This document shows, piece by piece, positions 1 through 22,183 of a DNA stretch of 22,183 nucleotides. A program made the position numbers and the translations under genes. The notes beneath the pieces are model-generated. The model searched no databases. It saw only the letters and a program-made list of their open reading frames with translations, and had not been told where the DNA came from. The stretch is from a virus (taxonomy: Duplodnaviria > Heunggongvirae > Uroviricota > Caudoviricetes), in IMG/VR virus record IMGVR_UViG_2778261277_000014. One strand, written 5' to 3'. Numbering within the stretch: the first letter of the stretch is position 1; each line of letters opens with the position of its first letter.

Positions 1-1
1 A

Positions 2-1297
2 TTAATTTTTCATTGCTTCGTTATGGGGCATGGTTGGGGCAAACTCGCTTAACTGTGTATTTAACAAAGCTACCTGTGCATTATTGTTTTCAGACATCCA
101 TTTTCCGTATACCTGAAATACCATTTGCGCATCTGCATGGCCCATCTGGTTTGCTATAAATGCCGGGTTAGCACCAGCTGTCAGCGACCAGCAGGCATAA
201 GTATGTCTCGACTGATATGATTTTCGATGGCGGAGTCCGGCACGTTTTATCGCTGCGTCCCACATCTGCCTTATTGAGTCAACGGTAAAATGGTCACCAT
301 AATTTTTTACTCTCGCTGACACTTCAGGTTGAAAAACAAAGGTGCATTTATGTTTTTCTGTTCTGCCATACTCTCTGAGGTGAACATCAATGATATGCTC
401 TTTGCTCAGTCTCGTTAATGTCATCTGACTCCGGAGAGCGTCGATTGCTGGCTTAATAAGATGAATGACCCGATTGGTTCCCGCCTGTGTTTTTGGGACC
501 GTGAAACGGTCTTTTGCTAAATTTCTCCTGATCATCATTGTTCCATTTTTCAGATCTATGTCCTCCCATCCAAGTGCACACAGCTCACCAGGGCGAACGC
601 CAGTATAAACAGAAACACACCATAAATTTTTGGCTTGCTGATTTCTGCACGCATCGATAAGACGGATGAATTCCTCCCGCGAAAGAGGATCCGGAATGGT
701 TCTTGATTCCTTTAATGGCGAGATCCCCTTAAACGGGTTATCTGCCAGGTAACCGTTATCAACACCAAACTGGAACACGGCGTTAAGATTTGTCATGTAA
801 TTATTTACAGTTACAGCCGATCTCCCTGGTTGTGTAACAATATAGTTACTTTTGGGGATCTGGTATCCAGTCAGTAGCTCTTTACGAACCTCCAGTAATT
901 TTTCTTTATTAATCGATGAGGCAAGATTTTTTTCACCGATTATGCTCAGGATATTTTTGATGACGGCACGGTATGTGTTGAGTGATGTTTTTGCGACTTC
1001 AGTTTCTTTCAGTGCCAGAAATTTTTCAGCCAGTTCTTTTATGGTTAAATCTTGTCGGGCCTCACCAAATTTTTCCAGATTGCGTGAGGAGGGAAACTGT
1101 TTTGCATAGTCGAAAACACCAGTTTTTATTGCGTAACAAACAGAGGCGCGTAGCTCACCTGCAACGCGCCTGTTTTTTGCTGTGTCAGGAACCCCCAGGT
1201 TTTCCCTGACTCTTACGCCTTTATAAACAAACCAGATACGTAATTTCCCTCCATGGTTTTCCACGCCTGTCGGATATTTCATTTCAACTTCTCTCAT
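2..1297 (-). CDS. int: Phage integrase (tyrosine recombinase); probable true start at Met6 (coordinate 1282), complete with TAA stop at 2-4
   Basis: 431-aa ORF at the prophage edge next to an excisionase-like gene; C-terminal region has conserved R, H-x-x-R and Y residues typical of tyrosine recombinases (RHTYACW...). Weak SD (GAGAGAAG) before ATG at 1282, none before 1297. Confidence 0.88.
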   Translation of the reverse strand: MREVEMKYPTGVENHGGKLRIWFVYKGVRVRENLGVPDTAKNRRVAGELRASVCYAIKTGVFDYAKQFPSSRNLEKFGEARQDLTIKELAEKFLALKETEVAKTSLNTYRAVIKNILSIIGEKNLASSINKEKLLEVRKELLTGYQIPKSNYIVTQPGRSAVTVNNYMTNLNAVFQFGVDNGYLADNPFKGISPLKESRTIPDPLSREEFIRLIDACRNQQAKNLWCVSVYTGVRPGELCALGWEDIDLKNGTMMIRRNLAKDRFTVPKTQAGTNRVIHLIKPAIDALRSQMTLTRLSKEHIIDVHLREYGRTEKHKCTFVFQPEVSARVKNYGDHFTVDSIRQMWDAAIKRAGLRHRKSYQSRHTYACWSLTAGANPAFIANQMGHADAQMVFQVYGKWMSENNNAQVALLNTQLSEFAPTMPHNEAMKN

Positions 1298-1316
1298 TAG
1301 TTAGTGTGGCTTTTAG

Positions 1317-1568
1317 TCAAGTAAGATGACGTCTTGGTCTTGCTGATGCCTGGCGCTCAATCCAGCGATCAATTTCTTCCAGGTTGTAAAAGCATGGACT
1401 GTTATCCCATGGCATACCGTCATGAGCGACATGCTTATATTCCCTTCCTTCCATAAACGATTTTTCCCGGGCCTTTTTTAACGTACCTTTTTTTATTCCT
1501 TTCAGCGCAATTAACTGCTCTTCGGATACCCATTTGCCGGGAGAGACAATCATGATTACTTCGCTCAT
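1317..1568 (-). CDS. xis: Excisionase-like small DNA-binding protein (Xis)
   Basis: 83-aa ORF immediately upstream of int on the same strand; contains a 'GREY' motif reminiscent of lambda Xis (DGREY); position is typical. Confidence 0.6.
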   Translation of the reverse strand: MSEVIMIVSPGKWVSEEQLIALKGIKKGTLKKAREKSFMEGREYKHVAHDGMPWDNSPCFYNLEEIDRWIERQASARPRRHLT

Positions 1569-1640
1569 CGATTTCTTTATCTCTTACATCAGACGAGCGC
1601 CGGTTGCAGAATACCAGTCACAACCGGCGACAGTTGAACA

Positions 1641-4112
1641 TTAAGAATCAGCCTGACTCGGGATCAGTTTTTGCCAGATAGCTGAAACGTATTTTGCCTG
1701 GTAACGGGCGTCATCAAGTGCATTATGGCGCTCACCTTCGAATGGAATAGCCGTTCTGGCATCGAAGTCTATGGCTTTCCCCAGCTCAACGATTGTGCGT
1801 ACATCGCGATCGTTGTAGTAACGCCACGGGCAGGGGATCCCCTGCCGTTCGTATGAACGGCGCAAAATCGTGTTGTCGAAGTTGGCTCCATTTCCCCAGA
1901 CATGAACAAAAAATTCACCGGAGTTTTCGTCGATAAATTCCCGCAATTGTAACAGTGCATCATCTAACGGGATTTCATCGGTCATAATGGCAGATTGCGC
2001 TTCGCGTGATTGTTTAAGCCACCATTTAATGGTGTCCCGATCAATGACTCCGCCAGCAGTTTCCAGATCGATAGTCTTACTAAATTCCGGTCCCATATCT
2101 CCGGTTTGCGGATCGAAAAATATTGCACCTATTGAGATAATCGGGGCATCGGGATTTTTTCCCATGGTTTCAAGGTCGATCATCAGATGAATCCCCGCTC
2201 TGCTGGTGGATGTGAGATTATGATGACCGTTTGCCTTAATTAAGGGATCTGACGCCTCGCCAGTTTCACTATCGCTGGCATGATGCTGATTGCCGCCAGT
2301 GTTCTCCTTGTGCTGATGCGCAGTACCTTCCATTTCCTCCGGATCATTTTCCTGAACTTCAGGCTGATTCTCTCCATCGAATATTTCCTGGTATGTTGCG
2401 TCACCCATCACCGCACCACAATCAGGGCAGTTGCCGCCACCGCTCTGACCGCAGGCGGTGCAGATCTTTTCCGGTTCCTGTTGCACTACTGGTTCAGGTT
2501 GTTTCGTTTCTGGCTCGTTTTGTTGCGTATTTGGGCTGTTTTGTTCCGCTTTCTGGTCGTTCTGTTCCGTTTCTTGCTGGTTCTGGTTCACAGAATCGCG
2601 GGTCTGGATCCCCTTAATCCATTTCGGATCATTCGGGTCGCTAATCCCTTCAACAAATTTACCACGTGATACTGCAAGCAGTTCATCGGCGTCAGGCTGG
2701 CTGATATTGGCTGCCTGCATAATTTTGTTTACTTCGTCAGCGGTAACTTTTACTGACCCTGGTTGTGCGGTCGTGTCAGATGCACCAGTATTTTGTTGTG
2801 AACCTGAGTATGTACCGTTTTTGCGGGCGAAATATTCTTCTTTCGTGATTTCAGTAGCCCCAGCAGACAGCGCCTTATCCAGACCAGAAAGTTTATTTGC
2901 GCGACCGTATTTTTCGCCATCCTTGTCGGTGAAGAGGAAGTAGAACGGCCCCTCACGTTCTACAGATGGTTCGACTTCCACTTTGCATTCGGTTTTTTCG
3001 TTGTCTGGAATTGCCGTTTCCACTGCATCAGTTTCTGGTACTGGCGACGAGAGAGTATCAGTTGCGCTCTGATTTGTTCCTTCATCTTCAAACACGCCCT
3101 TTGTAGTCAGGTATTCAGTAATGTATTTGTTCAGTGCCACAGGGTCTTTGTGAATGTCGATCGGACGTTCACGGACAAGGCCAAAAATAGTCTGGCGGTC
3201 GTAGCGAAGGGCATCAGGCTGTTTGCGCATTGATGCCGAGATACGCTTCCAGTCTTCGCGGTCGTTGTCGATAACTTCATTTTTTGCCCAGCGATGGATG
3301 CTGCCGTCAATGTTTCCGGCATCCACATCACCAGGCCAGAGAGCGTAGGCCAGTTCGTCATCCAGTGTTTTCCATGTCTGCTTGTATTCGCGATGAATGG
3401 CAGCAATGACCGGGTTGATTTTTCCTGTTGAATTTTCAGTGTGCTGTTGATTGGCTCTGGCGCGGGCGAGATCAACAACAGACGTGTATTTTCCGGCTTC
3501 CTTGCGTTCACCTTCGCGACGTTTTTTCCAGATGCGCATCTCTGCCTGAATTTCGGGCCATTTGGCACCAGGCTTACATTTATGCTTAACCCACCCGATG
3601 GCATGCAGCTTAAGCTCCGGATACATAGCGTTAACTTCTGGCATTTTCATCAACGCTTCAACGATATGGCCGTCGAATGTTGCCATGTCTTCCTGCAACA
3701 ATTCCTGTGCGCTAATCACCATATCAACAGTGATGTTTTCACATGTGTCGAACTTAACCATGACAGCGTTCTGTACTTCAGGGGCTAGGTTGTCAAAAGT
3801 GACGTTCATCGGATCGGATTCAGTCTCGACCGGGACAAAGGAAGCAGACGCCTCATCCCAGCGGTTTTCCTGCATATATTCAGCATCCCAGGAATCGAGG
3901 GCAGGGCGGGGTATACCGGGTTTATCCTCGCAAACAAGAAATTTATAAGCGCAGTCCTGAGCAGCCGGATAATGTTCCAGGAATTGCCAGTGAAATTTTG
4001 CGCGGGCGCGACGTTCATCACCGGCTTCAATGGCAGTGGCTACAGCGACGGCACCTTCTTCCTTTATTGCCTGTTCGTCCGGAATGGCGGCGCAAATAAA
4101 GACTTTACTCAT
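1641..4112 (-). CDS. Large multidomain exonuclease: N-terminal unknown domain, C4 zinc-ribbon, Q/E/N/P-rich repeat linker, C-terminal DnaQ-like DEDDh 3'-5' exonuclease domain
   Basis: 823-aa ORF; C-terminus carries Exo I (MIDLETMG), Exo II (WGNGANFD) and Exo III (HNALDDARY) motifs; CTACGQSGGGNCPDCG zinc-ribbon; sits where lambdoid recombination/exonuclease genes lie. Confidence 0.85.
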   Translation of the reverse strand: MSKVFICAAIPDEQAIKEEGAVAVATAIEAGDERRARAKFHWQFLEHYPAAQDCAYKFLVCEDKPGIPRPALDSWDAEYMQENRWDEASASFVPVETESDPMNVTFDNLAPEVQNAVMVKFDTCENITVDMVISAQELLQEDMATFDGHIVEALMKMPEVNAMYPELKLHAIGWVKHKCKPGAKWPEIQAEMRIWKKRREGERKEAGKYTSVVDLARARANQQHTENSTGKINPVIAAIHREYKQTWKTLDDELAYALWPGDVDAGNIDGSIHRWAKNEVIDNDREDWKRISASMRKQPDALRYDRQTIFGLVRERPIDIHKDPVALNKYITEYLTTKGVFEDEGTNQSATDTLSSPVPETDAVETAIPDNEKTECKVEVEPSVEREGPFYFLFTDKDGEKYGRANKLSGLDKALSAGATEITKEEYFARKNGTYSGSQQNTGASDTTAQPGSVKVTADEVNKIMQAANISQPDADELLAVSRGKFVEGISDPNDPKWIKGIQTRDSVNQNQQETEQNDQKAEQNSPNTQQNEPETKQPEPVVQQEPEKICTACGQSGGGNCPDCGAVMGDATYQEIFDGENQPEVQENDPEEMEGTAHQHKENTGGNQHHASDSETGEASDPLIKANGHHNLTSTSRAGIHLMIDLETMGKNPDAPIISIGAIFFDPQTGDMGPEFSKTIDLETAGGVIDRDTIKWWLKQSREAQSAIMTDEIPLDDALLQLREFIDENSGEFFVHVWGNGANFDNTILRRSYERQGIPCPWRYYNDRDVRTIVELGKAIDFDARTAIPFEGERHNALDDARYQAKYVSAIWQKLIPSQADS
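2480..2600. repeat. Imperfect ~20-bp tandem repeats inside the exonuclease gene (encode the Q/N/E/P-rich low-complexity linker)
   Basis: Direct reading: reiterated units resembling TTCTGG(C/T)..GTT(T/C)TGTT(C/G)CG on the plus strand; on the minus strand they encode repeated QN.QE..EQN peptide units. Confidence 0.6.
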
Positions 4113-4204
4113 TTTGTTTTACCTCATTACAGATTTAAGGGTGAACAAATCCCTGCCATTGCTGGCATATAAGAATGAAATCGGATGTTTATTACGGAAC
4201 TGTT

Positions 4205-4396
4205 TTAAAGACCTGCCGGGATTTCGTTATTATCCTGGTGAATAACTTTATCGACCGGGTAACAGTTACCGGGAATTTTCTGTTCGGTTGCTGCAGTCAT
4301 ACACTCCTGCATTGTCCTGTGAACACTGACTGCAATATCAACTGGCTCTCCGGAAACAAGAAAAACTGTCAGAACAAGCGCAAATGCTGAATTCAT
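4205..4396 (-). CDS. ydfD: YdfD-like small protein (63 aa) with N-terminal signal peptide/TM segment
   Basis: ATG at 4396 preceded by AAGGA SD; start overlaps the upstream gene's stop (ATGA); hydrophobic N-terminus MNSAFALVLTVFLVSG; position directly after dicB as in Qin prophage (recalled, not searched). Confidence 0.7.
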   Translation of the reverse strand: MNSAFALVLTVFLVSGEPVDIAVSVHRTMQECMTAATEQKIPGNCYPVDKVIHQDNNEIPAGL

Positions 4397-4581
4397 TGTG
4401 CACATCCTTTTGGCATCAGACGTAAACGAGCCAGCATTGAAACAATGCATATTTTATTTAATAGCTCCCGTTCTTGTTTTCTCTTGTTAATGGCATCTTC
4501 AGTAAATACAGGGTTACTGATAGTGACACCAATTTCAAAACAACCTTCAGACGTATTAACGTTTGGTAATAACGTTTTCAT
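4393..4581 (-). CDS. dicB: Cell division inhibitor DicB (62 aa)
   Basis: ATG at 4581 with GAGGA SD; the 62-aa product MKTLLPNVNTSEGCFEIG...MPKGCAQ matches my recollection of E. coli DicB; lies immediately downstream of a DicF-like sRNA, the canonical arrangement. Confidence 0.8.
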   Translation of the reverse strand: MKTLLPNVNTSEGCFEIGVTISNPVFTEDAINKRKQERELLNKICIVSMLARLRLMPKGCAQ

Positions 4582-4750
4582 TATCGCGTCCTCAACAATG
4601 AATTTTGTGATGCAGTGCCTGGTGCCTCCAGGTGACGTTAACCAGTTAACAATTAACGCCGGATACAGAGAATCCACCCATAACACTGTTTTTGGTTTTA
4701 ACTGTTCCGCGTGCGCTTAGCCGCATTCACCGCATCACAAAATTCACTTT

Positions 4751-4808
4751 AAAAACGGCGGCAGAGCAGTCACGGAGTAAAACTGATACCGCCAAACGTC
4801 ACCAGAAA
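4751..4808 (-). ncRNA. dicF: DicF-like small RNA (about 53 nt) ending in an intrinsic terminator (GGCGG...GCCGCC stem + U tract)
   Basis: Minus-strand sequence UUUCUGGUGACGUUUGGCGGUAUCAGUUUUACUCCGUGACUGCUCUGCCGCCGUUUUU matches, from memory, the published DicF sRNA at all but about one position; located between the ydf genes and dicB. Confidence 0.65.
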
Positions 4809-5067
4809 ATTGATAACAGAGGGCGTTGCAGCGGGGTTGTCACTTAAGCGTATGGTCAACCTGACAACTCGGTGTCCTCAACGGGGAAGGAATAACCCCG
4901 CCATACTTACCGCCGCGCCATTTTGCGGGTTGCCACAACCGGAAGCGCACGGTCGAATTAAATTTAACGACACCGTACAGTGAGACGAACTTCGCCGTGC
5001 GCTTTCGTGTTGTGTGCCTGCTTTTAACCACGTCAGGCGAGGTGGTATCCTTAAAATCACCACAGTT

Positions 5068-5643
5068 TTAAGGATTCATTAAGCAATGTCGCAACCACCA
5101 ATAAATCCGCTTAAGAACATGAAAATTGATTACTGGTATAAAGCGCTTACAGTTGTTGGCGCTGCGTTGTTTGTCTTTAATGGAACGTCTTTTTTTGACA
5201 GATATCCCGTTGTTCCATTGGGTTTTTTGTCCTCCGGCATCTTTTTTATTGGTTTGGGGGAGTGGATTAATCACCCTCTCAAAGTGAGATTTATTGGTCC
5301 TGGAGTTTGGACTTGTGGATATAATCGTTCTTCGTGCGCACTCGGTATCATCTTCGACATACTTGGTTGTTTCCTGATTGTTACAGGAGTCGTCAAGTTC
5401 TTCTGATGTAAAACCGCAAATGGGGCACGTAACGGGAATTTTGAAAAGCGTTTCTCCGGGTTCCAGAACAAAATTTTCTGCGGTCTGATTTTGCTTCTCA
5501 TATTTGTGCTCCGCGTCATTGTGAGAGCACATTCTTATTCTGAGTGCCTGTTTAAACTCACTGAAGCTGAGAGCTTCTTCGCCTTCGGCAAGGCCTTCGA
5601 AGTATTCTTCGTAAGCCTTTTCCATGATTGTGTCGAAATCCAT
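5068..5643 (-). CDS. Hypothetical protein (191 aa) of the dicB-type operon; acidic N-terminal half with a CPICG motif, K/R/N-rich C-terminal half
   Basis: ATG at 5643 with AGGTGA SD; its start overlaps the stop of the upstream ydfA-like gene (translational coupling). The C-terminal half is compositionally odd and lies antisense to a plausible membrane-protein ORF (see 5086..5406). Confidence 0.5.
   Translation of the reverse strand: MDFDTIMEKAYEEYFEGLAEGEEALSFSEFKQALRIRMCSHNDAEHKYEKQNQTAENFVLEPGETLFKIPVTCPICGFTSEELDDSCNNQETTKYVEDDTECARRTIISTSPNSRTNKSHFERVINPLPQTNKKDAGGQKTQWNNGISVKKRRSIKDKQRSANNCKRFIPVINFHVLKRIYWWLRHCLMNP
5086..5406 (+). CDS. Alternative call: small 3-TM membrane protein (106 aa) antisense to the 3' half of the 191-aa ORF
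   Basis: ATG with TAAGGA SD; three hydrophobic segments flanked by charged residues. Cannot be distinguished from the opposite-strand ORF by sequence inspection alone. Confidence 0.3.
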   Translation: MSQPPINPLKNMKIDYWYKALTVVGAALFVFNGTSFFDRYPVVPLGFLSSGIFFIGLGEWINHPLKVRFIGPGVWTCGYNRSSCALGIIFDILGCFLIVTGVVKFF

Positions 5644-5644
5644 A

Positions 5645-5800
5645 TCACTCACCTGAGTTTCTTTCCAGCCAGCGACGGGCACCATTTTCGGTTTTAAACG
5701 TTTTGCTTTTGGTATACGTCATTGCGGTGAACGTGCCGTCCTGGTTTGGAAACACGCCGTACACCAGAGATTCGTTGTTGCCAAGATCGATAGTATCCAT
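5645..5800 (-). CDS. YdfA-like small protein (51 aa), first gene of the dicB-type operon
   Basis: ATG at 5800 preceded by GAGGT SD; stop overlaps next gene's ATG; size and position match ydfA of Qin (recalled). Confidence 0.55.
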   Translation of the reverse strand: MDTIDLGNNESLVYGVFPNQDGTFTAMTYTKSKTFKTENGARRWLERNSGE

Positions 5801-5876
5801 GCTGACCTCATTTCCCCTTAACGCCGGGGTAGCGGAACTGTTTGCTGAGAACACCGTGCGGTGTCTTGATGGAGGT

Positions 5877-5905
5877 AATTTAGTTTTCTCATTATTTTTC
5901 GTCAA
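5877..5905 (-). promoter_or_regulatory. Candidate promoter of the dicB-type operon (-35 TTGACG, 17-bp spacer, -10 TAAATT on the minus strand)
   Basis: Read directly on the minus strand about 80 nt upstream of the ydfA-like start; a DicA-operator-like motif lies just upstream (5916-5935). Confidence 0.4.
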
Positions 5906-5915
5906 GGTTTTTTGA

Positions 5916-5935
5916 TGAGAAAACTCAAGTATTGG
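5916..5935. promoter_or_regulatory. Operator-like motif TGAGAAAACTCAAGTATTGG (copy 1), followed by an 8-bp inverted repeat GTATTGGC-N10-GCCAATAC (5929-5954)
   Basis: Near-identical copy of the motif in the dicA-dicC intergenic region (6452-6470); imperfect palindrome TGAG-N4-CTCA. Confidence 0.5.
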
Positions 5936-5992
5936 CGCAAGATAAAGCCAATACATTGAAATGTAAGGCTTTAAAATTTTGTGAAGGGATGA

Positions 5993-6400
5993 TTATTGAT
6001 GCTTGTTGCGTTTGCGAGCCTCTAATAGCTCGGTGAACAGGCGATTAAAATTCTCAACGCGGGCGCGGAGTTCGCTGAGTTGTGCTTGTTGCTCTGATTT
6101 AGGAAGTGCGCGATACAAACGCAGCATCTCTAACTCATCTTCCGATAAGTCTAAGGCACTATCGAGTGAAACAGGGGGAGCTGGTGTTTTGTCCTCGTCG
6201 CCAAACAGTATCCAGGTTGGTGAACATTGCAATACCTCGGCGAGGCGATGCAAATTTTGCCCGCGCGGGGCTGTATGGTCACTTTCCCATAATGAAATTG
6301 ATGAGCCAGATACGCCAGCAGCTTTGCTTAAACCGTTTTGACTTAAGCCTACCTGCTTACGTCTTTCTCTAATGCGTTGACCTAAAGTTTTCTCGTTCAT
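5993..6400 (-). CDS. dicA: Prophage repressor, HTH XRE family, DicA-like (cI-type), 135 aa
   Basis: HTH segment LSQNGLSKAAGVSGSSISLWES and the VLQCSPTWILFGDEDK block recalled from DicA; divergent from a Cro-like gene; start at 6400 is an internal Met of the 152-aa track ORF, chosen to match DicA length; no SD (possibly leaderless). Confidence 0.88.
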   Translation of the reverse strand: MNEKTLGQRIRERRKQVGLSQNGLSKAAGVSGSSISLWESDHTAPRGQNLHRLAEVLQCSPTWILFGDEDKTPAPPVSLDSALDLSEDELEMLRLYRALPKSEQQAQLSELRARVENFNRLFTELLEARKRNKHQ

Positions 6401-6451
6401 ATTTAGATATCTTAATAACCCTTGACTTGAGATTCCTTGAGTGATTGGCAT

Positions 6452-6470
6452 TGAGAAAACTCAATATTGG
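6452..6470. promoter_or_regulatory. Operator-like motif TGAGAAAACTCAATATTGG (copy 2) in the dicA/dicC divergent promoter region
   Basis: Same 13-bp core TGAGAAAACTCAA as at 5916-5928; sits between the divergent repressor and cro-like genes. Confidence 0.5.
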
Positions 6471-6477
6471 AGGTGCG

Positions 6478-6705
6478 ATGTTTAAATCAGACGTAATTAA
6501 TTTTTACGGTACGAAAGCCAAAGTAGCGAAAGCTGCTGGCGTTGACCCATCTGCTGTTTCTCAATGGCAAGAGCTGGTTCCTGAAGGTCGCGCGATGCGT
6601 CTACAGGAGGCATCTGGCGGCGAGCTTCAGTATGATCCCAAGGTTTATGACGAATATCGTAAGACGAAGCGGGCGGGGCGGTTGAACAATGAAAATCACT
6701 CCTGA
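6478..6705 (+). CDS. dicC: Cro-like regulator DicC / YdaS-type HTH protein (75 aa)
   Basis: ATG at 6478 with GGAGGTG SD; product contains ...AKAAGVDPSAVSQWQ... HTH; C-terminal sequence matches recalled DicC; divergent from dicA. Confidence 0.82.
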   Translation: MFKSDVINFYGTKAKVAKAAGVDPSAVSQWQELVPEGRAMRLQEASGGELQYDPKVYDEYRKTKRAGRLNNENHS

Positions 6706-7210
6706 ACAGGCTCGTGAGGCTCTGGATGCCTGGATATGTCGACCAGGAATGACACAGGAGCAGGCGACGATATTAATCACTGAAGCATTCTGGGCTTTGA
6801 AAGAGCGCCCGAACATCGATGTTCAGCGTGTCACAGATGAAGGTGGCGCGGTTGATCAGCGAGCGCTTGGCGTTAATCGAGTGAAGATATTCGAACGCTG
6901 GAAGGCTATCGACACCAGGGATAAGCGTGAAAAGTTCACGGCGCTAGTGCCTGCAATTATGGAGGCTATCCGGATTAATGATTTCAGGTTGTATCGTGAA
7001 ATTAGTGACGGAAAAAGCATCACGTACATGATCGCCGGGTTAAACAAAGAATATGGCGATGTGGTGGAGTCCGGACTGCTTTTTGCTGATCCTGCCGTAG
7101 TGGATCGTGAAACTGACGAACTTATAGAAAAAGCAATTGCTTTCAAACTTGCGTATCGACAGCAATACCAACAAAAAGCTGGATGGAATTATGAGCCTTC
7201 TTTTTGCTGA
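6689..7210 (+). CDS. YdaT-like protein (regulator downstream of cro-like gene in Rac-type immunity regions)
   Basis: 173-aa ORF overlapping the end of dicC; position and size consistent with YdaT-family proteins; assignment by context and recollection only. Confidence 0.6.
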   Translation: MKITPEQAREALDAWICRPGMTQEQATILITEAFWALKERPNIDVQRVTDEGGAVDQRALGVNRVKIFERWKAIDTRDKREKFTALVPAIMEAIRINDFRLYREISDGKSITYMIAGLNKEYGDVVESGLLFADPAVVDRETDELIEKAIAFKLAYRQQYQQKAGWNYEPSFC

Positions 7211-8156
7211 ACGCCCACTGGTTATAAACACACAGCTTGCGATGAAGATTGGCTTAAATGAAGCCATTGTGTTGCAGCAGTTGCATTACTGGTTGAGAGA
7301 TACCAATTCCGGCATGGAATGTGATGGTGTTCGCTGGATTTACAACACAACGGAACAATGGCTGGAACAGTTCCCATTCTGGTCAGAGTCAACGTTAAAG
7401 CGCGCGTTTGCAAGTCTGAAAACGCTGGGGCTTTTGCGTTGTGAAAAGCTCAATAAATCAAAGCGCGATATGACCAATTTCTACACGATCAACTATGGGA
7501 GCGAGCTTTTAGATGGTGGCAAATTGAGCGAATCCATCGGTTCAAAATGCGCCGCTCCATCAGGTCAAAATGACACGATGGAAGAGGTCAAAATGAAACG
7601 CTCCATTGGTTCAAAACGACCCAATGTCATCGGGTCAAAATGGCCTGATGATCTTACAGAGAATACAACAGAGATTACTACAGAGAATAAAAACACTTTT
7701 CGTCCGGAAGCTTCGCAACCGGACCCGCAGACGACTGAACAGGATTTTTTAACCCGGAACTCCGACGCGGTTGTGTTTAGTGCGAAAAAACGCCAGTGGG
7801 GTAGCAGGGAGGATTTGGCGTGTGCGCAGTGGATCTGGGGGCGGATCGTGGGTCTCTACGAACAGGCAGCCAGTGATGATGGCGAGATCATGCGACCAAA
7901 AGAGCCTAACTGGACTGCCTGGGCCAATGACGTGCGCACAATGCGGATGCTGGATGGCAGAAGCCACAGACAAATTTGCGAAATGTTTGGTCGGGTACAG
8001 CGAGATCCATTCTGGGTAAAAAACATCATGAGCCCGTCAAAACTTCGTGAAAAATGGGATGAACTGGTCATCCGTCTGGGGCGTTCGTCTGTACAGCGTT
8101 GTGTGAATCATATTTCTGAACCGGATACAGAAATTCCGCCTGGTTTCAGGGGATAA
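7191..8156 (+). CDS. Replication initiator / replisome organizer (lambda O-like) containing the origin iterons
   Basis: N-terminal winged-helix-like region (IGLNEAIVLQQLHYWL...); five DNA iterons plus an AT-rich tract lie inside the gene as in lambda O/ori; peptide repeats IGSK.. are encoded by the iterons. Start at 7191 (MSLLF) preferred over 7137. Confidence 0.75.
   Translation: MSLLFAERPLVINTQLAMKIGLNEAIVLQQLHYWLRDTNSGMECDGVRWIYNTTEQWLEQFPFWSESTLKRAFASLKTLGLLRCEKLNKSKRDMTNFYTINYGSELLDGGKLSESIGSKCAAPSGQNDTMEEVKMKRSIGSKRPNVIGSKWPDDLTENTTEITTENKNTFRPEASQPDPQTTEQDFLTRNSDAVVFSAKKRQWGSREDLACAQWIWGRIVGLYEQAASDDGEIMRPKEPNWTAWANDVRTMRMLDGRSHRQICEMFGRVQRDPFWVKNIMSPSKLREKWDELVIRLGRSSVQRCVNHISEPDTEIPPGFRG
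7539..7643. repeat. Five iterons GG(T)TCAAAA(T/C)G spaced 22-25 bp, followed by an A-rich tract (7650-7700): candidate replication origin
   Basis: Direct reading: copies start at 7539, 7563, 7586, 7608, 7632/7633; downstream ACAGAGAATA-type A-rich repeats. Confidence 0.7.
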
Positions 8157-8196
8157 GTGTTGATTTTAGGGCATAAAGTAATGTTCAGGAGGACTT

Positions 8197-8598
8197 GTGG
8201 CAAAAGTTTTTACACAAGAAGAGCGGGAAAAAATTAAAGGGCAGGTGGTGGAACTCGTACGCCAGAGTGGGCGCGAGACGTTACGACAACTGGAAGCTAA
8301 AACTGGGGCAACAAGATATCTGATGAGCGTTCTGGCCAGAGAGCTGGTTGCCAGTGGCGATGTATACAGCTCTGGTTACGGGTTATTCCCGTCTGAACAG
8401 GCGCGTAAGGACTGGCAAAACGCCCGCAAAAAACTCTCGAGGGCAAAGGTGAAGAAAACAGCTGTGATTGATCCGGACCTTATCTGGTCGTTACCTGATG
8501 GAGAAATACGTCGCTACGACAGTCGCCTAAACATAATCTGTCGCGAGTGCCGGATGAGTGAAGTTATGCAGCGCATACTGGCATTTTATCAGGGATAA
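8197..8598 (+). CDS. Hypothetical protein (133 aa), possible HTH DNA-binding protein
   Basis: GTG start 4 nt after a strong AGGAGG SD; no recognisable catalytic motif. Confidence 0.6.
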   Translation: MAKVFTQEEREKIKGQVVELVRQSGRETLRQLEAKTGATRYLMSVLARELVASGDVYSSGYGLFPSEQARKDWQNARKKLSRAKVKKTAVIDPDLIWSLPDGEIRRYDSRLNIICRECRMSEVMQRILAFYQG

Positions 8599-8787
8599 TG
8601 TTAGGTATTTTAGACGTTACTAGATTAAAAAGCATTAGTTCAGGAGTGAATTGACATTCTCATTTTTCATGGCACAGGGTAGATCTGGCGTGGTTGTCCG
8701 CTTTGTGCCAAAAGCGGACGCCTACGCCCTAACTAAGCTATTGTGTAATATACGGTACACAATAGCGAAAATTCTAAGCTTGGGAAT

Positions 8788-9720
8788 ATGGAAATCAACA
8801 AAGAAAAATTGTCAGGTTTACTTAACTACTTCGAGTCTCGCAAGAAATACGCTGCAACTCGAATATCTAGTTTATCCAGTCAGAATGAGATCTGTTTCGC
8901 TTTGTCAGGATTGACGTTTCGAAACGGGCCTTATGTTTTCCAAGACGTAGGTGAATTAAGGGAGGTACTTCATCCACCAGGAGAGATAGAGTTAGCCAAA
9001 GCGCTTAAGAGCAAGTCGCTACTCAGCGCTGTTGCTCGTCATATGCCCGCAGTTACGCATGAGCTTGCGTTGCAAAGCAGTGAGTCGAAATTTTCTCAAT
9101 CAGACCTGACTATCGGATGGTGGATCATATCCGCGATCCGATGCCGCACACTCACCGATATACTTGTTCCTGCAGTAGCAAGTGCATCTTGGGATGTATT
9201 CCCTGCTCTTCAAGCCAACTCGTGTGAAGTCCAACTTCTTGAGGACGTGCCGGCAGTTCGGAGAATAAGCCCAAGTGTAGAGATATCAGTAGAGTCTCTC
9301 GACTGGGTTCAAGAGAATCTCAAGCGTTGGATAGATCTGCTAGAGCAACCAGCATTCCGGCTCGCTATTGATTCTTTAACTACTCACAACCAACACGCGA
9401 ATTTGAGAATGGCTGCTGCTGCTTTATGGGCAGGATTTGAAGCGCTCTTTGGAATCAATTCAGAGCTTCGTTTTCGTCTTGCTCTTATGGCCGCAGCATA
9501 TCTTGAGGAGCGAGGGCCTGATCGTTTAGCCACCTATCGTAGGGTTAAGAAGCTGTATGACTACCGTTCGAAGGCAGTGCATGGGGGAGCTACGTCAGAT
9601 AACTTTTTAGTTGAGCATATAATTGAGGTACGAGTGCTTTTATCCCGATTAGTGTGTCGCATGACAGAGATCGGAAAAATGCCCACAACCGACGATTACG
9701 AGGAACGGCTTCTAACTTAA
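8788..9720 (+). CDS. Hypothetical 310-aa protein with a C-terminal HEPN-like R-x4-H-G motif (YDYRSKAVHGG); candidate abortive-infection RNase
   Basis: Long ORF with its own upstream AT-rich region and hairpins; R-x4-6-H is the HEPN signature; located in an accessory region next to a hok toxin. Function is inference. Confidence 0.7.
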   Translation: MEINKEKLSGLLNYFESRKKYAATRISSLSSQNEICFALSGLTFRNGPYVFQDVGELREVLHPPGEIELAKALKSKSLLSAVARHMPAVTHELALQSSESKFSQSDLTIGWWIISAIRCRTLTDILVPAVASASWDVFPALQANSCEVQLLEDVPAVRRISPSVEISVESLDWVQENLKRWIDLLEQPAFRLAIDSLTTHNQHANLRMAAAALWAGFEALFGINSELRFRLALMAAAYLEERGPDRLATYRRVKKLYDYRSKAVHGGATSDNFLVEHIIEVRVLLSRLVCRMTEIGKMPTTDDYEERLLT

Positions 9721-9780
9721 GGCTTTTTCTAAGGTAACTTGGAAAAACGCTTGTTTTATCTATACACAGTAAGCCTAACT

Positions 9781-9812
9781 TCAGTTAACCCGCAATAATG
9801 AGGGTTAACTGA
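9781..9812. repeat. Perfect 11-bp inverted repeat TCAGTTAACCC-N10-GGGTTAACTGA
   Basis: Read directly; no adjacent T-tract, so not a classic intrinsic terminator; possible protein-binding site or RNA hairpin. Confidence 0.5.
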
Positions 9813-10101
9813 TCAACCTCCAAGATTAGGTACAATGAAGTGGTCAACAAAAACTGGCCACCGCAAGAAAACACGTCTATGTCAGTATTTATTCCGAACT
9901 TCCGTTGTTCGCTCAAAGCGGACTAAAAGGTTAGCTTGTGTCGGACTTTGCGTATTAAAAGAAGTGCAGGTGGTGACTAGTGGTTGAGCCCCATTTCCAC
10001 AGAAAAAATCAGAGAAACTATACCCAATAGTTGTATTGAATCACTGACGAGACAGCCTCATATTCATCAGGACTGGTGTACGTCCAATACAGGAGGTTGT
10101 G

Positions 10102-10191
10102 GTGCTGGTTCTCAAATGTGCGCTGGCTATTACGGCTGTAATGGCGATTTATTGTCTTGCTATTGTTCTTATGGATCGCCTTTCTGACTGA
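10102..10191 (+). CDS. Unannotated small ORF: 29-aa hydrophobic peptide (M/V)LVLKCALAITAVMAIYCLAIVLMDRLSD, candidate small membrane/toxin-like peptide
   Basis: Strong AGGAGG SD at 10091-10096, GTG starts at 10099/10102, TGA stop at 10189-10191; single TM-like helix with charged C-terminal tail. Below the ORF-track length cutoff. Confidence 0.3.
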   Translation: MLVLKCALAITAVMAIYCLAIVLMDRLSD

Positions 10192-10402
10192 TTTCACATT
10201 GGCGAGGTAACGGTAGTTAAGTAGAATGGCTGCGGGTGCTTGAGGCTATCTGCCTCGGGCATGAACACCAACGGCAGATAGAGAAAAGCCCCAGTTAACA
10301 TTACGCGTCCTGCAAGACGCTTAACATTAATCTGAGGCCAATTTCATGCTAGACACATGTAGGTTAGCCTCTTACGTGCCGAAAGGCAAGGAGAAGCAGG
10401 CT

Positions 10403-10558
10403 ATGAAGCAGCAAAAGGCGATGTTAATCGCCCTGATCGTCATCTGTTTAACCGTCATAGTGACGGTACTGGTAACGAGGAAAGACCTCTGCGAGGTACG
10501 AATCCGAACCGGGCAGACGGAGGTCGCTGTCTTCACAGCTTACGAACCTGAGGAGTAA
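10403..10558 (+). CDS. hok: Hok/Gef-family type I toxin (HokD/RelF-like, 51 aa)
   Basis: MKQQKAMLIALIVICLTVIVTVLVTRKDLCEVRIRTGQTEVAVFTAYEPEE is a textbook Hok sequence; AAGGAG SD upstream; intrinsic terminator downstream. Confidence 0.9.
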   Translation: MKQQKAMLIALIVICLTVIVTVLVTRKDLCEVRIRTGQTEVAVFTAYEPEE

Positions 10559-10627
10559 GAGACCCGGCGAGGGAGAAATCCCTCGCCACCTCTGATGTGG
10601 CAGGCATCCTCAACGCACCCGCACTTA

Positions 10628-10658
10628 ACCCGCTTCGGCGGGTTTTTGTTTTTATTTT
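10628..10658 (+). terminator. Rho-independent terminator after hok (AACCCGC-TTCG-GCGGGTT + T tract)
   Basis: GC stem with TTCG tetraloop followed by TTTTTGTTTTTATTTT. Confidence 0.75.
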
Positions 10659-10774
10659 CAACGCGTTTGAAGTTCTGGACGGTGCCGGAATAGAATCAAA
10701 AATACTTAAGTAGCGCGCAGGGATAAGAGGGATGGTCCCTTAAAGGGGAGAGCTAATTATCCGGAAGGATTCTG

Positions 10775-11026
10775 ATGATGAACATCGAAGAACTGCGTAA
10801 AATTTTTTGTGAAGATGGCCTCTATGCTGTGTGCGTTGAAAATGGAAATCTTGTTAGTCATTACCGCATTATGTGTTTGCGAAAGAATGGGGCTGCGTTA
10901 ATTAATTTTGTGGATGGTCGAGTGACAGACGGATTTATCTTGCGCGAAGGTGAGTTTGTCACTTCATTACAGGCACTGAAAGAGATCGGAATAAAAGCAG
11001 GCTTTTCAGCTTTTGCAGAAGAATAA
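10775..11026 (+). CDS. Hypothetical protein (83 aa), Rem-like by size/position
   Basis: GGAAGGA SD before ATG; 83 aa, lying between hok and the DUF968 gene as rem does in Qin (recalled). Confidence 0.6.
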   Translation: MMNIEELRKIFCEDGLYAVCVENGNLVSHYRIMCLRKNGAALINFVDGRVTDGFILREGEFVTSLQALKEIGIKAGFSAFAEE

Positions 11027-11092
11027 ACTCATCTACAATCTTGCGCGGGGCTGAACTCCCGCTGAGTAACACCGTGCCACCGGAGAAAACCG

Positions 11093-11371
11093 ATGGCACG
11101 CAACGTAAAATATTACAATTCTGATAATTCGCCCGTTCTTGCCTGCACGCACGAGCGGTATTCTCACGCATTCAAGTCTGAATGGTTCCTGCACCCTCCA
11201 TGCACTGAAGAGCAGGCTGAATGGATAATTCAGTGTTACCGCAGGCGCGGATACGAGGTTAAGAAAGCCCTTAGTCTCGACTACCGTCACTGGATAATCT
11301 CAGTCAGATTGCCTTACTCCGAACGCCCACCGCGTCCGTCCCGTACATTCCAGCAACGCATCTGGAGGTAA
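11093..11371 (+). CDS. Hypothetical protein (92 aa)
   Basis: ORF with GGAGAA SD; fills the gap between flanking genes on the same strand. Confidence 0.5.
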   Translation: MARNVKYYNSDNSPVLACTHERYSHAFKSEWFLHPPCTEEQAEWIIQCYRRRGYEVKKALSLDYRHWIISVRLPYSERPPRPSRTFQQRIWR

Positions 11372-11372
11372 C

Positions 11373-12422
11373 GTGCGGGTATTACTTCGACCTGTTCTGG
11401 TACCGGAACTCGGGCTGGTGGTCGTTAAGCCGGGCCGTGAATCCATGCCGGTATTCCACAATACCCGGGTACTGGTGGAGCCGGAACCGAAAAGCATGCG
11501 TAATCTGCCGTCCGGGGTCGTTCCTGCCGTTCGCCAGCCGCTGGTGGAAGACAAAACATTGCTGCCGTTTTTCAGTAACGCACGGGTAATTCGTGCTGCT
11601 GGTGGTGCTGGTGCATTGTCTGACTGGCTGTTGCGCCATATTAAATCCTGCCAGTGGCCACACGGCGATTATCATCACAGCGAAACCGTTATTCACCGAT
11701 ATGGTACCGGCGCAATGGTGTTGTGCTGGCACTGCGACAACCAGCTGCGTGACCAGACATCCGAATCACTCGAGCAACTTGCTCATCAAAACCTGTCAGC
11801 ATGGATGATTGACGTCATCGGTCACGCAATAAGCGGTACGCAGGAGCGTGAATTATCTCTGGCTGAATTATCCTGGTGGGCGGTCCGCAATCAGCTGGCG
11901 GACGCGCTACCGGAAGCGGTATTACGTCGTTCGCTGGGGTTGCGTGCGGAAAAAATCCGCTCAATGTACCGTGAAAGCGACATCGTACCGGGAGAGCAGA
12001 CCGCCACCAGCATACTGAAACAGCGCACAAAAAATCTTGCGCCGCTGCCTCACGCCCACCAGCAACAGAACCCACCACAGGAAAAGACGGTGGTCAGCAT
12101 TGCCGTTGATCCTGAGTCTCCGGAATCTTTTATGAAACGACCTAAACGTCGCCGCTGGGTTAACGAGAAATACACACGCTGGGTGAAGACACAGCCGTGT
12201 GCGTGTTGTGGTAAGCCAGCCGACGATCCCCATCACCTGATTGGTCATGGTCAGGGCGGAATGGGGACAAAATCTCACGATATTTTCACGCTACCGCTGT
12301 GTCGGGAGCATCACAACGAGCTTCATGCGGATCCGCTGGCGTTCGAAGAAAAGCATGGTTCTCAGGTTGATTTAATTTTTCGTTTTCTTGATCACGCCTT
12401 TGCAACTGGCGTGCTTGGGTAA
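11373..12422 (+). CDS. DUF968-family protein (YdfU-like) with C-terminal HNH-like Cys/His motif
   Basis: 349-aa ORF; C-terminal CACCGKPADDPHHLIGHG...CREHHNELH; GTG start after GGAGGT SD; typical nin-region gene of Qin-like prophages. Confidence 0.82.
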   Translation: MRVLLRPVLVPELGLVVVKPGRESMPVFHNTRVLVEPEPKSMRNLPSGVVPAVRQPLVEDKTLLPFFSNARVIRAAGGAGALSDWLLRHIKSCQWPHGDYHHSETVIHRYGTGAMVLCWHCDNQLRDQTSESLEQLAHQNLSAWMIDVIGHAISGTQERELSLAELSWWAVRNQLADALPEAVLRRSLGLRAEKIRSMYRESDIVPGEQTATSILKQRTKNLAPLPHAHQQQNPPQEKTVVSIAVDPESPESFMKRPKRRRWVNEKYTRWVKTQPCACCGKPADDPHHLIGHGQGGMGTKSHDIFTLPLCREHHNELHADPLAFEEKHGSQVDLIFRFLDHAFATGVLG

Positions 12423-12434
12423 AAGAGGTGACTG

Positions 12435-12809
12435 ATGCTCATAGATTTGGTTTTACCTTACCCGCCGACGGTGAACACTTACTGGCGACGCCGTGGCAGC
12501 ACATATTTTATCTCGGAGGAGGGAAAGCGTTATCGCCGGGCTGTGGCGCTTATTGTTCGCCAGCAGCGGCTGAAATTAAGCCTGTCCGGAAGGCTGGCGA
12601 TAAAGGTGATTGCAGAGCCACCGGATAAGCGTCGTCGCGACCTGGACAATATCCTGAAAGCACCGCTGGATGCGCTGACGCATGCGGGAGTGTTAATGGA
12701 CGATGAGCAGTTTGATGAAATCAATATCGTTCGTGGTCAGCCAGTATCTGGTGGACGTATGGGGGTGAAGATTTACCCCATAATGCATGAAGAGCAGGTC
12801 AAAAAATGA
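12435..12809 (+). CDS. rusA: Holliday junction resolvase RusA
   Basis: 124-aa ORF with AAGAGGTG SD; N-terminus MLIDLVLPYPPTVNTYW and size typical of RusA; conserved Asp-rich region (RRRDLDN). Confidence 0.88.
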   Translation: MLIDLVLPYPPTVNTYWRRRGSTYFISEEGKRYRRAVALIVRQQRLKLSLSGRLAIKVIAEPPDKRRRDLDNILKAPLDALTHAGVLMDDEQFDEINIVRGQPVSGGRMGVKIYPIMHEEQVKK

Positions 12810-13627
12810 AACTGGAAGATTTACCGAAATACTACTCCCCAAAATCCCCTTGCCTGACCGATGCATCGGCCTCAACGTCAAAAGATGCGCTGAGTATCAC
12901 TGATGTGATGGCCGCGCAGGGCATGACACAGAATCGGGCTGAGATGGGGTTTTCTGCGTTCCTGGGGAAAATGGGCATCAGTATGAATGACAGGGCGCGG
13001 GCAACAGAATTACTGGCAGATTATGCACTCAGTCGGTGCGATCGTGTGGCGGCGTTGAGAAAACTTCCGGCAGAAATAAAACCGTTAGTGATGCGCATTA
13101 TGGCTTCGTACGCTTTTGAGGATTATGCCCGCAGCGCAGCGAGTAAAAAGCAGTGCCCTTGTTGCTATGGGGAAAAATTTATTGAAAGCGTAGTTTTTAC
13201 AAACAAGGTCCAGTATCCGGATGGTAAGCCGCCGGTATGGGCAAAGTGTACGAAAGGTGTGTATCCGTCTTACTGGGAAGAATGGAAAAAAGTCAGGGAG
13301 GTGGTAAAAGTTGCCTGTCCGGAGTGTGGCGGAAAGGGTGAGGTTTCCACCGCCTGTAAGGATTGCCGTGGGCGTGGTGTCGCCATTCACCGTGAAGAGT
13401 CGGTAAAACGTGGTATGCCTGTTATCAGAGACTGCCAGCGTTGTGGTGGTCGTGGCTATGAAAGACTACCATCAACGGAGGCATTTAATGCTATATGCGA
13501 GGTGACAAACCAGATAACACGCGCGTCATGGGAAAAAACAGTTAAGAAATTCTATGATGCGCTGGTGACCCGGTTTGATATTGAAGAAGCATGGGCTGAG
13601 CGGCAGTTAAAAAAGGTAACTAGGTAA
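12806..13627 (+). CDS. Late-gene antiterminator Q (phage 82/21-type)
   Basis: 273-aa ORF overlapping the rusA stop; paired CxxC zinc motifs (CPCC, CPECGGKG, CKDCRGRG, CQRCGGRG); followed by promoter/terminator then late genes. Confidence 0.82.
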   Translation: MKLEDLPKYYSPKSPCLTDASASTSKDALSITDVMAAQGMTQNRAEMGFSAFLGKMGISMNDRARATELLADYALSRCDRVAALRKLPAEIKPLVMRIMASYAFEDYARSAASKKQCPCCYGEKFIESVVFTNKVQYPDGKPPVWAKCTKGVYPSYWEEWKKVREVVKVACPECGGKGEVSTACKDCRGRGVAIHREESVKRGMPVIRDCQRCGGRGYERLPSTEAFNAICEVTNQITRASWEKTVKKFYDALVTRFDIEEAWAERQLKKVTR

Positions 13628-13632
13628 CAAGG

Positions 13633-13665
13633 TTGATTTTTCCGGAATCTGTGGTAAATTCGTCA
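13633..13665 (+). promoter_or_regulatory. Candidate late promoter PR' (-35 TTGATT, about 16-bp spacer, extended -10 TGgTAAATT)
   Basis: Read directly just downstream of Q; exact -10 uncertain. Confidence 0.4.
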
Positions 13666-13709
13666 TAATGATGGGCTTTTTATGCCTGACGTTAGAAGAG
13701 TTTCTACAA

Positions 13710-13732
13710 CCCGCCGCCGAGCGGGTTTTTTA
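13710..13732 (+). terminator. Intrinsic terminator (tR'-like) downstream of the late promoter: CCCGC-CGCCGA-GCGGG + TTTTTT
   Basis: GC stem plus T tract about 45 nt downstream of the candidate promoter, as expected for a Q-antiterminated late-operon start. Confidence 0.6.
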
Positions 13733-13770
13733 TTGCGGAATTAATTACGGACCGTTATTATTCTGCTCCC

Positions 13771-13846
13771 GGCCCTTTAGCTCAGTGGTGAGAGCGAGCG
13801 ACTCATAATCGCCAGGTCGCTGGTTCAAATCCAGCAAGGGCCACCA
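13771..13846 (+). tRNA. tRNA with CAU anticodon (ileX/ileZ-like, probably tRNA-Ile2; Met not excluded)
   Basis: Full cloverleaf by eye: acceptor GGCCCTT/AAGGGCC, D-arm GCTC..GAGC, anticodon loop CTCATAA, T-arm GCTGG-TTCAAAT-CCAGC, 3' ACCA; resembles E. coli ileX. Confidence 0.85.
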
Positions 13847-13946
13847 TCACAAACCGCCATTAGCTTATCAGGAAGAGCAGACGACACGATAACAGGGTTG
13901 TTGGTGCGGGGGCGGGTCCCCGATGGCGGTCCATTATCGGTATTCA

Positions 13947-14023
13947 GCGTTGTTAGCTCAGCCGGACAGAGCAATTGCCTTCTAAGCAATCGGTCACTGG
14001 TTCGAATCCAGTACAGCGCGCCA
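13947..14023 (+). tRNA. tRNA-Arg (UCU anticodon), argN/argO/argU-like
   Basis: Cloverleaf: acceptor GCGTTGT/ACAGCGC, anticodon loop CTTCTAA, T-arm ACTGG-TTCGAAT-CCAGT, 3' GCCA; resembles argU. Confidence 0.85.
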
Positions 14024-14160
14024 TATTCATTCTTCCAGATTCCTTCCGGCAGAGCCTTATACTGGAATATACCTGGCTCAGGATATTGTTGAAAACATAA
14101 TATGTTTGTCAAAAATAAAAGTTCTGTTAAGTATTGATTGAGTGTTTGTTATACGGTCTA

Positions 14161-14487
14161 ATGGTTTTTTCAGCATTAAATATTTATCATTCATATGGTG
14201 TGGGTAGAGTGAATATTGATGAGGCGTCGGGGTGTTTCATCCTTAGGCAGCGTATTGATATAGTCAATGCAGCACGAGCAAAGGCCTTCAGCCGTTTGAC
14301 AGTTTTGTTCTGTGCTCCTGATCGTCTTTCGGGAAGAGACGTTATTATTCTGAATAGTGATGCTATACAGAGGGTTTGCGATGAGTTCATGGTTGCTAAT
14401 TCAGAATTATTTGCTCTTGTTCAGGAGTACAACAGAATAGCCAGGACCTGTGGTATGGATGAACTTCGGATTACTCATCTGGGGTAG
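14161..14487 (+). CDS. Hypothetical protein (about 108 aa from the first ATG; track ORF starts at a TTG at 14134)
   Basis: ORF downstream of the tRNAs; no clear SD; start uncertain. Confidence 0.4.
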   Translation: MVFSALNIYHSYGVGRVNIDEASGCFILRQRIDIVNAARAKAFSRLTVLFCAPDRLSGRDVIILNSDAIQRVCDEFMVANSELFALVQEYNRIARTCGMDELRITHLG

Positions 14488-15020
14488 ATACATATCTGGA
14501 TTATCACCTGTTACGGTAAAAAGTGATTGCTTACTGTTTTTGTGAATGGCATTGCAGCAGCCGGATAATGTCAGTGCTGGCTGACGGTGTGCTGGTGGCG
14601 GGTGTGGTAGTTGTTGCTTTCCCGTTGCTGAAAAAGAAAACGCCAGACTGTTAGCCGGGTATCAGTTAGCGGGAGAAATTTTTAAATACTTCACAATTCA
14701 GGCGGTTGACTGTTCTCTGGTTTGCGGGGAGTTTGTTAAAAGAAACTGGCATGGTGAATCCCCCTGTGCGGAGGGGCAATCAGCGAGTAGGTATATGGGA
14801 TAATCGCGGATTCAGGTGCTGGTACTGAATTCACCGGGAGGCACCCGGCACCATGCACTTCAATAGATTCTCTCCACATTATGGATATTCTTTCAGAATA
14901 TCCCACGCAGACTTTGTGTAAATGTTAACAAATGTGCGTTTTATTTGATCTGATTCGCTGTTTGAGCGTCCAAAACAACGGTATATATAATCCTTTACTA
15001 TATGACATATGTGAGGAAAA

Positions 15021-15449
15021 ATGGGTTTTCGTAGCGCATCAATTCTTACGTTGATTATTAGTGGGATTATTATCGGGTGCACTGATGCTGTATCGACAAA
15101 TTATCATGACCGTACATCATATTACTCCGATAAAGCAATAGAGACACAGTATGTGAGTTCATCTGAACGTACTTCTGATGTTAGTGAGGATATCCGTCTG
15201 TATGCCCATCAAATCAAGAGCGCCATCGAAAAACAGTTCGGGGATGCGAGTAAGTATTCAGGAAAAGAGTGTACACTGAGAATGCATATGGCCCCGAATG
15301 GCCTTCTACTGGAGGTTAAAAGAGAAAGTGGAGACCTCGATTTATGTCGTGAAGCGATGAATGCGATAAAGAATGCTGATATACCTGCCCCCCCTTCGCC
15401 GGAAGTATATAAAGTATTTCAAAATGGGGTGCTGGATTTTAAACCCTGA
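15021..15449 (+). CDS. Lipoprotein with TolA domain-III-like C-terminal domain (142 aa)
   Basis: Signal peptide with lipobox IIGC; C-terminal ~80 aa (YAHQIKSAIEKQFGDASKYSGKECTLRMHMAPNGLLLEV...PEVYKVFQNGVLDFKP) closely resembles the C-terminal domain of E. coli TolA (recalled ...FKNAPLDFKP ending). Confidence 0.8.
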   Translation: MGFRSASILTLIISGIIIGCTDAVSTNYHDRTSYYSDKAIETQYVSSSERTSDVSEDIRLYAHQIKSAIEKQFGDASKYSGKECTLRMHMAPNGLLLEVKRESGDLDLCREAMNAIKNADIPAPPSPEVYKVFQNGVLDFKP

Positions 15450-15599
15450 TATTTATTGTTTTGTAATAAACGGTTTCGGCTTAGGTTTGTTCTGACACAA
15501 CTACGGCACTGAGCTAAATCTAGCGGATAGTCAGCTCTGAGCCAGTGGCGGACGTAACAACTACTATTGCTGAGATTTTAATGGATTGAGGAGCAAGAA

Positions 15600-15995
15600 G
15601 TGGGATTAAAGAAAATCGTTATGTTGACTTTTTGGGTCGGTTTTGTTGCGGGATGCACACCTTTACACCCTTCAGATTGCCACAAAACTACTGCTACAGG
15701 TAGTTGCAGTTCAGGACGCTGGGATGATCAGGATGAATGGGGGGCGCAAGCGCGGGGAATCAGAGCTGCAATTAATGCCAAACTTGATGAGCCGCATAAC
15801 TGGAAAGGGAAAAAATGCAGGTTGCATATGGAATTCTCTCAGGATGGCACGGCGTTAAAAATATCTACCAGTAACGGTGATAAAGCCTATTGCGAAGCGA
15901 TAAAGTCCGCAGCTCATAAAGCCAAATTTCCGGCCTTCAACAATCCGGAAGTCTACAGAGATTTTCAGAAATCTGGCTTTGACATGCGAGGTTAG
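15600..15995 (+). CDS. Second, divergent lipoprotein paralogue with TolA-III-like C-terminal domain (131 aa)
   Basis: GTG start 6 nt after GAGGAG SD; lipobox VAGC; C-terminal block (GKKCRLHMEFSQDGTALKI...CEAIKSAAHKAKFPAFNNPEVYRDFQ) shares the same pattern as the upstream paralogue. Confidence 0.75.
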   Translation: MGLKKIVMLTFWVGFVAGCTPLHPSDCHKTTATGSCSSGRWDDQDEWGAQARGIRAAINAKLDEPHNWKGKKCRLHMEFSQDGTALKISTSNGDKAYCEAIKSAAHKAKFPAFNNPEVYRDFQKSGFDMRG

Positions 15996-16120
15996 CTCTT
16001 CAATTACTATATCTCATTCATAGCAAACTGACAGATTTGATGATGTTCTATATACGAAACCTGTGATGTCAAGTCTGAGCTAATACAAATAAACATAATA
16101 TCAGAGAAATACATTTTATT

Positions 16121-16143
16121 AGCTCGCTACGGCGAGCTTTTTA
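16121..16143 (+). terminator. Intrinsic terminator after the lipoprotein pair (AGCTCGC-TACG-GCGAGCT + TTTTT)
   Basis: Perfect 7-bp stem, tetraloop, T tract. Confidence 0.7.
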
Positions 16144-16246
16144 TATTGCATCGTCTCCAGCATATATATCAATTAAGGCTCTGATTGATGTGTCTGGAAG
16201 CCTACACATAATAACTATGCCATCCGTTCCGTGCGGAGGTGAGGCT

Positions 16247-16462
16247 ATGAAATCCATGGACAAAATTTCAACAGGCATTGCCTACGGCACCTCCGCAGGC
16301 AGTGCTGGCTACTGGTTTTTACAGCTGCTCGATAAAGTCACGCCCTCACAGTGGGCAGCAATAGGTGTGCTGGGTAGCCTGGTATTTGGCCTGCTGACGT
16401 ACCTGACAAATCTTTATTTCAAGATTAAAGAAGACAGGCGTAAGGCTGCGAGAGGAGAGTAA
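16247..16462 (+). CDS. Class II holin / pinholin (phage 21 S21-like) with dual-start motif MKSMDK
   Basis: GGAGGTGAGG SD; two in-frame ATGs three codons apart (16247, 16256); TM segments and C-terminus ...[20 protein letters not shown] match recalled S21. Confidence 0.85.
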
Positions 16463-16466
16463 TCCA

Positions 16467-16778
16467 ATGACTCAAGACTATGAACTGGTTGTGAAAGGAG
16501 TCCGTAATTTTGAGAATAAAGTTACGGTAACTGTAGCCTTACAGGACAAAGAACGCTTTGACGGTGAAATTTTTGGCCTGGATGTCGCCATGGACCGTGT
16601 TGAAGGAGCTGCGCTGGAGTTTTATGAGGCAGCAGCCAGAATGAGCGTCCGGCAAGTCTTCCTGGAAGTAGCAGAAAAATTGTCAGAAAAAGTTGAGTCT
16701 TATCTGCAGCATCAGTACTCCTTTAAGATTGAAAATCCTGCCAATAAGCACGAGCGTCCTCATCATAAATATCTATGA
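16467..16778 (+). CDS. YdfR-like protein (103 aa) inserted between holin and endolysin
   Basis: GAGGAGAG SD; stop overlaps endolysin ATG (ATGA); same position and size as ydfR in Qin (recalled). Confidence 0.7.
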   Translation: MTQDYELVVKGVRNFENKVTVTVALQDKERFDGEIFGLDVAMDRVEGAALEFYEAAARMSVRQVFLEVAEKLSEKVESYLQHQYSFKIENPANKHERPHHKYL

Positions 16779-17308
16779 ACACAAAAATCAGATACGGCCT
16801 GTCGGCTGCCGTTCTGGCGCTGATTGGTGCTGGCGCATCTGCTCCTCAGATACTTGACCAGTTTCTGGACGAAAAAGAAGGTAACCACACAATGGCATAC
16901 CGCGATGGTTCTGGCATATGGACCATCTGTCGGGGTGCCACAGTGGTGGATGGAAAAACCGTTTTTCCCAATATGAAACTGTCGAAGGAAAAATGCGACC
17001 AGGTCAACGCCATTGAGCGTGATAAGGCGCTGGCATGGGTGGAGCGCAATATAAAAGTTCCACTGACCGAGCCACAGAAAGCCGGTATCGCGTCATTCTG
17101 TCCCTATAACATTGGCCCTGGTAAGTGTTTTCCGTCGACGTTTTATAAGCGGCTTAATGCCGGTGATCGTAAAGGCGCATGCGAGGCGATTCGCTGGTGG
17201 ATAAAGGACGGTGGACGTGATTGCCGCATTCGTTCAAATAATTGTTACGGTCAGGTTATTCGTCGTGACCAGGAGAGTGCATTAACCTGCTGGGGGATAG
17301 AACAGTGA
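16775..17308 (+). CDS. SAR endolysin (T4-lysozyme-like muramidase with N-terminal signal-anchor-release domain)
   Basis: N-terminal weakly hydrophobic Gly/Ala-rich segment ([16 protein letters not shown]) followed by E...D...T catalytic pattern ([20 protein letters not shown]); pairs with a pinholin as in phage 21. Confidence 0.88.
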
Positions 17309-17802
17309 ATCAGATATTCACGGTGATTTTGCTCGTGTTGGTAGGATTTGTCGTAGGTAATGTCTGGAGCGACAGAGGATGGCAAAAAAAATGGGCGGAG
17401 CGTGATGCTGCCGAATTATCTCAAGAGGTAAATGTCCAATTTGCTGTTCGAATAATTGAACAGGGGCGAAGTATATCCCGTGATGAGGCTGTTAAAGATG
17501 CACAACAGAAAGCCGCTGAAATTTCTGCCAGGGCTGCTGATCTGTCTGATAGTGTTAACCAGCTGCGTGCCGAAGCAACAAAATATGCCATACGCCTTGA
17601 CGCAGCGCAGCATACCGCAAATCTTGCCGCTGCCGTCAGAGGCAAAACAACCAAAGCCGCCGAAGGAATGCTCACCAACATGCTCGGAGATATTGCAGCA
17701 GAAGCTCAGCTTTATGCTGAAATTGCTGACAAACGCTACATCGCAGGAGTGACTTGTCAACGGATTTATGAATCTTTAAGAGATAAAAAATATCAGATGT
17801 AG
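17305..17802 (+). CDS. Rz-like inner-membrane spanin (i-spanin)
   Basis: N-terminal TM helix then coiled-coil-like, Ala/Gln-rich periplasmic region; overlaps endolysin stop (GTGA); contains an embedded +1-frame lipoprotein ORF. Confidence 0.8.
17498..17752 (+). CDS. Rz1-like outer-membrane lipoprotein spanin (o-spanin) embedded in Rz in the +1 frame
   Basis: Lipobox LTSC followed by a proline-rich mature region; GAGG SD 9 nt upstream of ATG 17498 (upstream ATG 17483 also possible). Confidence 0.6.
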
Positions 17803-18053
17803 ATTAATATTAAATCGGATTATTTTTAGCGCTGAATGTGAAATTTAAATAAAAAGGACTCTTCCATGAGTCAAAATCCTTGAAATCTTAAGGGTAAGAT
17901 AAAAGGTCATTAGACAGAATGACACGTTTTATTAATAAATAAAGCTATTGTTTCATTCGTGTGTTTTTCTTTACAAAAGTAATCCTTGCTATGGTTGGTT
18001 AATCATGCGTTAATGGTGTTCTGGTTTGTTACAAAATTATCTGAAGCAGTCAT

Positions 18054-18062
18054 TGTTATAAT
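18054..18062 (+). promoter_or_regulatory. Extended -10 element (TGtTATAAT) of a candidate promoter for the cold-shock gene, giving a ~95-nt 5' UTR
   Basis: Read directly in an AT-rich region; no good -35, consistent with UP-element/extended -10 promoters of csp genes. Confidence 0.4.
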
Positions 18063-18162
18063 TTTATTATTTGTACCTCTTGAGATTTCCTTGTTGGTTT
18101 TTCTCTCTGATATTTTTTTTCGGACCATTCTGCCCAAGGGCTAACTTCTTCAAAAGGTAATA

Positions 18163-18378
18163 ATGATGTCTAACAAAATGACTGGTTTAGTGAAATGGTT
18201 TAACCCTGAAAAAGGTTTTGGTTTCATCACGCCGAAAGATGGTAGCAAAGATGTGTTTGTGCATTTCTCAGCTATTCAGAGCAACGATTTCAAAACGTTA
18301 ACTGAGAATCAGGAAGTCGAATTTGGTATTGAGAACGGACCTAAAGGCCCTGCAGCTGTTCATGTAGTGGCACTTTGA
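18163..18378 (+). CDS. Cold-shock protein, CspA family (CspB/CspI-like)
   Basis: RNP motifs KGFGFI and VFVHF; about 70 aa; prophage-borne csp genes are typical of Qin. Confidence 0.9.
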
Positions 18379-18583
18379 GGTAGAAAATATTACAAACCAT
18401 ATTCACTTTAGATGCCCGTGTTGCCATGGTTCTCAGTATAGAACATCATCTTTTGATGTTTCTGACAGAAATCCTTTCGGGGCAAAATGTATCTTTTGTA
18501 AATCAATGATGATTACATTTGATAATATTTCACAATACTTAAATGTTAGCCATCTGTCGTTAGATTTAAGAAAGTGAAAATGA

Positions 18584-18606
18584 AGGCTCCTTCGGGAGCT
18601 TTTTTG
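18584..18606 (+). terminator. Intrinsic terminator (GGCTCC-TTCG-GGAGC + TTTTTT)
   Basis: Stem with TTCG tetraloop and T tract about 200 nt downstream of the csp stop. Confidence 0.5.
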
Positions 18607-18649
18607 CTTAGTGTCTAGTCGATGGATACTCACATATTACGGTAACATT

Positions 18650-18880
18650 ATGAAAAAAATAATAGTTTTTTTTAACTCTGAACCAGCAATGGTAGTGCCA
18701 GTGATGACCGGAGTTAACACCATCATGCGTGAATATCCAAATGGCGAAACAACACACCTCACTGTAATGGCTGCAGGGTTTCCATCTCTGACCGGAGATC
18801 ATAAAGTCATTTATGTAGCAGCGGATCGACATGTAACTTCAGAAGAAATTCTGGAAGCAGCAATGAGACTCTTGAATTGA
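18650..18880 (+). CDS. Hypothetical small protein (76 aa)
   Basis: ATG at 18650 (MKKIIVFF...); track ORF starts further upstream at 18611; no recognisable motif. Confidence 0.5.
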   Translation: MKKIIVFFNSEPAMVVPVMTGVNTIMREYPNGETTHLTVMAAGFPSLTGDHKVIYVAADRHVTSEEILEAAMRLLN

Positions 18881-19049
18881 TTTGATTCTAATGCATTGAT
18901 AATAAATGATAATCATCTTTATCTGTTTGTGTGAAATTTAGACCGTCGTATGTTGATTATTGCGATGTTTCATCTTATCTTTTATACGTTTGCTCCATAT
19001 AATTGACACTACTGTGTACCAGGACAGTCATAACAGACTAAAAGAGGAA

Positions 19050-19226
19050 ATGATGAACATTGAAGAGTTAAAAACAAAAACAGAAGCAGATATTTCTGAA
19101 TATATAACAAAAAAAATCATTGAGCTTAAGAAAAAGACCGGGAAAGAAGTTACCAGTATCCAGTTTACTGCACGGGAAAAAATGACTGGTCTTGAAAGCT
19201 ATGATATCAAGATTGATTTAATCTAG
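19050..19226 (+). CDS. GnsA/GnsB-family small protein (58 aa)
   Basis: AAGAGGAAA SD; the ...TGKEV..I.FTAREKMTGLESYD.KI... block matches recalled GnsB. Confidence 0.72.
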   Translation: MMNIEELKTKTEADISEYITKKIIELKKKTGKEVTSIQFTAREKMTGLESYDIKIDLI

Positions 19227-19521
19227 CATGTTTATAGTATTAGCATCAATTTCTCATCAGATGCTATTCAACAATACAAATTACCCATAAACCTCGTTTT
19301 TACGGGGTTTTGTTATATTTAAACATTACCGAATAGATATAAATCTCGATTGTCGATGGTATTGGTTGTGTGACAATACCTAGTCTTTCCGGTATGCCTG
19401 AAGAGAATACAAACGACAGATTATGTAAGGGAAACGTGCTGAAACTTTCACTCTTTCATGCTGAGTGATTTGACGTTATATTTTTAGCCGCAAGTGAAGA
19501 GCAAACGAATGGAGCGACAAA

Positions 19522-19728
19522 ATGCATAAAGATCAATACACTGATGCCCCCTCCCAGGAGCAGGTTCGTGTAAAAACTATGCTTAATAGCACCATTTCGA
19601 TGGGTTACCCGGATGTTGTAATTGCATGTATAGAACATCAAGTATCTCTGGAAGCATTCAGGGCAATTGAGGCCGCGTTAGTAAAGCACGATAAGAATAC
19701 GAAGGATTATTCCCTGGTGGTTGACTGA
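19522..19728 (+). CDS. Hypothetical protein (68 aa)
   Basis: ORF with GGAG-containing upstream region; no recognisable motif. Confidence 0.45.
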
Positions 19729-20089
19729 TCACCATAACTGCTAACCATTCTGACCATTTCACAAGTGACAGAGTCAATATCGTATTCTGTCACTGTAAGG
19801 CTAATACAGTACTGCAATTCAACTACAGCAATGCCTCGTATTTAGGTGAATTTACAATATCGTCCAGTTCGGATGCCGGCTGCATTTCTGAAGATAAGGC
19901 ATTTCGGTTCGCGTATTTTCCCCTCATGCTCGTCAGTCCTGCGCGTAGTAAGAAACAGGACACTCACACTAATTTGTGTGGGCATGCTGTGATGTCCTTC
20001 TGAATTATCCCCATGCCATTATGTAAAGCTCTGTTTCAGATGCTCGTCACGGTTGTCAGGCTGTCGGGTCCTCCCAGTGGGGGTCCCTG

Positions 20090-20112
20090 CCACGGGGCGG
20101 GAGCGTCGCGGA
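20090..20112. other. Candidate cos site (cosN-like GGGGCGGGAGCGTCGCGG) upstream of the small terminase gene
   Basis: Resembles the lambda left cohesive end GGGCGGCGACCTCGCGGG; lies about 180 bp upstream of the Nu1-like gene, as in lambda. Confidence 0.45.
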
Positions 20113-20289
20113 AAAAGACTAGTTTTTGCATTTCCATGGCGGCGGCAGCATGTTTGGTAATTTATTGATAATTAAAAGTTATTTCTCTTTTCACCTGTAC
20201 AATATTTTTTCTCCCTGTCATTAGACCAGTTTGCAATTAATTGAAATATATAAATAAACCTGATTTTCACCTGCCAGATGGAGTTGCTT

Positions 20290-20817
20290 ATGTCAAATGT
20301 GAGCGGGATCGGTGATGCTTATTACTGGAGTGTTTTTAAAATCGCCGAGGCCTTTGGGCTTCACCGGGACACAGTAAAAAAACGGCTCCTCGCGGCCAAC
20401 ACTCCTGTGGCTGCGACTGTCAGGGGGAACCCCGTTTACGCCCTGCAGCATGTCGGGCCCGCCCTGTTTAGTGTGAAGCATGAGGCAGCAGACTCTGTTC
20501 ATGATCCATCCCGTATGGAGCCGAAAGAGAGAAAAGACTGGTACCAGTCTGAAAATGAAAGGATCAAGCTGGAAAAGGAGCAGCGAAAACTCATCCCAGT
20601 TGATGAAGTAGTCATCGTCTATTCGTCCATGAGAAAGGCTGTCGTCCAGGTTCTGGAGACAATTCCGGATGTTCTTGAACGCGATTGCGCCCTGACTCCT
20701 CAGGCCGTCGGCGTTGTACAGCAGGCCATTGATGACCTGCGATACACTCTTCAGGAAAAATCCTACGAGGCTTGTGCTGCTGAATTAATTCCTGATGAGG
20801 AAGGAGAGAGTCTCTAG
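20290..20817 (+). CDS. Terminase small subunit (Nu1/NohA-like)
   Basis: N-terminal HTH-like region, acidic C-terminus (AAELIPDEEGESL) resembling the lambda Nu1 tail; ATG at 20290 with GGAG SD; immediately upstream of a gpA-like large subunit. Confidence 0.72.
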   Translation: MSNVSGIGDAYYWSVFKIAEAFGLHRDTVKKRLLAANTPVAATVRGNPVYALQHVGPALFSVKHEAADSVHDPSRMEPKERKDWYQSENERIKLEKEQRKLIPVDEVVIVYSSMRKAVVQVLETIPDVLERDCALTPQAVGVVQQAIDDLRYTLQEKSYEACAAELIPDEEGESL

Positions 20818-20825
20818 GAGGAATA

Positions 20826-21152
20826 ATGGGTTTTTCATCAGCCCGAAATTTGGGAAGGGACATATCGGCAGGATTTTCCCCACCACGTCGCATGCCGATT
20901 TCGGAGGCTGTTAAAAAATTCATGCGTGTTCCCAAGGGGGCTGGTAACTCGGTGCCATGGGATCCTGAACTGACACCCTACATCATTGAGCCCATGAACT
21001 GCCTGGCATCGCGTGAATACGATGCGGTGATTTTTGTTGGTCCTGCGCGAACAGGGAAGACCATTGGTCTGATCGATGGATGGATTGTCTATACCATCGT
21101 TTGCGATCCTTCGGACATGCTCGTTGTGCAGATGACCGAAGATAAGGCGTAA
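20826..21152 (+). pseudogene. Terminase large subunit (lambda gpA-like), N-terminal 108-codon fragment truncated by IS insertion
   Basis: WDPELTPYIIEPMN...VGPARTGKT parallels lambda gpA N-terminus (WETLPFQRAIMNAM...KSARVGYSKM); reading frame ends at a TAA created at the IS boundary (GTAAGCG at 21149). Confidence 0.72.
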
Positions 21153-22183
21153 GCGTTAACGGAGCGCCGTATTGACACTTATTTATTGGTGAGTACTACG
21201 TTCCATGGCAGGAGTTCATCAACTCGGTTGGAAGGCCATTCCGGCAGCACGCTCAGGATATGGCGCAGATACGCTTCCGGATCGATACCGTTCAGTCGGC
21301 AGGTACCGATCAGCCCGTACAGTAGCGCACCACGCTCGCCACCATGATCGTTGCCGAAGAACATGTAATTCTTTTTCCCGAGACAGACGGCACGAAGCGC
21401 TCTTTCTGCTGTGTTATTGTCCGCCTCCGCCAGACCGTCATCACTGTAATAACAGAGGGCGTCCCACTGATTCAGTACATAGCTGAACGCTTCGCCCAGT
21501 CTGGATTTTTTCGACAGCGTGCCATTCTTCTCCACCATCCATTCATGCAGCGACGTCAGTAACGATTTGCTTCGCTGCTGCCTGACTGCAAGACGTTCAG
21601 ACTCCGGTAAGCCCCGTATTTCATCCTCGATGGCGTACAGTTCACTGATACGCTTCAGGGCTTCTTCTGCCGTCGTACTTTTGCTGCTGATGTATACATC
21701 GTGGATTTTTCGCCGGGCATGGGCCCAGCACGCAACTTCTGTCAGTGCACCACCTTCACGTTCGGCACTGAACAGCCGATCGTAACCGCTGAACGCATCC
21801 GCCTGCAGGATACCCCGGAAGGGACGAAGGTGTTGTACCGGATGTTTTCCCTGCCTGTCTGGTGAGTAGGCGAACCAGACCGCCGGTGGCTCTGATGAGC
21901 CCGCATTCCGGTCATCCCGGACATACGTCCAGATGCGTCCTGTTTTTGCCTTTTTTCTGCCCGGTGCCAGCACTTTTACTGGTGTGTCGTCAGTGTGAAC
22001 CTTGCGGGTGTTCATCACGTAATGGTACAGGGTATCATTCAGCGGAGTCATTAACTGACAACATGCGTCAACCCAGTTGGAGAGTAATGCCCGGCTCAGT
22101 TCGATGCCCTGGCGGGCAAAGATTTCACTCTGACGATACAGTGGCAGATGTTCGCAGTATTTTCCCGTTAACACGCGGGCAAG
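21149..22183 (-). mobile_element. IS66-family insertion sequence, right end (partial; continues beyond the window)
   Basis: Element terminus begins GTAAGCG (characteristic of IS66-family ends) immediately 3' of a TnpC-type transposase gene; interrupts the terminase gene. Confidence 0.78.
21179..22183 (-). CDS. IS66-family transposase TnpC, C-terminal ~334 aa (N-terminus lies outside the window)
   Basis: Frame is open to the window edge (track's Met at 22174 is a GTG); contains the CWAHARRK motif typical of IS66 TnpC. Confidence 0.85.
   Translation of the reverse strand, partial: LARVLTGKYCEHLPLYRQSEIFARQGIELSRALLSNWVDACCQLMTPLNDTLYHYVMNTRKVHTDDTPVKVLAPGRKKAKTGRIWTYVRDDRNAGSSEPPAVWFAYSPDRQGKHPVQHLRPFRGILQADAFSGYDRLFSAEREGGALTEVACWAHARRKIHDVYISSKSTTAEEALKRISELYAIEDEIRGLPESERLAVRQQRSKSLLTSLHEWMVEKNGTLSKKSRLGEAFSYVLNQWDALCYYSDDGLAEADNNTAERALRAVCLGKKNYMFFGNDHGGERGALLYGLIGTCRLNGIDPEAYLRHILSVLPEWPSNRVDELLPWNVVLTNK

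Follow-up and report, generated by a model that had tools for sequence, protein, structure and literature searches.

The closest described counterpart of the locus reported here is the dicBF operon of the Qin prophage of Escherichia coli K-12 MG1655 (ydfABC-dicF-dicB-ydfD-ydfE′, b1571–b1577), which occupies the same chromosomal site, beside rspB, and has the same gene order. Its promoter, dicBp, resembles the PL promoter of phage lambda and is repressed by DicA; repression is relieved by Rem (in K-12 an antirepressor that derepresses dicBp), by urea, by heat or through spontaneous switching (PMC10448788). In K-12, RNase III cuts the polycistronic transcript to a 190-nt form and RNase E produces the 53-nt one, and among the transcripts those ending at DicF are prominent and longer ones reaching ydfD are scarce (PMC10448788). 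DicF represses ftsZ, xylR, pykA and manX, and as of 2016 no phage genome carrying DicB or DicF was available (PMC5069750). DicB brings MinC to the septum via ZipA and also blocks ManYZ-dependent phage DNA entry (PMC6832061), while YdfD binds IspG and causes lysis, an activity that is impaired when one to five terminal residues are deleted or by the changes N1A or L63A (PMC8835842). Lambda Kil offers a looser comparison: it too is a small toxic early-left (PL) lambdoid product that blocks FtsZ-ring assembly, but it is reported to act on FtsZ in a ZipA-dependent manner (PMC3961180), whereas DicB acts via MinC and DicF acts on ftsZ mRNA. Kil has no sequence relationship to either, and the likeness is one of role only.

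Here we compare these systems with a window of 22,183 nucleotides (the whole stretch of viral DNA that was analysed, IMG/VR record IMGVR_UViG_2778261277_000014), which, judged from its sequence, is a Qin-family lambdoid prophage. By BLAST, the window aligns with K-12 Qin in collinear blocks over most of its length. Its integrase gene adjoins rspB in strains S30 and E47, whose DNA is 100% identical, at the site used by K-12 Qin, and its first base corresponds to position 20710 of the K-12 locus, 36 nt inside the annotated Qin end. Along the minus strand the order is DicA-type repressor, promoter, ydfA, a ydfB remnant, a cassette, DicF, dicB, ydfD, exonuclease, xis and int (Table 1). The initial annotation had placed a division-inhibition and lysis module at 4205–4810, within an early-left operon, and both its limits and its placement hold: position 4205 closes the ydfD stop codon, position 4810 lies 2 nt beyond the 5′ end of DicF, and the module is read leftward from a promoter beside a DicA-type repressor, an arrangement with a known equivalence to lambda PL (PMC10448788). 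This is very probably, then, the dicBF early-left operon of a Qin-family lambdoid prophage beside rspB, and we found nothing that speaks against the identification itself.

Table 1. Features of the dicBF operon, its control region and the adjoining left arm, in window coordinates.
Feature	Coordinates	Strand	Basis or remarks
Tyrosine integrase	2..1297	−	PF00589, PF12167; RefSeq start at 1282 (426 aa)
Excisionase (xis)	1317..1568	−	PF06806, E 1.6e-31; RefSeq excisionase
Exonuclease, 823 aa	1641..4112	−	PF16473 at residues 642–813; phrog_2082 over 1–822 of 823
ydfD, predicted lysis protein, 63 aa	4205..4396	−	alignment with K-12 YdfD, PF07358, RefSeq
dicB, predicted MinC-dependent division inhibitor, 62 aa	4393..4581	−	K-12 identity, PF05358, NF049927
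DicF–dicB spacer, including dicB ribosome-binding site GAGGA	4582..4755	−	sequence
DicF small RNA, 53 nt	4756..4808	−	Rfam RF00039; alignment with K-12 dicF; fold
Putative equivalent of the K-12 190-nt RNase III DicF precursor	4756..4945	−	homology, ends inferred
520-bp cassette	5026..5545	both	ORF106 on plus strand, open frame on minus strand in operon direction
ORF106, 106 codons	5086-5406	+ (antisense to operon)	homologues
ydfB remnant	5542..5643	−	RefSeq: ydfB, incomplete; K-12 C-terminus absent
ydfA (DUF1391), first gene of the operon	5645..5800	−	PF07151
dicBp-equivalent promoter, TTGACG, 17-nt spacer, TAAATT	5877..5905	−	promoter scan, sigma-70-like
Operator-like 13-mer TTGAGTTTTCTCA, two copies	5916-5928, 5879-5891		sequence repeat; flank or overlap the promoter
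DicA-family repressor, 135 aa	5993..6400	−	NCBIfam PRK09706
Operator-like 13-mer TTGAGTTTTCTCA, third copy	6452-6464		between repressor gene and cro-like gene
DicC/Cro-like regulator	6478..6705	+	PF14549 (P22_Cro)
rem, homologue of the K-12 antirepressor gene	10775..11026	+	80 of 83 residues identical to K-12 Rem (96%)

The DicF RNA and its terminator hairpin had been recognized on the minus strand from the sequence alone, and both are borne out. An Rfam scan of the window matched RF00039 at 4807–4756 (72.5 bits against a gathering score of 48, E 1.7e-14, model positions 1–52 of 52), gave this one DicF match and found no second copy. Alignment with K-12 dicF (b1574) gave 52 identical nucleotides of 53, the sole difference lying at position 53 (window 4756), next to the U tract, where K-12 has C and the window G. 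In the predicted fold the terminator hairpin spans 4793–4757 and is followed by UUUUU at 4755–4751 (−16.6 kcal/mol); a generic terminator scan of the window did not report it, because its loop exceeds the scan's 8-nt maximum. The sequence around DicF is just as close to K-12: the putative precursor region is the same at 187 of 190 nt (with changes at window 4924, 4869 and 4756), the spacer towards dicB carries two substitutions (at 4732 and 4718), and dicB starts 174 nt 3′ of DicF on the same strand, the spacing being equal in K-12. Since nucleotides 1–52 are identical, the capacity to pair with ftsZ should be that of K-12 DicF. The duplex energy calculated with RNAduplex for the ftsZ leader is −38.9 kcal/mol for this DicF and −38.5 kcal/mol for that of K-12, a value that does not discriminate, because 44 of 500 shuffled sRNAs were as good. 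When 243 nt of precursor are folded, a stretch at about 4916–4895 pairs with the 3′ strand of the DicF terminator, and this could be an alternative helix, either anti-terminator-like or a substrate of RNase III; its z-score is only −1.5 and we make no claim for it.

Exact copies of DicF (with C or G allowed at position 53) are present in more than 120 IMG/VR viral contigs, and among GTDB species representatives in E. coli, E. ruysiae, Shigella flexneri and one short contig of a Collinsella metagenome-assembled genome, the last of which is probably contamination. Of 125 such loci, 28 have G at position 53, as here. The precursor region falls into two alleles: the window has the K-12 type, shared by 76 of the 125 loci with at most eight mismatches over 190 nt, and the second allele differs at about 36–45 positions. 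The prophages CP-933O, CP-933M and CP-933P of EHEC O157:H7 carry multiple dicBF copies.

These data bear on the role of the DicF hairpin. Being GC-rich, followed by a U tract and placed inside the operon, it might serve chiefly to terminate or attenuate transcription internally and so hold down the expression of dicB, ydfD, exonuclease, xis and int, with the RNA as a by-product, and the prominence in K-12 of the transcript ending at DicF, together with the scarcity of longer ones, would fit (PMC10448788). We nevertheless regard this as improbable: the loop and the unpaired 5′ portion take no part in termination, yet both are unchanged from K-12, and the exact 52-nt core recurs in the viral contigs despite two very different precursor alleles upstream of it. 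It is, moreover, published that DicF directly regulates ftsZ, xylR and pykA (PMC5069750).

The two protein-coding genes of the module are likewise those that had been named. The product of dicB, which lies 3′ of DicF, is identical to K-12 DicB at all 62 residues (100%), matches Pfam PF05358 over positions 1–62 of 62 (E 1.9e-40, 136.8 bits, cutoff 27) and NCBIfam NF049927 at 132.8 bits (cutoff 100), and has the RefSeq accession WP_000854559.1 in strains whose DNA is the same. A division block dependent on MinC and ZipA, and inhibition of ManYZ, would follow from this identity with the K-12 protein (PMC6832061). The ydfD-like gene, whose ATG shares an ATGA overlap with the dicB TGA, encodes a protein identical to K-12 YdfD at 61 of 63 residues (the changes are V6A and I57N) with a match to Pfam PF07358 (DUF1482; E 8.5e-26, 90.1 bits, cutoff 25), a hydrophobic N-terminal segment at residues 3–25 and the RefSeq label ‘lysis protein YdfD’. 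Scores of this size, like that of DicF, lie well outside anything expected by chance. For this variant, with A6 and N57, binding of IspG and lysis are predicted by analogy with the K-12 protein (PMC8835842). Alignment of the locus to K-12 dicF and dicB thus gives near-identity, with no substantial divergence.

Upstream of DicF the likeness to K-12 becomes partial, and the description of the locus as an intact version of the Qin dicB operon needs to be narrowed accordingly: it is right for DicF, dicB and ydfD, but ydfB is truncated, ydfC is replaced and the immunity type is another one. The repressor belongs to the DicA family (239 bits against PRK09706 ‘DicA’, cutoff 101) yet is only 57% identical to K-12 DicA, the Cro-like regulator is 71% identical to K-12 DicC, and the operators differ. 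Three copies of the operator-like 13-mer TTGAGTTTTCTCA are found where 0.86 would be expected, a number also reached in five of 100 shuffles, and from their position we infer that they are operators. With a repressor and a Cro-like protein at these identities and operators of its own, the circuit is a heteroimmune relative of that in K-12. Repression of the dicBp-type promoter by this DicA-like protein is accordingly a prediction by analogy, and control of the repressor by Rem would be an extrapolation from K-12 DicA.

The promoter hexamers align with those of K-12 (TTGACC and TAATCT) and lie at an equal distance from ydfA. Because near-identity with K-12 resumes at 5871, just downstream of the promoter, the mosaic joint falls at about the transcription start; from there ydfA and its leader (5871–5546) share 99.4% nucleotide identity with K-12. 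The homology then stops at 5546, where the ydfB remnant runs in frame into an open frame of the cassette. K-12 Qin has full-length ydfB and ydfC, whereas in the window ydfC is absent and the 520-bp cassette stands in place of ydfC and the 3′ end of ydfB.

On the other side of the module lies an arm of exonuclease, excisionase and integrase genes, the exonuclease having a C-terminal DEDDh 3′–5′ exonuclease domain (PF16473). K-12 Qin has suffered an IS2-associated deletion in this arm that leaves the ydfE and intQ pseudogenes, whereas in the window exonuclease, xis and int are whole. The K-12 ydfE pseudogene represents the first ~770 nt of the exonuclease gene and is collinear with it up to the IS2 remnant, the intQ pseudogene is 99.0% identical to window 1–1161, and the IS2 remnant itself occupies the place of window 1162–3345. 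The two K-12 pseudogenes thus flank this remnant, and the arm in the window is the undeleted arrangement. The initial annotation had set the attachment to an int/xis/exonuclease module apart from the Qin operon, and this contrast falls away: the arm is present, though decayed, in K-12 Qin as well, and isolated phages have the same order. A separate candidate explanation, that the exonuclease/xis/int arm came from another phage and was fused to Qin, was rejected, as remnants of these very genes survive at the corresponding places in K-12.

Three such phages, all represented by complete phage genomes, have the series of repressor, ydfA/ydfB, DicF, dicB, ydfD, 823-aa exonuclease, excisionase and integrase as in the window: Tritos (OV696610), HannyBb (PP925841) and mEp460_ev081 (LR597641). 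The Tritos record has DicF annotated, and this phage, unlike the window, has kept ydfC; HannyBb is 99.2% identical over window 4150–5100, and its likeness to the window extends to the cassette ORF. In contrast to these phages, the prophage in the window has a terminase large-subunit gene interrupted by an IS66-family element at ~21150, and it is for this reason probably defective in DNA packaging.

More widely, a 951-nt query spanning the module region found matches in 57 phage records and in 4732 of the 5426 complete E. coli genomes, each of which had a median of two and at most 11 such places. Because it is present in these genomes and in isolated phages with the same gene order, the module is one that is already known, and the stretch, as far as its sequence can tell, is a near-identical, ordinary copy of the well-studied E. 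coli Qin dicBF operon. Among exact-DicF loci with enough flanking sequence, the genes 3′ of DicF are the more constant ones, with dicB in 109 of 114 loci, ydfD in 106 of 112 and an exonuclease homologue in 54 of 69. On the 5′ side ydfC is found in 72 of 119 loci and missing from the other 47, which makes the ydfA–ydfB–ydfC set variable within the family, and the cassette gene is found in 16 of 118.

Such a distribution raises the question of whom the module serves. It may be that it belongs mainly to the phage lytic programme, as an early-left takeover function that stops division in the manner of lambda Kil and blocks superinfection during induction, and that it has not been domesticated for the good of the bacterium. 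The left arm is intact in the window, the same order runs into intact exonuclease, xis and int genes in Tritos, HannyBb and mEp460_ev081 and recurs in the IMG/VR contigs (more than 120), and these phage occurrences update the 2016 statement that no phage genome had DicB or DicF. However, heavily decayed prophages, K-12 Qin among them, still have the module as well, and its median of two places per genome fits retention at the level of the host. We hold a mainly lytic role to be a real possibility, though on balance a doubtful one; it is compatible with our preferred reading, an early-left dicBF operon working as in K-12, since the molecular mechanism would be identical.

The cassette is the part of the operon that departs most clearly from K-12, in whose Qin prophage BLAST finds no match to it (homology is lost from 5545 to 5026). 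It is present in 806 of 5426 complete E. coli genomes, in one copy each, and about 790 genomes keep the same allele at 99% identity or more; the isolated phage HannyBb has this allele too. RefSeq annotates the incomplete ydfB in this region and nothing else. On the strand opposite to the operon, ORF106 has 60 database relatives of equal length, with 36–58% identity outside Escherichia (Yersinia, Herminiimonas, Reinekea), in which WYKA and G-x-GEW-x-NHP motifs (consensus GLGEWINHP) are invariant. The protein has three hydrophobic helices (AlphaFold2 pLDDT 83.7); it has no match in Pfam, NCBIfam, PHROGs or PADLOC, and a Foldseek search of the model against BFVD gave nothing below E 0.03. In other enterobacterial prophages the ORF106 gene adjoins the repressor gene and is convergent with it. 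ORF106 thus encodes a conserved three-helix membrane protein and is probably a moron expressed in the lysogen.

A side observation, and the sole unexpected finding, comes from the same cassette, just outside 4205–4810: the frame opposite ORF106, in the sense of the operon, is free of stops. On the minus strand this operon-sense ORF covers 5071–5532, or 5071–5685. It has no stop in any of the enterobacterial lineages examined, down to 51% protein identity, and among these lineages third-position identity is 0.44–0.52; two non-enteric ORF106 homologues have six and 14 antisense stops. When Leu and Ser codons were resampled according to the codon usage of the window, the frame stayed open in only 1.3–2.5% of trials per lineage. 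The first ~25 operon-sense codons lie outside ORF106 and keep the motif F-x-IP-x-x-CP(I/V)CGF, with all differences between lineages in the IP and CPICGF codons being synonymous. Conservation within the overlap, on the other hand, tracks the ORF106 frame, which counts against a conventional operon-sense protein, and AlphaFold2 gave no confident fold for the operon-sense ORF (pLDDT 41, from eight sequences only).

One explanation is that the cassette encodes two completely overlapping antisense genes, ORF106 and an operon-sense frame that selection keeps free of stops; we think this unlikely, without dismissing it. If it is so, the operon-sense frame could possibly be a real, basic, CPxCG-containing protein at the position of lambda N, or, alternatively, it might be open so that ribosomes shield the dicBp transcript from Rho, with the possible effect that transcription does not terminate ahead of DicF, dicB, ydfD, exonuclease, xis and int.

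The cassette could also be taken the opposite way, as having uncoupled a module that is intact in sequence from its promoter, with collision with ORF106 transcription or polarity attenuating the transcript before it reaches DicF, dicB and ydfD. The opposite strand does carry a real gene in ORF106, ydfB is truncated, ydfC is gone, and the prophage is at least partly defective, its terminase gene being split by the IS66-family element. Against such uncoupling stand the conservation of DicB (100%), DicF (52 of 53) and the precursor (187 of 190), the maintenance of the cassette allele at 99% identity or more in about 790 genomes, its occurrence in HannyBb, and the stop-free operon-sense frame in every enterobacterial lineage examined, which suggests that translation is still continuous. 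We consider it very unlikely that the module is uncoupled; the cassette antisense gene in place of ydfC could, however, alter read-through to DicF.

We apply the K-12 mechanism to this operon on the strength of products that match those of K-12 fully or almost fully. In the lysogen, the DicA-like repressor would hold the promoter off, and relief by Rem, by stress or by spontaneous switching in a subpopulation of cells would yield a polycistronic transcript. Cleavage by RNase III and then RNase E would give the 190-nt species and the 53-nt DicF, both ending at the DicF terminator hairpin, and partial read-through of the hairpin would allow dicB and ydfD to be expressed. DicF, stabilized by Hfq, would then pair with the ribosome-binding region of ftsZ and with the xylR, pykA and manX mRNAs. 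DicB would bind MinC and reach the septum via ZipA, where the Z ring is dismantled, and would in addition block ManYZ-dependent entry of phage DNA; YdfD, by inhibiting IspG, would bring about lysis at strong expression.

DicF, DicB and YdfD are textbook Qin products, and to their study this copy contributes an allele only. Two points of modest value lie in what surrounds them. The undeleted left arm represents the state from which the ydfE and intQ pseudogenes of K-12 derive, and together with the isolated phages that bear the module it updates the older view that dicBF is confined to defective prophages. In ~15% of E. coli genomes, ydfC has been swapped for a cassette with an unannotated but conserved antisense membrane-protein gene. 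If the stop-free frame opposite that gene is truly selected, the cassette would give, inside the well-studied toxic dicBF operon, a tractable example of antisense gene overlap, or of read-through protected by translation.

Immediately upstream of the DicF gene, the position held by ydfC in the MG1655 Qin prophage (hereafter K-12) is occupied in the window by a 520-bp cassette, whose plus-strand gene, ORF106, is conserved, carries no annotation and lies antisense to the dicBF operon. The minus-strand frame opposite ORF106, which reads in the direction of the operon, contains no stops in any enterobacterial lineage checked, and its conserved CPxCG N-terminus falls outside the overlap with ORF106; these two frames may represent an antisense gene pair. 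Insertions seem to recur at the head of the early-left operon: two related E. coli prophages (L143, 3139–3803; L146, 3252–3731) have toxin–antitoxin pairs, HigB with an HTH antitoxin and PaaA2 with ParE, inserted in the interval that separates the DicA-type repressor from the cassette/dicB region.

Coordinates and assignments of the features discussed, by position in the window
Feature	Position	Strand	Assignment or context
Exonuclease, 823 aa	1641–4112		C-terminal DEDDh 3′–5′ exonuclease domain (PF16473)
Cassette, 520 bp	5026–5545		ydfC position
Operon-sense ORF	5068–5685	−	opposite ORF106
ORF106	5086–5406	+	three-helix membrane protein gene, antisense to dicBF operon
310-aa ORF	8788–9720		between DUF977 gene and hokD; RefSeq name, HEPN domain protein
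sok antitoxin RNA	10234–10408		Rfam
Phage tRNA-Ile and tRNA-Arg; STnc100 sRNA	13771–14020, 14720–14910		Rfam
Two ORFs with TolA C-terminal domains	15021–15449, 15600–15995		between Q antiterminator/tRNA region and lysis cassette
cspI cspA-type thermoregulator leader	18008–18424		Rfam
IS66-family transposase ORF	21179–22174	−	interrupts terminase large-subunit gene; region 21150–22183

Outside E. coli, a 247-nt segment spanning DicF and its spacer (window 4572–4818) is matched at 100% identity near the end of a jumbo-phage record (Aeromonas phage AP1, MT713136.1, 249906–250152), and an exact DicF also occurs on a short (2.5 kb) contig of a Collinsella MAG (L137). In both cases E. coli contamination seems likelier than a genuine host. 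Within the window, the minimum-free-energy fold of the 243-nt DicF precursor (z-score only −1.5) pairs an upstream segment, 4895–4916, with the 3′ side of the DicF terminator stem (4755–4769), a predicted helix that could be an alternative structure or the substrate of RNase III.

Further along the operon, the K-12 ydfE pseudogene corresponds to an N-terminal remnant of the 823-aa exonuclease found here, the middle region of which bears weak similarity to RecE/exonuclease VIII (270 bits, far under the 1269-bit cutoff). The 310-aa ORF, which has no match in Pfam or PADLOC, sits in a slot filled by a SIR2-family gene in strain S30 and by relBE, ydfV and flxA in K-12; this slot resembles a variable hotspot in which morons or defence genes reside. 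The sok antitoxin RNA adjoins hokD, and additional RNA elements and a pair of TolA-domain ORFs lie beyond it (see table).

At the right end, the terminase large-subunit gene is broken by an IS66-family transposase ORF, and identity to the E47 prophage, which is otherwise identical to the window, stops at 21148. Despite its intact left arm, the window prophage is therefore probably defective for DNA packaging.

Follow-up and report, generated by a model that had tools for sequence, protein, structure and literature searches.

A conserved, fully overlapping antisense gene pair predicted at the position of sieB in a Qin/Rac-like prophage

Comparative sequence analysis indicates that a cassette of ~490 bp in the early region of a Qin/Rac-like prophage carries a conserved pair of convergent, fully overlapping antisense genes, in the slot that sieB occupies in related prophages. 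The plus-strand partner (5086-5406) encodes a three-helix membrane protein of 106 aa; the minus-strand partner (5068-5643) is an open reading frame (ORF) of 191 aa plus stop, whose C-terminal tail runs antisense to the entire membrane gene. An earlier note on this DNA had recognized both ORFs, which are present as it described them, and had considered them mutually exclusive. We found no support for this exclusion: the minus frame is kept stop-free in relatives, and a conserved peptide encoded on the minus strand precedes the overlap. We judge it fairly probable that these are two real convergent genes on the same DNA, with the stop-free minus tail kept by selection and the plus gene encoding an exclusion-type product of the lysogen.

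Bacteria and phages offer very few long antisense overlapping genes with good support, and those that have been claimed mostly draw on expression and lack conservation. The evidence presented here is independent of gene callers, being a replicated deficit of three stop-making codons accompanied by negative controls within the same family. Both frames are open beyond chance in relatives, and start codons and SD-like sequences are present for the pair; inside the overlap, purifying selection acts on the plus product only.

The cassette and its prophage setting

The window, i.e. the whole stretch of 22,183 nucleotides analysed (IMG/VR record IMGVR_UViG_2778261277_000014), contains the immunity and early region of an E. 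coli lambdoid prophage of the Qin/Rac-like kind. Its minus strand carries an exonuclease gene (1641-4112), a DUF1482/ydfD-like gene, dicB (4393-4581), the DicF sRNA (4756-4807; Rfam RF00039, 72.5 bits), ydfA (DUF1391; 5645-5800) and the gene of a DicA/CI-like HTH repressor (5993-6400), while cro-like and ydaT-like genes lie on the plus strand. The 5068-5643 ORF is placed between DicF, downstream of it in the same operon, and ydfA, the gene upstream of it in this early-left (dicB-type) operon. A promoter scan returned a sigma-70-like site at 5905-5877 (minus strand), which fits the expectation for the DicA-repressed promoter of the dicB operon, the biology of which has been described elsewhere (bioRxiv 10.1101/2023.04.14.536235).

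The segment from ~5051 to 5542 is a mosaic cassette occupying the slot of the 3' end of ydfB and of ydfC in K-12 Qin. Homology to Qin ends at 5025 on the left flank and restarts at 5543 on the right, and the left flank is common to other prophages up to 5049-5052. The segment 5051-5542 is found, with at least 96% identity, in about 800 of 5,426 complete E. coli genomes (~15%), and other genomes match the flanks of the cassette only. Elsewhere the same slot is taken by sieB on the plus strand (in a Rac-like prophage) or by different small genes in other prophages.

It follows from this mosaicism, in which the cassette replaces the 3' end of ydfB together with ydfC, that the 191-aa ORF is a fusion. 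As read from the alignments, it joins the N-terminus of YdfB (codons 1-34; 5542-5643, minus strand; phrog_2061, 3e-21) in frame to the cassette's own ORF, made up of a coding segment outside the overlap (aa 35-79; 5407-5541, minus) and the antisense tail (aa 80-191; 5068-5406, minus), codon-aligned with the membrane gene. The long ORF is this early-operon chimera, and not the bipartite operon protein that the earlier note had given as one of two alternatives; the note's statement that the stretch replaces ydfB and ydfC holds for ydfC and the last 8 codons of ydfB, but not for ydfB codons 1-34, which are retained. The stop codon of ydfA (TGA, 5647-5645) is separated by one base from the ATG of the minus ORF at 5643, and the same ydfA-ydfB junction is native to K-12 Qin; as the note had proposed, an arrangement of this kind predicts translational coupling of the minus ORF to ydfA. 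A possible native start of the cassette's own minus ORF is M38 (5530-5532), and from an upstream ATG at 5685 the product would have 205 aa, the version called in the annotation of phage HannyBb. In other genomes PGAP annotates the 191-aa ORF as a hypothetical protein, while in the KSC1031 genome, 100% identical to ours, it reports a truncated ydfB at 5542-5643 ('missing C-terminus') and annotates neither strand between dicB and this fragment. Full-length similarity (residues 1-191) was found to phrog_35040 (E 5e-141), a family built from these minus ORFs, so that membership in it carries no functional information; similarity to YdfB is confined to residues 1-34 and does not extend to the protein as a whole. 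AlphaFold2 (AF2) gave no confident fold for the 191-aa product (pLDDT 43) from a shallow alignment, a score that cannot separate disorder from sparse data.

The pair is found in other settings too. In prophages of Yersinia, of E. coli and from metagenomes the membrane gene adjoins the repressor, and in phage mEp390 and in Roseateles the pair is situated between cro and the cII/replication genes. At one locus (L315) the order is repressor, accessory genes, membrane gene and then early genes, all on the plus strand, with the minus ORF alone on its own; there the cassette closes a string of genes co-oriented with the repressor, and a canonical terminator follows the pair. At another (L322), every neighbour lies on the plus strand and the minus ORF is again by itself. 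The solitary position of the minus ORF at these two loci implies that the pair behaves as a self-contained unit. The joints to the surrounding DNA differ (a fusion to ydfB, the start codon of ydfA, or an ATG of its own), yet all of them leave the minus ORF translatable.

The membrane protein gene and its upstream block

Comparative evidence makes us certain that the plus ORF is a gene. It is preceded by the SD sequence TAAGGA that the earlier note had pointed out (5069-5074, 11 nt 5' of the ATG). A protein search returned 60 homologues of its product, from 99% down to 34% identity and all of ~100-110 aa, from Yersinia, Herminiimonas, Reinekea and many metagenomes, with starts and stops aligned; tblastn added phages mEp390 and Bcep176. 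In a profile search against 1.84 billion representatives, 485 clusters matched at E<=1e-3. Two motifs are invariant in the family, WYKA and G.GEW.NHP, that is, residues W17, Y18, K19, A20, G56, G58, E59, W60, N62, H63 and P64. Across the overlap the plus frame shows a dN/dS of 0.06-0.18 (Nei-Gojobori), and its substitutions between diverged enterobacterial lineages fall mostly on third codon positions (for example, 12/7/35 at positions 1/2/3); in the same comparisons the minus-frame translation diverges about twice as fast. The plus ORF is moreover unbroken in all of the 198 E. coli-type loci retrieved (27 alleles). These homologues, substitution ratios and intact alleles bear out the suggestion of a small membrane protein gene embedded antisense within the operon.

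The structure predicted by AF2 from 42 sequences (pLDDT 84, pTM 0.71) agrees with the three transmembrane helices noted before: it has long helices at residues 17-32, 42-62 and 85-105, and a beta-hairpin (65-79) beside the conserved motif. The positive-inside rule makes an N-in/C-out topology likely. We found no relative of the protein in Pfam, PHROGs, NCBIfam, PADLOC or PDB-sequence searches, fold searches gave generic matches only, and a literature search returned nothing on this cassette, this protein family or a ydfB fusion. The comparative data thus define what we regard as a new, unannotated family of ~105-aa three-helix membrane proteins. Its case reveals a blind spot of annotation: Pfam, PHROGs, NCBIfam and PADLOC all lack a family that occurs beside the prophage repressor in ~15% of complete E. 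coli genomes. The strand that phage pipelines annotate is the one opposite the membrane gene, PGAP usually annotates neither, and public databases list both products, each as 'hypothetical protein'.

Such annotations are what speaks for the opposite assignment, in which the plus ORF is spurious and the 191-aa minus ORF is the sole real gene, encoding an unusual operon protein of two parts: the annotators of HannyBb and mEp390, as well as PHROGs, called just the minus ORF, and this ORF is co-oriented with and coupled to ydfA. Against it stand the hundreds of homologues of the plus protein, some at loci where the antisense frame is full of stops, and the restriction of purifying selection in the overlap to the plus frame. 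Further, gp39 of mEp390 is unlike gp33 of Bcep176, to which the unannotated plus frame is similar. We take this assignment to be next to impossible and, as far as comparative data can decide, already refuted. The earlier note had also stated that comparative data with a single frame under purifying selection would speak against its reading; at the amino-acid level this is what the overlap shows, for the plus frame.

Directly 5' of the plus gene lies a conserved non-coding block (5013-5078, plus strand) with two pairs of invariant motifs, GCCTG (5016-5020) with CAGGC (5034-5038) and CCAC (5028-5031) with GTGG (5042-5045). It contains an extended -10-like element (TGgTATCCT, 5043-5051) and a covarying hairpin (5049-5056/5066-5073) with compensatory changes in five pairs, the 3' arm of which overlaps the SD. 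All E. coli/Yersinia-type and L210-type loci keep the block motif at a fixed distance 5' of the plus gene, and the block also stands before sieB and before another small plus-oriented gene. We regard it as a candidate promoter/leader for genes that fill this slot in plus orientation. Rfam had no match for it, a consensus promoter scan did not flag a promoter for the plus gene, and no clear terminator was seen directly after this gene within the window.

Conservation and stop avoidance on the antisense strand

Directly before the overlap, the minus strand encodes the conserved peptide F-x-I-P-x-x-C-P-x-C-G-F (5410-5445), of which the CPICG motif of the earlier note is a part. In summed pairwise comparisons of the E. 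coli, Escherichia sp., metagenomic Enterobacteriaceae phage and Yersinia types, minus-frame differences in the pre-overlap segment amount to 54/52/100 at codon positions 1/2/3, and synonymous codons replace one another (CCC/CCA/CCG/CCT for Pro, ATT/ATC/ATA for Ile, TGC/TGT for Cys and GGT/GGA for Gly). A second phage subfamily has K-P-L-Y-D-K-C-P-x-C-G, with differences of 44/32/77, and in Roseateles and four environmental lineages the peptide is L-P-x-G-x-K-F-x-P-L-H-x-x-C-P-x-C-G-x-D, ending exactly at the stop codon of the plus gene. For eight CPxCG lineages the differences are 137/116/260. The mEp390/Pantoea subfamily has another N-terminal peptide (MxYxFFExL...PGSV.I) without CPxCG, with differences of 54/52/108. 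This pattern of substitutions argues strongly that the pre-overlap P..CPxCG peptide is coded in the minus frame and under purifying selection.

Other readings of the peptide were considered and rejected. Its conservation does not reflect a feature of the plus strand, since structure in the 3'-UTR is not significant (z = +0.8) and the alternative plus frame, to which these third positions are common, has stops in several lineages. Nor does the minus product contain a rubredoxin-like or zinc-ribbon domain, in which two CxxC knuckles make up a four-Cys metal site: there is one conserved CPxCG only, the other Cys residues vary by lineage, and the match to Pfam RUBY_RBDX (E 0.13) is below cut-off. 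Separately, next to distant homologues in Desulfocapsaceae there is a convergent gene for a small CPSCG protein, a conserved neighbour of a NiFe hydrogenase gene that does not overlap; this resemblance is probably a coincidence.

Inside the overlap the two frames are codon-aligned in antisense (5086-5068 = 18), so that the minus frame can be open only if the plus gene is without TTA, CTA and TCA codons. Seven enterobacterial lineages have 103 CTN, TCN and TTR codons (Leu/Ser), none of which ends in A, while 63 of 284 other four-fold codons (22%) do (p=5e-10). The deficit was replicated in five environmental lineages from a separate metagenome scan, plus the Roseateles locus (L012), which was absent from the first test: 0/115 at-risk codons end in A compared to 49/289 controls (17%; p=3e-8). 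In GC-matched family members without the minus ORF, 47 of 294 codons end in A, a clear difference between members with and without the ORF (p=1e-7). General avoidance of A at third positions or of the TA dinucleotide was rejected as a cause, ATA, CCA, ACA and GGA being common: with 13 lineages pooled, CTA makes up 1/135 and TCA 1/34, while the frequencies of CCA, ACA, GGA and ATA are 34%, 28%, 26% and 16%.

From the codon usage of flanking long ORFs one would expect 2-6 antisense stops per gene, and a probability of finding none of 0.005-0.12 per lineage. A single open antisense frame is hence unremarkable, but its persistence across lineages is not. The minus frame is free of stops in at least 18 diverged lineages from two independent data sets, which speaks against the earlier suggestion that the tail of the long ORF is fortuitous, as does the conserved peptide that precedes it. 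By comparison, homologues of similar GC without the minus ORF have 1-16 antisense stops, and those in co-oriented chromosomal contexts 5-16. Third positions have diverged by 0.5-0.6 between sub-lineages, so synonymous sites are near saturation and the stop-free state must have been maintained through many synonymous changes. Codon usage in these lineages shows what is best read as selection removing from the plus strand those TTA, CTA and TCA codons that would stop the tail.

The amino acid sequence of the tail tells a different story. In the overlap the minus frame has a dN/dS of 0.6-2.2 (~1; Nei-Gojobori), and by this measure the tail is shown to lack constraint at the amino-acid level, its sequence drifting freely as a passenger of the plus gene. 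The tail is hydrophilic and basic (pI 9.7, GRAVY -1.1), in agreement with the earlier description of a basic C-terminal part antisense to the plus ORF. Its end is variable: in one subfamily it lies 3-15 codons inside the plus gene, in others 5-14 codons past the plus start, and in some alleles the minus ORF crosses the non-coding block and carries on, still in frame, into ydfC (245-271 aa). Three independent minus nonsense alleles occur in Escherichia prophages (5244T>A, 5338G>T and 5457C>A), and one further such prophage (L125) has a stop immediately after CPVC. Nonsense alleles arise at about the neutral rate, as 42 of 954 possible overlap SNVs create a minus stop; this comparison draws on only 44 polymorphic sites among E. 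coli alleles. The nonsense alleles imply that resident or cryptic prophages, at least, can do without the minus ORF, and they may represent the decay of lytic-side genes in resident prophages.

One can ask from these data whether only the plus gene matters, the small CPxCG early peptide having no stop nearby and the open tail being an accident, tolerated but without purpose, that comes from the codon-aligned antisense frame and a preference for codons ending in T. The -1 antisense frame is the one likeliest to stay open, the plus genes are rich in T at third positions (CTT is 64% of CTN), and the ending of the ORF after CPVC in L125, the near-neutral rate of nonsense alleles and the lack of an AF2 fold all agree with such an accident. 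It does not account for a deficit of A-ending codons that is restricted to the three stop-generating ones, CCA, ACA, GGA and ATA remaining common, that recurs where synonymous sites are near saturation (third-position differences of 0.5-0.6), and that reappeared, against GC-matched negative controls, in a separate data set (p=1e-7). We consider an accident decidedly improbable.

Possible working of the pair and comparison with known systems

In our proposal, the conserved upstream block would drive expression of the plus gene in the lysogen. Expression in this state is probable because the gene is opposed to the DicA-repressed early-left operon and shares the slot and orientation of sieB. The position next to the repressor and the analogy to sieB suggest that its product could be a membrane accessory factor of the exclusion or abortive-infection type, a role we read from position only. 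With the early operon active, transcription and translation of the minus ORF would run through the plus gene, and convergent transcription over ~340 bp would oppose plus-gene expression, making the two expression states antagonistic. The open tail might be needed as a non-specific hydrophilic extension of a small Zn-knuckle-like protein, or the ORF might require translation to its end.

The main rival to this proposal, and an attractive one, is that the minus ORF is open for ribosome transit only: the early transcript would stay translated across a reversed membrane gene, avoiding Rho-dependent polarity and aiding RNA polymerase against convergent transcription, and the tail peptide would be irrelevant. 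The dN/dS of ~1 in the tail, its variable ends and the alleles that run into ydfC are what transit predicts. The antisense RNA is A/C-rich and G-poor, like a Rho loading site (plus-strand GC skew of +0.11 to +0.21, AT skew of -0.25 to -0.44), and termination would be costly in mEp390 and Roseateles, with cro on one side of the pair and the cII/replication genes on the other. Yet there is no open antisense frame opposite sieB, which fills this slot in a related prophage, and ~380 nt of RNA in the same operon (the DicF region) are left untranslated anyway. Besides, the minus ORF of L315 and L322 is outside any traversing operon and still stop-free, and transit has no need for a conserved N-terminal peptide. 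While transit as the sole explanation has some chance of being right, we find it unlikely; sieB, the DicF region and the lone minus ORFs favour a self-contained two-gene module, one where what counts is the minus product or the translation of its ORF to the end.

A more specific version of such a module seems to us quite unlikely, though it deserves mention. The pair could be functionally coupled, with the membrane protein acting as a prophage exclusion or abortive-infection effector or as a toxin, and the CPxCG protein, produced only once the lytic or early side is active, as an antagonist or regulator dedicated to it; the switch between them would then be convergent transcription, and complementary coding would force their joint inheritance and exchange. 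If the two formed an effector/antagonist or an exclusion/self-immunity unit, their overlap would represent a new way to link two interacting genes. Stops that are synonymous in the other frame make the pair directly testable.

Among the closest parallels to the two-gene module is SieB/Esc/sas of P22, along with sieB of lambda and Rac. In P22, sieB is under control of an antisense RNA from the lytic side (PMC12197685, PMC7067206), and a gene that runs antisense to lytic genes is typically an accessory locus (PMC7067206). The plus gene resembles sieB in slot, in orientation and in encoding a prophage-side membrane protein (here a predicted three-helix product); in one locus (L004) sieB, on the plus strand, is flanked by kil and ydfB, and the same block precedes it. 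The likeness does not extend to sequence, as the plus protein has no match to Pfam SieB at E<=1 and none in PADLOC or NCBIfam, nor to size (156-190 aa for SieB versus 106 aa). The antisense partner of sieB is a 105-nt sRNA, and sieB has no open antisense frame; here the partner is a long protein-coding ORF.

There is also a certain likeness to type I toxin-antitoxin systems: a mobile element encodes a small hydrophobic membrane protein on the strand facing an antisense transcript, and an upstream hairpin could occlude the SD. We rejected this assignment. Type I toxins measure less than ~60 aa, while the plus protein, at 106 aa, is about twice the typical size and has three helices and a conserved hairpin motif. 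The antitoxin of these systems is a non-coding RNA, and the antisense partner here exceeds 450 nt, looks translated and is an ORF with a conserved coding N-terminus.

With YdfB of Qin (42 aa) the minus ORF shares the first 34 residues and the coupling to ydfA; the last 8 codons and all of ydfC are replaced, and its remaining 157 residues are unrelated. Prophage morons of the lambda rexAB type are likewise accessory cassettes of the immunity/early region with mosaic boundaries, to which the present cassette adds a second gene on the opposite strand; a moron is further marked by its own promoter and terminator, and here the upstream block is a candidate for the promoter. Lastly, the antisense overlapping genes proposed from experiments in E. 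coli O157:H7 (e.g. ano/ECs2385) are, as here, ORFs on complementary strands, one of which was missed by annotation (PMC5960689). Those cases are mostly short, young ORFs with RNA-seq and Ribo-seq support and little conservation, whereas the pair described here is known from sequence alone, has deep comparative support, and overlaps over an entire 107-codon gene in a codon-aligned frame.

A conserved block in front of the slot genes

At the left edge of the variable slot we found a conserved block of ~55 nt (5013-5078 in the window), present also in the Rac-like prophage that carries sieB (L004 2110-2150) and in two other loci (L005 2109-2190 and, on the minus strand, L206 at about 5263-5343). 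Two pairs of complementary elements, GCCTG...CAGGC and CCAC...GTGG, are invariant in it and follow each other in an interleaved, pseudoknot-like order. Compensatory changes mark the hairpin that comes after these pairs, and the 3' arm of this hairpin overlaps the Shine-Dalgarno sequence of the next plus-oriented gene, be it the membrane gene (5086-5406), a gene for a 66-aa protein or another. Rfam held no match for the 5013-5078 block. The comparison with sieB covered the core block, which precedes this gene too but lacks the TATCCT element there.

Plus-oriented small genes other than the membrane gene occupy the same slot in other E. coli prophages. One locus encodes a 61-aa CPAC...CPEH zinc-finger-like protein (L003 2245-2430, +), and another the 66-aa soluble protein (L005 2185-2385, +), whose gene shares 32 nt with a minus-strand gene of 121 aa.

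Variant alleles of the overlapping frames

In a diverged group of Escherichia alleles (P0066, P0067 and P0070; loci L127, L129 and L130), the minus ORF begins at the ydfA initiation codon (MGIQKQ/MGIREQ) and stays in frame as far as ydfC, crossing first the membrane gene and then the non-coding block; the resulting ORFs have 245-280 codons. The membrane gene itself is a pseudogene in Shigella flexneri CP182557.1 (L030 4989-5282): its frame is broken after 11 codons, and its upstream block carries a deletion. At a further locus, an intrinsic terminator hairpin of canonical form that looks bidirectional (L315, about 3440-3465; AAAAAACCCGC...GCGGGTTT) sits just upstream of the minus ORF start, which places the N-terminal coding part of this ORF within the 3' UTR of the plus transcript.

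Homologues in mEp390 and in distant genomes

Opposite the homologue of the membrane protein in phage mEp390, RefSeq calls gp39 (L007 2956-3411) on the other strand and notes it as 'similar to Bcep176 gp33'. We saw no such similarity for gp39 (E 0.53); it is the unannotated frame opposite that Bcep176 gp33 matches (E 2e-17). This frame appears to start at a TTG behind a conserved AAGGA.

Further away, the chromosome of Arcobacter sp. (NZ_CP182343.1) holds three copies of a membrane-protein homologue at three sites (L020, L022 and L023) with matching statistics, which hints at a mobile element present in several copies; 10 stops interrupt the frame antisense to this homologue. In Desulfocapsaceae MAGs, the genes of distant homologues (L031, L032, L035 and L036) converge with that of a conserved CPSCG protein of 84 aa, which adjoins a NiFe-hydrogenase large-subunit gene. 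Since the two genes do not overlap, the likeness of this protein to the CPxCG partner is probably coincidental.

RNA genes and a sub-threshold RNA match near the cassette

On the minus strand of the window, a match to STnc100 (4549-4758) extends from the dicB 5' region to DicF and is sub-threshold (34.5 bits vs an Rfam gathering score of 47). In two phage lineages, minus-strand tRNA genes directly adjoin the cassette inside the early operon (L120 4803-4875; L210 2773-2846). At the corresponding place, another locus (L124) carries DicF, a C4 antisense RNA and IsrK instead of tRNA genes.

Follow-up and report, generated by a model that had tools for sequence, protein, structure and literature searches.

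The locus described here raises the question of which function is fulfilled by a 310-amino acid (aa) protein that is encoded in an E. coli prophage between the replication module and the hok gene. Based on the DNA sequence alone, it had been proposed that the protein carries an R-x4-H motif like those of HEPN RNases and that its gene is a stand-alone candidate for abortive infection. For the present analysis, the gene was considered within a stretch of 22,183 nucleotides of viral DNA, which is referred to as the window and to which all positions apply.

The gene and its prophage

The window is a Qin/Rac-like lambdoid prophage of E. coli, which is integrated beside rspAB. The gene under study occupies the following position:

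8788..9720, plus strand: HEPN-candidate gene, supported by full-length homologs, dN/dS and PHROG 28161

The open reading frame (ORF) starts with ATG, encodes 310 aa, and its presence and layout are as first described. It is a genuine coding gene under strong purifying selection. Full-length homologs of the protein reach down to 41% identity, and the dN/dS ratio is 0.12 when the gene is compared with an 88% ortholog and 0.075 when it is compared with a 76% ortholog. PHROG 28161, which has no assigned function, matches the protein with an E value of 1e-179 and is the sole library match. The exact 310-aa sequence has been recorded on at least 1,000 contigs. Since only 26 of 5,426 complete E. coli genomes have the gene, it belongs to the accessory genome.

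In the RefSeq annotation of the identical prophage from strain CP55_Sichuan, the product of the ORF is WP_042058399.1, which has already been named "HEPN domain-containing protein" by PGAP. This prophage begins with the genes for an integrase, an excisionase and an exonuclease, followed by ydfD, dicB, ydfA, an HTH repressor gene, Cro/CI and a gene of the YdaT family. Further downstream, a hypothetical gene, DUF977, WP_042058399.1, hokD, rem, DUF968, RusA and an antiterminator gene are located. The gene is flanked by replication-type genes (YdaT-family, replication-O-like and DUF977) on one side and by hokD/sok on the other side, with sok being detected by Rfam at 10234-10408. The RefSeq annotation and the Rfam match both agree with the original placement of the ORF between the replication module and hok. 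The upstream region had also been described as AT-rich; it indeed has a lower GC content than its surroundings, but the difference is modest (0.40-0.41 over 8550-8999 versus 0.45-0.54 nearby).

The predicted C-terminal HEPN domain

The HEPN assignment as such had already been made by PGAP and UniRef and is therefore not new. The following features of the C-terminal part of the protein can be distinguished:

9343..9717, plus strand: C-terminal HEPN domain, residues 186-310, from predicted helices and structural matches
9427..9447, plus strand: W214-A-G-F-E218-A-L block in helix 206-221, shared with ApeA (WaaIEAL) when aligned to 9hxl and 9hxj
9463..9477, plus strand: E226-L-R-F-R230, an E-x3-[KR] acidic motif typical of HEPN families, from conservation and PMC3710099
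9565..9585, plus strand: predicted catalytic motif R260-S-K-A-V-H265-G266 (R-x4-H with a polar residue after R), from family conservation

The string YDYRSKAVHGG, on which the HEPN proposal had been built, covers residues 257-267, with R260 at 9565-9567 and H265 at 9580-9582. The bare R-x4-H motif in this protein is no more than what chance would provide: one or more R-x4-6-H motifs occurred in 80% of 5000 shuffles of the 310-aa sequence, and one or more R-x4-H motifs in 42%; a second, non-conserved R-x4-6-H match is present in the protein itself at R84. The motif becomes meaningful only because it is invariant across the family and placed in the predicted fold. R260 and H265 are invariant in both family alignments. 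In a set of 243 family C-domains, R260 is present in all 243, H265 in 241 and G266 in 240, while S261 is found in 234 and replaced by N, C, G or A in the remaining ones. The upstream residues E218 (240/243), E226 (238/243) and R230 (237/243) are conserved to a similar extent. HEPN proteins are characterised by the R-x4-6-H motif, by a polar residue after the arginine, typically N, D or H, and by an upstream conserved acidic residue that is typically part of an E-x3-[KR] motif (PMC3710099). The 310-aa protein has all three signatures.

The predicted structure contains C-terminal helices at residues 188-202, 206-221, 228-239, 244-264 and 271-295. As in HEPN domains, the model is an alpha-helical bundle of four core helices with the motif on the third one (244-264), R260 being located at the end of this helix and H265 just beyond. 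The original prediction had recommended structure prediction for residues ~200-310, and HEPN proteins indeed account for 11 of the 14 top structural matches of the predicted C-terminal domain. The following matches were obtained (PDB entry, protein, score):

2hsb, AF0298 HEPN, 8.3
8xdj, HEPN toxin, 8.2
1wwp, TTHA0636, 8.0
8oz7, AbiA, 7.9
8y7f, Csx1, 7.9
5yep, HepT, 7.8
8jbc, Csm6, 7.6
7ae2, HEPN toxin, 7.5
3o10, sacsin HEPN, 7.1
1jog, HI0074, 7.0

Moreover, a profile of the C-terminal domain alone gave weak matches to ApeA in the PDB (Thr1ApeA, 9hxl, E = 0.026; Ec3ApeA, 9hxj, E = 0.9) and to no other PDB chain at E <= 10. The alignment consists of two blocks, WaGIEAL/WaaIEAL and lYdvRSkvVHG/lYrqRNiVlHG. 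The full-length model did not yield any Foldseek match with E <= 0.001 in PDB and BFVD; Foldseek was too insensitive for the HEPN structural matches. PDB sequence searches with the full-length protein and with the full-length profile only produced noise (EmbR, SVBP). Scans of the protein against Pfam, including the HEPN clan CL0291, and NCBIfam gave no match at E <= 10, and the PADLOC scan gave no match either. When relatives (40 or 10) were scanned with Pfam, NCBIfam and PADLOC, nothing usable was found, HEPN_Swt1 appearing once (1/40) with E = 0.034. When 5.8 billion proteins were searched with the C-domain profile, all matches were fragments from this one family, and none of them provided a connection to HEPN families annotated in Pfam.

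The prediction that residues 186-310 form a catalytic HEPN domain is well supported by three independent lines of evidence, namely conservation, structural matches of the modelled domain and the sequence link to ApeA. The HEPN proposal therefore holds for the motif, which is invariant, accompanied by the other signature residues and located in a predicted domain that matches HEPN structures best, but the R-x4-6-H match taken alone does not carry it.

The N-terminal domain and the spread of the family

The remaining 60% of the 310-aa protein, which the original prediction had overlooked, is predicted to form a separate domain:

8788..9342, plus strand: N-terminal alpha/beta domain, residues 1-185, presumed sensor or regulatory domain, from predicted structure and conservation

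The model of residues 1-185 comprises a long N-terminal helix, several further helices and strands at residues 34-40, 49-51, 55-59, 89-96, 129-131 and 148-150. With a mean identity of 47% and 18 invariant columns, the domain is rather conserved. The invariant residues include P64-x-E66-x-E68-L-A, E92, W111, R118, P128, W135, E152-D153-x-P155 and W173. Together with the conservation, the invariant acidic and aromatic residues might hint, speculatively, at a conserved ligand such as a small molecule or a nucleic acid rather than at a variable phage protein. Even the remotest family members have kept a diverged version of the N-terminal domain. Thus, the N-terminal and HEPN domains are one evolutionary unit and not a shuffled module.

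The family is large. A profile search of 1.84 billion representatives identified 3,677 representatives at E <= 0.001 and 181 at E <= 1e-30, which corresponds to about 3,700 clusters at 50% identity. In reference genomes, the homologs are patchily distributed over more than eight phyla, including Pseudomonadota, Acidobacteriota, Planctomycetota, Chloroflexota, Bacillota, Bacteroidota and Gemmatimonadota, and the family is present in E. coli, Enterobacter and Pseudomonas. No homologs were detected in 50,697 deposited phage genomes, and a plasmid collection contained a single weak match only.

A solo mobile cassette

An identical protein is encoded in E. coli strain MS6193, at the edge of a tailed-prophage remnant that adjoins paoABCD. 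The comparison of this locus with the window delimits the unit that the two have in common:

8700..9915, plus strand: single-gene cassette sharing 99.3% identity with the unrelated E. coli backbone next to paoABCD, from locus comparison

Only this segment, from about 8700 to 9915, is common to both loci, and it consists of the gene, about 85 bp of upstream and about 190 bp of downstream DNA. Furthermore, for 23 full-length homologs from taxonomically diverse sources, ORFs were called up to 3 kb away from the gene and clustered. No neighbouring family was common to more than three of the 23 loci, and the most frequent one (3/23), the LysR-type regulators, was found at variable distance and in variable orientation. 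The flanks of the gene are devoid of tandem or direct repeats, which argues against an RNA antitoxin of that kind. Neither of the hallmarks of type II and type III toxin-antitoxin systems, a conserved adjacent antitoxin gene or a tandem-repeat RNA antitoxin, was found. As is the case for HepS, the gene has no conserved partner and is located in an accessory region of a prophage. The ORF is a solo, mobile gene, and the earlier description as stand-alone is borne out by the 23 loci and by the identical gene that moves alone between backbones.

The accessory slot upstream of hokD

The interval between DUF977 and hokD is a swap site among E. coli prophages. In strain GPEC1165, which has a near-identical backbone, the slot harbours a gene for a 341-aa protein with a RelA/SpoT domain, which is the domain of the CapRel-type defence proteins. 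In the Qin prophage of K-12, relB-relE are located directly upstream of hokD, and in other prophages the same slot is occupied by QueH and methyltransferases, DUF7167, an alpha/beta hydrolase, an ATP-binding protein and others. The view of this region as a site of variable cargo is in line with these occupants. The gene illustrates how cargo of the toxin and defence types is exchanged in the replication-to-hok slot of Qin/Rac-like prophages.

The orthologs are found in different surroundings. The 88% ortholog is encoded in a P2-like prophage between the tail-fibre and tail-sheath genes, which is the Z/fun moron position of P2. The study by Rousset et al. was considered and rejected as support for this slot, since the P2 hotspot described there is the old/tin locus. 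The 76% ortholog belongs to a small integrase-flanked island with a UDG-family gene, and the 74% ortholog to an island with a D5/P4-alpha-type primase and an FRG-domain gene. The Pseudomonas and metagenomic homologs have chromosomal neighbourhoods, several of which are ordinary.

Upstream hairpins and expression

Two hairpins had been reported upstream of the gene. Both are real, and their positions require slight correction (from 8690-8715 and 8741-8762):

8696..8719, plus strand: hairpin 1, GC-rich 9-bp stem GTCCGCTTT/AAAGCGGAC with a 6-nt loop, no T-run on either strand
8737..8766, plus strand: hairpin 2, perfect 11-bp stem/palindrome GCTATTGTGTA/TACACAATAGC with an 8-nt loop

The segment 8696-8800 of the window folds at -35.3 kcal/mol, compared with -19.95 +/- 2.76 kcal/mol for shuffled sequences (z = -5.56), and none of 200 shuffles was as good. 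However, the hairpins are not conserved. Hairpin 1 straddles the left edge of the cassette, and in MS6193 an unrelated sequence takes the place of its left arm. Hairpin 2 is located 21 nt upstream of the ATG and inside the 85-bp stretch that moves with the gene, but its stability drops from -14.9 to -4.0 kcal/mol in the 88% ortholog through non-compensatory substitutions, and it is absent upstream of the 74-76% orthologs. Both hairpins are incidental and not conserved features of the gene. A role as intrinsic terminators was ruled out because there is no T-run on either strand and because a terminator scan was empty in this region. A conserved riboregulator or RNA antitoxin was ruled out as well, given the backbone-specific left arm of hairpin 1 and the uncompensated decay of hairpin 2.

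The scan for sigma-70-like promoters on the plus strand upstream of the gene found none, and inspection by hand of TAATAT at 8746-8751 revealed no convincing -35 element. Since the 85-bp upstream stretch accompanies the gene, the promoter and the 5' UTR are probably located in it, and its conservation in unrelated contexts suggests autonomous expression. As no plus-strand promoter was identified, transcription may instead be absent from the lysogen and depend on the early-right operon, which would require induction.

Comparison with known HEPN systems

Several single-protein HEPN nucleases have been described. HepS (STM14_3211), encoded by the Salmonella prophage Gifsy-1, is a solo HEPN nuclease of abortive infection that cleaves tRNA anticodon loops, is inactive and non-toxic at rest, forms a tetramer, comprises fewer than 250 aa with an R100-H105 motif and is triggered by the siphovirus tail-tip protein J (PMC13043305). 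The 310-aa protein resembles HepS in being a single-protein HEPN enzyme candidate with an R-x4-H motif, without a partner gene and in a lambdoid accessory slot after replication genes. It differs from HepS, a single-domain protein without a separate N-terminal alpha/beta domain, in the position of the motif (R260 instead of R100), in length and in layout, which set it apart from the STM14_3211 homologs.

ApeA (Gao_Ape; PDB 9hxl, 9hxj) is a solo abortive tRNA anticodon nuclease that assembles into rings of ten or twelve subunits. Its activators are 5'-phosphorylated deoxydinucleotides, which bind to a pocket outside the active site (10.64898/2026.01.26.701840). No sequence relative of the HEPN domain closer than ApeA was detected. 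The blocks W-x-x-[IL]-E-[AS]-L and Y-x-x-R-[SN]-x-[IV]-x-H align between the two, and the link is weak (E = 0.026). Like the 310-aa protein, ApeA is encoded by a solo gene and has an N-terminal non-catalytic region followed by a C-terminal HEPN domain. However, ApeA is about 580 aa long, mostly alpha-helical and composed of N-terminal, Mid and split HEPN domains with insertions, and it has N in the position of S261 after the motif arginine, whereas the 310-aa protein combines a compact HEPN domain with an unrelated alpha/beta N-terminal domain. The three-domain helical architecture of ApeA is absent, and neither the PADLOC ApeA model nor Pfam HEPN_Apea matched.

DARNA/PD-T7-3 is a solo abortive HEPN tRNase of E. 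coli, and its cue is single-stranded DNA (ssDNA) presented by the phage SSB (10.64898/2026.02.22.705581). As proposed here for the 310-aa protein, it is a single protein in which a second, non-catalytic domain senses the cue. In contrast to the 310-aa protein, DARNA has the reversed order of an N-terminal HEPN and a C-terminal Pds5-like helical domain, a length of 456 aa and a dodecameric structure, and no PADLOC match was obtained for the 310-aa protein. The HepT/MntA-type toxins (PDB 5yep, 7ae2, 8xdj) consist of about 130 aa and are always paired with an AMPylating MNT antitoxin gene, whereas the 310-aa protein has no partner gene and possesses an extra domain of 185 aa. Neither its architecture nor any model match places the protein in the ApeA, HepS, DARNA or HepT families. 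As a candidate single-protein HEPN abortive-infection nuclease, it has a new architecture within this known kind.

Previous predictions

The protein has been assessed computationally before. In the E. coli table of the machine-learning screen DefensePredictor (Science 2026, PMC13092281), WP_042058399.1 is listed as "Predicted novel defense gene" with a mean log-odds of 9.43. In the same study, no more than a remote similarity to PD-T7-4/DUF4145 is reported, with a coverage of 0.29 and a probability of 63.8 (PMC13092281). DUF4145 is a HEPN family (PMC3710099). Motif strings of the family were not found in the portion of the DefensePredictor tested-sequence tables that was searched. A literature search with the accession and the PHROG identifier returned nothing. 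In the tables and literature covered, no experimental test of the 310-aa protein was found, and a HEPN label and a computational defence prediction already exist. The candidate status for defence is shared by the independent DefensePredictor call and fits the location of orthologs in a P2-like prophage, an integrase island and a primase-bearing island; abortive infection would be the presumed mode of action.

Proposed function and alternatives

We favour, with a probability of roughly 60%, the reading that the gene is an accessory gene for a prophage-borne abortive-infection HEPN RNase, which would be activated by infection and protect the lysogen from other phages. We infer that the C-terminal HEPN domain acts as the effector through R260 and H265, helped by S261 and by E226/R230. 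As other HEPN enzymes do, the protein would act in pairs, in which the R-x4-H motifs of both copies contribute to a single metal-independent RNase site. The N-terminal alpha/beta domain would keep the enzyme off in uninfected cells and switch it on upon an infection cue. The active enzyme would then cut cellular RNA and halt translation, and the infecting phage could not complete its cycle. By analogy with HepS, ApeA and DARNA, the anticodon loops of tRNAs would be the likeliest targets.

The reading as a defence gene is supported by the solo unit, the defence-type slot, the patchy taxonomic distribution, DefensePredictor and the precedents of HepS, ApeA and DARNA. Several observations speak against it. 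No PADLOC, Pfam or NCBIfam model matches, and thus, at that level, the protein has no homology to validated systems. In addition, no plus-strand promoter was identified upstream, and the N-terminal domain is rather conserved, unlike the fast-evolving sensors that bind phage proteins. Moreover, homologs are absent from the 50,697 deposited phage genomes, and several are located in ordinary chromosomal neighbourhoods.

It is unlikely, albeit the best of the alternatives, that the HEPN RNase is an addiction or stress toxin that stabilises the prophage or arrests growth and that is checked by an RNA, a host factor or self-inhibition rather than serving as a phage sensor. In function, it would then resemble the relBE and hok/sok modules found in or beside this slot. 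The gene is located immediately upstream of hok/sok in the slot that holds relBE in K-12 Qin, HepT-type toxins are among the best structural matches of the C-terminal domain, and a sequence forming structured RNA is present just upstream of the gene. Moreover, AbiF-type HEPN toxins use RNA antitoxins (10.64898/2026.02.22.705581). However, there is neither a conserved neighbouring ORF nor a repeat resembling type III antitoxins, conservation of the hairpins does not extend to orthologs, part of one hairpin is outside the mobile unit, and a minimal toxin of HepT size (about 130 aa) would not need the large conserved N-terminal domain. Toxin-antitoxin and defence roles are not mutually exclusive. 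Somewhat less likely still is a role in the lytic programme or in counter-defence, in which induction would lead to expression of the gene as part of the early-right operon, and prophage replication would benefit from an RNase that remodels host RNA or breaks down immune signals made of nucleotides or oligonucleotides. HEPN enzymes that deplete cyclic oligoadenylates by cleavage do exist (10.64898/2026.02.22.705581), and the gene is oriented like the replication genes directly upstream of it on the plus strand, without a recognisable promoter of its own or an upstream terminator. This reading is difficult to reconcile with the fact that the gene is dispensable and replaceable in closely related prophages, that no homolog is present in deposited phage genomes, that homologs occur in chromosomal islands and non-phage neighbourhoods of many phyla, and that a conserved 85-bp upstream region accompanies the gene into unrelated contexts.

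The least probable explanation, which we consider very unlikely, is that the protein is an inactive or non-defence HEPN protein, for instance a nucleotide- or RNA-binding regulator that hitch-hikes in mobile elements. Many HEPN domains are non-catalytic substrate-binding modules (PMC3710099), and no curated defence model matches the protein. However, the non-catalytic families have lost the R-x4-6-H motif (PMC3710099), which is essentially invariant here together with the auxiliary residues. Strong purifying selection and the repeated placement in accessory slots of prophages and islands also argue against a passive role.

With respect to the trigger of the proposed abortive-infection RNase, it is possible, yet on balance doubtful, that the N-terminal domain with E66, E68, E92, E152, D153, W111, W135 and W173 is a new sensor of a conserved infection-derived small molecule or nucleic acid, and that together with the HEPN effector it defines a new widespread single-protein immune family with a trigger unlike those of HepS, ApeA and DARNA.

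Significance

Single-protein HEPN nucleases such as HepS, ApeA and DARNA have recently emerged as a common design of abortive infection. Each of the precedents senses differently, HepS responding to a tail-tip protein, ApeA to deoxydinucleotides and DARNA to SSB-bound ssDNA. The family of the 310-aa protein follows the same logic with a distinct sensor-candidate N-terminal domain. It is easy to test because it is compact, with 310 aa and an autonomous cassette of 1.2 kb. Failing validation, it would simply add to the proteins annotated as "HEPN domain-containing protein". The finding would hardly surprise a specialist, but the family has many members, its proteins are compact, and they could respond to a new trigger. 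If validated, the family would add a defence family that has been missed by PADLOC (v2.0.0), the sole defence-system library tested, and it might reveal a new trigger.

The slot between the DUF977 gene and hokD

Directly 3' of the HEPN gene, the window carries a type I toxin-antitoxin module, hok/sok, which spans positions 10234-10558 and consists of the following elements:

10234-10408, sok (Rfam match, 115 bits)
about 10403-10558, hokD coding sequence (transferred RefSeq annotation)

In the Qin prophage of E. coli K-12, relBE lies upstream of the same hokD. In a prophage with a near-identical backbone (NZ_CM142792.1), the slot of the HEPN gene is occupied by WP_000547812.1, a RelA/SpoT domain-containing protein of 341 aa (positions 2733-3758) that may act in defence as a CapRel-like toxin-antitoxin fusion. 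The neighbourhood of the 41%-identical homolog was also inspected on the metagenomic contig ERZ21270436 contig_3153, where the gene and its flanking ORFs cover positions 5289-7850. This homolog has an unannotated, tightly spaced ORF of the same strand on each side, of which the upstream one (227 aa) is separated from it by 28 bp and the downstream one (295 aa) by 23 bp. The arrangement looks like a three-gene operon, but the flanking ORFs do not reappear at other loci.

Promoter-like and repeat sequences at the cassette

A promoter scan yielded fewer sites in the region near the start of the HEPN gene than expected from shuffled sequences. The sole promoter-like match lies on the minus strand at 8771-8798 (TTGATT, 16-nt spacer, TAGAAT), overlaps the start codon and is directed back toward the two hairpins upstream of the gene. 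This match may mark an antisense promoter or may have arisen by chance. The 3' flank of about 190 bp that moves with the cassette contains a repeat:

9782-9811, inverted repeat of 10 bp, CAGTTAACCC ... GGGTTAACTG, with a 10-nt loop

There is no T-run at this repeat, and the 3' flank is not conserved in the 88% ortholog, the gene copy in a P2-like prophage.

RNA elements and tRNA genes of the prophage

Besides sok, Rfam searches of the window returned three matches above the gathering score and one below it:

4756-4807, minus strand, DicF antisense sRNA, adjoining dicB/ydfD
14720-14910, plus strand, STnc100 sRNA
18008-18424, plus strand, cspA-type thermoregulator 5' UTR, located 5' of a cspI-like cold-shock gene
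10567-10648, IsrK, a Salmonella prophage sRNA (25.7 bits, E = 0.007; the gathering score is 50)

The sub-threshold match is situated directly 3' of hokD and 5' of rem, and may be either a diverged IsrK-like element or a product of chance.

The prophage also bears two tRNA genes, both of which are located 3' of the antiterminator gene:

13771-13846, tRNA with anticodon CAT, labelled tRNA-Ile by RefSeq
13947-14023, tRNA-Arg(TCT)

In the annotated reference strain CP55_Sichuan, IS421 is inserted between the two genes, whereas the window lacks IS421 at this site. tRNA genes in such a position are typical of lambdoid phages, and they are noteworthy here only because the neighbouring cargo is predicted to be a tRNA-targeting type of nuclease.

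Follow-up and report, generated by a model that had tools for sequence, protein, structure and literature searches.

Enterobacteria encode small single-pass inner-membrane proteins of 15-50 amino acids, such as YohP, YkgR, YoaK, KdpF and PmrR, which were found by ribosome-binding-site models together with comparative genomics. Lambdoid phages, in turn, carry morons, independent accessory transcription units that lie between conserved genes and were defined for HK97 and HK022. Here we explore a short open reading frame (ORF) upstream of a hok locus that can be set beside both of these, as well as beside the type I toxins and the mok frame of hok. The window, by which we mean the whole 22,183-nucleotide stretch that was analysed (IMGVR_UViG_2778261277_000014), is a Qin-like lambdoid prophage of Escherichia coli, and identical DNA occurs in E. 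coli chromosomes. Its gene order runs from a DUF977 gene (8197-8598) through a 310-aa orphan gene (8788-9720) and a gap to a hokD-type hok, rem and a DUF968 gene. A first-pass annotation of this sequence had placed a small hydrophobic peptide in a non-coding gap before hok; the gap is real, extending from 9721 to the hok mRNA start at ~10234. The reading that we rank first, and hold to be reasonably probable, is that the small ORF is a genuine gene for a 29-residue single-pass membrane peptide, a ‘moron’-type accessory. Besides the Rfam matches to two tRNAs, STnc100 and a cspA-type leader, the features considered below are as follows.

4756-4807, minus strand: Rfam match to DicF.
9897-10035, plus strand: conserved non-coding block upstream of the predicted promoter, accompanying the small ORF across most prophage contexts and to some extent on the virulence plasmid of Shigella/EIEC (pINV).
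10018-10197, minus strand: antisense shadow ORF (also at 2477-2749 of locus L202 and 1454-1639 of locus L003).
10036-10064, plus strand: predicted sigma-70 promoter seen as a phylogenetic footprint, with -35 TTGAAT (10036-10041), a 17-nt spacer and -10 CATATT (10059-10064).
10091-10096, plus strand: Shine-Dalgarno sequence (SD) AGGAGG, 5 nt ahead of the conserved GTG at 10102.
10099-10101, plus strand: upstream in-frame GTG, variable among alleles and not the conserved start.
10102-10191, plus strand: small ORF of 29 codons and a TGA, product MLVLKCALAITAVMAIYCLAIVLMDRLSD, with a predicted single transmembrane (TM) helix.
10199-10227, plus strand: hok mRNA promoter TTGGCG-17-TAGAAT, beginning 8 nt past the small-ORF stop.
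10234-10558, plus strand: hokD-type type I toxin locus, with a leader (10234-10408) carrying tac, mok and sok-target elements and the hok coding sequence at 10403-10558.
10627-10644: hok terminator.

The small ORF resembles the YohP-type proteins in its length of about 30 residues, its one helix, its strong SD, its having been missed by annotation and its conservation among close relatives. Unlike them, it is borne by prophages and plasmids instead of the core chromosome, and it shows no similarity to any named member. With morons it shares a position between conserved early genes (DUF977 and the replication side, and the hok-rem-DUF968 side), a promoter footprint of its own, and presence or absence among otherwise similar prophages; it differs from them in having no terminator of its own and in bordering a cargo-swap slot without being the swapped cargo itself. 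The likeness to the type I toxins (Hok/Gef, TisB, Ibs, ShoB, DinQ, ZorO, Ldr/Fst) lies in the small hydrophobic product with a charged end, the association with mobile elements and the adjoining hokD-type locus, whereas no RNA antitoxin, no structured or SD-occluding leader and no family HMM match was detected. Finally, the mok frame too is short, precedes hok and shares its strand, but it lies inside the hok mRNA and overlaps hok (here in the frame from 10346), whereas the small ORF ends before that mRNA begins and is separable from it.

The AGGAGG at 10091-10096 and the open frame behind it, both reported by the first-pass annotation, can be read directly in the sequence, and the frame stays open through to the TGA at 10189-10191. 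Two GTG codons had been offered as starts, and both are present. That at 10099, which would give a product of 30 aa (10099..10191), varies across lineages (GTG, GTC, GCC, TAT, ATC), whereas that at 10102 is the sole start kept, as GTG or ATG; the start is therefore assigned to 10102, for a gene of 29 aa. A single hydrophobic stretch spans residues 6-24 of the peptide (mean Kyte-Doolittle value 2.6), a helix is predicted at approximately residues 2-24, and the C-terminus ends in an acidic tail, DRLSD, in keeping with the hydrophobic peptide, one TM helix and short charged tail first proposed. Over the same residues the mean is 2.4-2.8 in the window, consensus, E. coli B and pINV forms and 1.94 in XJ6.1, an allele with an Arg in mid-helix. 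Two Cys residues, C6 and C18, are conserved, and the peptide, if made, is almost certainly membrane-embedded. Across 5000 shuffles of the 682-bp gap, 9% yielded an SD, a start and an ORF of at least 25 codons, and a chance ORF that was equally hydrophobic (GRAVY >= 1.8) and had an SD arose in 0.02%.

Of 5426 complete E. coli genomes, 3057 carry the block at 10040-10233, and in 1817 it is present at essentially its full length. The block and its ORF are also found in E. ruysiae, Shigella and E. albertii, and the block extends to four isolated phages and to IMG/VR prophage contigs. The exact gap sequence following the 310-aa gene (9721-10345) is present at full length in only 14 complete E. coli genomes. 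Furthermore, a tblastn search of plasmids recovered, in 135 records of the Shigella/EIEC invasion plasmid, a diverged copy, MLVLKGTLAIAAVMTIYCLIVVLMERFSD, that has an ATG start, 72% amino-acid identity and ~23% nucleotide divergence and lies ~290 nt upstream of icsP. The plasmid retains the promoter-like hexamers, SD and ORF. What remains of the hok locus is a degenerate promoter and a degenerate stretch of leader, its first ~55 nt; hok itself has been lost. This relic of the prophage module, consisting of the upstream block, promoter, small ORF, degenerate hok promoter and ~55 nt of leader, is present on all sampled Shigella/EIEC invasion plasmids.

2370-2690 of locus L202 (pWR100, NZ_CP037924.1, record positions 90,800-91,130), minus strand: pINV relic.

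Conservation of the frame among related prophages, and the balance of synonymous and non-synonymous changes, had been named at the outset as a check on the peptide. Of 133 full-length copies, 132 keep the frame intact and the other is 2 codons longer; substitutions favour synonymous sites. XJ6.1, the most diverged prophage lineage at 82% nucleotide identity, has an ATG start and an in-frame 3-nt (one-codon) deletion in the ORF, along with a 4-nt indel in the leader. Prophage alleles show 27 distinct mutations, of which 12 are synonymous, 15 non-synonymous and none nonsense (expected synonymous ~29%, P = 0.064), distributed over the three codon positions as 8, 5 and 14. Between the consensus and pINV, whose copies are all identical and were counted as one lineage, we found nine synonymous and seven non-synonymous differences (Sd 9, Nd 7; dN/dS 0.20; Sd >= 9 under random placement, P = 0.017). 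The within-prophage and pINV-branch tests are independent and combine to P = 0.0085. For the window against pINV, 11/21 synonymous versus 9/63 non-synonymous sites have changed (Fisher P = 0.0009; dN/dS ~0.2), and dN/dS lies at 0.18-0.54 in every lineage pair. The non-synonymous changes are conservative (A/T/V, V/I/L, M/I/V/T, D/E, R/H), with the one exception of C18F.

Neither of the two rival frames stands up. The 67-aa ORF at 9984-10187, dismissed as implausible in the first-pass annotation, has a dN/dS of ~4 against pINV and a stop in XJ6.1; among the 27 distinct variant mutations, 3 would be stop-gains in one of the two alternative plus-strand frames. The antisense shadow ORF, 59 aa long, shares wobble positions with the small ORF and, as a shadow frame would be expected to, has a low dN/dS. 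It was rejected as a gene: it has no SD, and ~30% of copies carry stops in it or have no start. At least three independent mutations break it (CTG to CTA, GTA to TTA, and changes past the sense stop), and for the sense frame these have silent or conservative effects or fall beyond the ORF. The shadow ORF is annotated by RAST on pWR100 and in the HannyBb phage record, which by the same comparison is almost certainly a mis-call.

Rates along the locus need some care in reading. Among 47 long haplotypes, distinct substitutions per site number 0.14 in the ORF, 0.15 in the hok coding sequence, 0.39 in the leader and 0.44 in the upstream block; part of this sample was seeded on 17 nt of the ORF, and allowing for that the ORF stands at ~0.18. 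Nucleotide identity to pINV is 0.77 for the ORF and 0.77-0.80 for its flanks, so that the ORF is not the better conserved. On our reading these values are coherent only if neutral divergence is about 50%, as seen at synonymous sites and in the promoter spacer, in which case both the non-synonymous sites and the flanks would be constrained. The constraint is moderate (dN/dS 0.2-0.5) and few substitutions lie behind the estimate. Deep phylogenetic tests are impossible because the family is limited to Escherichia/Shigella, with no distant relatives found. Taken together, the alignments indicate that the small ORF is conserved and very probably coding.

Upstream, the predicted promoter scores 8/12, just under the promoter-scan threshold used, and has counterparts in pINV (TTGAGT-17-CATATT) and in both HannyBb and the prophage allele L128 (TTGAAG-17-CATATT). 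Across these four sequences the spacer is always 17 nt long and only 41-47% identical, a divergence of ~50% that equals that of synonymous sites. Transcription of the small ORF would start at ~10070-10072 and give a leader of ~30 nt. The promoter is not universal: E. coli B is without the whole of it, and in the prophage allele L065 the -35 region is replaced. Early-operon read-through is thus probably a second source of mRNA. Additionally, around 11 IMG/VR alleles have a palindrome in place of the -35. In the loci L107, L101, L029, L066 and L049 the region of the -35 TTGAAT (equivalent to 10034-10052) has given way to the perfect palindrome TCTCATCA-A-TGATGAGA, which could be a protein-binding site or simply a promoter-inactivating variant. 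A LexA box was also considered for CTGG-N12-ACAG in the leader and dismissed on visual inspection, the spacing being wrong.

The start codon is conserved, as is a GGAG-type SD core in all lineages but one, and the 5-6 nt between the two vary. In diverged lineages the SD reads AGGAGG, GGGAGG or AGGAGA, the exception being a hok-less lineage with AGGGGG, and it is 6/6 identical in pINV. In E. coli B (1204-1563 of locus L002; C41(DE3)/B strains), the DUF977 gene lacks its normal 3' end, and its frame runs out of phase through the SD and first 13 codons of the small ORF before a stop, so that the two ORFs overlap. Downstream, there is no terminator between 10191 and the hok promoter, the next being that of hok. 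For the pINV copy, the transcription starts listed by dRNA-seq in S. flexneri M90T include none at the predicted promoter (PMC7132871, Additional file 4); they do include an orphan ‘novel transcript’ start at 91318 on the minus strand, 321 nt upstream and in the same orientation as the ORF (PMC7132871). This start is compatible with transcription of the ORF and lends no support to the predicted promoter under those conditions.

The DNA to the left of the module is variable. In place of the 310-aa orphan gene of the window, other genomes carry DUF4145, DUF2326, or an AAA ATPase with a hypothetical gene; E. coli B has no cargo, the DUF977 gene being fused directly to the small-ORF leader, and HannyBb has another set of phage genes. 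Mosaic junctions lie just upstream of the SD or the promoter in independent contexts (E. coli B, HannyBb, L128 and L065). Homology resumes at the promoter or the SD from one context to the next, so that the SD and ORF behave as the left end of a conserved module. Among 118 loci seeded on the hok promoter, 65 have an intact ORF and 53 have the upstream DNA replaced, with flanks alike. At least five independent junctions (~10159, 10167, 10176, 10179 and 10192) remove the 5' part or all of the ORF, and the junction at ~10179, shared by 37 loci, is the common ST131 type, directly after queH. Several lineages having lost its 5' part or the whole of it, the ORF is dispensable. Only its last ~25 nt (from ~10163-10179) always accompany the hok promoter. 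At the ST131 junction, a ‘mini-ORF’ of six codons with an SD (ATG GAT CAC CTT TCT GAT TGA) was considered as a conserved element and rejected; its SD-like AAGGAG is the 3' end of queH.

The slot between the DUF977 gene and the small ORF (8599-10100) is itself a hotspot of variable cargo in Qin-like prophages (loci L001, L192, L198, L200, L201 and L002), filled with the 310-aa orphan of the window, DUF4145, DUF2326, an AAA ATPase with HNH, an AAA ATPase with a hypothetical gene, or QueH, or left empty. Several of these cargo genes resemble defence genes. Its junctions fall at differing points, which suggests illegitimate replacement instead of a fixed site. The 310-aa neighbour on the plus strand had been called HEPN-like. 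This could not be confirmed: Pfam, NCBIfam, PADLOC and PDB sequence searches gave no match, and the sole HEPN support is an R-x4-H motif (YRSKAVHGG) near the C-terminus. A 14-bp near-perfect hairpin at 9781-9812 (TCAGTTAACCCGCA / TGAGGGTTAACTGA, with a 4-nt loop and no T-tract) lies 60 nt past that gene and belongs to the cargo-specific part of the gap.

Between this cargo and the promoter, the non-coding block at 9897-10035 begins at a homology boundary (~9890-9898) seen in many genomes, and its positions 9990-10035 are 80% identical to pINV. Neither an Rfam match nor a structure signal was found for it, and it holds no convincing ORF. At ~9908-9924 it contains a GC-rich hairpin of 7 bp, GTTCGCT-CAA-AGCGGAC.

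These contexts bear on the best-surviving alternative, namely that nothing is translated: the block would be conserved as DNA or RNA, as a flank of the hok promoter or as the recombination-prone border of the cargo slot, and the frame would be fortuitous. The retention of the last ~25 nt with the hok promoter, even where the remainder is replaced, points to reasons that concern hok or the junction; the ORF matches pINV no better than its flanks do; the gene has been lost repeatedly with no obvious consequence; and no start maps to the predicted promoter in Shigella. However, the 5' two-thirds of the ORF is unrelated to the hok promoter and yet persists without hok, and SD, start and frame length survive in five contexts and despite an in-frame indel. 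Moreover, the concentration of synonymous changes is confined to the frame of the small ORF, apart from the antisense frame, which shares wobble positions with it and is interrupted by stops. The region shows no RNA structure signal, and hydrophobic ORFs behind an SD were the rare outcome of shuffling noted above. We consider this alternative unlikely.

The neighbouring hok locus is a bona fide one, matching the Rfam sok/hok leader (RF01794, 115 bits) and Pfam HOK_GEF (E = 2e-23). The frame that starts from the ATG at 10346 is in phase with hok (MLDTCRLASYVPKGKEKQA-MKQQ..., 10346-10558, plus strand), and the HannyBb record calls the equivalent ‘MokW-like’; being in phase, the mok-equivalent is an in-frame N-terminal extension of hok and not an out-of-frame overlap. 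The small ORF stops 42 nt before the hok mRNA start, and each of the two occurs without the other. A hok-less prophage type (A65EC, 24AR0142 and the S. flexneri chromosome) has an intact ORF followed by unrelated DNA from ~10206-10215, and hok stands without the small ORF in the hokW form of Stx phages and in the ST131 type. By this comparison the small ORF is genetically separate from hok, and their association is not obligatory.

The first-pass annotation saw here the architecture of type I toxins and other small membrane regulatory peptides, and proximity to hok invites the reading that the small ORF encodes a second membrane-damaging peptide beside Hok, held in check by an unrecognised RNA antitoxin or by the fold of its mRNA. 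The proposed architecture stands as far as shape is concerned: 29 residues, a helix and a short charged tail recall TisB, Ibs, ShoB, ZorO and the Fst-like toxins, the gene adjoins a genuine type I locus, and it sits on mobile elements with a patchy distribution. Furthermore, transcription from the orphan start 321 nt upstream on pINV could produce the kind of long 5' UTR that mRNAs of type I toxins typically have. Membership in the toxins is unsupported, the other hallmarks not being found. A search for the minus-strand promoter of an antisense RNA, which had been suggested as a check, turned up nothing promoter- or terminator-like over or beside the ORF, neither strand of 9700-10233 has any Rfam match at a permissive threshold, and no antisense or divergent RNA gene was detectable. 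The sense mRNA (10071-10233) folds no more stably than its shuffles (z = 0.24), and its SD is not stably paired in the centroid structure; sense mRNA, antisense strand and upstream block alike show no excess fold stability against shuffles (z = 0.2-0.4). A repeat search gave no complementary segment targeting the ribosome-binding region, and no toxin or defence family HMM matches the peptide. A potent toxin is further disfavoured because a consensus-strength SD, predicted to be exposed and at ideal spacing, a constitutive-looking promoter and an upgrade of the start codon to ATG in two lineages would be odd with no visible antidote. The type I toxin reading is one of resemblance, not membership; the peptide is not demonstrably a toxin, and we judge this alternative quite improbable.

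A bolder and very doubtful extension would make the peptide a low-dose membrane effector that works with no antitoxin, is paired with Hok in timing lysis or aborting infection, and is kept on the virulence plasmid for a membrane function of its own by icsP. Highly improbable, in our estimation, is a regulatory upstream ORF whose transcription and translation would tune the read-through that reaches the hok promoter and leader, either by occluding the promoter or by yielding 5'-extended hok mRNAs. In its favour, only 8 nt separate the stop from the hok -35 and 42 nt from the hok mRNA start, with no intervening terminator; ORF and hok are adjacent in most copies; and ribosomes could in principle melt a weak terminator-like hairpin within the ORF (10126-10145). 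Against it, such sites are equally frequent in shuffles, the ORF is conserved in two hok-free settings (one prophage type and pINV), hok loci function behind other DNA (hokW of Stx phages, the ST131 type), and constraint at the amino-acid level is not expected of a pure regulatory ORF.

If the small ORF is a membrane-peptide gene, as we favour, we infer the following course from transcription to function. The gene would be transcribed from its own modest sigma-70 promoter, TTGAAT-17-CATATT, starting at ~10071, and during lytic growth read-through of the early-right operon would probably transcribe it too. With no terminator between them, the transcript would probably run on into the hok locus. 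Translation would begin at GTG 10102 behind the consensus SD, and the product may insert into the inner membrane with its N-terminus and Lys5 inside, a helix spanning approximately residues 2-24 and the acidic DRLSD tail outside. The most likely action would be residence in the membrane and low-dose modulation of a membrane protein or property, not antitoxin-controlled killing.

The first-pass annotation described the peptide as unannotated, which holds for most RefSeq genomes, where nothing is called at its position. It does not hold throughout: one allele, WP_000960667.1, is called by PGAP as a ‘hypothetical protein’ in some genomes, and the REL606 and BL21 GenBank records and UniProt have the small ORF as ‘hypothetical’, ‘conserved hypothetical’ or ‘membrane protein’. 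Profile searches (Pfam, NCBIfam, PHROGs, PADLOC) gave no significant family match. In Pfam nothing matches even at E <= 10, Hok/Gef PF01848 included, against 2e-23 for the neighbouring hok. An exhaustive phmmer search of 1.84 billion representatives returned only Escherichia relatives of 83% identity or more, some of them lengthened artefactually at the N-terminus, and a peptide-pattern scan of one GTDB genome per species returned only Escherichia/Shigella, plus contaminated MAG contigs. Literature searches by peptide string, accession and topic found no description of the gene in the library covered. It is thus already in the databases as a hypothetical protein, and is an orphan among small prophage-borne membrane proteins.

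The finding has some practical consequences. Annotation pipelines miss the small ORF or call the antisense shadow ORF in its place. The pINV relic falls inside the region used in PicsP-lacZ reporters, and reporters with DNA upstream of icsP or hok would include an extra promoter and gene. The gene alone opens no new mechanism. If made, however, the peptide would be a cheap, testable addition to the catalogue of prophage-encoded small proteins and, being full length in about one third of complete genomes, among the most widespread uncharacterised small membrane proteins of E. coli. Its added interest lies in this prevalence and in its retention on the Shigella virulence plasmid beside icsP after hok has decayed.

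Follow-up and report, generated by a model that had tools for sequence, protein, structure and literature searches.

A HokD-type hok/mok/Sok locus, probably a complete type I toxin-antitoxin module, in a Qin-like prophage

Introduction

The hok mRNA of plasmid R1 has been described as adopting three conformations, which may be termed closed, metastable and open (PMC9841398). On the chromosome of E. coli K-12, hokD (relF), with relE 71 nt upstream, is co-transcribed with relBE as relBEF (PMC3598666). The K-12 hok/sok loci have been described as inactive (PMC1635323). Expression of HokD is reported to be toxic (bioRxiv 10.1101/2025.08.07.668861).

The locus described here lies in a stretch of DNA of 22,183 nucleotides (IMG/VR record IMGVR_UViG_2778261277_000014), referred to below, at its full length, as the window. 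Its host is a Qin-like lambdoid prophage integrated beside rspB, and the locus itself belongs to a well-known kind of prophage hok/mok/Sok module, of which the window holds an ordinary complete copy. It is very probable that positions 10199-10653 constitute a complete and autonomous HokD-type toxin-antitoxin module (type I) whose mechanism, judged by homology with plasmid R1 and with chromosomal loci, is like that of the plasmid system.

The Hok and Mok proteins

Two overlapping reading frames and their Shine-Dalgarno sequences define the coding part of the locus:
10403-10558, + strand: hok ORF, a 51-aa membrane toxin of the HokD type (ORF list, Pfam and comparison with HokD)
10346-10558, + strand: 70-aa mok ORF, read in the frame of hok and ending at the same stop codon
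10334-10337, + strand: mok Shine-Dalgarno sequence GAGG, 8 nt before the ATG at 10346, invariant in the alignment of homologues
10389-10394, + strand: hok Shine-Dalgarno sequence AGGAGA, from the alignment with K-12 Qin; 10389 is the start of the K-12 hokD homology

The Hok protein matches the Pfam family HOK_GEF (PF01848) with 80.8 bits (E 5e-23, cutoff 22) and is identical to K-12 HokD at 50 of 51 residues (98%), the sole difference being A22V. The initial annotation had called this a hok type I toxin locus with a product near-identical to HokD/RelF, and both statements are borne out. The NCBIfam Hok models gave the 51-aa protein scores under their curated cutoffs, and its identity is therefore settled by the Pfam match and the 98% identity to HokD. 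In genomes with identical sequence, the RefSeq gene name is hokD.

An ATG in frame with hok at 10346 opens a 70-aa ORF, as had been noticed earlier, when it was described as an N-terminally extended form of the toxin. The product and K-12 MokC are 72% identical from end to end, and the similarity extends to the N-terminal part (MLDTCR... compared to MLNTCR...). In the K-12 annotation, mokC and hokC have the same stop coordinate, which means that mok is an in-frame N-terminal extension of hok in that strain as well. Since the 70-aa product is homologous to MokC and shares this layout, the extended form is Mok itself. The exact 70-aa protein occurs on 347 public contigs.

The codon for Tyr47 of Hok (window 10541-10544, + strand) is TAC in the context TACG, and Cys (TGC) is found at the same codon in 4 of 29 homologues. 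A preprint mentions published work in which TadA recodes hok mRNAs by A-to-I editing (bioRxiv 10.1101/2025.08.07.668861), and the TAC/TGC variation fits such recoding.

Leader and 3' untranslated region of the hok mRNA

The following promoter and leader elements precede the hok ORF:
10199-10227, + strand: hok/mok promoter, sigma-70-like in the promoter scan, with -35 TTGGCG, a 17-nt spacer and -10 TAGAAT
10234-10650, + strand: hok mRNA at full length (about 417 nt), running from the putative start to the terminator
10234-10245, + strand: tac (translational activator element) at the mRNA 5' end, GGGUGCUUGAGG, near-invariant in 29 homologues
10286-10294, + strand: ucb (upstream complementary box, the anti-Shine-Dalgarno of mok), from the folds and from the tac/ucb stem in the Rfam consensus
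10302-10319, no strand assigned: 18-nt hairpin insertion relative to hokC-type leaders, with a GCGUC-CUGCAA-GACGC core, from the Rfam alignment
10349-10355, + strand: Sok-target hairpin loop in the fold truncated at 10598, CUAGACA, containing CUAG (a YUNR-type motif)
10367-10371, + strand: dcb (downstream complementary box) GCCUC, partner of the mok Shine-Dalgarno sequence in the truncated fold and in the Rfam consensus structure

The hok promoter is modest, with 9 of 12 consensus matches, and is kept in 8 diverged copies. Transcription probably starts near G10234, the position at which the Rfam leader model also begins. This model, RF01794, matches 10234-10408 on the + strand over 157/157 of its positions with 115 bits (gathering score 59). 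Its name, sok, and the strand of the match could be taken to mean that the antitoxin RNA is encoded at 10234-10408 on the + strand and not as an antisense RNA, a reading to which we give practically no credence. The mok Shine-Dalgarno sequence and AUG are part of the RF01794 consensus, which extends as far as the hok AUG, so that the model describes the sense-strand hok leader. The candidate plus-strand small RNA was also rejected on the K-12 chromosome, where RF01794 matches the sense strands of hokC and hokB, with the annotated sokC and sokB lying opposite. The mok frame and the predicted Sok and leader elements lie within 10230-10400, where they had been forecast, and comparison with known hok/sok leaders, which had been put forward as a check, shows that the leader can be aligned to K-12 hokC as well. 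The 18-nt insertion is restricted to the hokD-type clade and shows compensatory changes. A U-turn role is ascribed to YUNR motifs of the kind seen in the Sok-target loop in the R1 system.

Downstream of the ORF, the 3' untranslated region holds three further elements:
10566-10587, + strand: 3' hairpin, stable, GGCGAGGGA-GAAA-UCCCUCGCC, present in all folds
10608-10620, + strand: fbi (fold-back inhibition element), CCUCAA-C-GCACCC, paired with tac in the full-length minimum free energy structure
10627-10653, + strand: intrinsic terminator of the hok mRNA, from the terminator scan, with its stem at 10627-10644 followed by TTTGTTTTT

The terminator agrees with the initial annotation, which had placed a strong intrinsic terminator after hok; its stem is indeed followed by a T-run. 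The 3' hairpin (helix 20) is 89.9% paired across the alignment, with 4 compensatory pairs, and by analogy with R1 it would be expected to protect the 3' end of the processed mRNA (PMC9841398). In the 29-sequence alignment the fbi box, CCTCAAyGCACCC, stands out as kept amid a diverging 3' untranslated region. The segment 10567-10648 (+ strand), which spans the 3' hairpin, fbi and the terminator, also resembles the Rfam family isrK (RF01394), a prophage small RNA of Salmonella (25.7 bits; gathering score 50). This sub-threshold resemblance could reflect distant relatedness or merely a common two-hairpin shape.

Alternative folds and their conservation

The 417-nt hok mRNA has a minimum free energy of -176 kcal/mol, with a z-score of -8.5 against shuffles; together with the Rfam E-value of 5.5e-26, this rules out a chance match. 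In the closed full-length fold, tac (10234-10245) and fbi (10608-10620) form 12 bp and ucb (10288-10294) is paired with the mok Shine-Dalgarno region (10332-10338), which is thereby sequestered. In the open fold, obtained for an RNA ending at 10598, tac (10234-10241) is paired with ucb (10286-10292) and the mok Shine-Dalgarno sequence with dcb, the mok AUG being within the hairpin. Other truncation points lead to a 5' metastable hairpin. The structure of minimum free energy for truncated RNAs depends on the 3' end chosen, the closed, metastable and open forms alternating, and these are the same three conformations as those described for R1.

Comparative support was drawn from 62 related loci taken from species-representative genomes. 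The alignment comprised 29 sequences, namely the window and 28 loci with homology over the full-length mRNA, at 72-99% identity. When the full-length structure of the window was placed on this alignment, 86.9% of the cells were paired, compared to 35-44% (about 41%) in controls with a slid 3' partner, and pairs changed on both sides numbered 42, compared to 19-30 with slid partners. In the 29 homologues, pairing of the tac/fbi helix reaches 96.8%, most of its positions being invariant, and the leader helices are 75-97% paired. Since tac, fbi and ucb are nearly invariant, conservation can be claimed for the tac/fbi and tac/ucb helices, with little covariation. Every element was located and shown to be conserved, Sok and its promoter as predicted features, and the alternative folds were obtained as well.

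Some homologous loci appear decayed. One (L014, 1389-1410) has a mutated tac, ATGACTGCATGTGG, and in two others (L065 and L052) the ORF and leader are disrupted by frameshifts or deletions.

Predicted Sok antisense RNA

On the strand opposite the leader, two features are predicted:
10278-10354, - strand: predicted Sok, about 77 nt, from the alignment to annotated K-12 sokC, with putative ends
10361-10389, - strand: predicted Sok promoter, with -35 TTGCCT (10389->10384), a 17-nt spacer and -10 TAACCT (10366->10361)

The predicted Sok was placed by aligning the window leader to K-12 hokC and transferring the annotated sokC coordinates, which sets its 5' end at about 10354, 8 nt inside mok. Published anti-Sok PNAs correspond in sequence to the sense strand around the mok start (PMC1635323), which fits this position of the 5' end. 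When 79 nt (10354->10276, the predicted RNA of about 77 nt and 2 nt more) were folded, the energy was -30.5 kcal/mol with a z-score of -5.5. The predicted shape consists of a single-stranded 5' tail of about 12-15 nt over the mok start codon, a long hairpin and then CUUUUCUCU, and SokC folds into the same shape. The 18-nt insertion extends the stem of the predicted Sok terminator; hokC-type leaders are devoid of it, which accounts for a SokC of 59 nt compared to the approximately 77 nt predicted here.

The predicted Sok promoter was located by homology and by a relaxed scan across the 29 homologues. Its -35/-10 pair (TTGCCT or TTGACC, 17-18 nt, TAnnnT) occupies the same place in all hokD-type homologues examined. 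With 7 of 12 consensus matches, of which the -10 TAACCT contributes 3 of 6, it is too weak for a consensus scanner, and for this reason the consensus promoter scan of the window listed no minus-strand Sok promoter. The initial annotation had held that the lack of a recognisable Sok promoter and of complementary leader elements would point to a decayed hok; the leader elements are present, along with this predicted and positionally conserved promoter.

Proposed mechanism

The arrangement of these elements suggests a mechanism modelled on that of plasmid R1, from which the ends of the transcripts, processing at the 3' end, cleavage by RNase III and the toxicity of Hok are presumed by analogy for the window copy. 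The weak promoter would give rise to a hok mRNA of about 417 nt, in which the tac/fbi closure and the pairing of ucb over the mok Shine-Dalgarno sequence would hold the RNA in a form that is neither translated nor bound by Sok. Slow trimming of the 3' end would take off fbi, allowing tac to pair with ucb and exposing the mok Shine-Dalgarno sequence in the dcb hairpin, after which translation of mok would drive the in-frame translation of hok. The constitutive but unstable Sok (about 77 nt, minus strand, 10354->10278) would pair across the mok start, blocking translation of mok and hok and handing the duplex to RNase III. Should the supply of Sok stop, through loss of the element or a shut-off of transcription such as that caused by phage infection, the stable pool of hok mRNA would be translated, and Hok would depolarise the inner membrane.

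It is unlikely, though a real prospect, that the locus is instead a relic whose anatomy is intact but which is silent in function, as with the chromosomal hok loci of K-12, Hok never being released owing, for example, to an excess of Sok, 3' processing that is too slow or single-copy expression that is too low. Published work cited in a preprint reports that the intact chromosomal hokA, hokB and hokC showed neither post-segregational killing nor activation by rifampicin (bioRxiv 10.1101/2025.08.07.668861), which means that intact anatomy is no proof of activity, and the modest match of the hok promoter to the consensus (9/12) points in the same direction. Against such silence, a single chromosomal copy of R1 hok under its native promoter is lethal without Sok (PMC9841398), all elements of the module appear to be constrained, in numerous lineages as well as in free phages, and inactivating lesions of the K-12 type are absent from the window. 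A functional module of the R1 type is the preferred reading.

Distribution

The leader (10195-10402) is present at a coverage of at least 80% in 4279 of 5426 complete E. coli genomes, while the relE-hokD junction occurs in 1173 of the 5426. An identical 1.4-kb stretch is found in several complete E. coli chromosomes, where the RefSeq genes are 'HEPN domain-containing protein', hokD and rem. In RefSeq genomes the annotated features under the leader are 'none', Sok and Mok of the hokD type being unannotated there. The module was found in 79 phage records as well, mEp460 (99.8% identity) among them, where it is annotated as MokW, HokD, gef or mok/hok.

Neighbourhood, cargo slot and small ORF

The surrounding prophage carries the Qin gene set (dicB, dicF, ydfA, rem, DUF968/ydfU, rusA, Q, essD, rrrQ and cspI). 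Upstream of hok lie two genes:
8788-9720, + strand: HEPN-like gene, 310 aa, annotated in RefSeq as 'HEPN domain-containing protein' in an identical genome
10099/10102-10191, + strand: small hydrophobic ORF, 29 aa from the GTG at 10102, MLVLKCALAITAVMAIYCLAIVLMDRLSD, from the ORF list

The neighbours of hok are as the initial annotation gave them, with a HEPN-like gene and a small peptide ORF beside it and relBE absent from the window. The HEPN-like protein carries an RSKAVH (Rx4H) motif in the vicinity of the C-terminus. It had no match in Pfam, NCBIfam or PADLOC, and only PHROG 28161, of unknown function, was found. Searches with the small ORF, Rem and a 92-aa protein gave nothing in Pfam, NCBIfam or PADLOC, and PHROGs returned only families of 'unknown function' overall. 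The presence of the HEPN-like gene beside hok is rare (16/5426 genomes). It occupies a site between the DUF977 gene (8197-8598) and the small ORF and hok module, at about 8600-9900 in the window, which in other strains contains a retron Ec67-type reverse transcriptase, a DUF5677 protein, a TPR protein or other hypothetical proteins. In K-12, relBE is directly upstream of hokD, the left-hand neighbours differ and the DUF977 gene is absent. The site adjacent to hok is a variable cargo slot, and this, rather than a reshuffled toxin cluster, explains the changing neighbour of hok.

The 29-aa ORF has a strong AGGAGG Shine-Dalgarno sequence at 10091-10096. Its Shine-Dalgarno sequence, start, frame and stop are all kept in 8 diverged copies, in which the differences comprise approximately 8 synonymous and 5 conservative non-synonymous changes and no indels inside the ORF; this pattern is suggestive of coding, on small counts. 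The exact peptide appears as a 'hypothetical protein' in a few GenBank records. Of the 5426 complete E. coli genomes, 1722 carry a segment of about 300 nt (9905-10198; 88-100% identity) together with hok, and no annotated feature covers this segment in any of the 1722. At its left edge, by a GTCCGCT...AGCGGAC inverted repeat at about 9905-9930, the sequence turns strain-specific. We tentatively entertain, with rather low confidence, the idea that the hok module is larger than annotated, the 29-aa ORF encoding a genuine small membrane protein that works with Hok or modulates it, and that the small ORF and hok together form the fixed right-hand anchor of a defence/cargo hotspot.

The small ORF ends 8 nt before the hok -35 and there is no strong terminator between the upstream genes and hok, an arrangement that recalls the co-transcription of hokD (relF) with relBE in K-12 (PMC3598666). 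Hok could accordingly be produced mainly as the distal gene of a read-through transcript from the cargo gene or the small ORF, with control by Sok and mok being secondary. This is improbable, considering that the module has kept its own conserved promoter and that the function of tac requires a defined transcript start; even in a read-through RNA with a 5' extension, the mok Shine-Dalgarno sequence would still be hidden and Sok control would still apply.

Several other observations concern the surroundings of the module. A promoter-like sequence, TTGAAG-18-TAGAAT (10667-10696, + strand), lies between the hok terminator and rem (10775-11026), and Rem is named 'prophage antirepressor' in one phage record. 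Elsewhere in the window, Rfam identified the DicF small RNA (4756-4807, - strand). Further Rfam matches comprised two tRNAs past the Q antiterminator region and the STnc100 small RNA (13771-14020, 14720-14910 and 18008-18424, all + strand), with a cspA-type thermoregulator leader before the prophage csp gene among those same intervals.

Comparison with known systems

From the hok Shine-Dalgarno sequence onward, the DNA is near-identical to that of K-12 Qin hokD (relF), with 3 mismatches, and the two loci share the 3' untranslated region with fbi, the terminator, the downstream rem and ydfU (DUF968) genes and a prophage adjoining rspB. Upstream of 10389, 14 nt before the hok ATG, the alignment of the window with K-12 Qin revealed no similarity. 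K-12 hokD has kept only these 14 nt in front of the hok ATG, relBE replacing the upstream module, and is left without promoter, tac, ucb, mok start, dcb and Sok, with fbi as an orphan; a search of K-12 hokD with RF01794 gave no match. Conversely, the arrangement in which a leaderless hokD directly follows relE is absent from the window, which has no relBE. As the homology begins only at 10389, it is K-12 that lost the promoter, tac, ucb, the mok start and Sok. On this comparison, the Qin locus of K-12 is the rearranged and truncated derivative and the window holds the intact form, and the genome counts given above point the same way. The earlier suggestion of a rearranged toxin cluster in the window is therefore reversed in direction. 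Pedersen and Gerdes (1999) reportedly described hokD as inactivated by rearrangement, which agrees with this reading of the alignment; their paper is among those cited in PMC1635323.

The hokC/mokC/sokC (gef) locus of K-12 likewise has mok in frame with hok, with Sok over the mok start as is predicted for the window, and its leader is about 75% identical to that of the window. Unlike the window copy, it has no 18-nt hairpin insertion and carries IS186 immediately 3' of the ORF. The hok/sok (parB) locus of plasmid R1 shares with the window copy its regulatory elements, as identified or predicted here, and the predicted switch between conformations (PMC9841398), but it differs in its divergent toxin sequence, in being plasmid-borne and in that post-segregational killing has been demonstrated for it, the mechanism being assigned here by analogy.

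Beyond correct annotation, the locus has little significance. The textbook hokD of K-12 derives by truncation from an intact prophage hok/mok/Sok module that is widespread, and scans of genomes should be expected to show hok ORFs whose upstream neighbour changes. The only leads that are mildly new are the small ORF, which is conserved but unannotated, and the cargo slot itself. Among the close relatives of the window copy are the mokW/hokW-type loci of lambdoid and Stx phages (mEp460, PPompW, the Stx2 phages and phage Rac), which show 89-99.8% nucleotide identity to the module and occupy the same site, upstream of rem and the Q antiterminator region. The module also matches PHROG 251, 'MokW-like host killing'. 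The window copy is a member of this phage mokW/hokW-type set, from which it shows essentially no difference.

Follow-up and report, generated by a model that had tools for sequence, protein, structure and literature searches.

The window (the whole stretch of viral DNA that was analysed, 22,183 nt) contains two adjacent genes, ORF A and ORF B, which encode predicted lipoproteins with a C-terminal domain of the TolA domain III (TolA-III) type. The region is best explained as a moron of two genes, complete in itself, that lies among the late genes of a Qin-type lambdoid prophage. Judged by their sequences, ORF A mimics host TolA-III and is restricted to E. coli, and ORF B represents a different and older family, on which purifying selection is strong. 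We tentatively favour, with slightly less than even confidence, the idea that both proteins are decoys at the outer membrane, which intercept Tol-dependent colicins and the g3p protein of filamentous phages. The features of the region are as follows.

12806..13627, + strand: Q-type late antiterminator gene (ORF; antitermination protein in matching phage and chromosome records)
13708-13727, + strand: tR'-like terminator, 3' of the Q-type gene
13771-13846, + strand: tRNA-Met(CAT), between the Q-type gene and ORF A
13947-14023, + strand: tRNA-Arg(TCT), between tRNA-Met(CAT) and ORF A
14962..14991, + strand: σ70 promoter-like site TTGAGC-18 nt-TATAAT, ending 30 nt 5' of the ORF A start codon
15021-15449, + strand: ORF A, 142 aa, ATG start
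15021..15080, + strand: ORF A signal peptide and lipobox MGFRSASILTLIISGIIIGC, Cys20 being the predicted lipidation site, Thr at +2
15081..15182, + strand: ORF A linker, residues 21-54, predicted disordered, weak constraint
15183..15449, + strand: ORF A TolA-III domain, residues 55-142, and stop codon
15450..15599, + strand: A-B spacer, 150 nt, with the ORF B Shine-Dalgarno sequence GAGGAG
15600-15995, + strand: ORF B, 131 aa, GTG start, GAGGAG just 5'
15600..15656, + strand: ORF B signal peptide and lipobox M/V-GLKKIVMLTFWVGFVAGC, Cys19 being the predicted lipidation site, Thr at +2
15657..15728, + strand: ORF B N-terminal Cys-loop segment TPLHPSDCHKTTATGSCSSGRWDD...
15729..15995, + strand: ORF B TolA-III-like domain, residues 44-131, and stop codon
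16121..16146, + strand: intrinsic terminator AGCTCGC-TACG-GCGAGCT followed by TTTTTATA (hairpin 16121-16138 and T-run), which closes the cassette
16247..17802, + strand: lysis cassette with essD-type holin, ydfR-like ORF, lysozyme and Rz with embedded Rz1 (ORFs and annotation of identical DNA)

Organization of the cassette

The earlier note had placed the pair between the Q/tRNA region and the lysis genes, in a moron-type position and with a terminator of its own, and all three statements were confirmed. The order is Q-type gene, tRNAs, the pair and, from 16247, the holin gene; the pair is accompanied by a promoter-like site and a terminator, and other lambdoid prophages whose late region is laid out as in Stx phages have diverged A variants in this Q-to-holin slot. 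In related prophages the slot contains other cargo, or A alone, and the sequence 5' of A shows no conservation from one context to another. The terminator hairpin is a real one (-13 kcal/mol, z = -3.4; none of 200 shuffled sequences folded equally well) and is kept in 76 of the 77 loci. The promoter-like site, which is a consensus match only, agrees with the consensus at 10 of 12 positions, was the top hit of a 4.1-kb scan, and is present with two mismatches at most in 79 of 80 independent prophage copies. Scanning of the + strand of the A-B spacer revealed neither promoter-like nor terminator-like sites, which suggests that A and B are probably co-transcribed.

The cassette is near-invariant in 76/77 independent prophage copies, and the distance between A and B is exactly 150 nt in the same proportion of loci (76/77). 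RNA folding of this fixed spacer showed nothing unusual (z = -0.64), and a regulatory RNA structure at this site was rejected on that basis. The STnc100 sRNA (14720-14910) was also rejected as a part of the cassette, being a repeated late-region element (five copies lie downstream of an A variant in locus L006) that is absent upstream of A elsewhere.

Two predicted lipoproteins with a TolA-III domain

Lipoprotein signals with the lipoboxes IIGC (ORF A) and VAGC (ORF B), recognised in the earlier note, are indeed present at the beginning of both ORFs. Both lipoboxes conform to the pattern [LVI][ASTVI][GAS]C and follow a basic n-region and a hydrophobic core, and the lipobox is kept in homologues (VKKIV...AGC in those of ORF B). 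The start of ORF B annotated by PGAP (ATG 15621, 21 nt downstream) would cut off the basic n-region. In the AlphaFold model of ORF A the signal peptide has a pLDDT below 50, as expected of a cleaved signal. Sorting of lipoproteins depends on the residue at +2, where Asp leads to Lol avoidance. Both proteins have Thr and not Asp at this position, which points to outer-membrane sorting; Asp at +2 was likewise found in none of at least 62 related short lipoproteins (among the best 150 of 594 representatives).

The C-terminal domain of ORF A, described in the earlier note as strikingly similar to TolA-III, matches Pfam PF06519 (TolA C-terminal) with 82.6 bits (E=2.4e-23, residues 49-140). It aligns without gaps with residues 334-421 of E. 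coli TolA (52/88, i.e. 59% identity) up to the last residue (...VLDFKP), and matches PDB TolA-III chains with E=5e-28. The corresponding domain of ORF B gave 54.6 bits (E=1.3e-14, residues 44-125) and 27/88 identical residues (31%) over the same part of TolA. Both scores exceed the curated gathering score of the Pfam family (25 bits). The comparison of structures and profiles proposed in the earlier note had the same outcome for both proteins: in addition to matching PF06519, their models, with pLDDT of about 90 over the TolA-III fold, superpose on TolA-III (ORF A on 2x9a_B, rmsd 0.6 Å, 88 columns, TM 0.96; ORF B on 3qdp, rmsd 1.0 Å, 86 columns, TM 0.93). Host TolA-III (residues ~314-421; 1S62, 3QDP, 1TOL, 2X9A) thus has its fold in common with A and B, as well as its disulphide, since both cysteines (Cys363/Cys388 in E. 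coli) are present in A and in B.

The two proteins relate differently to TolA. Among all full-length TolA representatives recovered, those of the Escherichia type are closest to ORF A, whose identity to the TolAs declines in step with their distance from E. coli TolA, whereas ORF B is equidistant (about 30%) from every TolA. The identity between A and B is about 29%. Both are placed in phrog_5772, a PHROG of unassigned function. The earlier note had regarded ORF B as a divergent paralogue of ORF A: its TolA-III-like character stands, but it represents a distinct family. Tandem duplication was rejected, given the identity of ~29% and the different taxonomic ranges and contexts of the two genes.

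Constraint is distributed unevenly along both proteins. In ORF A, residues 19-49 have a pLDDT of 37-41, and the linker, which is very different in sequence among A variants, shows a dN/dS of 0.32-0.59 (versus two variants), compared with 0.24-0.29 for the TolA-III domain. In ORF B the TolA-III-like domain has a dN/dS of 0.06-0.08, and the near-invariant Cys-loop segment is under still tighter constraint across genera (dN/dS 0.01-0.10; 2-4 nonsynonymous versus 8-15 synonymous differences). The Cys-loop is retained in B-like proteins with as little as ~37% identity. A colicin TolB box (DG[ST]GW and a second Trp) was considered for the invariant ORF B segment SSGRWDDQDEWG and rejected as unsupported: the two Trp residues are not kept in B-like proteins at 37-49% identity, which retain the Cys-loop.

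Distribution and genomic context

ORF A was detected in 888 of 5,426 complete E. coli genomes (about one in six; intact ORF in 883) and ORF B in 1,269 of them (about one in four; intact ORF in 1,263), while the cassette is carried by about 15% of complete E. coli genomes. Analysis of dN/dS indicated that both genes are under purifying selection. Only one of 50,697 records of sequenced phages, a prophage-derived assembly, has either gene. Neither protein matched the viral structures of BFVD at E ≤ 1e-3, and neither matched a described defence or exclusion family (PADLOC-DB profiles at E ≤ 1). An exhaustive search yielded 594 representatives; short lipoproteins make up at least 62 of the 150 best, which suggests that the family is old and diverse.

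In E. coli, B is found on mobile elements only; it is present also on pO157, in the leading region, and on I-complex conjugative plasmids, where B-type genes lie 3' of the relaxase operon. In contrast, B is chromosomal in other genera: in Enterobacter it is a single-copy gene in stable, non-mobile neighbourhoods, and in Serratia it lies between nrdDG and a GmrSD/HEPN pair. Its identity across genera is 78-89%. Since B is an independent family, strongly conserved and located on the chromosome in other genera, an explanation in terms of phages alone does not suit it.

In ColE1-type bacteriocin plasmids of Klebsiella a homologous TolA-III lipoprotein gene overlaps, within one operon, a gene for an exported TonB C-terminal domain (TonB_C; locus L002, 1841-2206), which carries a signal of the signal peptidase I type instead of a lipoprotein signal. 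This pair adjoins a colicin-like bacteriocin operon. The pili of I-complex-type conjugative plasmids are receptors for TolA-dependent filamentous phages, and PDB entry 2x9a is the complex of If1 g3p with TolA. These plasmid contexts lend the decoy idea circumstantial support.

TolA-III binding edges

g3p-N1, colicin N and TolB all bind along the β3 strand of TolA (A415-K420; PMC4339652, PMC7391070). In ORF A this strand reads GVLDFKP, against APLDFKP in TolA, with LDFKP identical, while ORF B has SGFDMRG, in which the β character is kept but the sequence has diverged. The colicin A site comprises β2 (L375-P380) and residues K368, K379 and K396 (PMC3365938). It is mostly kept in ORF A (LLEVKR versus LLDIKP in β2; H/K/K at the three Lys positions), whereas the contact residues are lost in ORF B (ALKIST; E/S/H). 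The Tyr tied to TolB binding is Y352 in the numbering of PMC2707214, a study without a competition experiment; its equivalent is Gly in ORF A and Asp in ORF B. This replacement could reduce TolB binding, or could equally reflect an altered surface. TolA-III binds colicins with an affinity of ~1 µM and TolB with ~40 µM, so a decoy could hinder invaders more than housekeeping.

The effect of free TolA-III is known from engineered constructs. Levengood-Freyermuth et al. reportedly observed, in 1993, colicin tolerance upon periplasmic TolA-III. Export of TolA-III with a signal sequence (the Wan & Baneyx construct, used in PMC6195910) causes E. coli to leak periplasmic proteins. A review of the Tol-Pal system states that vesicle production could be regulated through modulated TolB interactions.

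The decoy explanation and its alternatives

In the decoy scheme A and B are inferred to reside at the outer membrane, to be made in the lysogen, to bind ligands and to confer tolerance. A flexible tether would hold the folded TolA-III copy in the periplasm. Host TolA has a transmembrane helix with the SHLS motif and a helical stalk; A and B are without both, hence without TolQR coupling, and lacking a membrane anchor and a periplasm-spanning stalk they should be unable to transmit force and able only to bind. They would act as dominant-negative competitors of host TolA, sited where incoming proteins leave the porins. Their targets would be the epitopes with which group A colicins bind TolA, the N-terminus that TolB exposes when a colicin is bound to it, and, in the g3p of filamentous phages, the N1 domain. 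The captured ligands would never reach the energised TolQRA motor, and the lysogen would come to tolerate filamentous phages as well as the bacteriocins that depend on Tol. ORF A would contribute as a close mimic of E. coli TolA, and ORF B, which is more distantly and anciently related and has the conserved Cys-loop in addition, would probably have a different or broader partner.

Several observations argue against this scheme. ORF B, with its 31% identity to TolA-III, has lost the colicin A contact residues, and its chromosomal location in Enterobacter together with the strong purifying selection, which includes the Cys-loop, suits a conserved cellular partner better than an arms-race decoy. 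A decoy using the β3 strand would bind TolB too and could harm Tol-Pal, and leakiness is part of the phenotype of periplasmic TolA-III. Moreover, the promoter is a consensus match only and the cassette lies within the Q-dependent late operon, so that its main expression could be lytic, and no PADLOC defence model was matched.

Alternatively, A and B may be Tol-Pal modulators: at the outer membrane they would attach to the N-terminus of TolB, or to CpoB, and damp the TolA-TolB force transmission. The result would be a looser outer membrane, e.g. more vesicles or an easier last lysis step, with tolerance as a side effect. This is consistent with the conservation in A of the β3 strand, which is also the TolB site, with the leakage caused by periplasmic TolA-III, with the link between TolB interactions and vesicle production drawn in the review, and with the location of the cassette in the Q-dependent late unit directly 5' of the holin, lysozyme and Rz genes, from which strong expression shortly before lysis may be deduced. 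Nevertheless, we consider this explanation unlikely. The phage lysis set is already complete, including the Rz/Rz1 spanin, the cassette is flanked, like morons expressed in lysogens, by a promoter-like site and a terminator of its own, and B-type genes occur on chromosomes and plasmids without neighbouring lysis genes. Furthermore, the TolA-TolB affinity is weak (~40 µM) and the TolB-linked Tyr is replaced in both proteins.

A small probability is also given to the view that B, perhaps together with A, serves the cell envelope in a separate, conserved role unrelated to import blocking. The TolA/TonB-type β-strand-augmentation fold and the Cys-loop would then bind a conserved periplasmic or outer-membrane partner, and mobile elements would carry a fitness gene. 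The stable single-copy location of B in Enterobacter and its nrdDG-GmrSD/HEPN site in Serratia, its high identity and low dN/dS across genera, its equal distance from all TolAs, and the age and diversity of the family speak for this view. On the other hand, no candidate partner was found, B of E. coli is confined to mobile elements, on plasmids next to transfer or leading-region genes, and related lipoproteins form a pair with an exported TonB_C beside a bacteriocin operon, which suggests import machinery rather than housekeeping.

Superinfection exclusion of tailed phages in the manner of Cor or Llp, i.e. via a receptor or a periplasmic step and not directed at colicins, seems quite improbable. 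Small outer-membrane lipoproteins of temperate and T5-like phages are a known device of this kind (Cor, Llp; the latter treated in a 2026 Llp-FhuA preprint), and lipoprotein morons are common close to lysis genes (λ bor). However, A and B bear no sequence or profile likeness to annotated exclusion families (PHROG 5772, PADLOC), and their fold favours TolA ligands over a plug of an outer-membrane receptor. We know of no tailed coliphage that requires TolA-III. Finally, it can hardly be credited that the genes are debris, i.e. captured tolA fragments merely annotated as genes: the PGAP 'tolA' call on ORF A and a match limited to the C-terminal quarter of TolA would fit, but a pseudogene origin is effectively refuted by the 883 genomes with an intact A, the 1,263 with an intact B and the dN/dS values, and both genes have acquired signal peptides, lipoboxes and Shine-Dalgarno sites, have a conserved promoter-like site and terminator, and yield confident folded models.

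The decoy explanation also permits a broader reading, which we regard as possible though rather doubtful, namely that mobile elements of Enterobacterales carry widespread, unrecognised receptor-independent immunity genes encoding anchorless transducer heads. TolA-III as a lipoprotein and the TonB C-terminal domain as a soluble periplasmic protein would represent the heads with which the two envelope energy transducers contact the outer membrane. As decoys, they would protect against entire classes of bacteriocins that are imported and against filamentous phages specific for pili. The combination of a host-matched mimic (A) with an ancient, broadly conserved protein (B) might provide wider coverage, and on conjugative plasmids such genes might shield newly piliated cells from the filamentous phages to which the plasmid sensitises them.

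Comparison with known systems

Unlike host TolA, which is located on the inner membrane, A and B have a lipoprotein signal and a short tether that would place the domain on the outer membrane. The engineered periplasmic TolA-III (Levengood-Freyermuth et al. 1993; Wan & Baneyx 1998) is anchorless like A and B, disturbs Tol function (leakage of periplasmic proteins) and reportedly gives colicin tolerance. It is, however, soluble, of native sequence and overexpressed in the laboratory, whereas A and B are natural, diverged, predicted to be lipid-anchored and carried by mobile elements.

A natural parallel is provided by resident filamentous phages. Their periplasmic g3p occupies TolA, which results in colicin tolerance and a block of superinfection. 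Like the proposed decoy, it competes at the interface of TolA-III with g3p and colicins and blocks the same entry route, but it masks host TolA, while the proposed extra TolA-III would mask the invader's ligand (a mirror image).

Cor (φ80/N15), Llp (T5), Bor (λ) and TraT (F) are, as predicted of A and B, small outer-membrane lipoproteins from mobile elements, with genes often close to lysis genes, but they have no sequence or fold relation to A and B. Cor and Llp block the entry of competitors by plugging FhuA, whereas the module of A and B is a copy of a host energy-transducer domain. The FimU-like minor pilins of phages active against pilus-dependent phages are a further case of a prophage paralogue of a host envelope component that alters entry (PMC12952977); they concern the type IV pilus machinery, in contrast to the Tol machinery addressed by A and B. 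The exported TonB C-terminal domain of the Klebsiella plasmids resembles A and B in being a transducer head behind a signal peptide, without anchor or stalk, but belongs to the TonB family, is not a lipoprotein, shares its operon with a TolA-III lipoprotein, and is absent from this window.

Significance and annotation

A full-text literature search found no functional study of these lipoproteins, which bears out the remark in the earlier note that no function has been described. Two surveys mention a plasmid 'tolA' gene in passing only, and a soil and water study of O157 was set aside as it concerns host tolA. Natural E. coli are very often tolerant to colicins, a trait generally attributed to receptor or tol mutations, which are costly. 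If the decoy explanation is true, a transferable decoy, which ~1/6 (A) to ~1/4 (B) of complete E. coli genomes possess, would offer a cheap and broad alternative, and prophages and plasmids would use a new protection principle, in which the periplasmic target of the invader is copied instead of a surface receptor being masked. Such genes could blunt colicin- and klebicin-based antimicrobials, and the ecology of filamentous phages on conjugative plasmids would be affected. If A and B adjust Tol-Pal instead, this system would have in them its first natural regulators borne by mobile elements.

The results are also relevant to genome annotation. The NCBIfam TolA models NF007065 and TIGR02794 align with A and B over their last ~95 positions only (293-386 of 387 and 265-362 of 362, respectively), and the NF007065 scores of A and B (107.8 and 53.7) are below the cut-off of 213. 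Neither protein has the full-length TolA architecture, with domains I and II before III, and their genes lie not in the tol-pal operon (ybgC-tolQRA-tolB-pal-cpoB) but between the Q/tRNA genes and the holin gene. ORF A nevertheless passes the TIGR02794 cut-off (75.6 versus 59.45) by domain III alone, which accounts for its misleading PGAP label, "tolA"/"cell envelope integrity protein TolA", a mislabel.

Two lipoproteins that carry TolA's C-terminal domain

The earlier note had ascribed to the adjoining ORFs A and B lipoprotein signals and a domain resembling the C-terminal domain III of TolA (TolA-III), and both parts of this claim were confirmed, far beyond chance. In each signal sequence a canonical lipobox (IIGC with Cys20 in A, VAGC with Cys19 in B; Thr at position +2 in each) follows a basic n-region and a hydrophobic core, and both proteins score well over the gathering threshold of Pfam PF06519 (TolA C-terminal). 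ORF A aligns without gaps to residues 334-421 of E. coli TolA (52/88 identical), reaching the C-terminal ...LDFKP (E=5e-28 against PDB chains); B shares 27 of 88 residues with the same span, and the Cys363/Cys388 disulphide pair is retained in both. In the AlphaFold models a disordered tether is followed by a confident domain (pLDDT ~90), and the structural comparison that had been proposed revealed similarity to solved TolA-III, at 0.6 Å for A (2x9a_B) and 1.0 Å for B (3qdp). The description of B as a divergent paralogue of A needs correction: the two proteins are only ~29% identical and have separate histories. They belong to the TolA C-terminal domain family without being TolA; TolA proper was ruled out by architecture and operon context.

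PGAP labels ORF A 'tolA: cell envelope integrity protein TolA', because domain III alone exceeds the TIGR02794 cut-off, and the label occurs in hundreds of genomes in RefSeq. This naming is an annotation problem, since the gene encodes domain III only, behind a lipoprotein signal. The PGAP start of ORF B lies 21 nt late (ATG 15621 vs GTG 15600), which deprives its signal peptide of the basic n-region. Both problems concern the comparison locus L005 20122-21096 as well. Neither A nor B matched described defence or exclusion families. No described function for such a pair was found in the full-text literature (open-access papers and preprints; an older or paywalled report is possible), in agreement with the earlier note. 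A plasmid 'tolA' gene has been noticed in two surveys, without interpretation.

Location and structure of the cassette

A lambdoid prophage of the Qin type makes up the window; across the region it is 99.9% identical to Escherichia phage mEp460_ev081. In strain ECC-1470 an identical copy is integrated beside rspB and has its full set of genes for integrase, replication, lysis, head and tail.

Features of the prophage (coordinates, strand where assigned, description)
4756-4807, -, DicF sRNA, typical Qin-like feature
10234-10408, +, sok antitoxin RNA of hokD, typical Qin-like feature
12806-13627, Q-type antiterminator gene, upstream of the cassette
13708, tR'-like terminator, between the Q gene and the tRNAs
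13771-13846, tRNA-Met(CAT), ARAGORN, between Q and the cassette
13947-14023, tRNA-Arg(TCT), between Q and the cassette
14720-14910, +, STnc100 sRNA, full-length Rfam match (114 bits), just 5' of the promoter-like site
ending 30 nt 5' of ORF A, σ70-like promoter site TTGAGC-18-TATAAT, consensus match 10/12
15021-15449, +, ORF A, 142 aa
15600-15995, +, ORF B, 131 aa, GTG start after GAGGAG
15657-15728, Cys-loop segment of B (residues 20-43), two extra cysteines (CHKTTATGSC), between lipobox and TolA-III domain
16121-16146, terminator hairpin and T-run closing the cassette, z = -3.4
17456-17752, +, Rz1 lipoprotein ORF within Rz, lipobox LTSC, typical Qin-like feature
18008-18424, +, cspA-type thermoregulator 5' of a cold-shock gene, 3' of the lysis genes, typical Qin-like feature

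The two ORFs had been placed between the Q/tRNA region and the lysis genes, which proved correct: Q and the tRNAs lie 5', as do a DUF3927 mini-ORF and the STnc100 element, and holin, lysozyme and Rz/Rz1 genes lie 3'. The gene called tRNA-Met(CAT) by ARAGORN has an equivalent that PGAP calls tRNA-Ile (lysidine-modified CAT type), and both tRNAs would read codons rare in E. coli, as do the tRNA clusters upstream of stx in Stx phages. In another prophage (L006 5468-8419) five copies of STnc100 form a tandem-like array 3' of an A variant, which marks it as an element that recurs in lambdoid late regions.

In the 150-nt spacer between A and B neither promoter nor terminator was predicted, and the strong hairpin with its T-run bears out the claim that the cassette has a terminator of its own. 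Among 80 independent prophage contigs from IMG/VR scored for conservation, the promoter-like site was kept in 79/80, B lay exactly 150 nt 3' of A in 76/77, and the terminator was kept in 76/77. This anatomy resembles that of a moron within a Q-dependent late operon, the promoter being assigned by consensus match. A and B would presumably be expressed from their own promoter in the lysogen and by read-through late in lytic growth. The cassette occurs widely, has clear boundaries and lends itself to direct tests.

Distribution and conservation of the two families

Homologues of ORF A form 46 clusters, in E. coli and Shigella only (888/5,426 E. coli genomes; 950 chromosomal vs 2 plasmid locations). 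In every inspected locus A occupies the slot between Q and holin. Variants that have diverged (66% identity) stand there alone, with an AraC-type gene and a SASA esterase/DUF1378/DUF826/holin series as neighbours; this is the slot in which Stx phages carry stx. Among the full-length TolA representatives from the exhaustive profile search the Escherichia type is closest to A (59%), and the identity of A to each TolA drops in step with the distance of that TolA from E. coli TolA, so that A is a host-matched copy of TolA-III.

Family B comprises 368 clusters in Citrobacter, Enterobacter, Serratia, Klebsiella and Raoultella (78-89% identity). Members of the Enterobacter cloacae complex have it as a single gene whose surroundings are stable and non-mobile; the Serratia gene is flanked by nrdDG and a GmrSD/HEPN pair. 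In Serratia marcescens (L012 8001-10736) the chromosomal B-type gene is directly followed by GmrSD_N (DUF262-type) and HEPN genes, which look like an anti-phage defence module. B was found in 1,269/5,426 E. coli genomes, where its settings are this prophage, the pO157 leading region and IncK2/Z (MPF_I) conjugative plasmids; 607 PLSDB plasmids carry it as well, and 259 of these are conjugative. In the IncK2/Z plasmids (I-complex) it lies 68 nt 3' of the co-oriented mobA/relaxase operon, beside trbABC.

B-type genes on plasmids
L007 6964-7395, L023 6965-7396 and L024 6965-7396, IncK2/Z plasmids
L003 6815-7246, pO157, after ssb-psiB-psiA-hok, probable leading region

Pairwise Nei-Gojobori dN/dS (the genes are short, and some comparisons bring synonymous sites close to saturation) was 0.24-0.29 for the A domain (moderate purifying selection), 0.32-0.59 for the A tether (barely constrained) and 0.06-0.08 for B (strong purifying selection), with 0.01-0.10 in residues 20-43 of B, tighter than the B domain itself. 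The Cys segment persists in relatives down to ~37% identity, and AlphaFold confidence is low there; it is a functional element.

A putative decoy for Tol-dependent invaders

Invaders that depend on Tol have to reach TolA-III, their hub in the periplasm. A strand is added at its edge strand β3 (A415-K420) by the N1 domain of the filamentous-phage protein g3p, by colicin N and by TolB (PMC4339652, PMC7391070), and at β2 (L375-P380) by colicin A, with cation-π contacts to K368, K379 and K396 (PMC3365938). In ORF A β3 is unchanged (LDFKP) and the colicin A site mostly preserved (LLEVKR; H/K/K); B retains general β3 character only. The top structural match is the If1 g3p-TolA complex (PDB 2x9a). 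Both proteins lack the TolQR-coupling anchor and the stalk, and therefore could bind but could not pull. A decoy mechanism seems to us plausible, if somewhat short of probable: held at the outer membrane's inner face by ~30 flexible residues, A and B would meet colicin T-domains, colicin-bound TolB N-termini or g3p ahead of host TolA. We infer localisation, expression, binding and phenotype alike.

For the principle there is precedent from the laboratory. Exported TolA-III reportedly makes cells colicin-tolerant, a finding ascribed to Levengood-Freyermuth et al. in 1993. With a signal sequence it disturbs Tol function, and cells leak periplasmic proteins (PMC6195910). Colicins bind TolA-III at ~1 µM vs ~40 µM for TolB, which leaves room for a decoy hitting invaders more than housekeeping. 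A TolA Tyr implicated in TolB binding (PMC2707214) is replaced in both A and B, which, speculatively, may further lower the housekeeping cost. Functionally near are engineered periplasmic TolA-III, Cor/Llp/Bor/TraT-type lipoproteins, prophage mimics of host entry machinery, and the masking of TolA by g3p, the mirror image of our proposal; we would place A and B with the entry blockers of mobile elements that mimic the host.

Modulation of Tol-Pal for vesiculation or lysis would use the same binding site and would fit the late-operon position, but it is unlikely, as the phage already has a full spanin set and B is found far from any lysis genes. Equally improbable is some other conserved function in the envelope, above all for B; the chromosomal residence and extreme conservation of B speak for it, but no partner is in sight. 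Exclusion of tailed phages, with nothing specific in its favour, is more doubtful still. That A and B are debris, to which we give next to no weight, is refuted by the conservation data.

TolA-III lipoproteins in other replicons

When 1.84 billion representatives were searched exhaustively by HMM, 594 matched. Among the best 150 of these, 96 have fewer than 175 aa; a signal sequence and lipobox are present in at least 62 of the 96, none of them with Asp at +2, and a few short proteins have ordinary signal peptides. Several short lipoprotein lineages (P0190, P0201, P0184, P0180, P0221) show 59-66% identity to E. coli TolA-III, which suggests that copying of the domain onto a lipoprotein signal took place on more than one occasion. 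These lineages are equal to or nearer than ORF A to E. coli TolA-III.

Conjugative plasmids make pili that TolA-dependent filamentous phages use, and the plasmid contexts of TolA-III lipoprotein genes fit a decoy.

TolA-III lipoprotein genes with partner genes on Klebsiella plasmids
L004 5229-6258, IncF plasmid pCuAs, thioredoxin-fold (Thioredoxin_2/DsbA-like) gene, then TolA-III lipoprotein gene
L002 1841-2574, -, Klebsiella pneumoniae p1_020030, TolA-III lipoprotein (lipobox LTAC) and TonB_C pair, 4-nt overlap

On pCuAs the thioredoxin-fold gene lies directly 5' of that of the disulphide-containing domain, which hints at a dedicated disulphide-forming partner. In ColE1-type plasmids of Klebsiella (10-12 kb) the TolA-III lipoprotein gene extends into the start of a signal-peptide TonB_C gene, and the two are oriented divergently to an operon for a colicin-like tRNase bacteriocin, immunity and lysis. 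Next to a bacteriocin operon, an operon of TolA-III and TonB-CTD would seem to protect against both groups of colicins during translocation. The 10-kb plasmid of the p1_020030 type is present in many K. pneumoniae isolates.

Follow-up and report, generated by a model that had tools for sequence, protein, structure and literature searches.

An IS66-family insertion truncates the large terminase gene of a lambdoid Escherichia coli prophage

Disruption of prophage genes by insertion sequences (ISs), terminase genes included, is a well-documented route of prophage decay in Escherichia coli. Among the described cases is prophage Sp4 of the O157:H7 strain Sakai, in which nu1 is disrupted by an IS and which is nevertheless found in DNase-resistant particles, likely by way of the terminase of prophage Sp14, the cos sequences being near-identical (PMC2669165). 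Sp4 resembles the prophage described here in that it is lambdoid and that an IS has knocked out its terminase while its other functions are kept (PMC2669165). It differs in that the small subunit was hit, by another IS, and in that packaging by trans-complementation was shown experimentally there, whereas the present case is known from its sequence.

Two further cases are found in complete genomes. In strain PCN061, an ISEc23 copy (comparator locus L001, 9108-11639) is located 157 bp further into the same large terminase gene (terL) and is flanked by the duplication ACATTATG, and in isolate 2015-01-2097 (NZ_LR881940.1; locus L018, 6314-8845) ISEc23 is located in the small terminase gene (terS), with the duplication ATCCATCC. 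Both are simple insertions, in which the distal half of the gene and the head genes follow directly after the IS. They share with the present locus the prophage module, the type and orientation of the IS and the fact that a terminase gene was hit, the three sites lying within 795 bp, but they occupy other positions with other duplications, and both gene halves are visible there. Because the positions and duplications differ (ACATTATG and ATCCATCC in those two cases), the insertions are regarded as independent events.

As a whole, the prophage invites comparison with Qin of E. coli K-12, with which it has in common the rspB neighbourhood, genes named dicB, ydfD, ydfA, hokD, rem, ydfR, rrrQ, rzpQ, cspI, ynfN and gnsB by PGAP, and the DicF RNA. 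Qin, however, is heavily deleted and without head or tail genes, whereas the one lesion visible here is a single recent IS insertion. The inserted element is likewise comparable to ISEc23 and IS682 in its 2532-bp full copies, its gene order tnpA-tnpB (IS66 Orf2)-tnpC, its inverted repeats of the GTAAGCG type and its 8-bp duplications, but differs from both in that it is a mosaic, of which just the first 1035 nt lie within the stretch analysed.

This stretch, hereafter the window, is 22,183 nt long and represents the last 22,183 nt of draft contig NLFZ01000013.1 (131,190 nt; assembly GCA_002225765.1), position 22183 being the end of the contig. The contig was reached by exact look-up of the 108-amino acid (aa) product described below, and its last 11,358 nt are identical to the tail of the window. 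The window starts one base before the integrase stop codon (integrase ORF 2-1297, minus strand) and holds neither an attachment site nor a structural gene of the prophage. In the relative CP55_Sichuan the integrase abuts rspB, the locus at which Qin lies on the K-12 map. The features at the terminase end of the window are as follows.

20290-20817, plus strand: small terminase subunit gene terS, DUF1441 family, 175 aa, intact (Pfam DUF1441, 2e-44; PHROG 141 'terminase small subunit', 4e-65)
20826-21152, plus strand: truncated large terminase gene terL', 108 codons and a stop (ORF list; Pfam GpA_ATPase)
21039-21062, plus strand: Walker A motif (P-loop) GPARTGKT, TerL residues 72-79 (translation and motif position)
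21141-21148, no strand: predicted left copy of the target-site duplication, GATAAGGC, the 8 bp adjoining the IS (breakpoint against the intact allele)
21149-21174, no strand: terminal inverted repeat on the tnpC side (IRR), first bases GTAAGCG (comparison with the other end of a full copy)
21149-22183, minus strand: IS66-family element, first 1035 nt of 2532 bp, ended by the contig end (100% identity to full copies)
21179-22183, minus strand: tnpC (DDE transposase), last 334 of 537 codons, reading frame still open where the window ends (Pfam, NCBIfam)

The product of terS is the same in the comparator prophages (WP_001389340.1), and eight bases separate terS from terL'. An earlier note, made from the letters of the window, had described a gpA-like terminase cut at about 108 codons with its Walker A motif kept, and ORF 20826-21152, with GPARTGKT at residues 72-79, agrees with that description. 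The Pfam GpA_ATPase profile matches residues 40-108 of terL' (E=4e-20), but over profile positions 2-69 of 247 only. The intact homologue WP_000507030.1 has 699 aa (a 2100-nt terL), of which residues 40-303 form the ATPase domain and residues 325-643 the gpA endonuclease domain (PF20454). The N-terminal ATPase domain (PF05876) is incomplete in the 108-aa product, which is without some 195 ATPase residues (about 70% of the domain), and the whole C-terminal endonuclease domain (PF20454) is missing. As is known for lambda gpA, a terminase of the gpA type that lacks Walker B, the remaining part of the ATPase and the nuclease can neither cut cos nor translocate DNA. With most of the ATPase domain and all of the nuclease domain missing, the 108-aa product should be dead, and the prophage would have lost its own working terminase and thereby autonomous packaging.

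Alignment to the uninterrupted terL allele places the last shared base at 21148 and the first base of the IS at 21149 (GTAAGCG...), so that the TAA reported at the IS terminus in the earlier note is exact to the base. With a slash marking the breakpoint, intact relatives read ...GAAGATAAGGC/CCGCGAGC at this site and the window reads ...GAAGATAAGGC/GTAAGCG; complete E. coli genomes with a nearly identical prophage likewise read GATAAGGC/CCGCGAGC, against GATAAGGC/GTAAGCG in the window. In codons, CP55_Sichuan has GAA GAT AAG GCC CGC GAG and the window GAA GAT AAG GC/G TAA GCG. Codon 108 is GCC in the intact gene and GCG in the window, both encoding Ala, the final G being IS base 1, and the stop codon TAA of terL' consists of IS bases 2-4.

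The earlier note had itself named an assembly artefact as a possible refutation. In that case the join of terL and IS would be chimeric and the true genome would have an intact terL; that the window ends at a draft-contig end inside a multicopy repeat speaks for such an error. The identical junction, however, was assembled independently from two other read sets in Logan (SRR9162939 and SRR17480441), the contigs of which extend into the IS by 30 and 29 nt, respectively, as expected of k=31 graphs, and the break coincides precisely with base 1 of the IS inverted repeat rather than with a shared internal k-mer. The recurrence of the same junction in three assemblies, together with a break exactly on the IS terminus, makes a chimeric join highly improbable. 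Seven short contigs from metagenomes or read sets with the 108-aa protein (L007-L013) were considered as further insertions and rejected, as they carry an intact terL that ends by chance at codon 108-109; because GCC also encodes Ala, exact look-up of the truncated protein picks up such contig-end partials, which is a selection artefact.

The 1035 nt of the window from 21149 onward are matched at 100% identity by many IS66-family copies in E. coli, the matches starting at 21148-21149. The TnpC fragment matches Pfam DDE_Tnp_IS66 (PF03050; 7.6e-95) and DDE_Tnp_IS66_C (PF13817; 1.8e-16) and NCBIfam transpos_IS66 (NF033517; 3e-104, 349 bits against a cut-off of 180). This identity and these profile matches uphold the initial attribution of the insertion to the IS66 family and of the remainder of the window, 21179-22183, to a TnpC-type transposase on the opposite strand. 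Terminal inverted repeats of the family are reportedly about 20-30 bp long and start with GTAAGCG. The repeat in the window starts in this way, the second end of this copy lying outside the window; in a full copy from strain 89-3156 (L003, 4001-6532), both ends begin GTAAGCG and, with one of them read as its reverse complement, agree at 22 of 26 positions. That full copy is 100% identical to the window over the shared part, is 2532 bp long and is flanked by the 8-bp duplication GTTGAAAG; its TnpC, named merely 'IS66 family transposase' by PGAP, shows 100% amino acid identity to the fragment. The sister copies have a three-gene layout of tnpA (HTH_Tnp_1), tnpB (TnpB_IS66) and tnpC, and the window ends within tnpC. 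As it is tnpC that adjoins terL', the IS genes lie antisense to the phage late operon.

In comparisons using genomic copies as references, the full copy shares 96.3% nucleotide identity with ISEc23 from PCN061 and 91.7% with a copy of IS682, whereas the 1035 nt in the window are 91.7% identical to the former and 96.8% to an IS682 copy. By the ISfinder convention, isoforms share at least 95% nucleotide identity over the element, and the element here may be an ISEc23 isoform of which 1 kb is IS682-like. Mismatches to ISEc23 number 88 in IS nt 1-1000 and 7 in IS nt 1001-2532, and the stretch nt ~200-1000 differs from IS682 at about 13 positions but from ISEc23 at 75. Judged by these counts, the element is an ISEc23/IS682 mosaic, IS682-like at nt ~200-1000 and ISEc23-like at nt 1001-2532. 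Three other copies of the same IS type are flanked by 8-bp duplications (GTTGAAAG, ACATTATG and ATCCATCC), and 8-bp target duplication is the rule for IS66 (PMC6778807).

The contig ends 1035 nt into the IS, at the point from which the element is near-identical to ISEc23, and this position suggests that the assembly collapsed there on a further ISEc23-type copy in the genome, the contig end being a repeat-collapse break. The second IS end, a second GATAAGGC and the remainder of terL were not found in the protein collection or in the DNA contig collections. An ORF of 570 aa that begins MSPRRNDNNVHD was predicted to follow the IS; it is present in the protein collection (P0001), on IS-free contigs only, and these contigs carry a 4-bp deletion or begin inside terL. 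The predicted partial products in which 8-11 IS-derived codons are fused to terL are absent from the protein collection, and neither junction string has an exact match in JGI metagenome contigs or in contigs of GTDB-representative genomes. These far-side negatives are weak, because exact matches were needed and the collections are probably without this strain.

A contig that stops inside the IS, with a far side that was never recovered, would also fit an IS that marks the boundary of a rearrangement, recombination with another ISEc23-type copy having deleted or inverted the DNA beyond it and left a true remnant prophage, with the remainder of terL and the head and tail genes missing or located elsewhere. 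E. coli genomes contain many identical copies of the IS, with a median of three matching places per genome, truncated terL remnants exist in complete genomes, for example that of MRE162, and in Agrobacterium IS66 copies drive large deletions by recombination (PMC6778807). Such a rearrangement is nonetheless considered unlikely, given that in both complete-genome analogues the insertion is simple, its 8-bp duplication is intact and the distal half of the gene is present, that the event looks very recent, and that the failed searches for the far side are weak negatives.

The favoured reading, with a probability of roughly 85%, is a simple IS66-family insertion into codon 108 of terL, with autonomous packaging lost and the rest of terL most likely behind the IS, by analogy with the insertions in PCN061 and 2015-01-2097, which are simple, have a duplication of 8 bp and keep the distal half of the gene. 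An IS of 2.5 kb would have transposed into codon 108 of terL in a lambdoid prophage at the rspB (Qin) locus of the E. coli chromosome, its tnpA-tnpB-tnpC genes lying on the strand opposite the phage late operon. Translation of TerL now ends at the TAA inside the IS terminus, yielding a 108-aa product composed of the N-terminal region and Walker A; no working terminase of the prophage's own would be made, and all genes upstream of terL are unchanged. A simple insertion predicts a far junction ...CAGTTTACGCTTAC/GATAAGGCCCGCGAGC..., followed by terL, portal and capsid genes.

The conclusion drawn in the earlier note that the prophage is packaging-defective is a sound one with respect to its own terminase, but the wording that it cannot package DNA is too strong in view of Sp4 (PMC2669165). 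With the same genetics, the DNA may still be excised, replicated and packaged by means of the terminase of a related co-resident prophage, or terL may be repaired by recombination, so that the element would be transmissible. Sakai Sp4, found in DNase-resistant particles with its terminase small-subunit gene hit by an IS (PMC2669165), is the precedent for this outcome; here int and xis are undamaged, as are the regulatory genes and terS, and some E. coli genomes have up to seven places matching the terS-terL region. The median, however, is one such place per genome, and rescue of this kind is considered possible, if rather less probable than lasting loss of packaging.

Upstream of terL', the regulatory, lysis, dicB and moron genes had been described as intact, and the ORFs of the window do correspond to the non-pseudogene annotations of a 99.98%-identical prophage. 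The intact genes comprise int, xis, an exonuclease gene (exo), ydfD, dicB, a repressor/cro pair and the replication region; genes for a HEPN-domain protein, hokD, rem, DUF968, RusA, Q and TolA-like proteins; genes for holin, DUF1327, lysozyme and Rz; and cspI, ymcF, ynfN, gnsB and terS. The RNA features, the Rfam matches being above the gathering score, and the candidate accessory genes of this region are listed below.

4756-4807, minus strand: DicF small RNA adjoining dicB (Rfam)
8788-9720, plus strand: 310-aa HEPN-domain protein, between the replication genes and hokD
10234-10408, plus strand: sok antitoxin RNA of the hokD locus (Rfam)
13771-13846, downstream of Q: phage-borne tRNA (tRNA-Met (CAT) by ARAGORN; tRNA-Ile by PGAP for the identical gene in relatives)
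13947-14023, downstream of Q: phage-borne tRNA-Arg (TCT)
14720-14910, plus strand: STnc100 small RNA (Rfam)
15021-15449 and 15600-15995, plus strand: two TolA C-terminal-domain proteins, upstream of the holin gene
18008-18424, plus strand: cspA-type thermoregulator 5' UTR ahead of cspI (Rfam)

The first tRNA, which PGAP calls tRNA-Ile, is presumably of the lysidine-modified type. An IS421 copy in CP55_Sichuan sits between the two tRNAs. The HEPN-domain protein and the TolA C-terminal-domain proteins are candidate accessory or defence morons.

The CP55_Sichuan prophage (L002), the terL of which is uninterrupted, differs from window positions 548-21148 at three places in 20.6 kb (99.98% identity), apart from its own IS421. 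The sole three differences are as follows.

6447: G/A single-nucleotide polymorphism (SNP) in the divergent repressor-cro intergenic (operator/promoter) region
19109: extra A in gnsB, which keeps gnsB in frame in the window; gnsB is frameshifted in CP55_Sichuan
19152: SNP just downstream

Two further prophages with an intact terL, those of E47 and PSS-07, are 100% identical to the window over 15209-21148 (5.9 kb), and the IS segment of the window has no private mutations relative to other copies. Of 5,426 complete genomes, 744 have the uninterrupted site and none has the junction, which was found in a few draft or read-set assemblies only; ten complete genomes cover the region of the site partially, and the weakest match, through which they were sampled, is a terL remnant ending elsewhere. 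The relatives keep a full lambdoid structural module and gene set. These observations point to a recent, rare and probably neutral insertion rather than to long-term retention. The earlier note had taken the prophage for a probably domesticated element, a view left unsupported by a sequence that departs from that of an intact-terL relative at just three positions in 20.6 kb and by a junction present in 0 of 5,426 complete genomes; several lesions, loss of modules or a lesion fixed in a lineage would mark a domesticated or cryptic prophage, and here the upstream genes include no pseudogenes, the structural region lying outside the view.

Eight Logan read sets contain a terL with a 4-bp deletion, CCGC, which starts at the same nucleotide as the IS insertion (21148/21149); they comprise L014 (5930-5950) and six similar places, and L015. 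Read sets with the deletion include SRR31115628 and SRR13870892. In this allele GATAAGGC/CCGC/GAGC has become GATAAGGC/GAGC, and terL is split into ORFs of 124 and 570 aa. No complete genome was found to carry the deletion, the top matches being 98.0% identical with a 4-nt gap. The allele was found by way of an ORF that reports disruptions within about 28 codons only, so that the coincidence of position amounts to roughly a few percent. The deletion may be what an imprecise excision left behind when the IS was lost between GCG microhomologies, or it may stem from GC..GC slippage in the intact allele. A shared haplotype was considered as evidence that the deletion allele descends from the IS allele and was rejected as uninformative, since E47 and PSS-07 are identical over 5.9 kb as well; a search of the literature on excision of IS66-family elements yielded nothing useful.

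In each of the three ISEc23-type insertions, which fall in a 795-bp part of terS-terL, tnpCBA runs antisense to the late operon, and the duplications are ATCCATCC, ACATTATG and the predicted GATAAGGC. It is conceivable, but decidedly improbable, that terS-terL is a preferred site at which ISEc23-type elements land and leave and that the CCGC deletion is a footprint of excision; the cluster of three insertions may instead reflect ascertainment bias. Other IS types, namely ISEc8, IS2, IS3 and IS421, are found elsewhere in the relatives.

The IS-split terL is a case of real but ordinary prophage decay, an event of a kind that is already known, and this specific insertion is already present in public assemblies. 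For curators, terL here is a pseudogene made by a mobile element, and the contig stops at a break in a repeat rather than at a biological end; programs that call prophage completeness will score the element as defective. The effect of IS hits in prophage genes is softened by complementation between co-resident prophages (PMC2669165). The finding is of little import beyond annotation, and its mildly interesting thread is the 4-bp deletion at the same nucleotide in other strains: if terS-terL were indeed a preferred site and the deletion a footprint of excision, the locus would provide natural evidence for excision of IS66-family elements and for repeated IS-driven silencing of prophage packaging.
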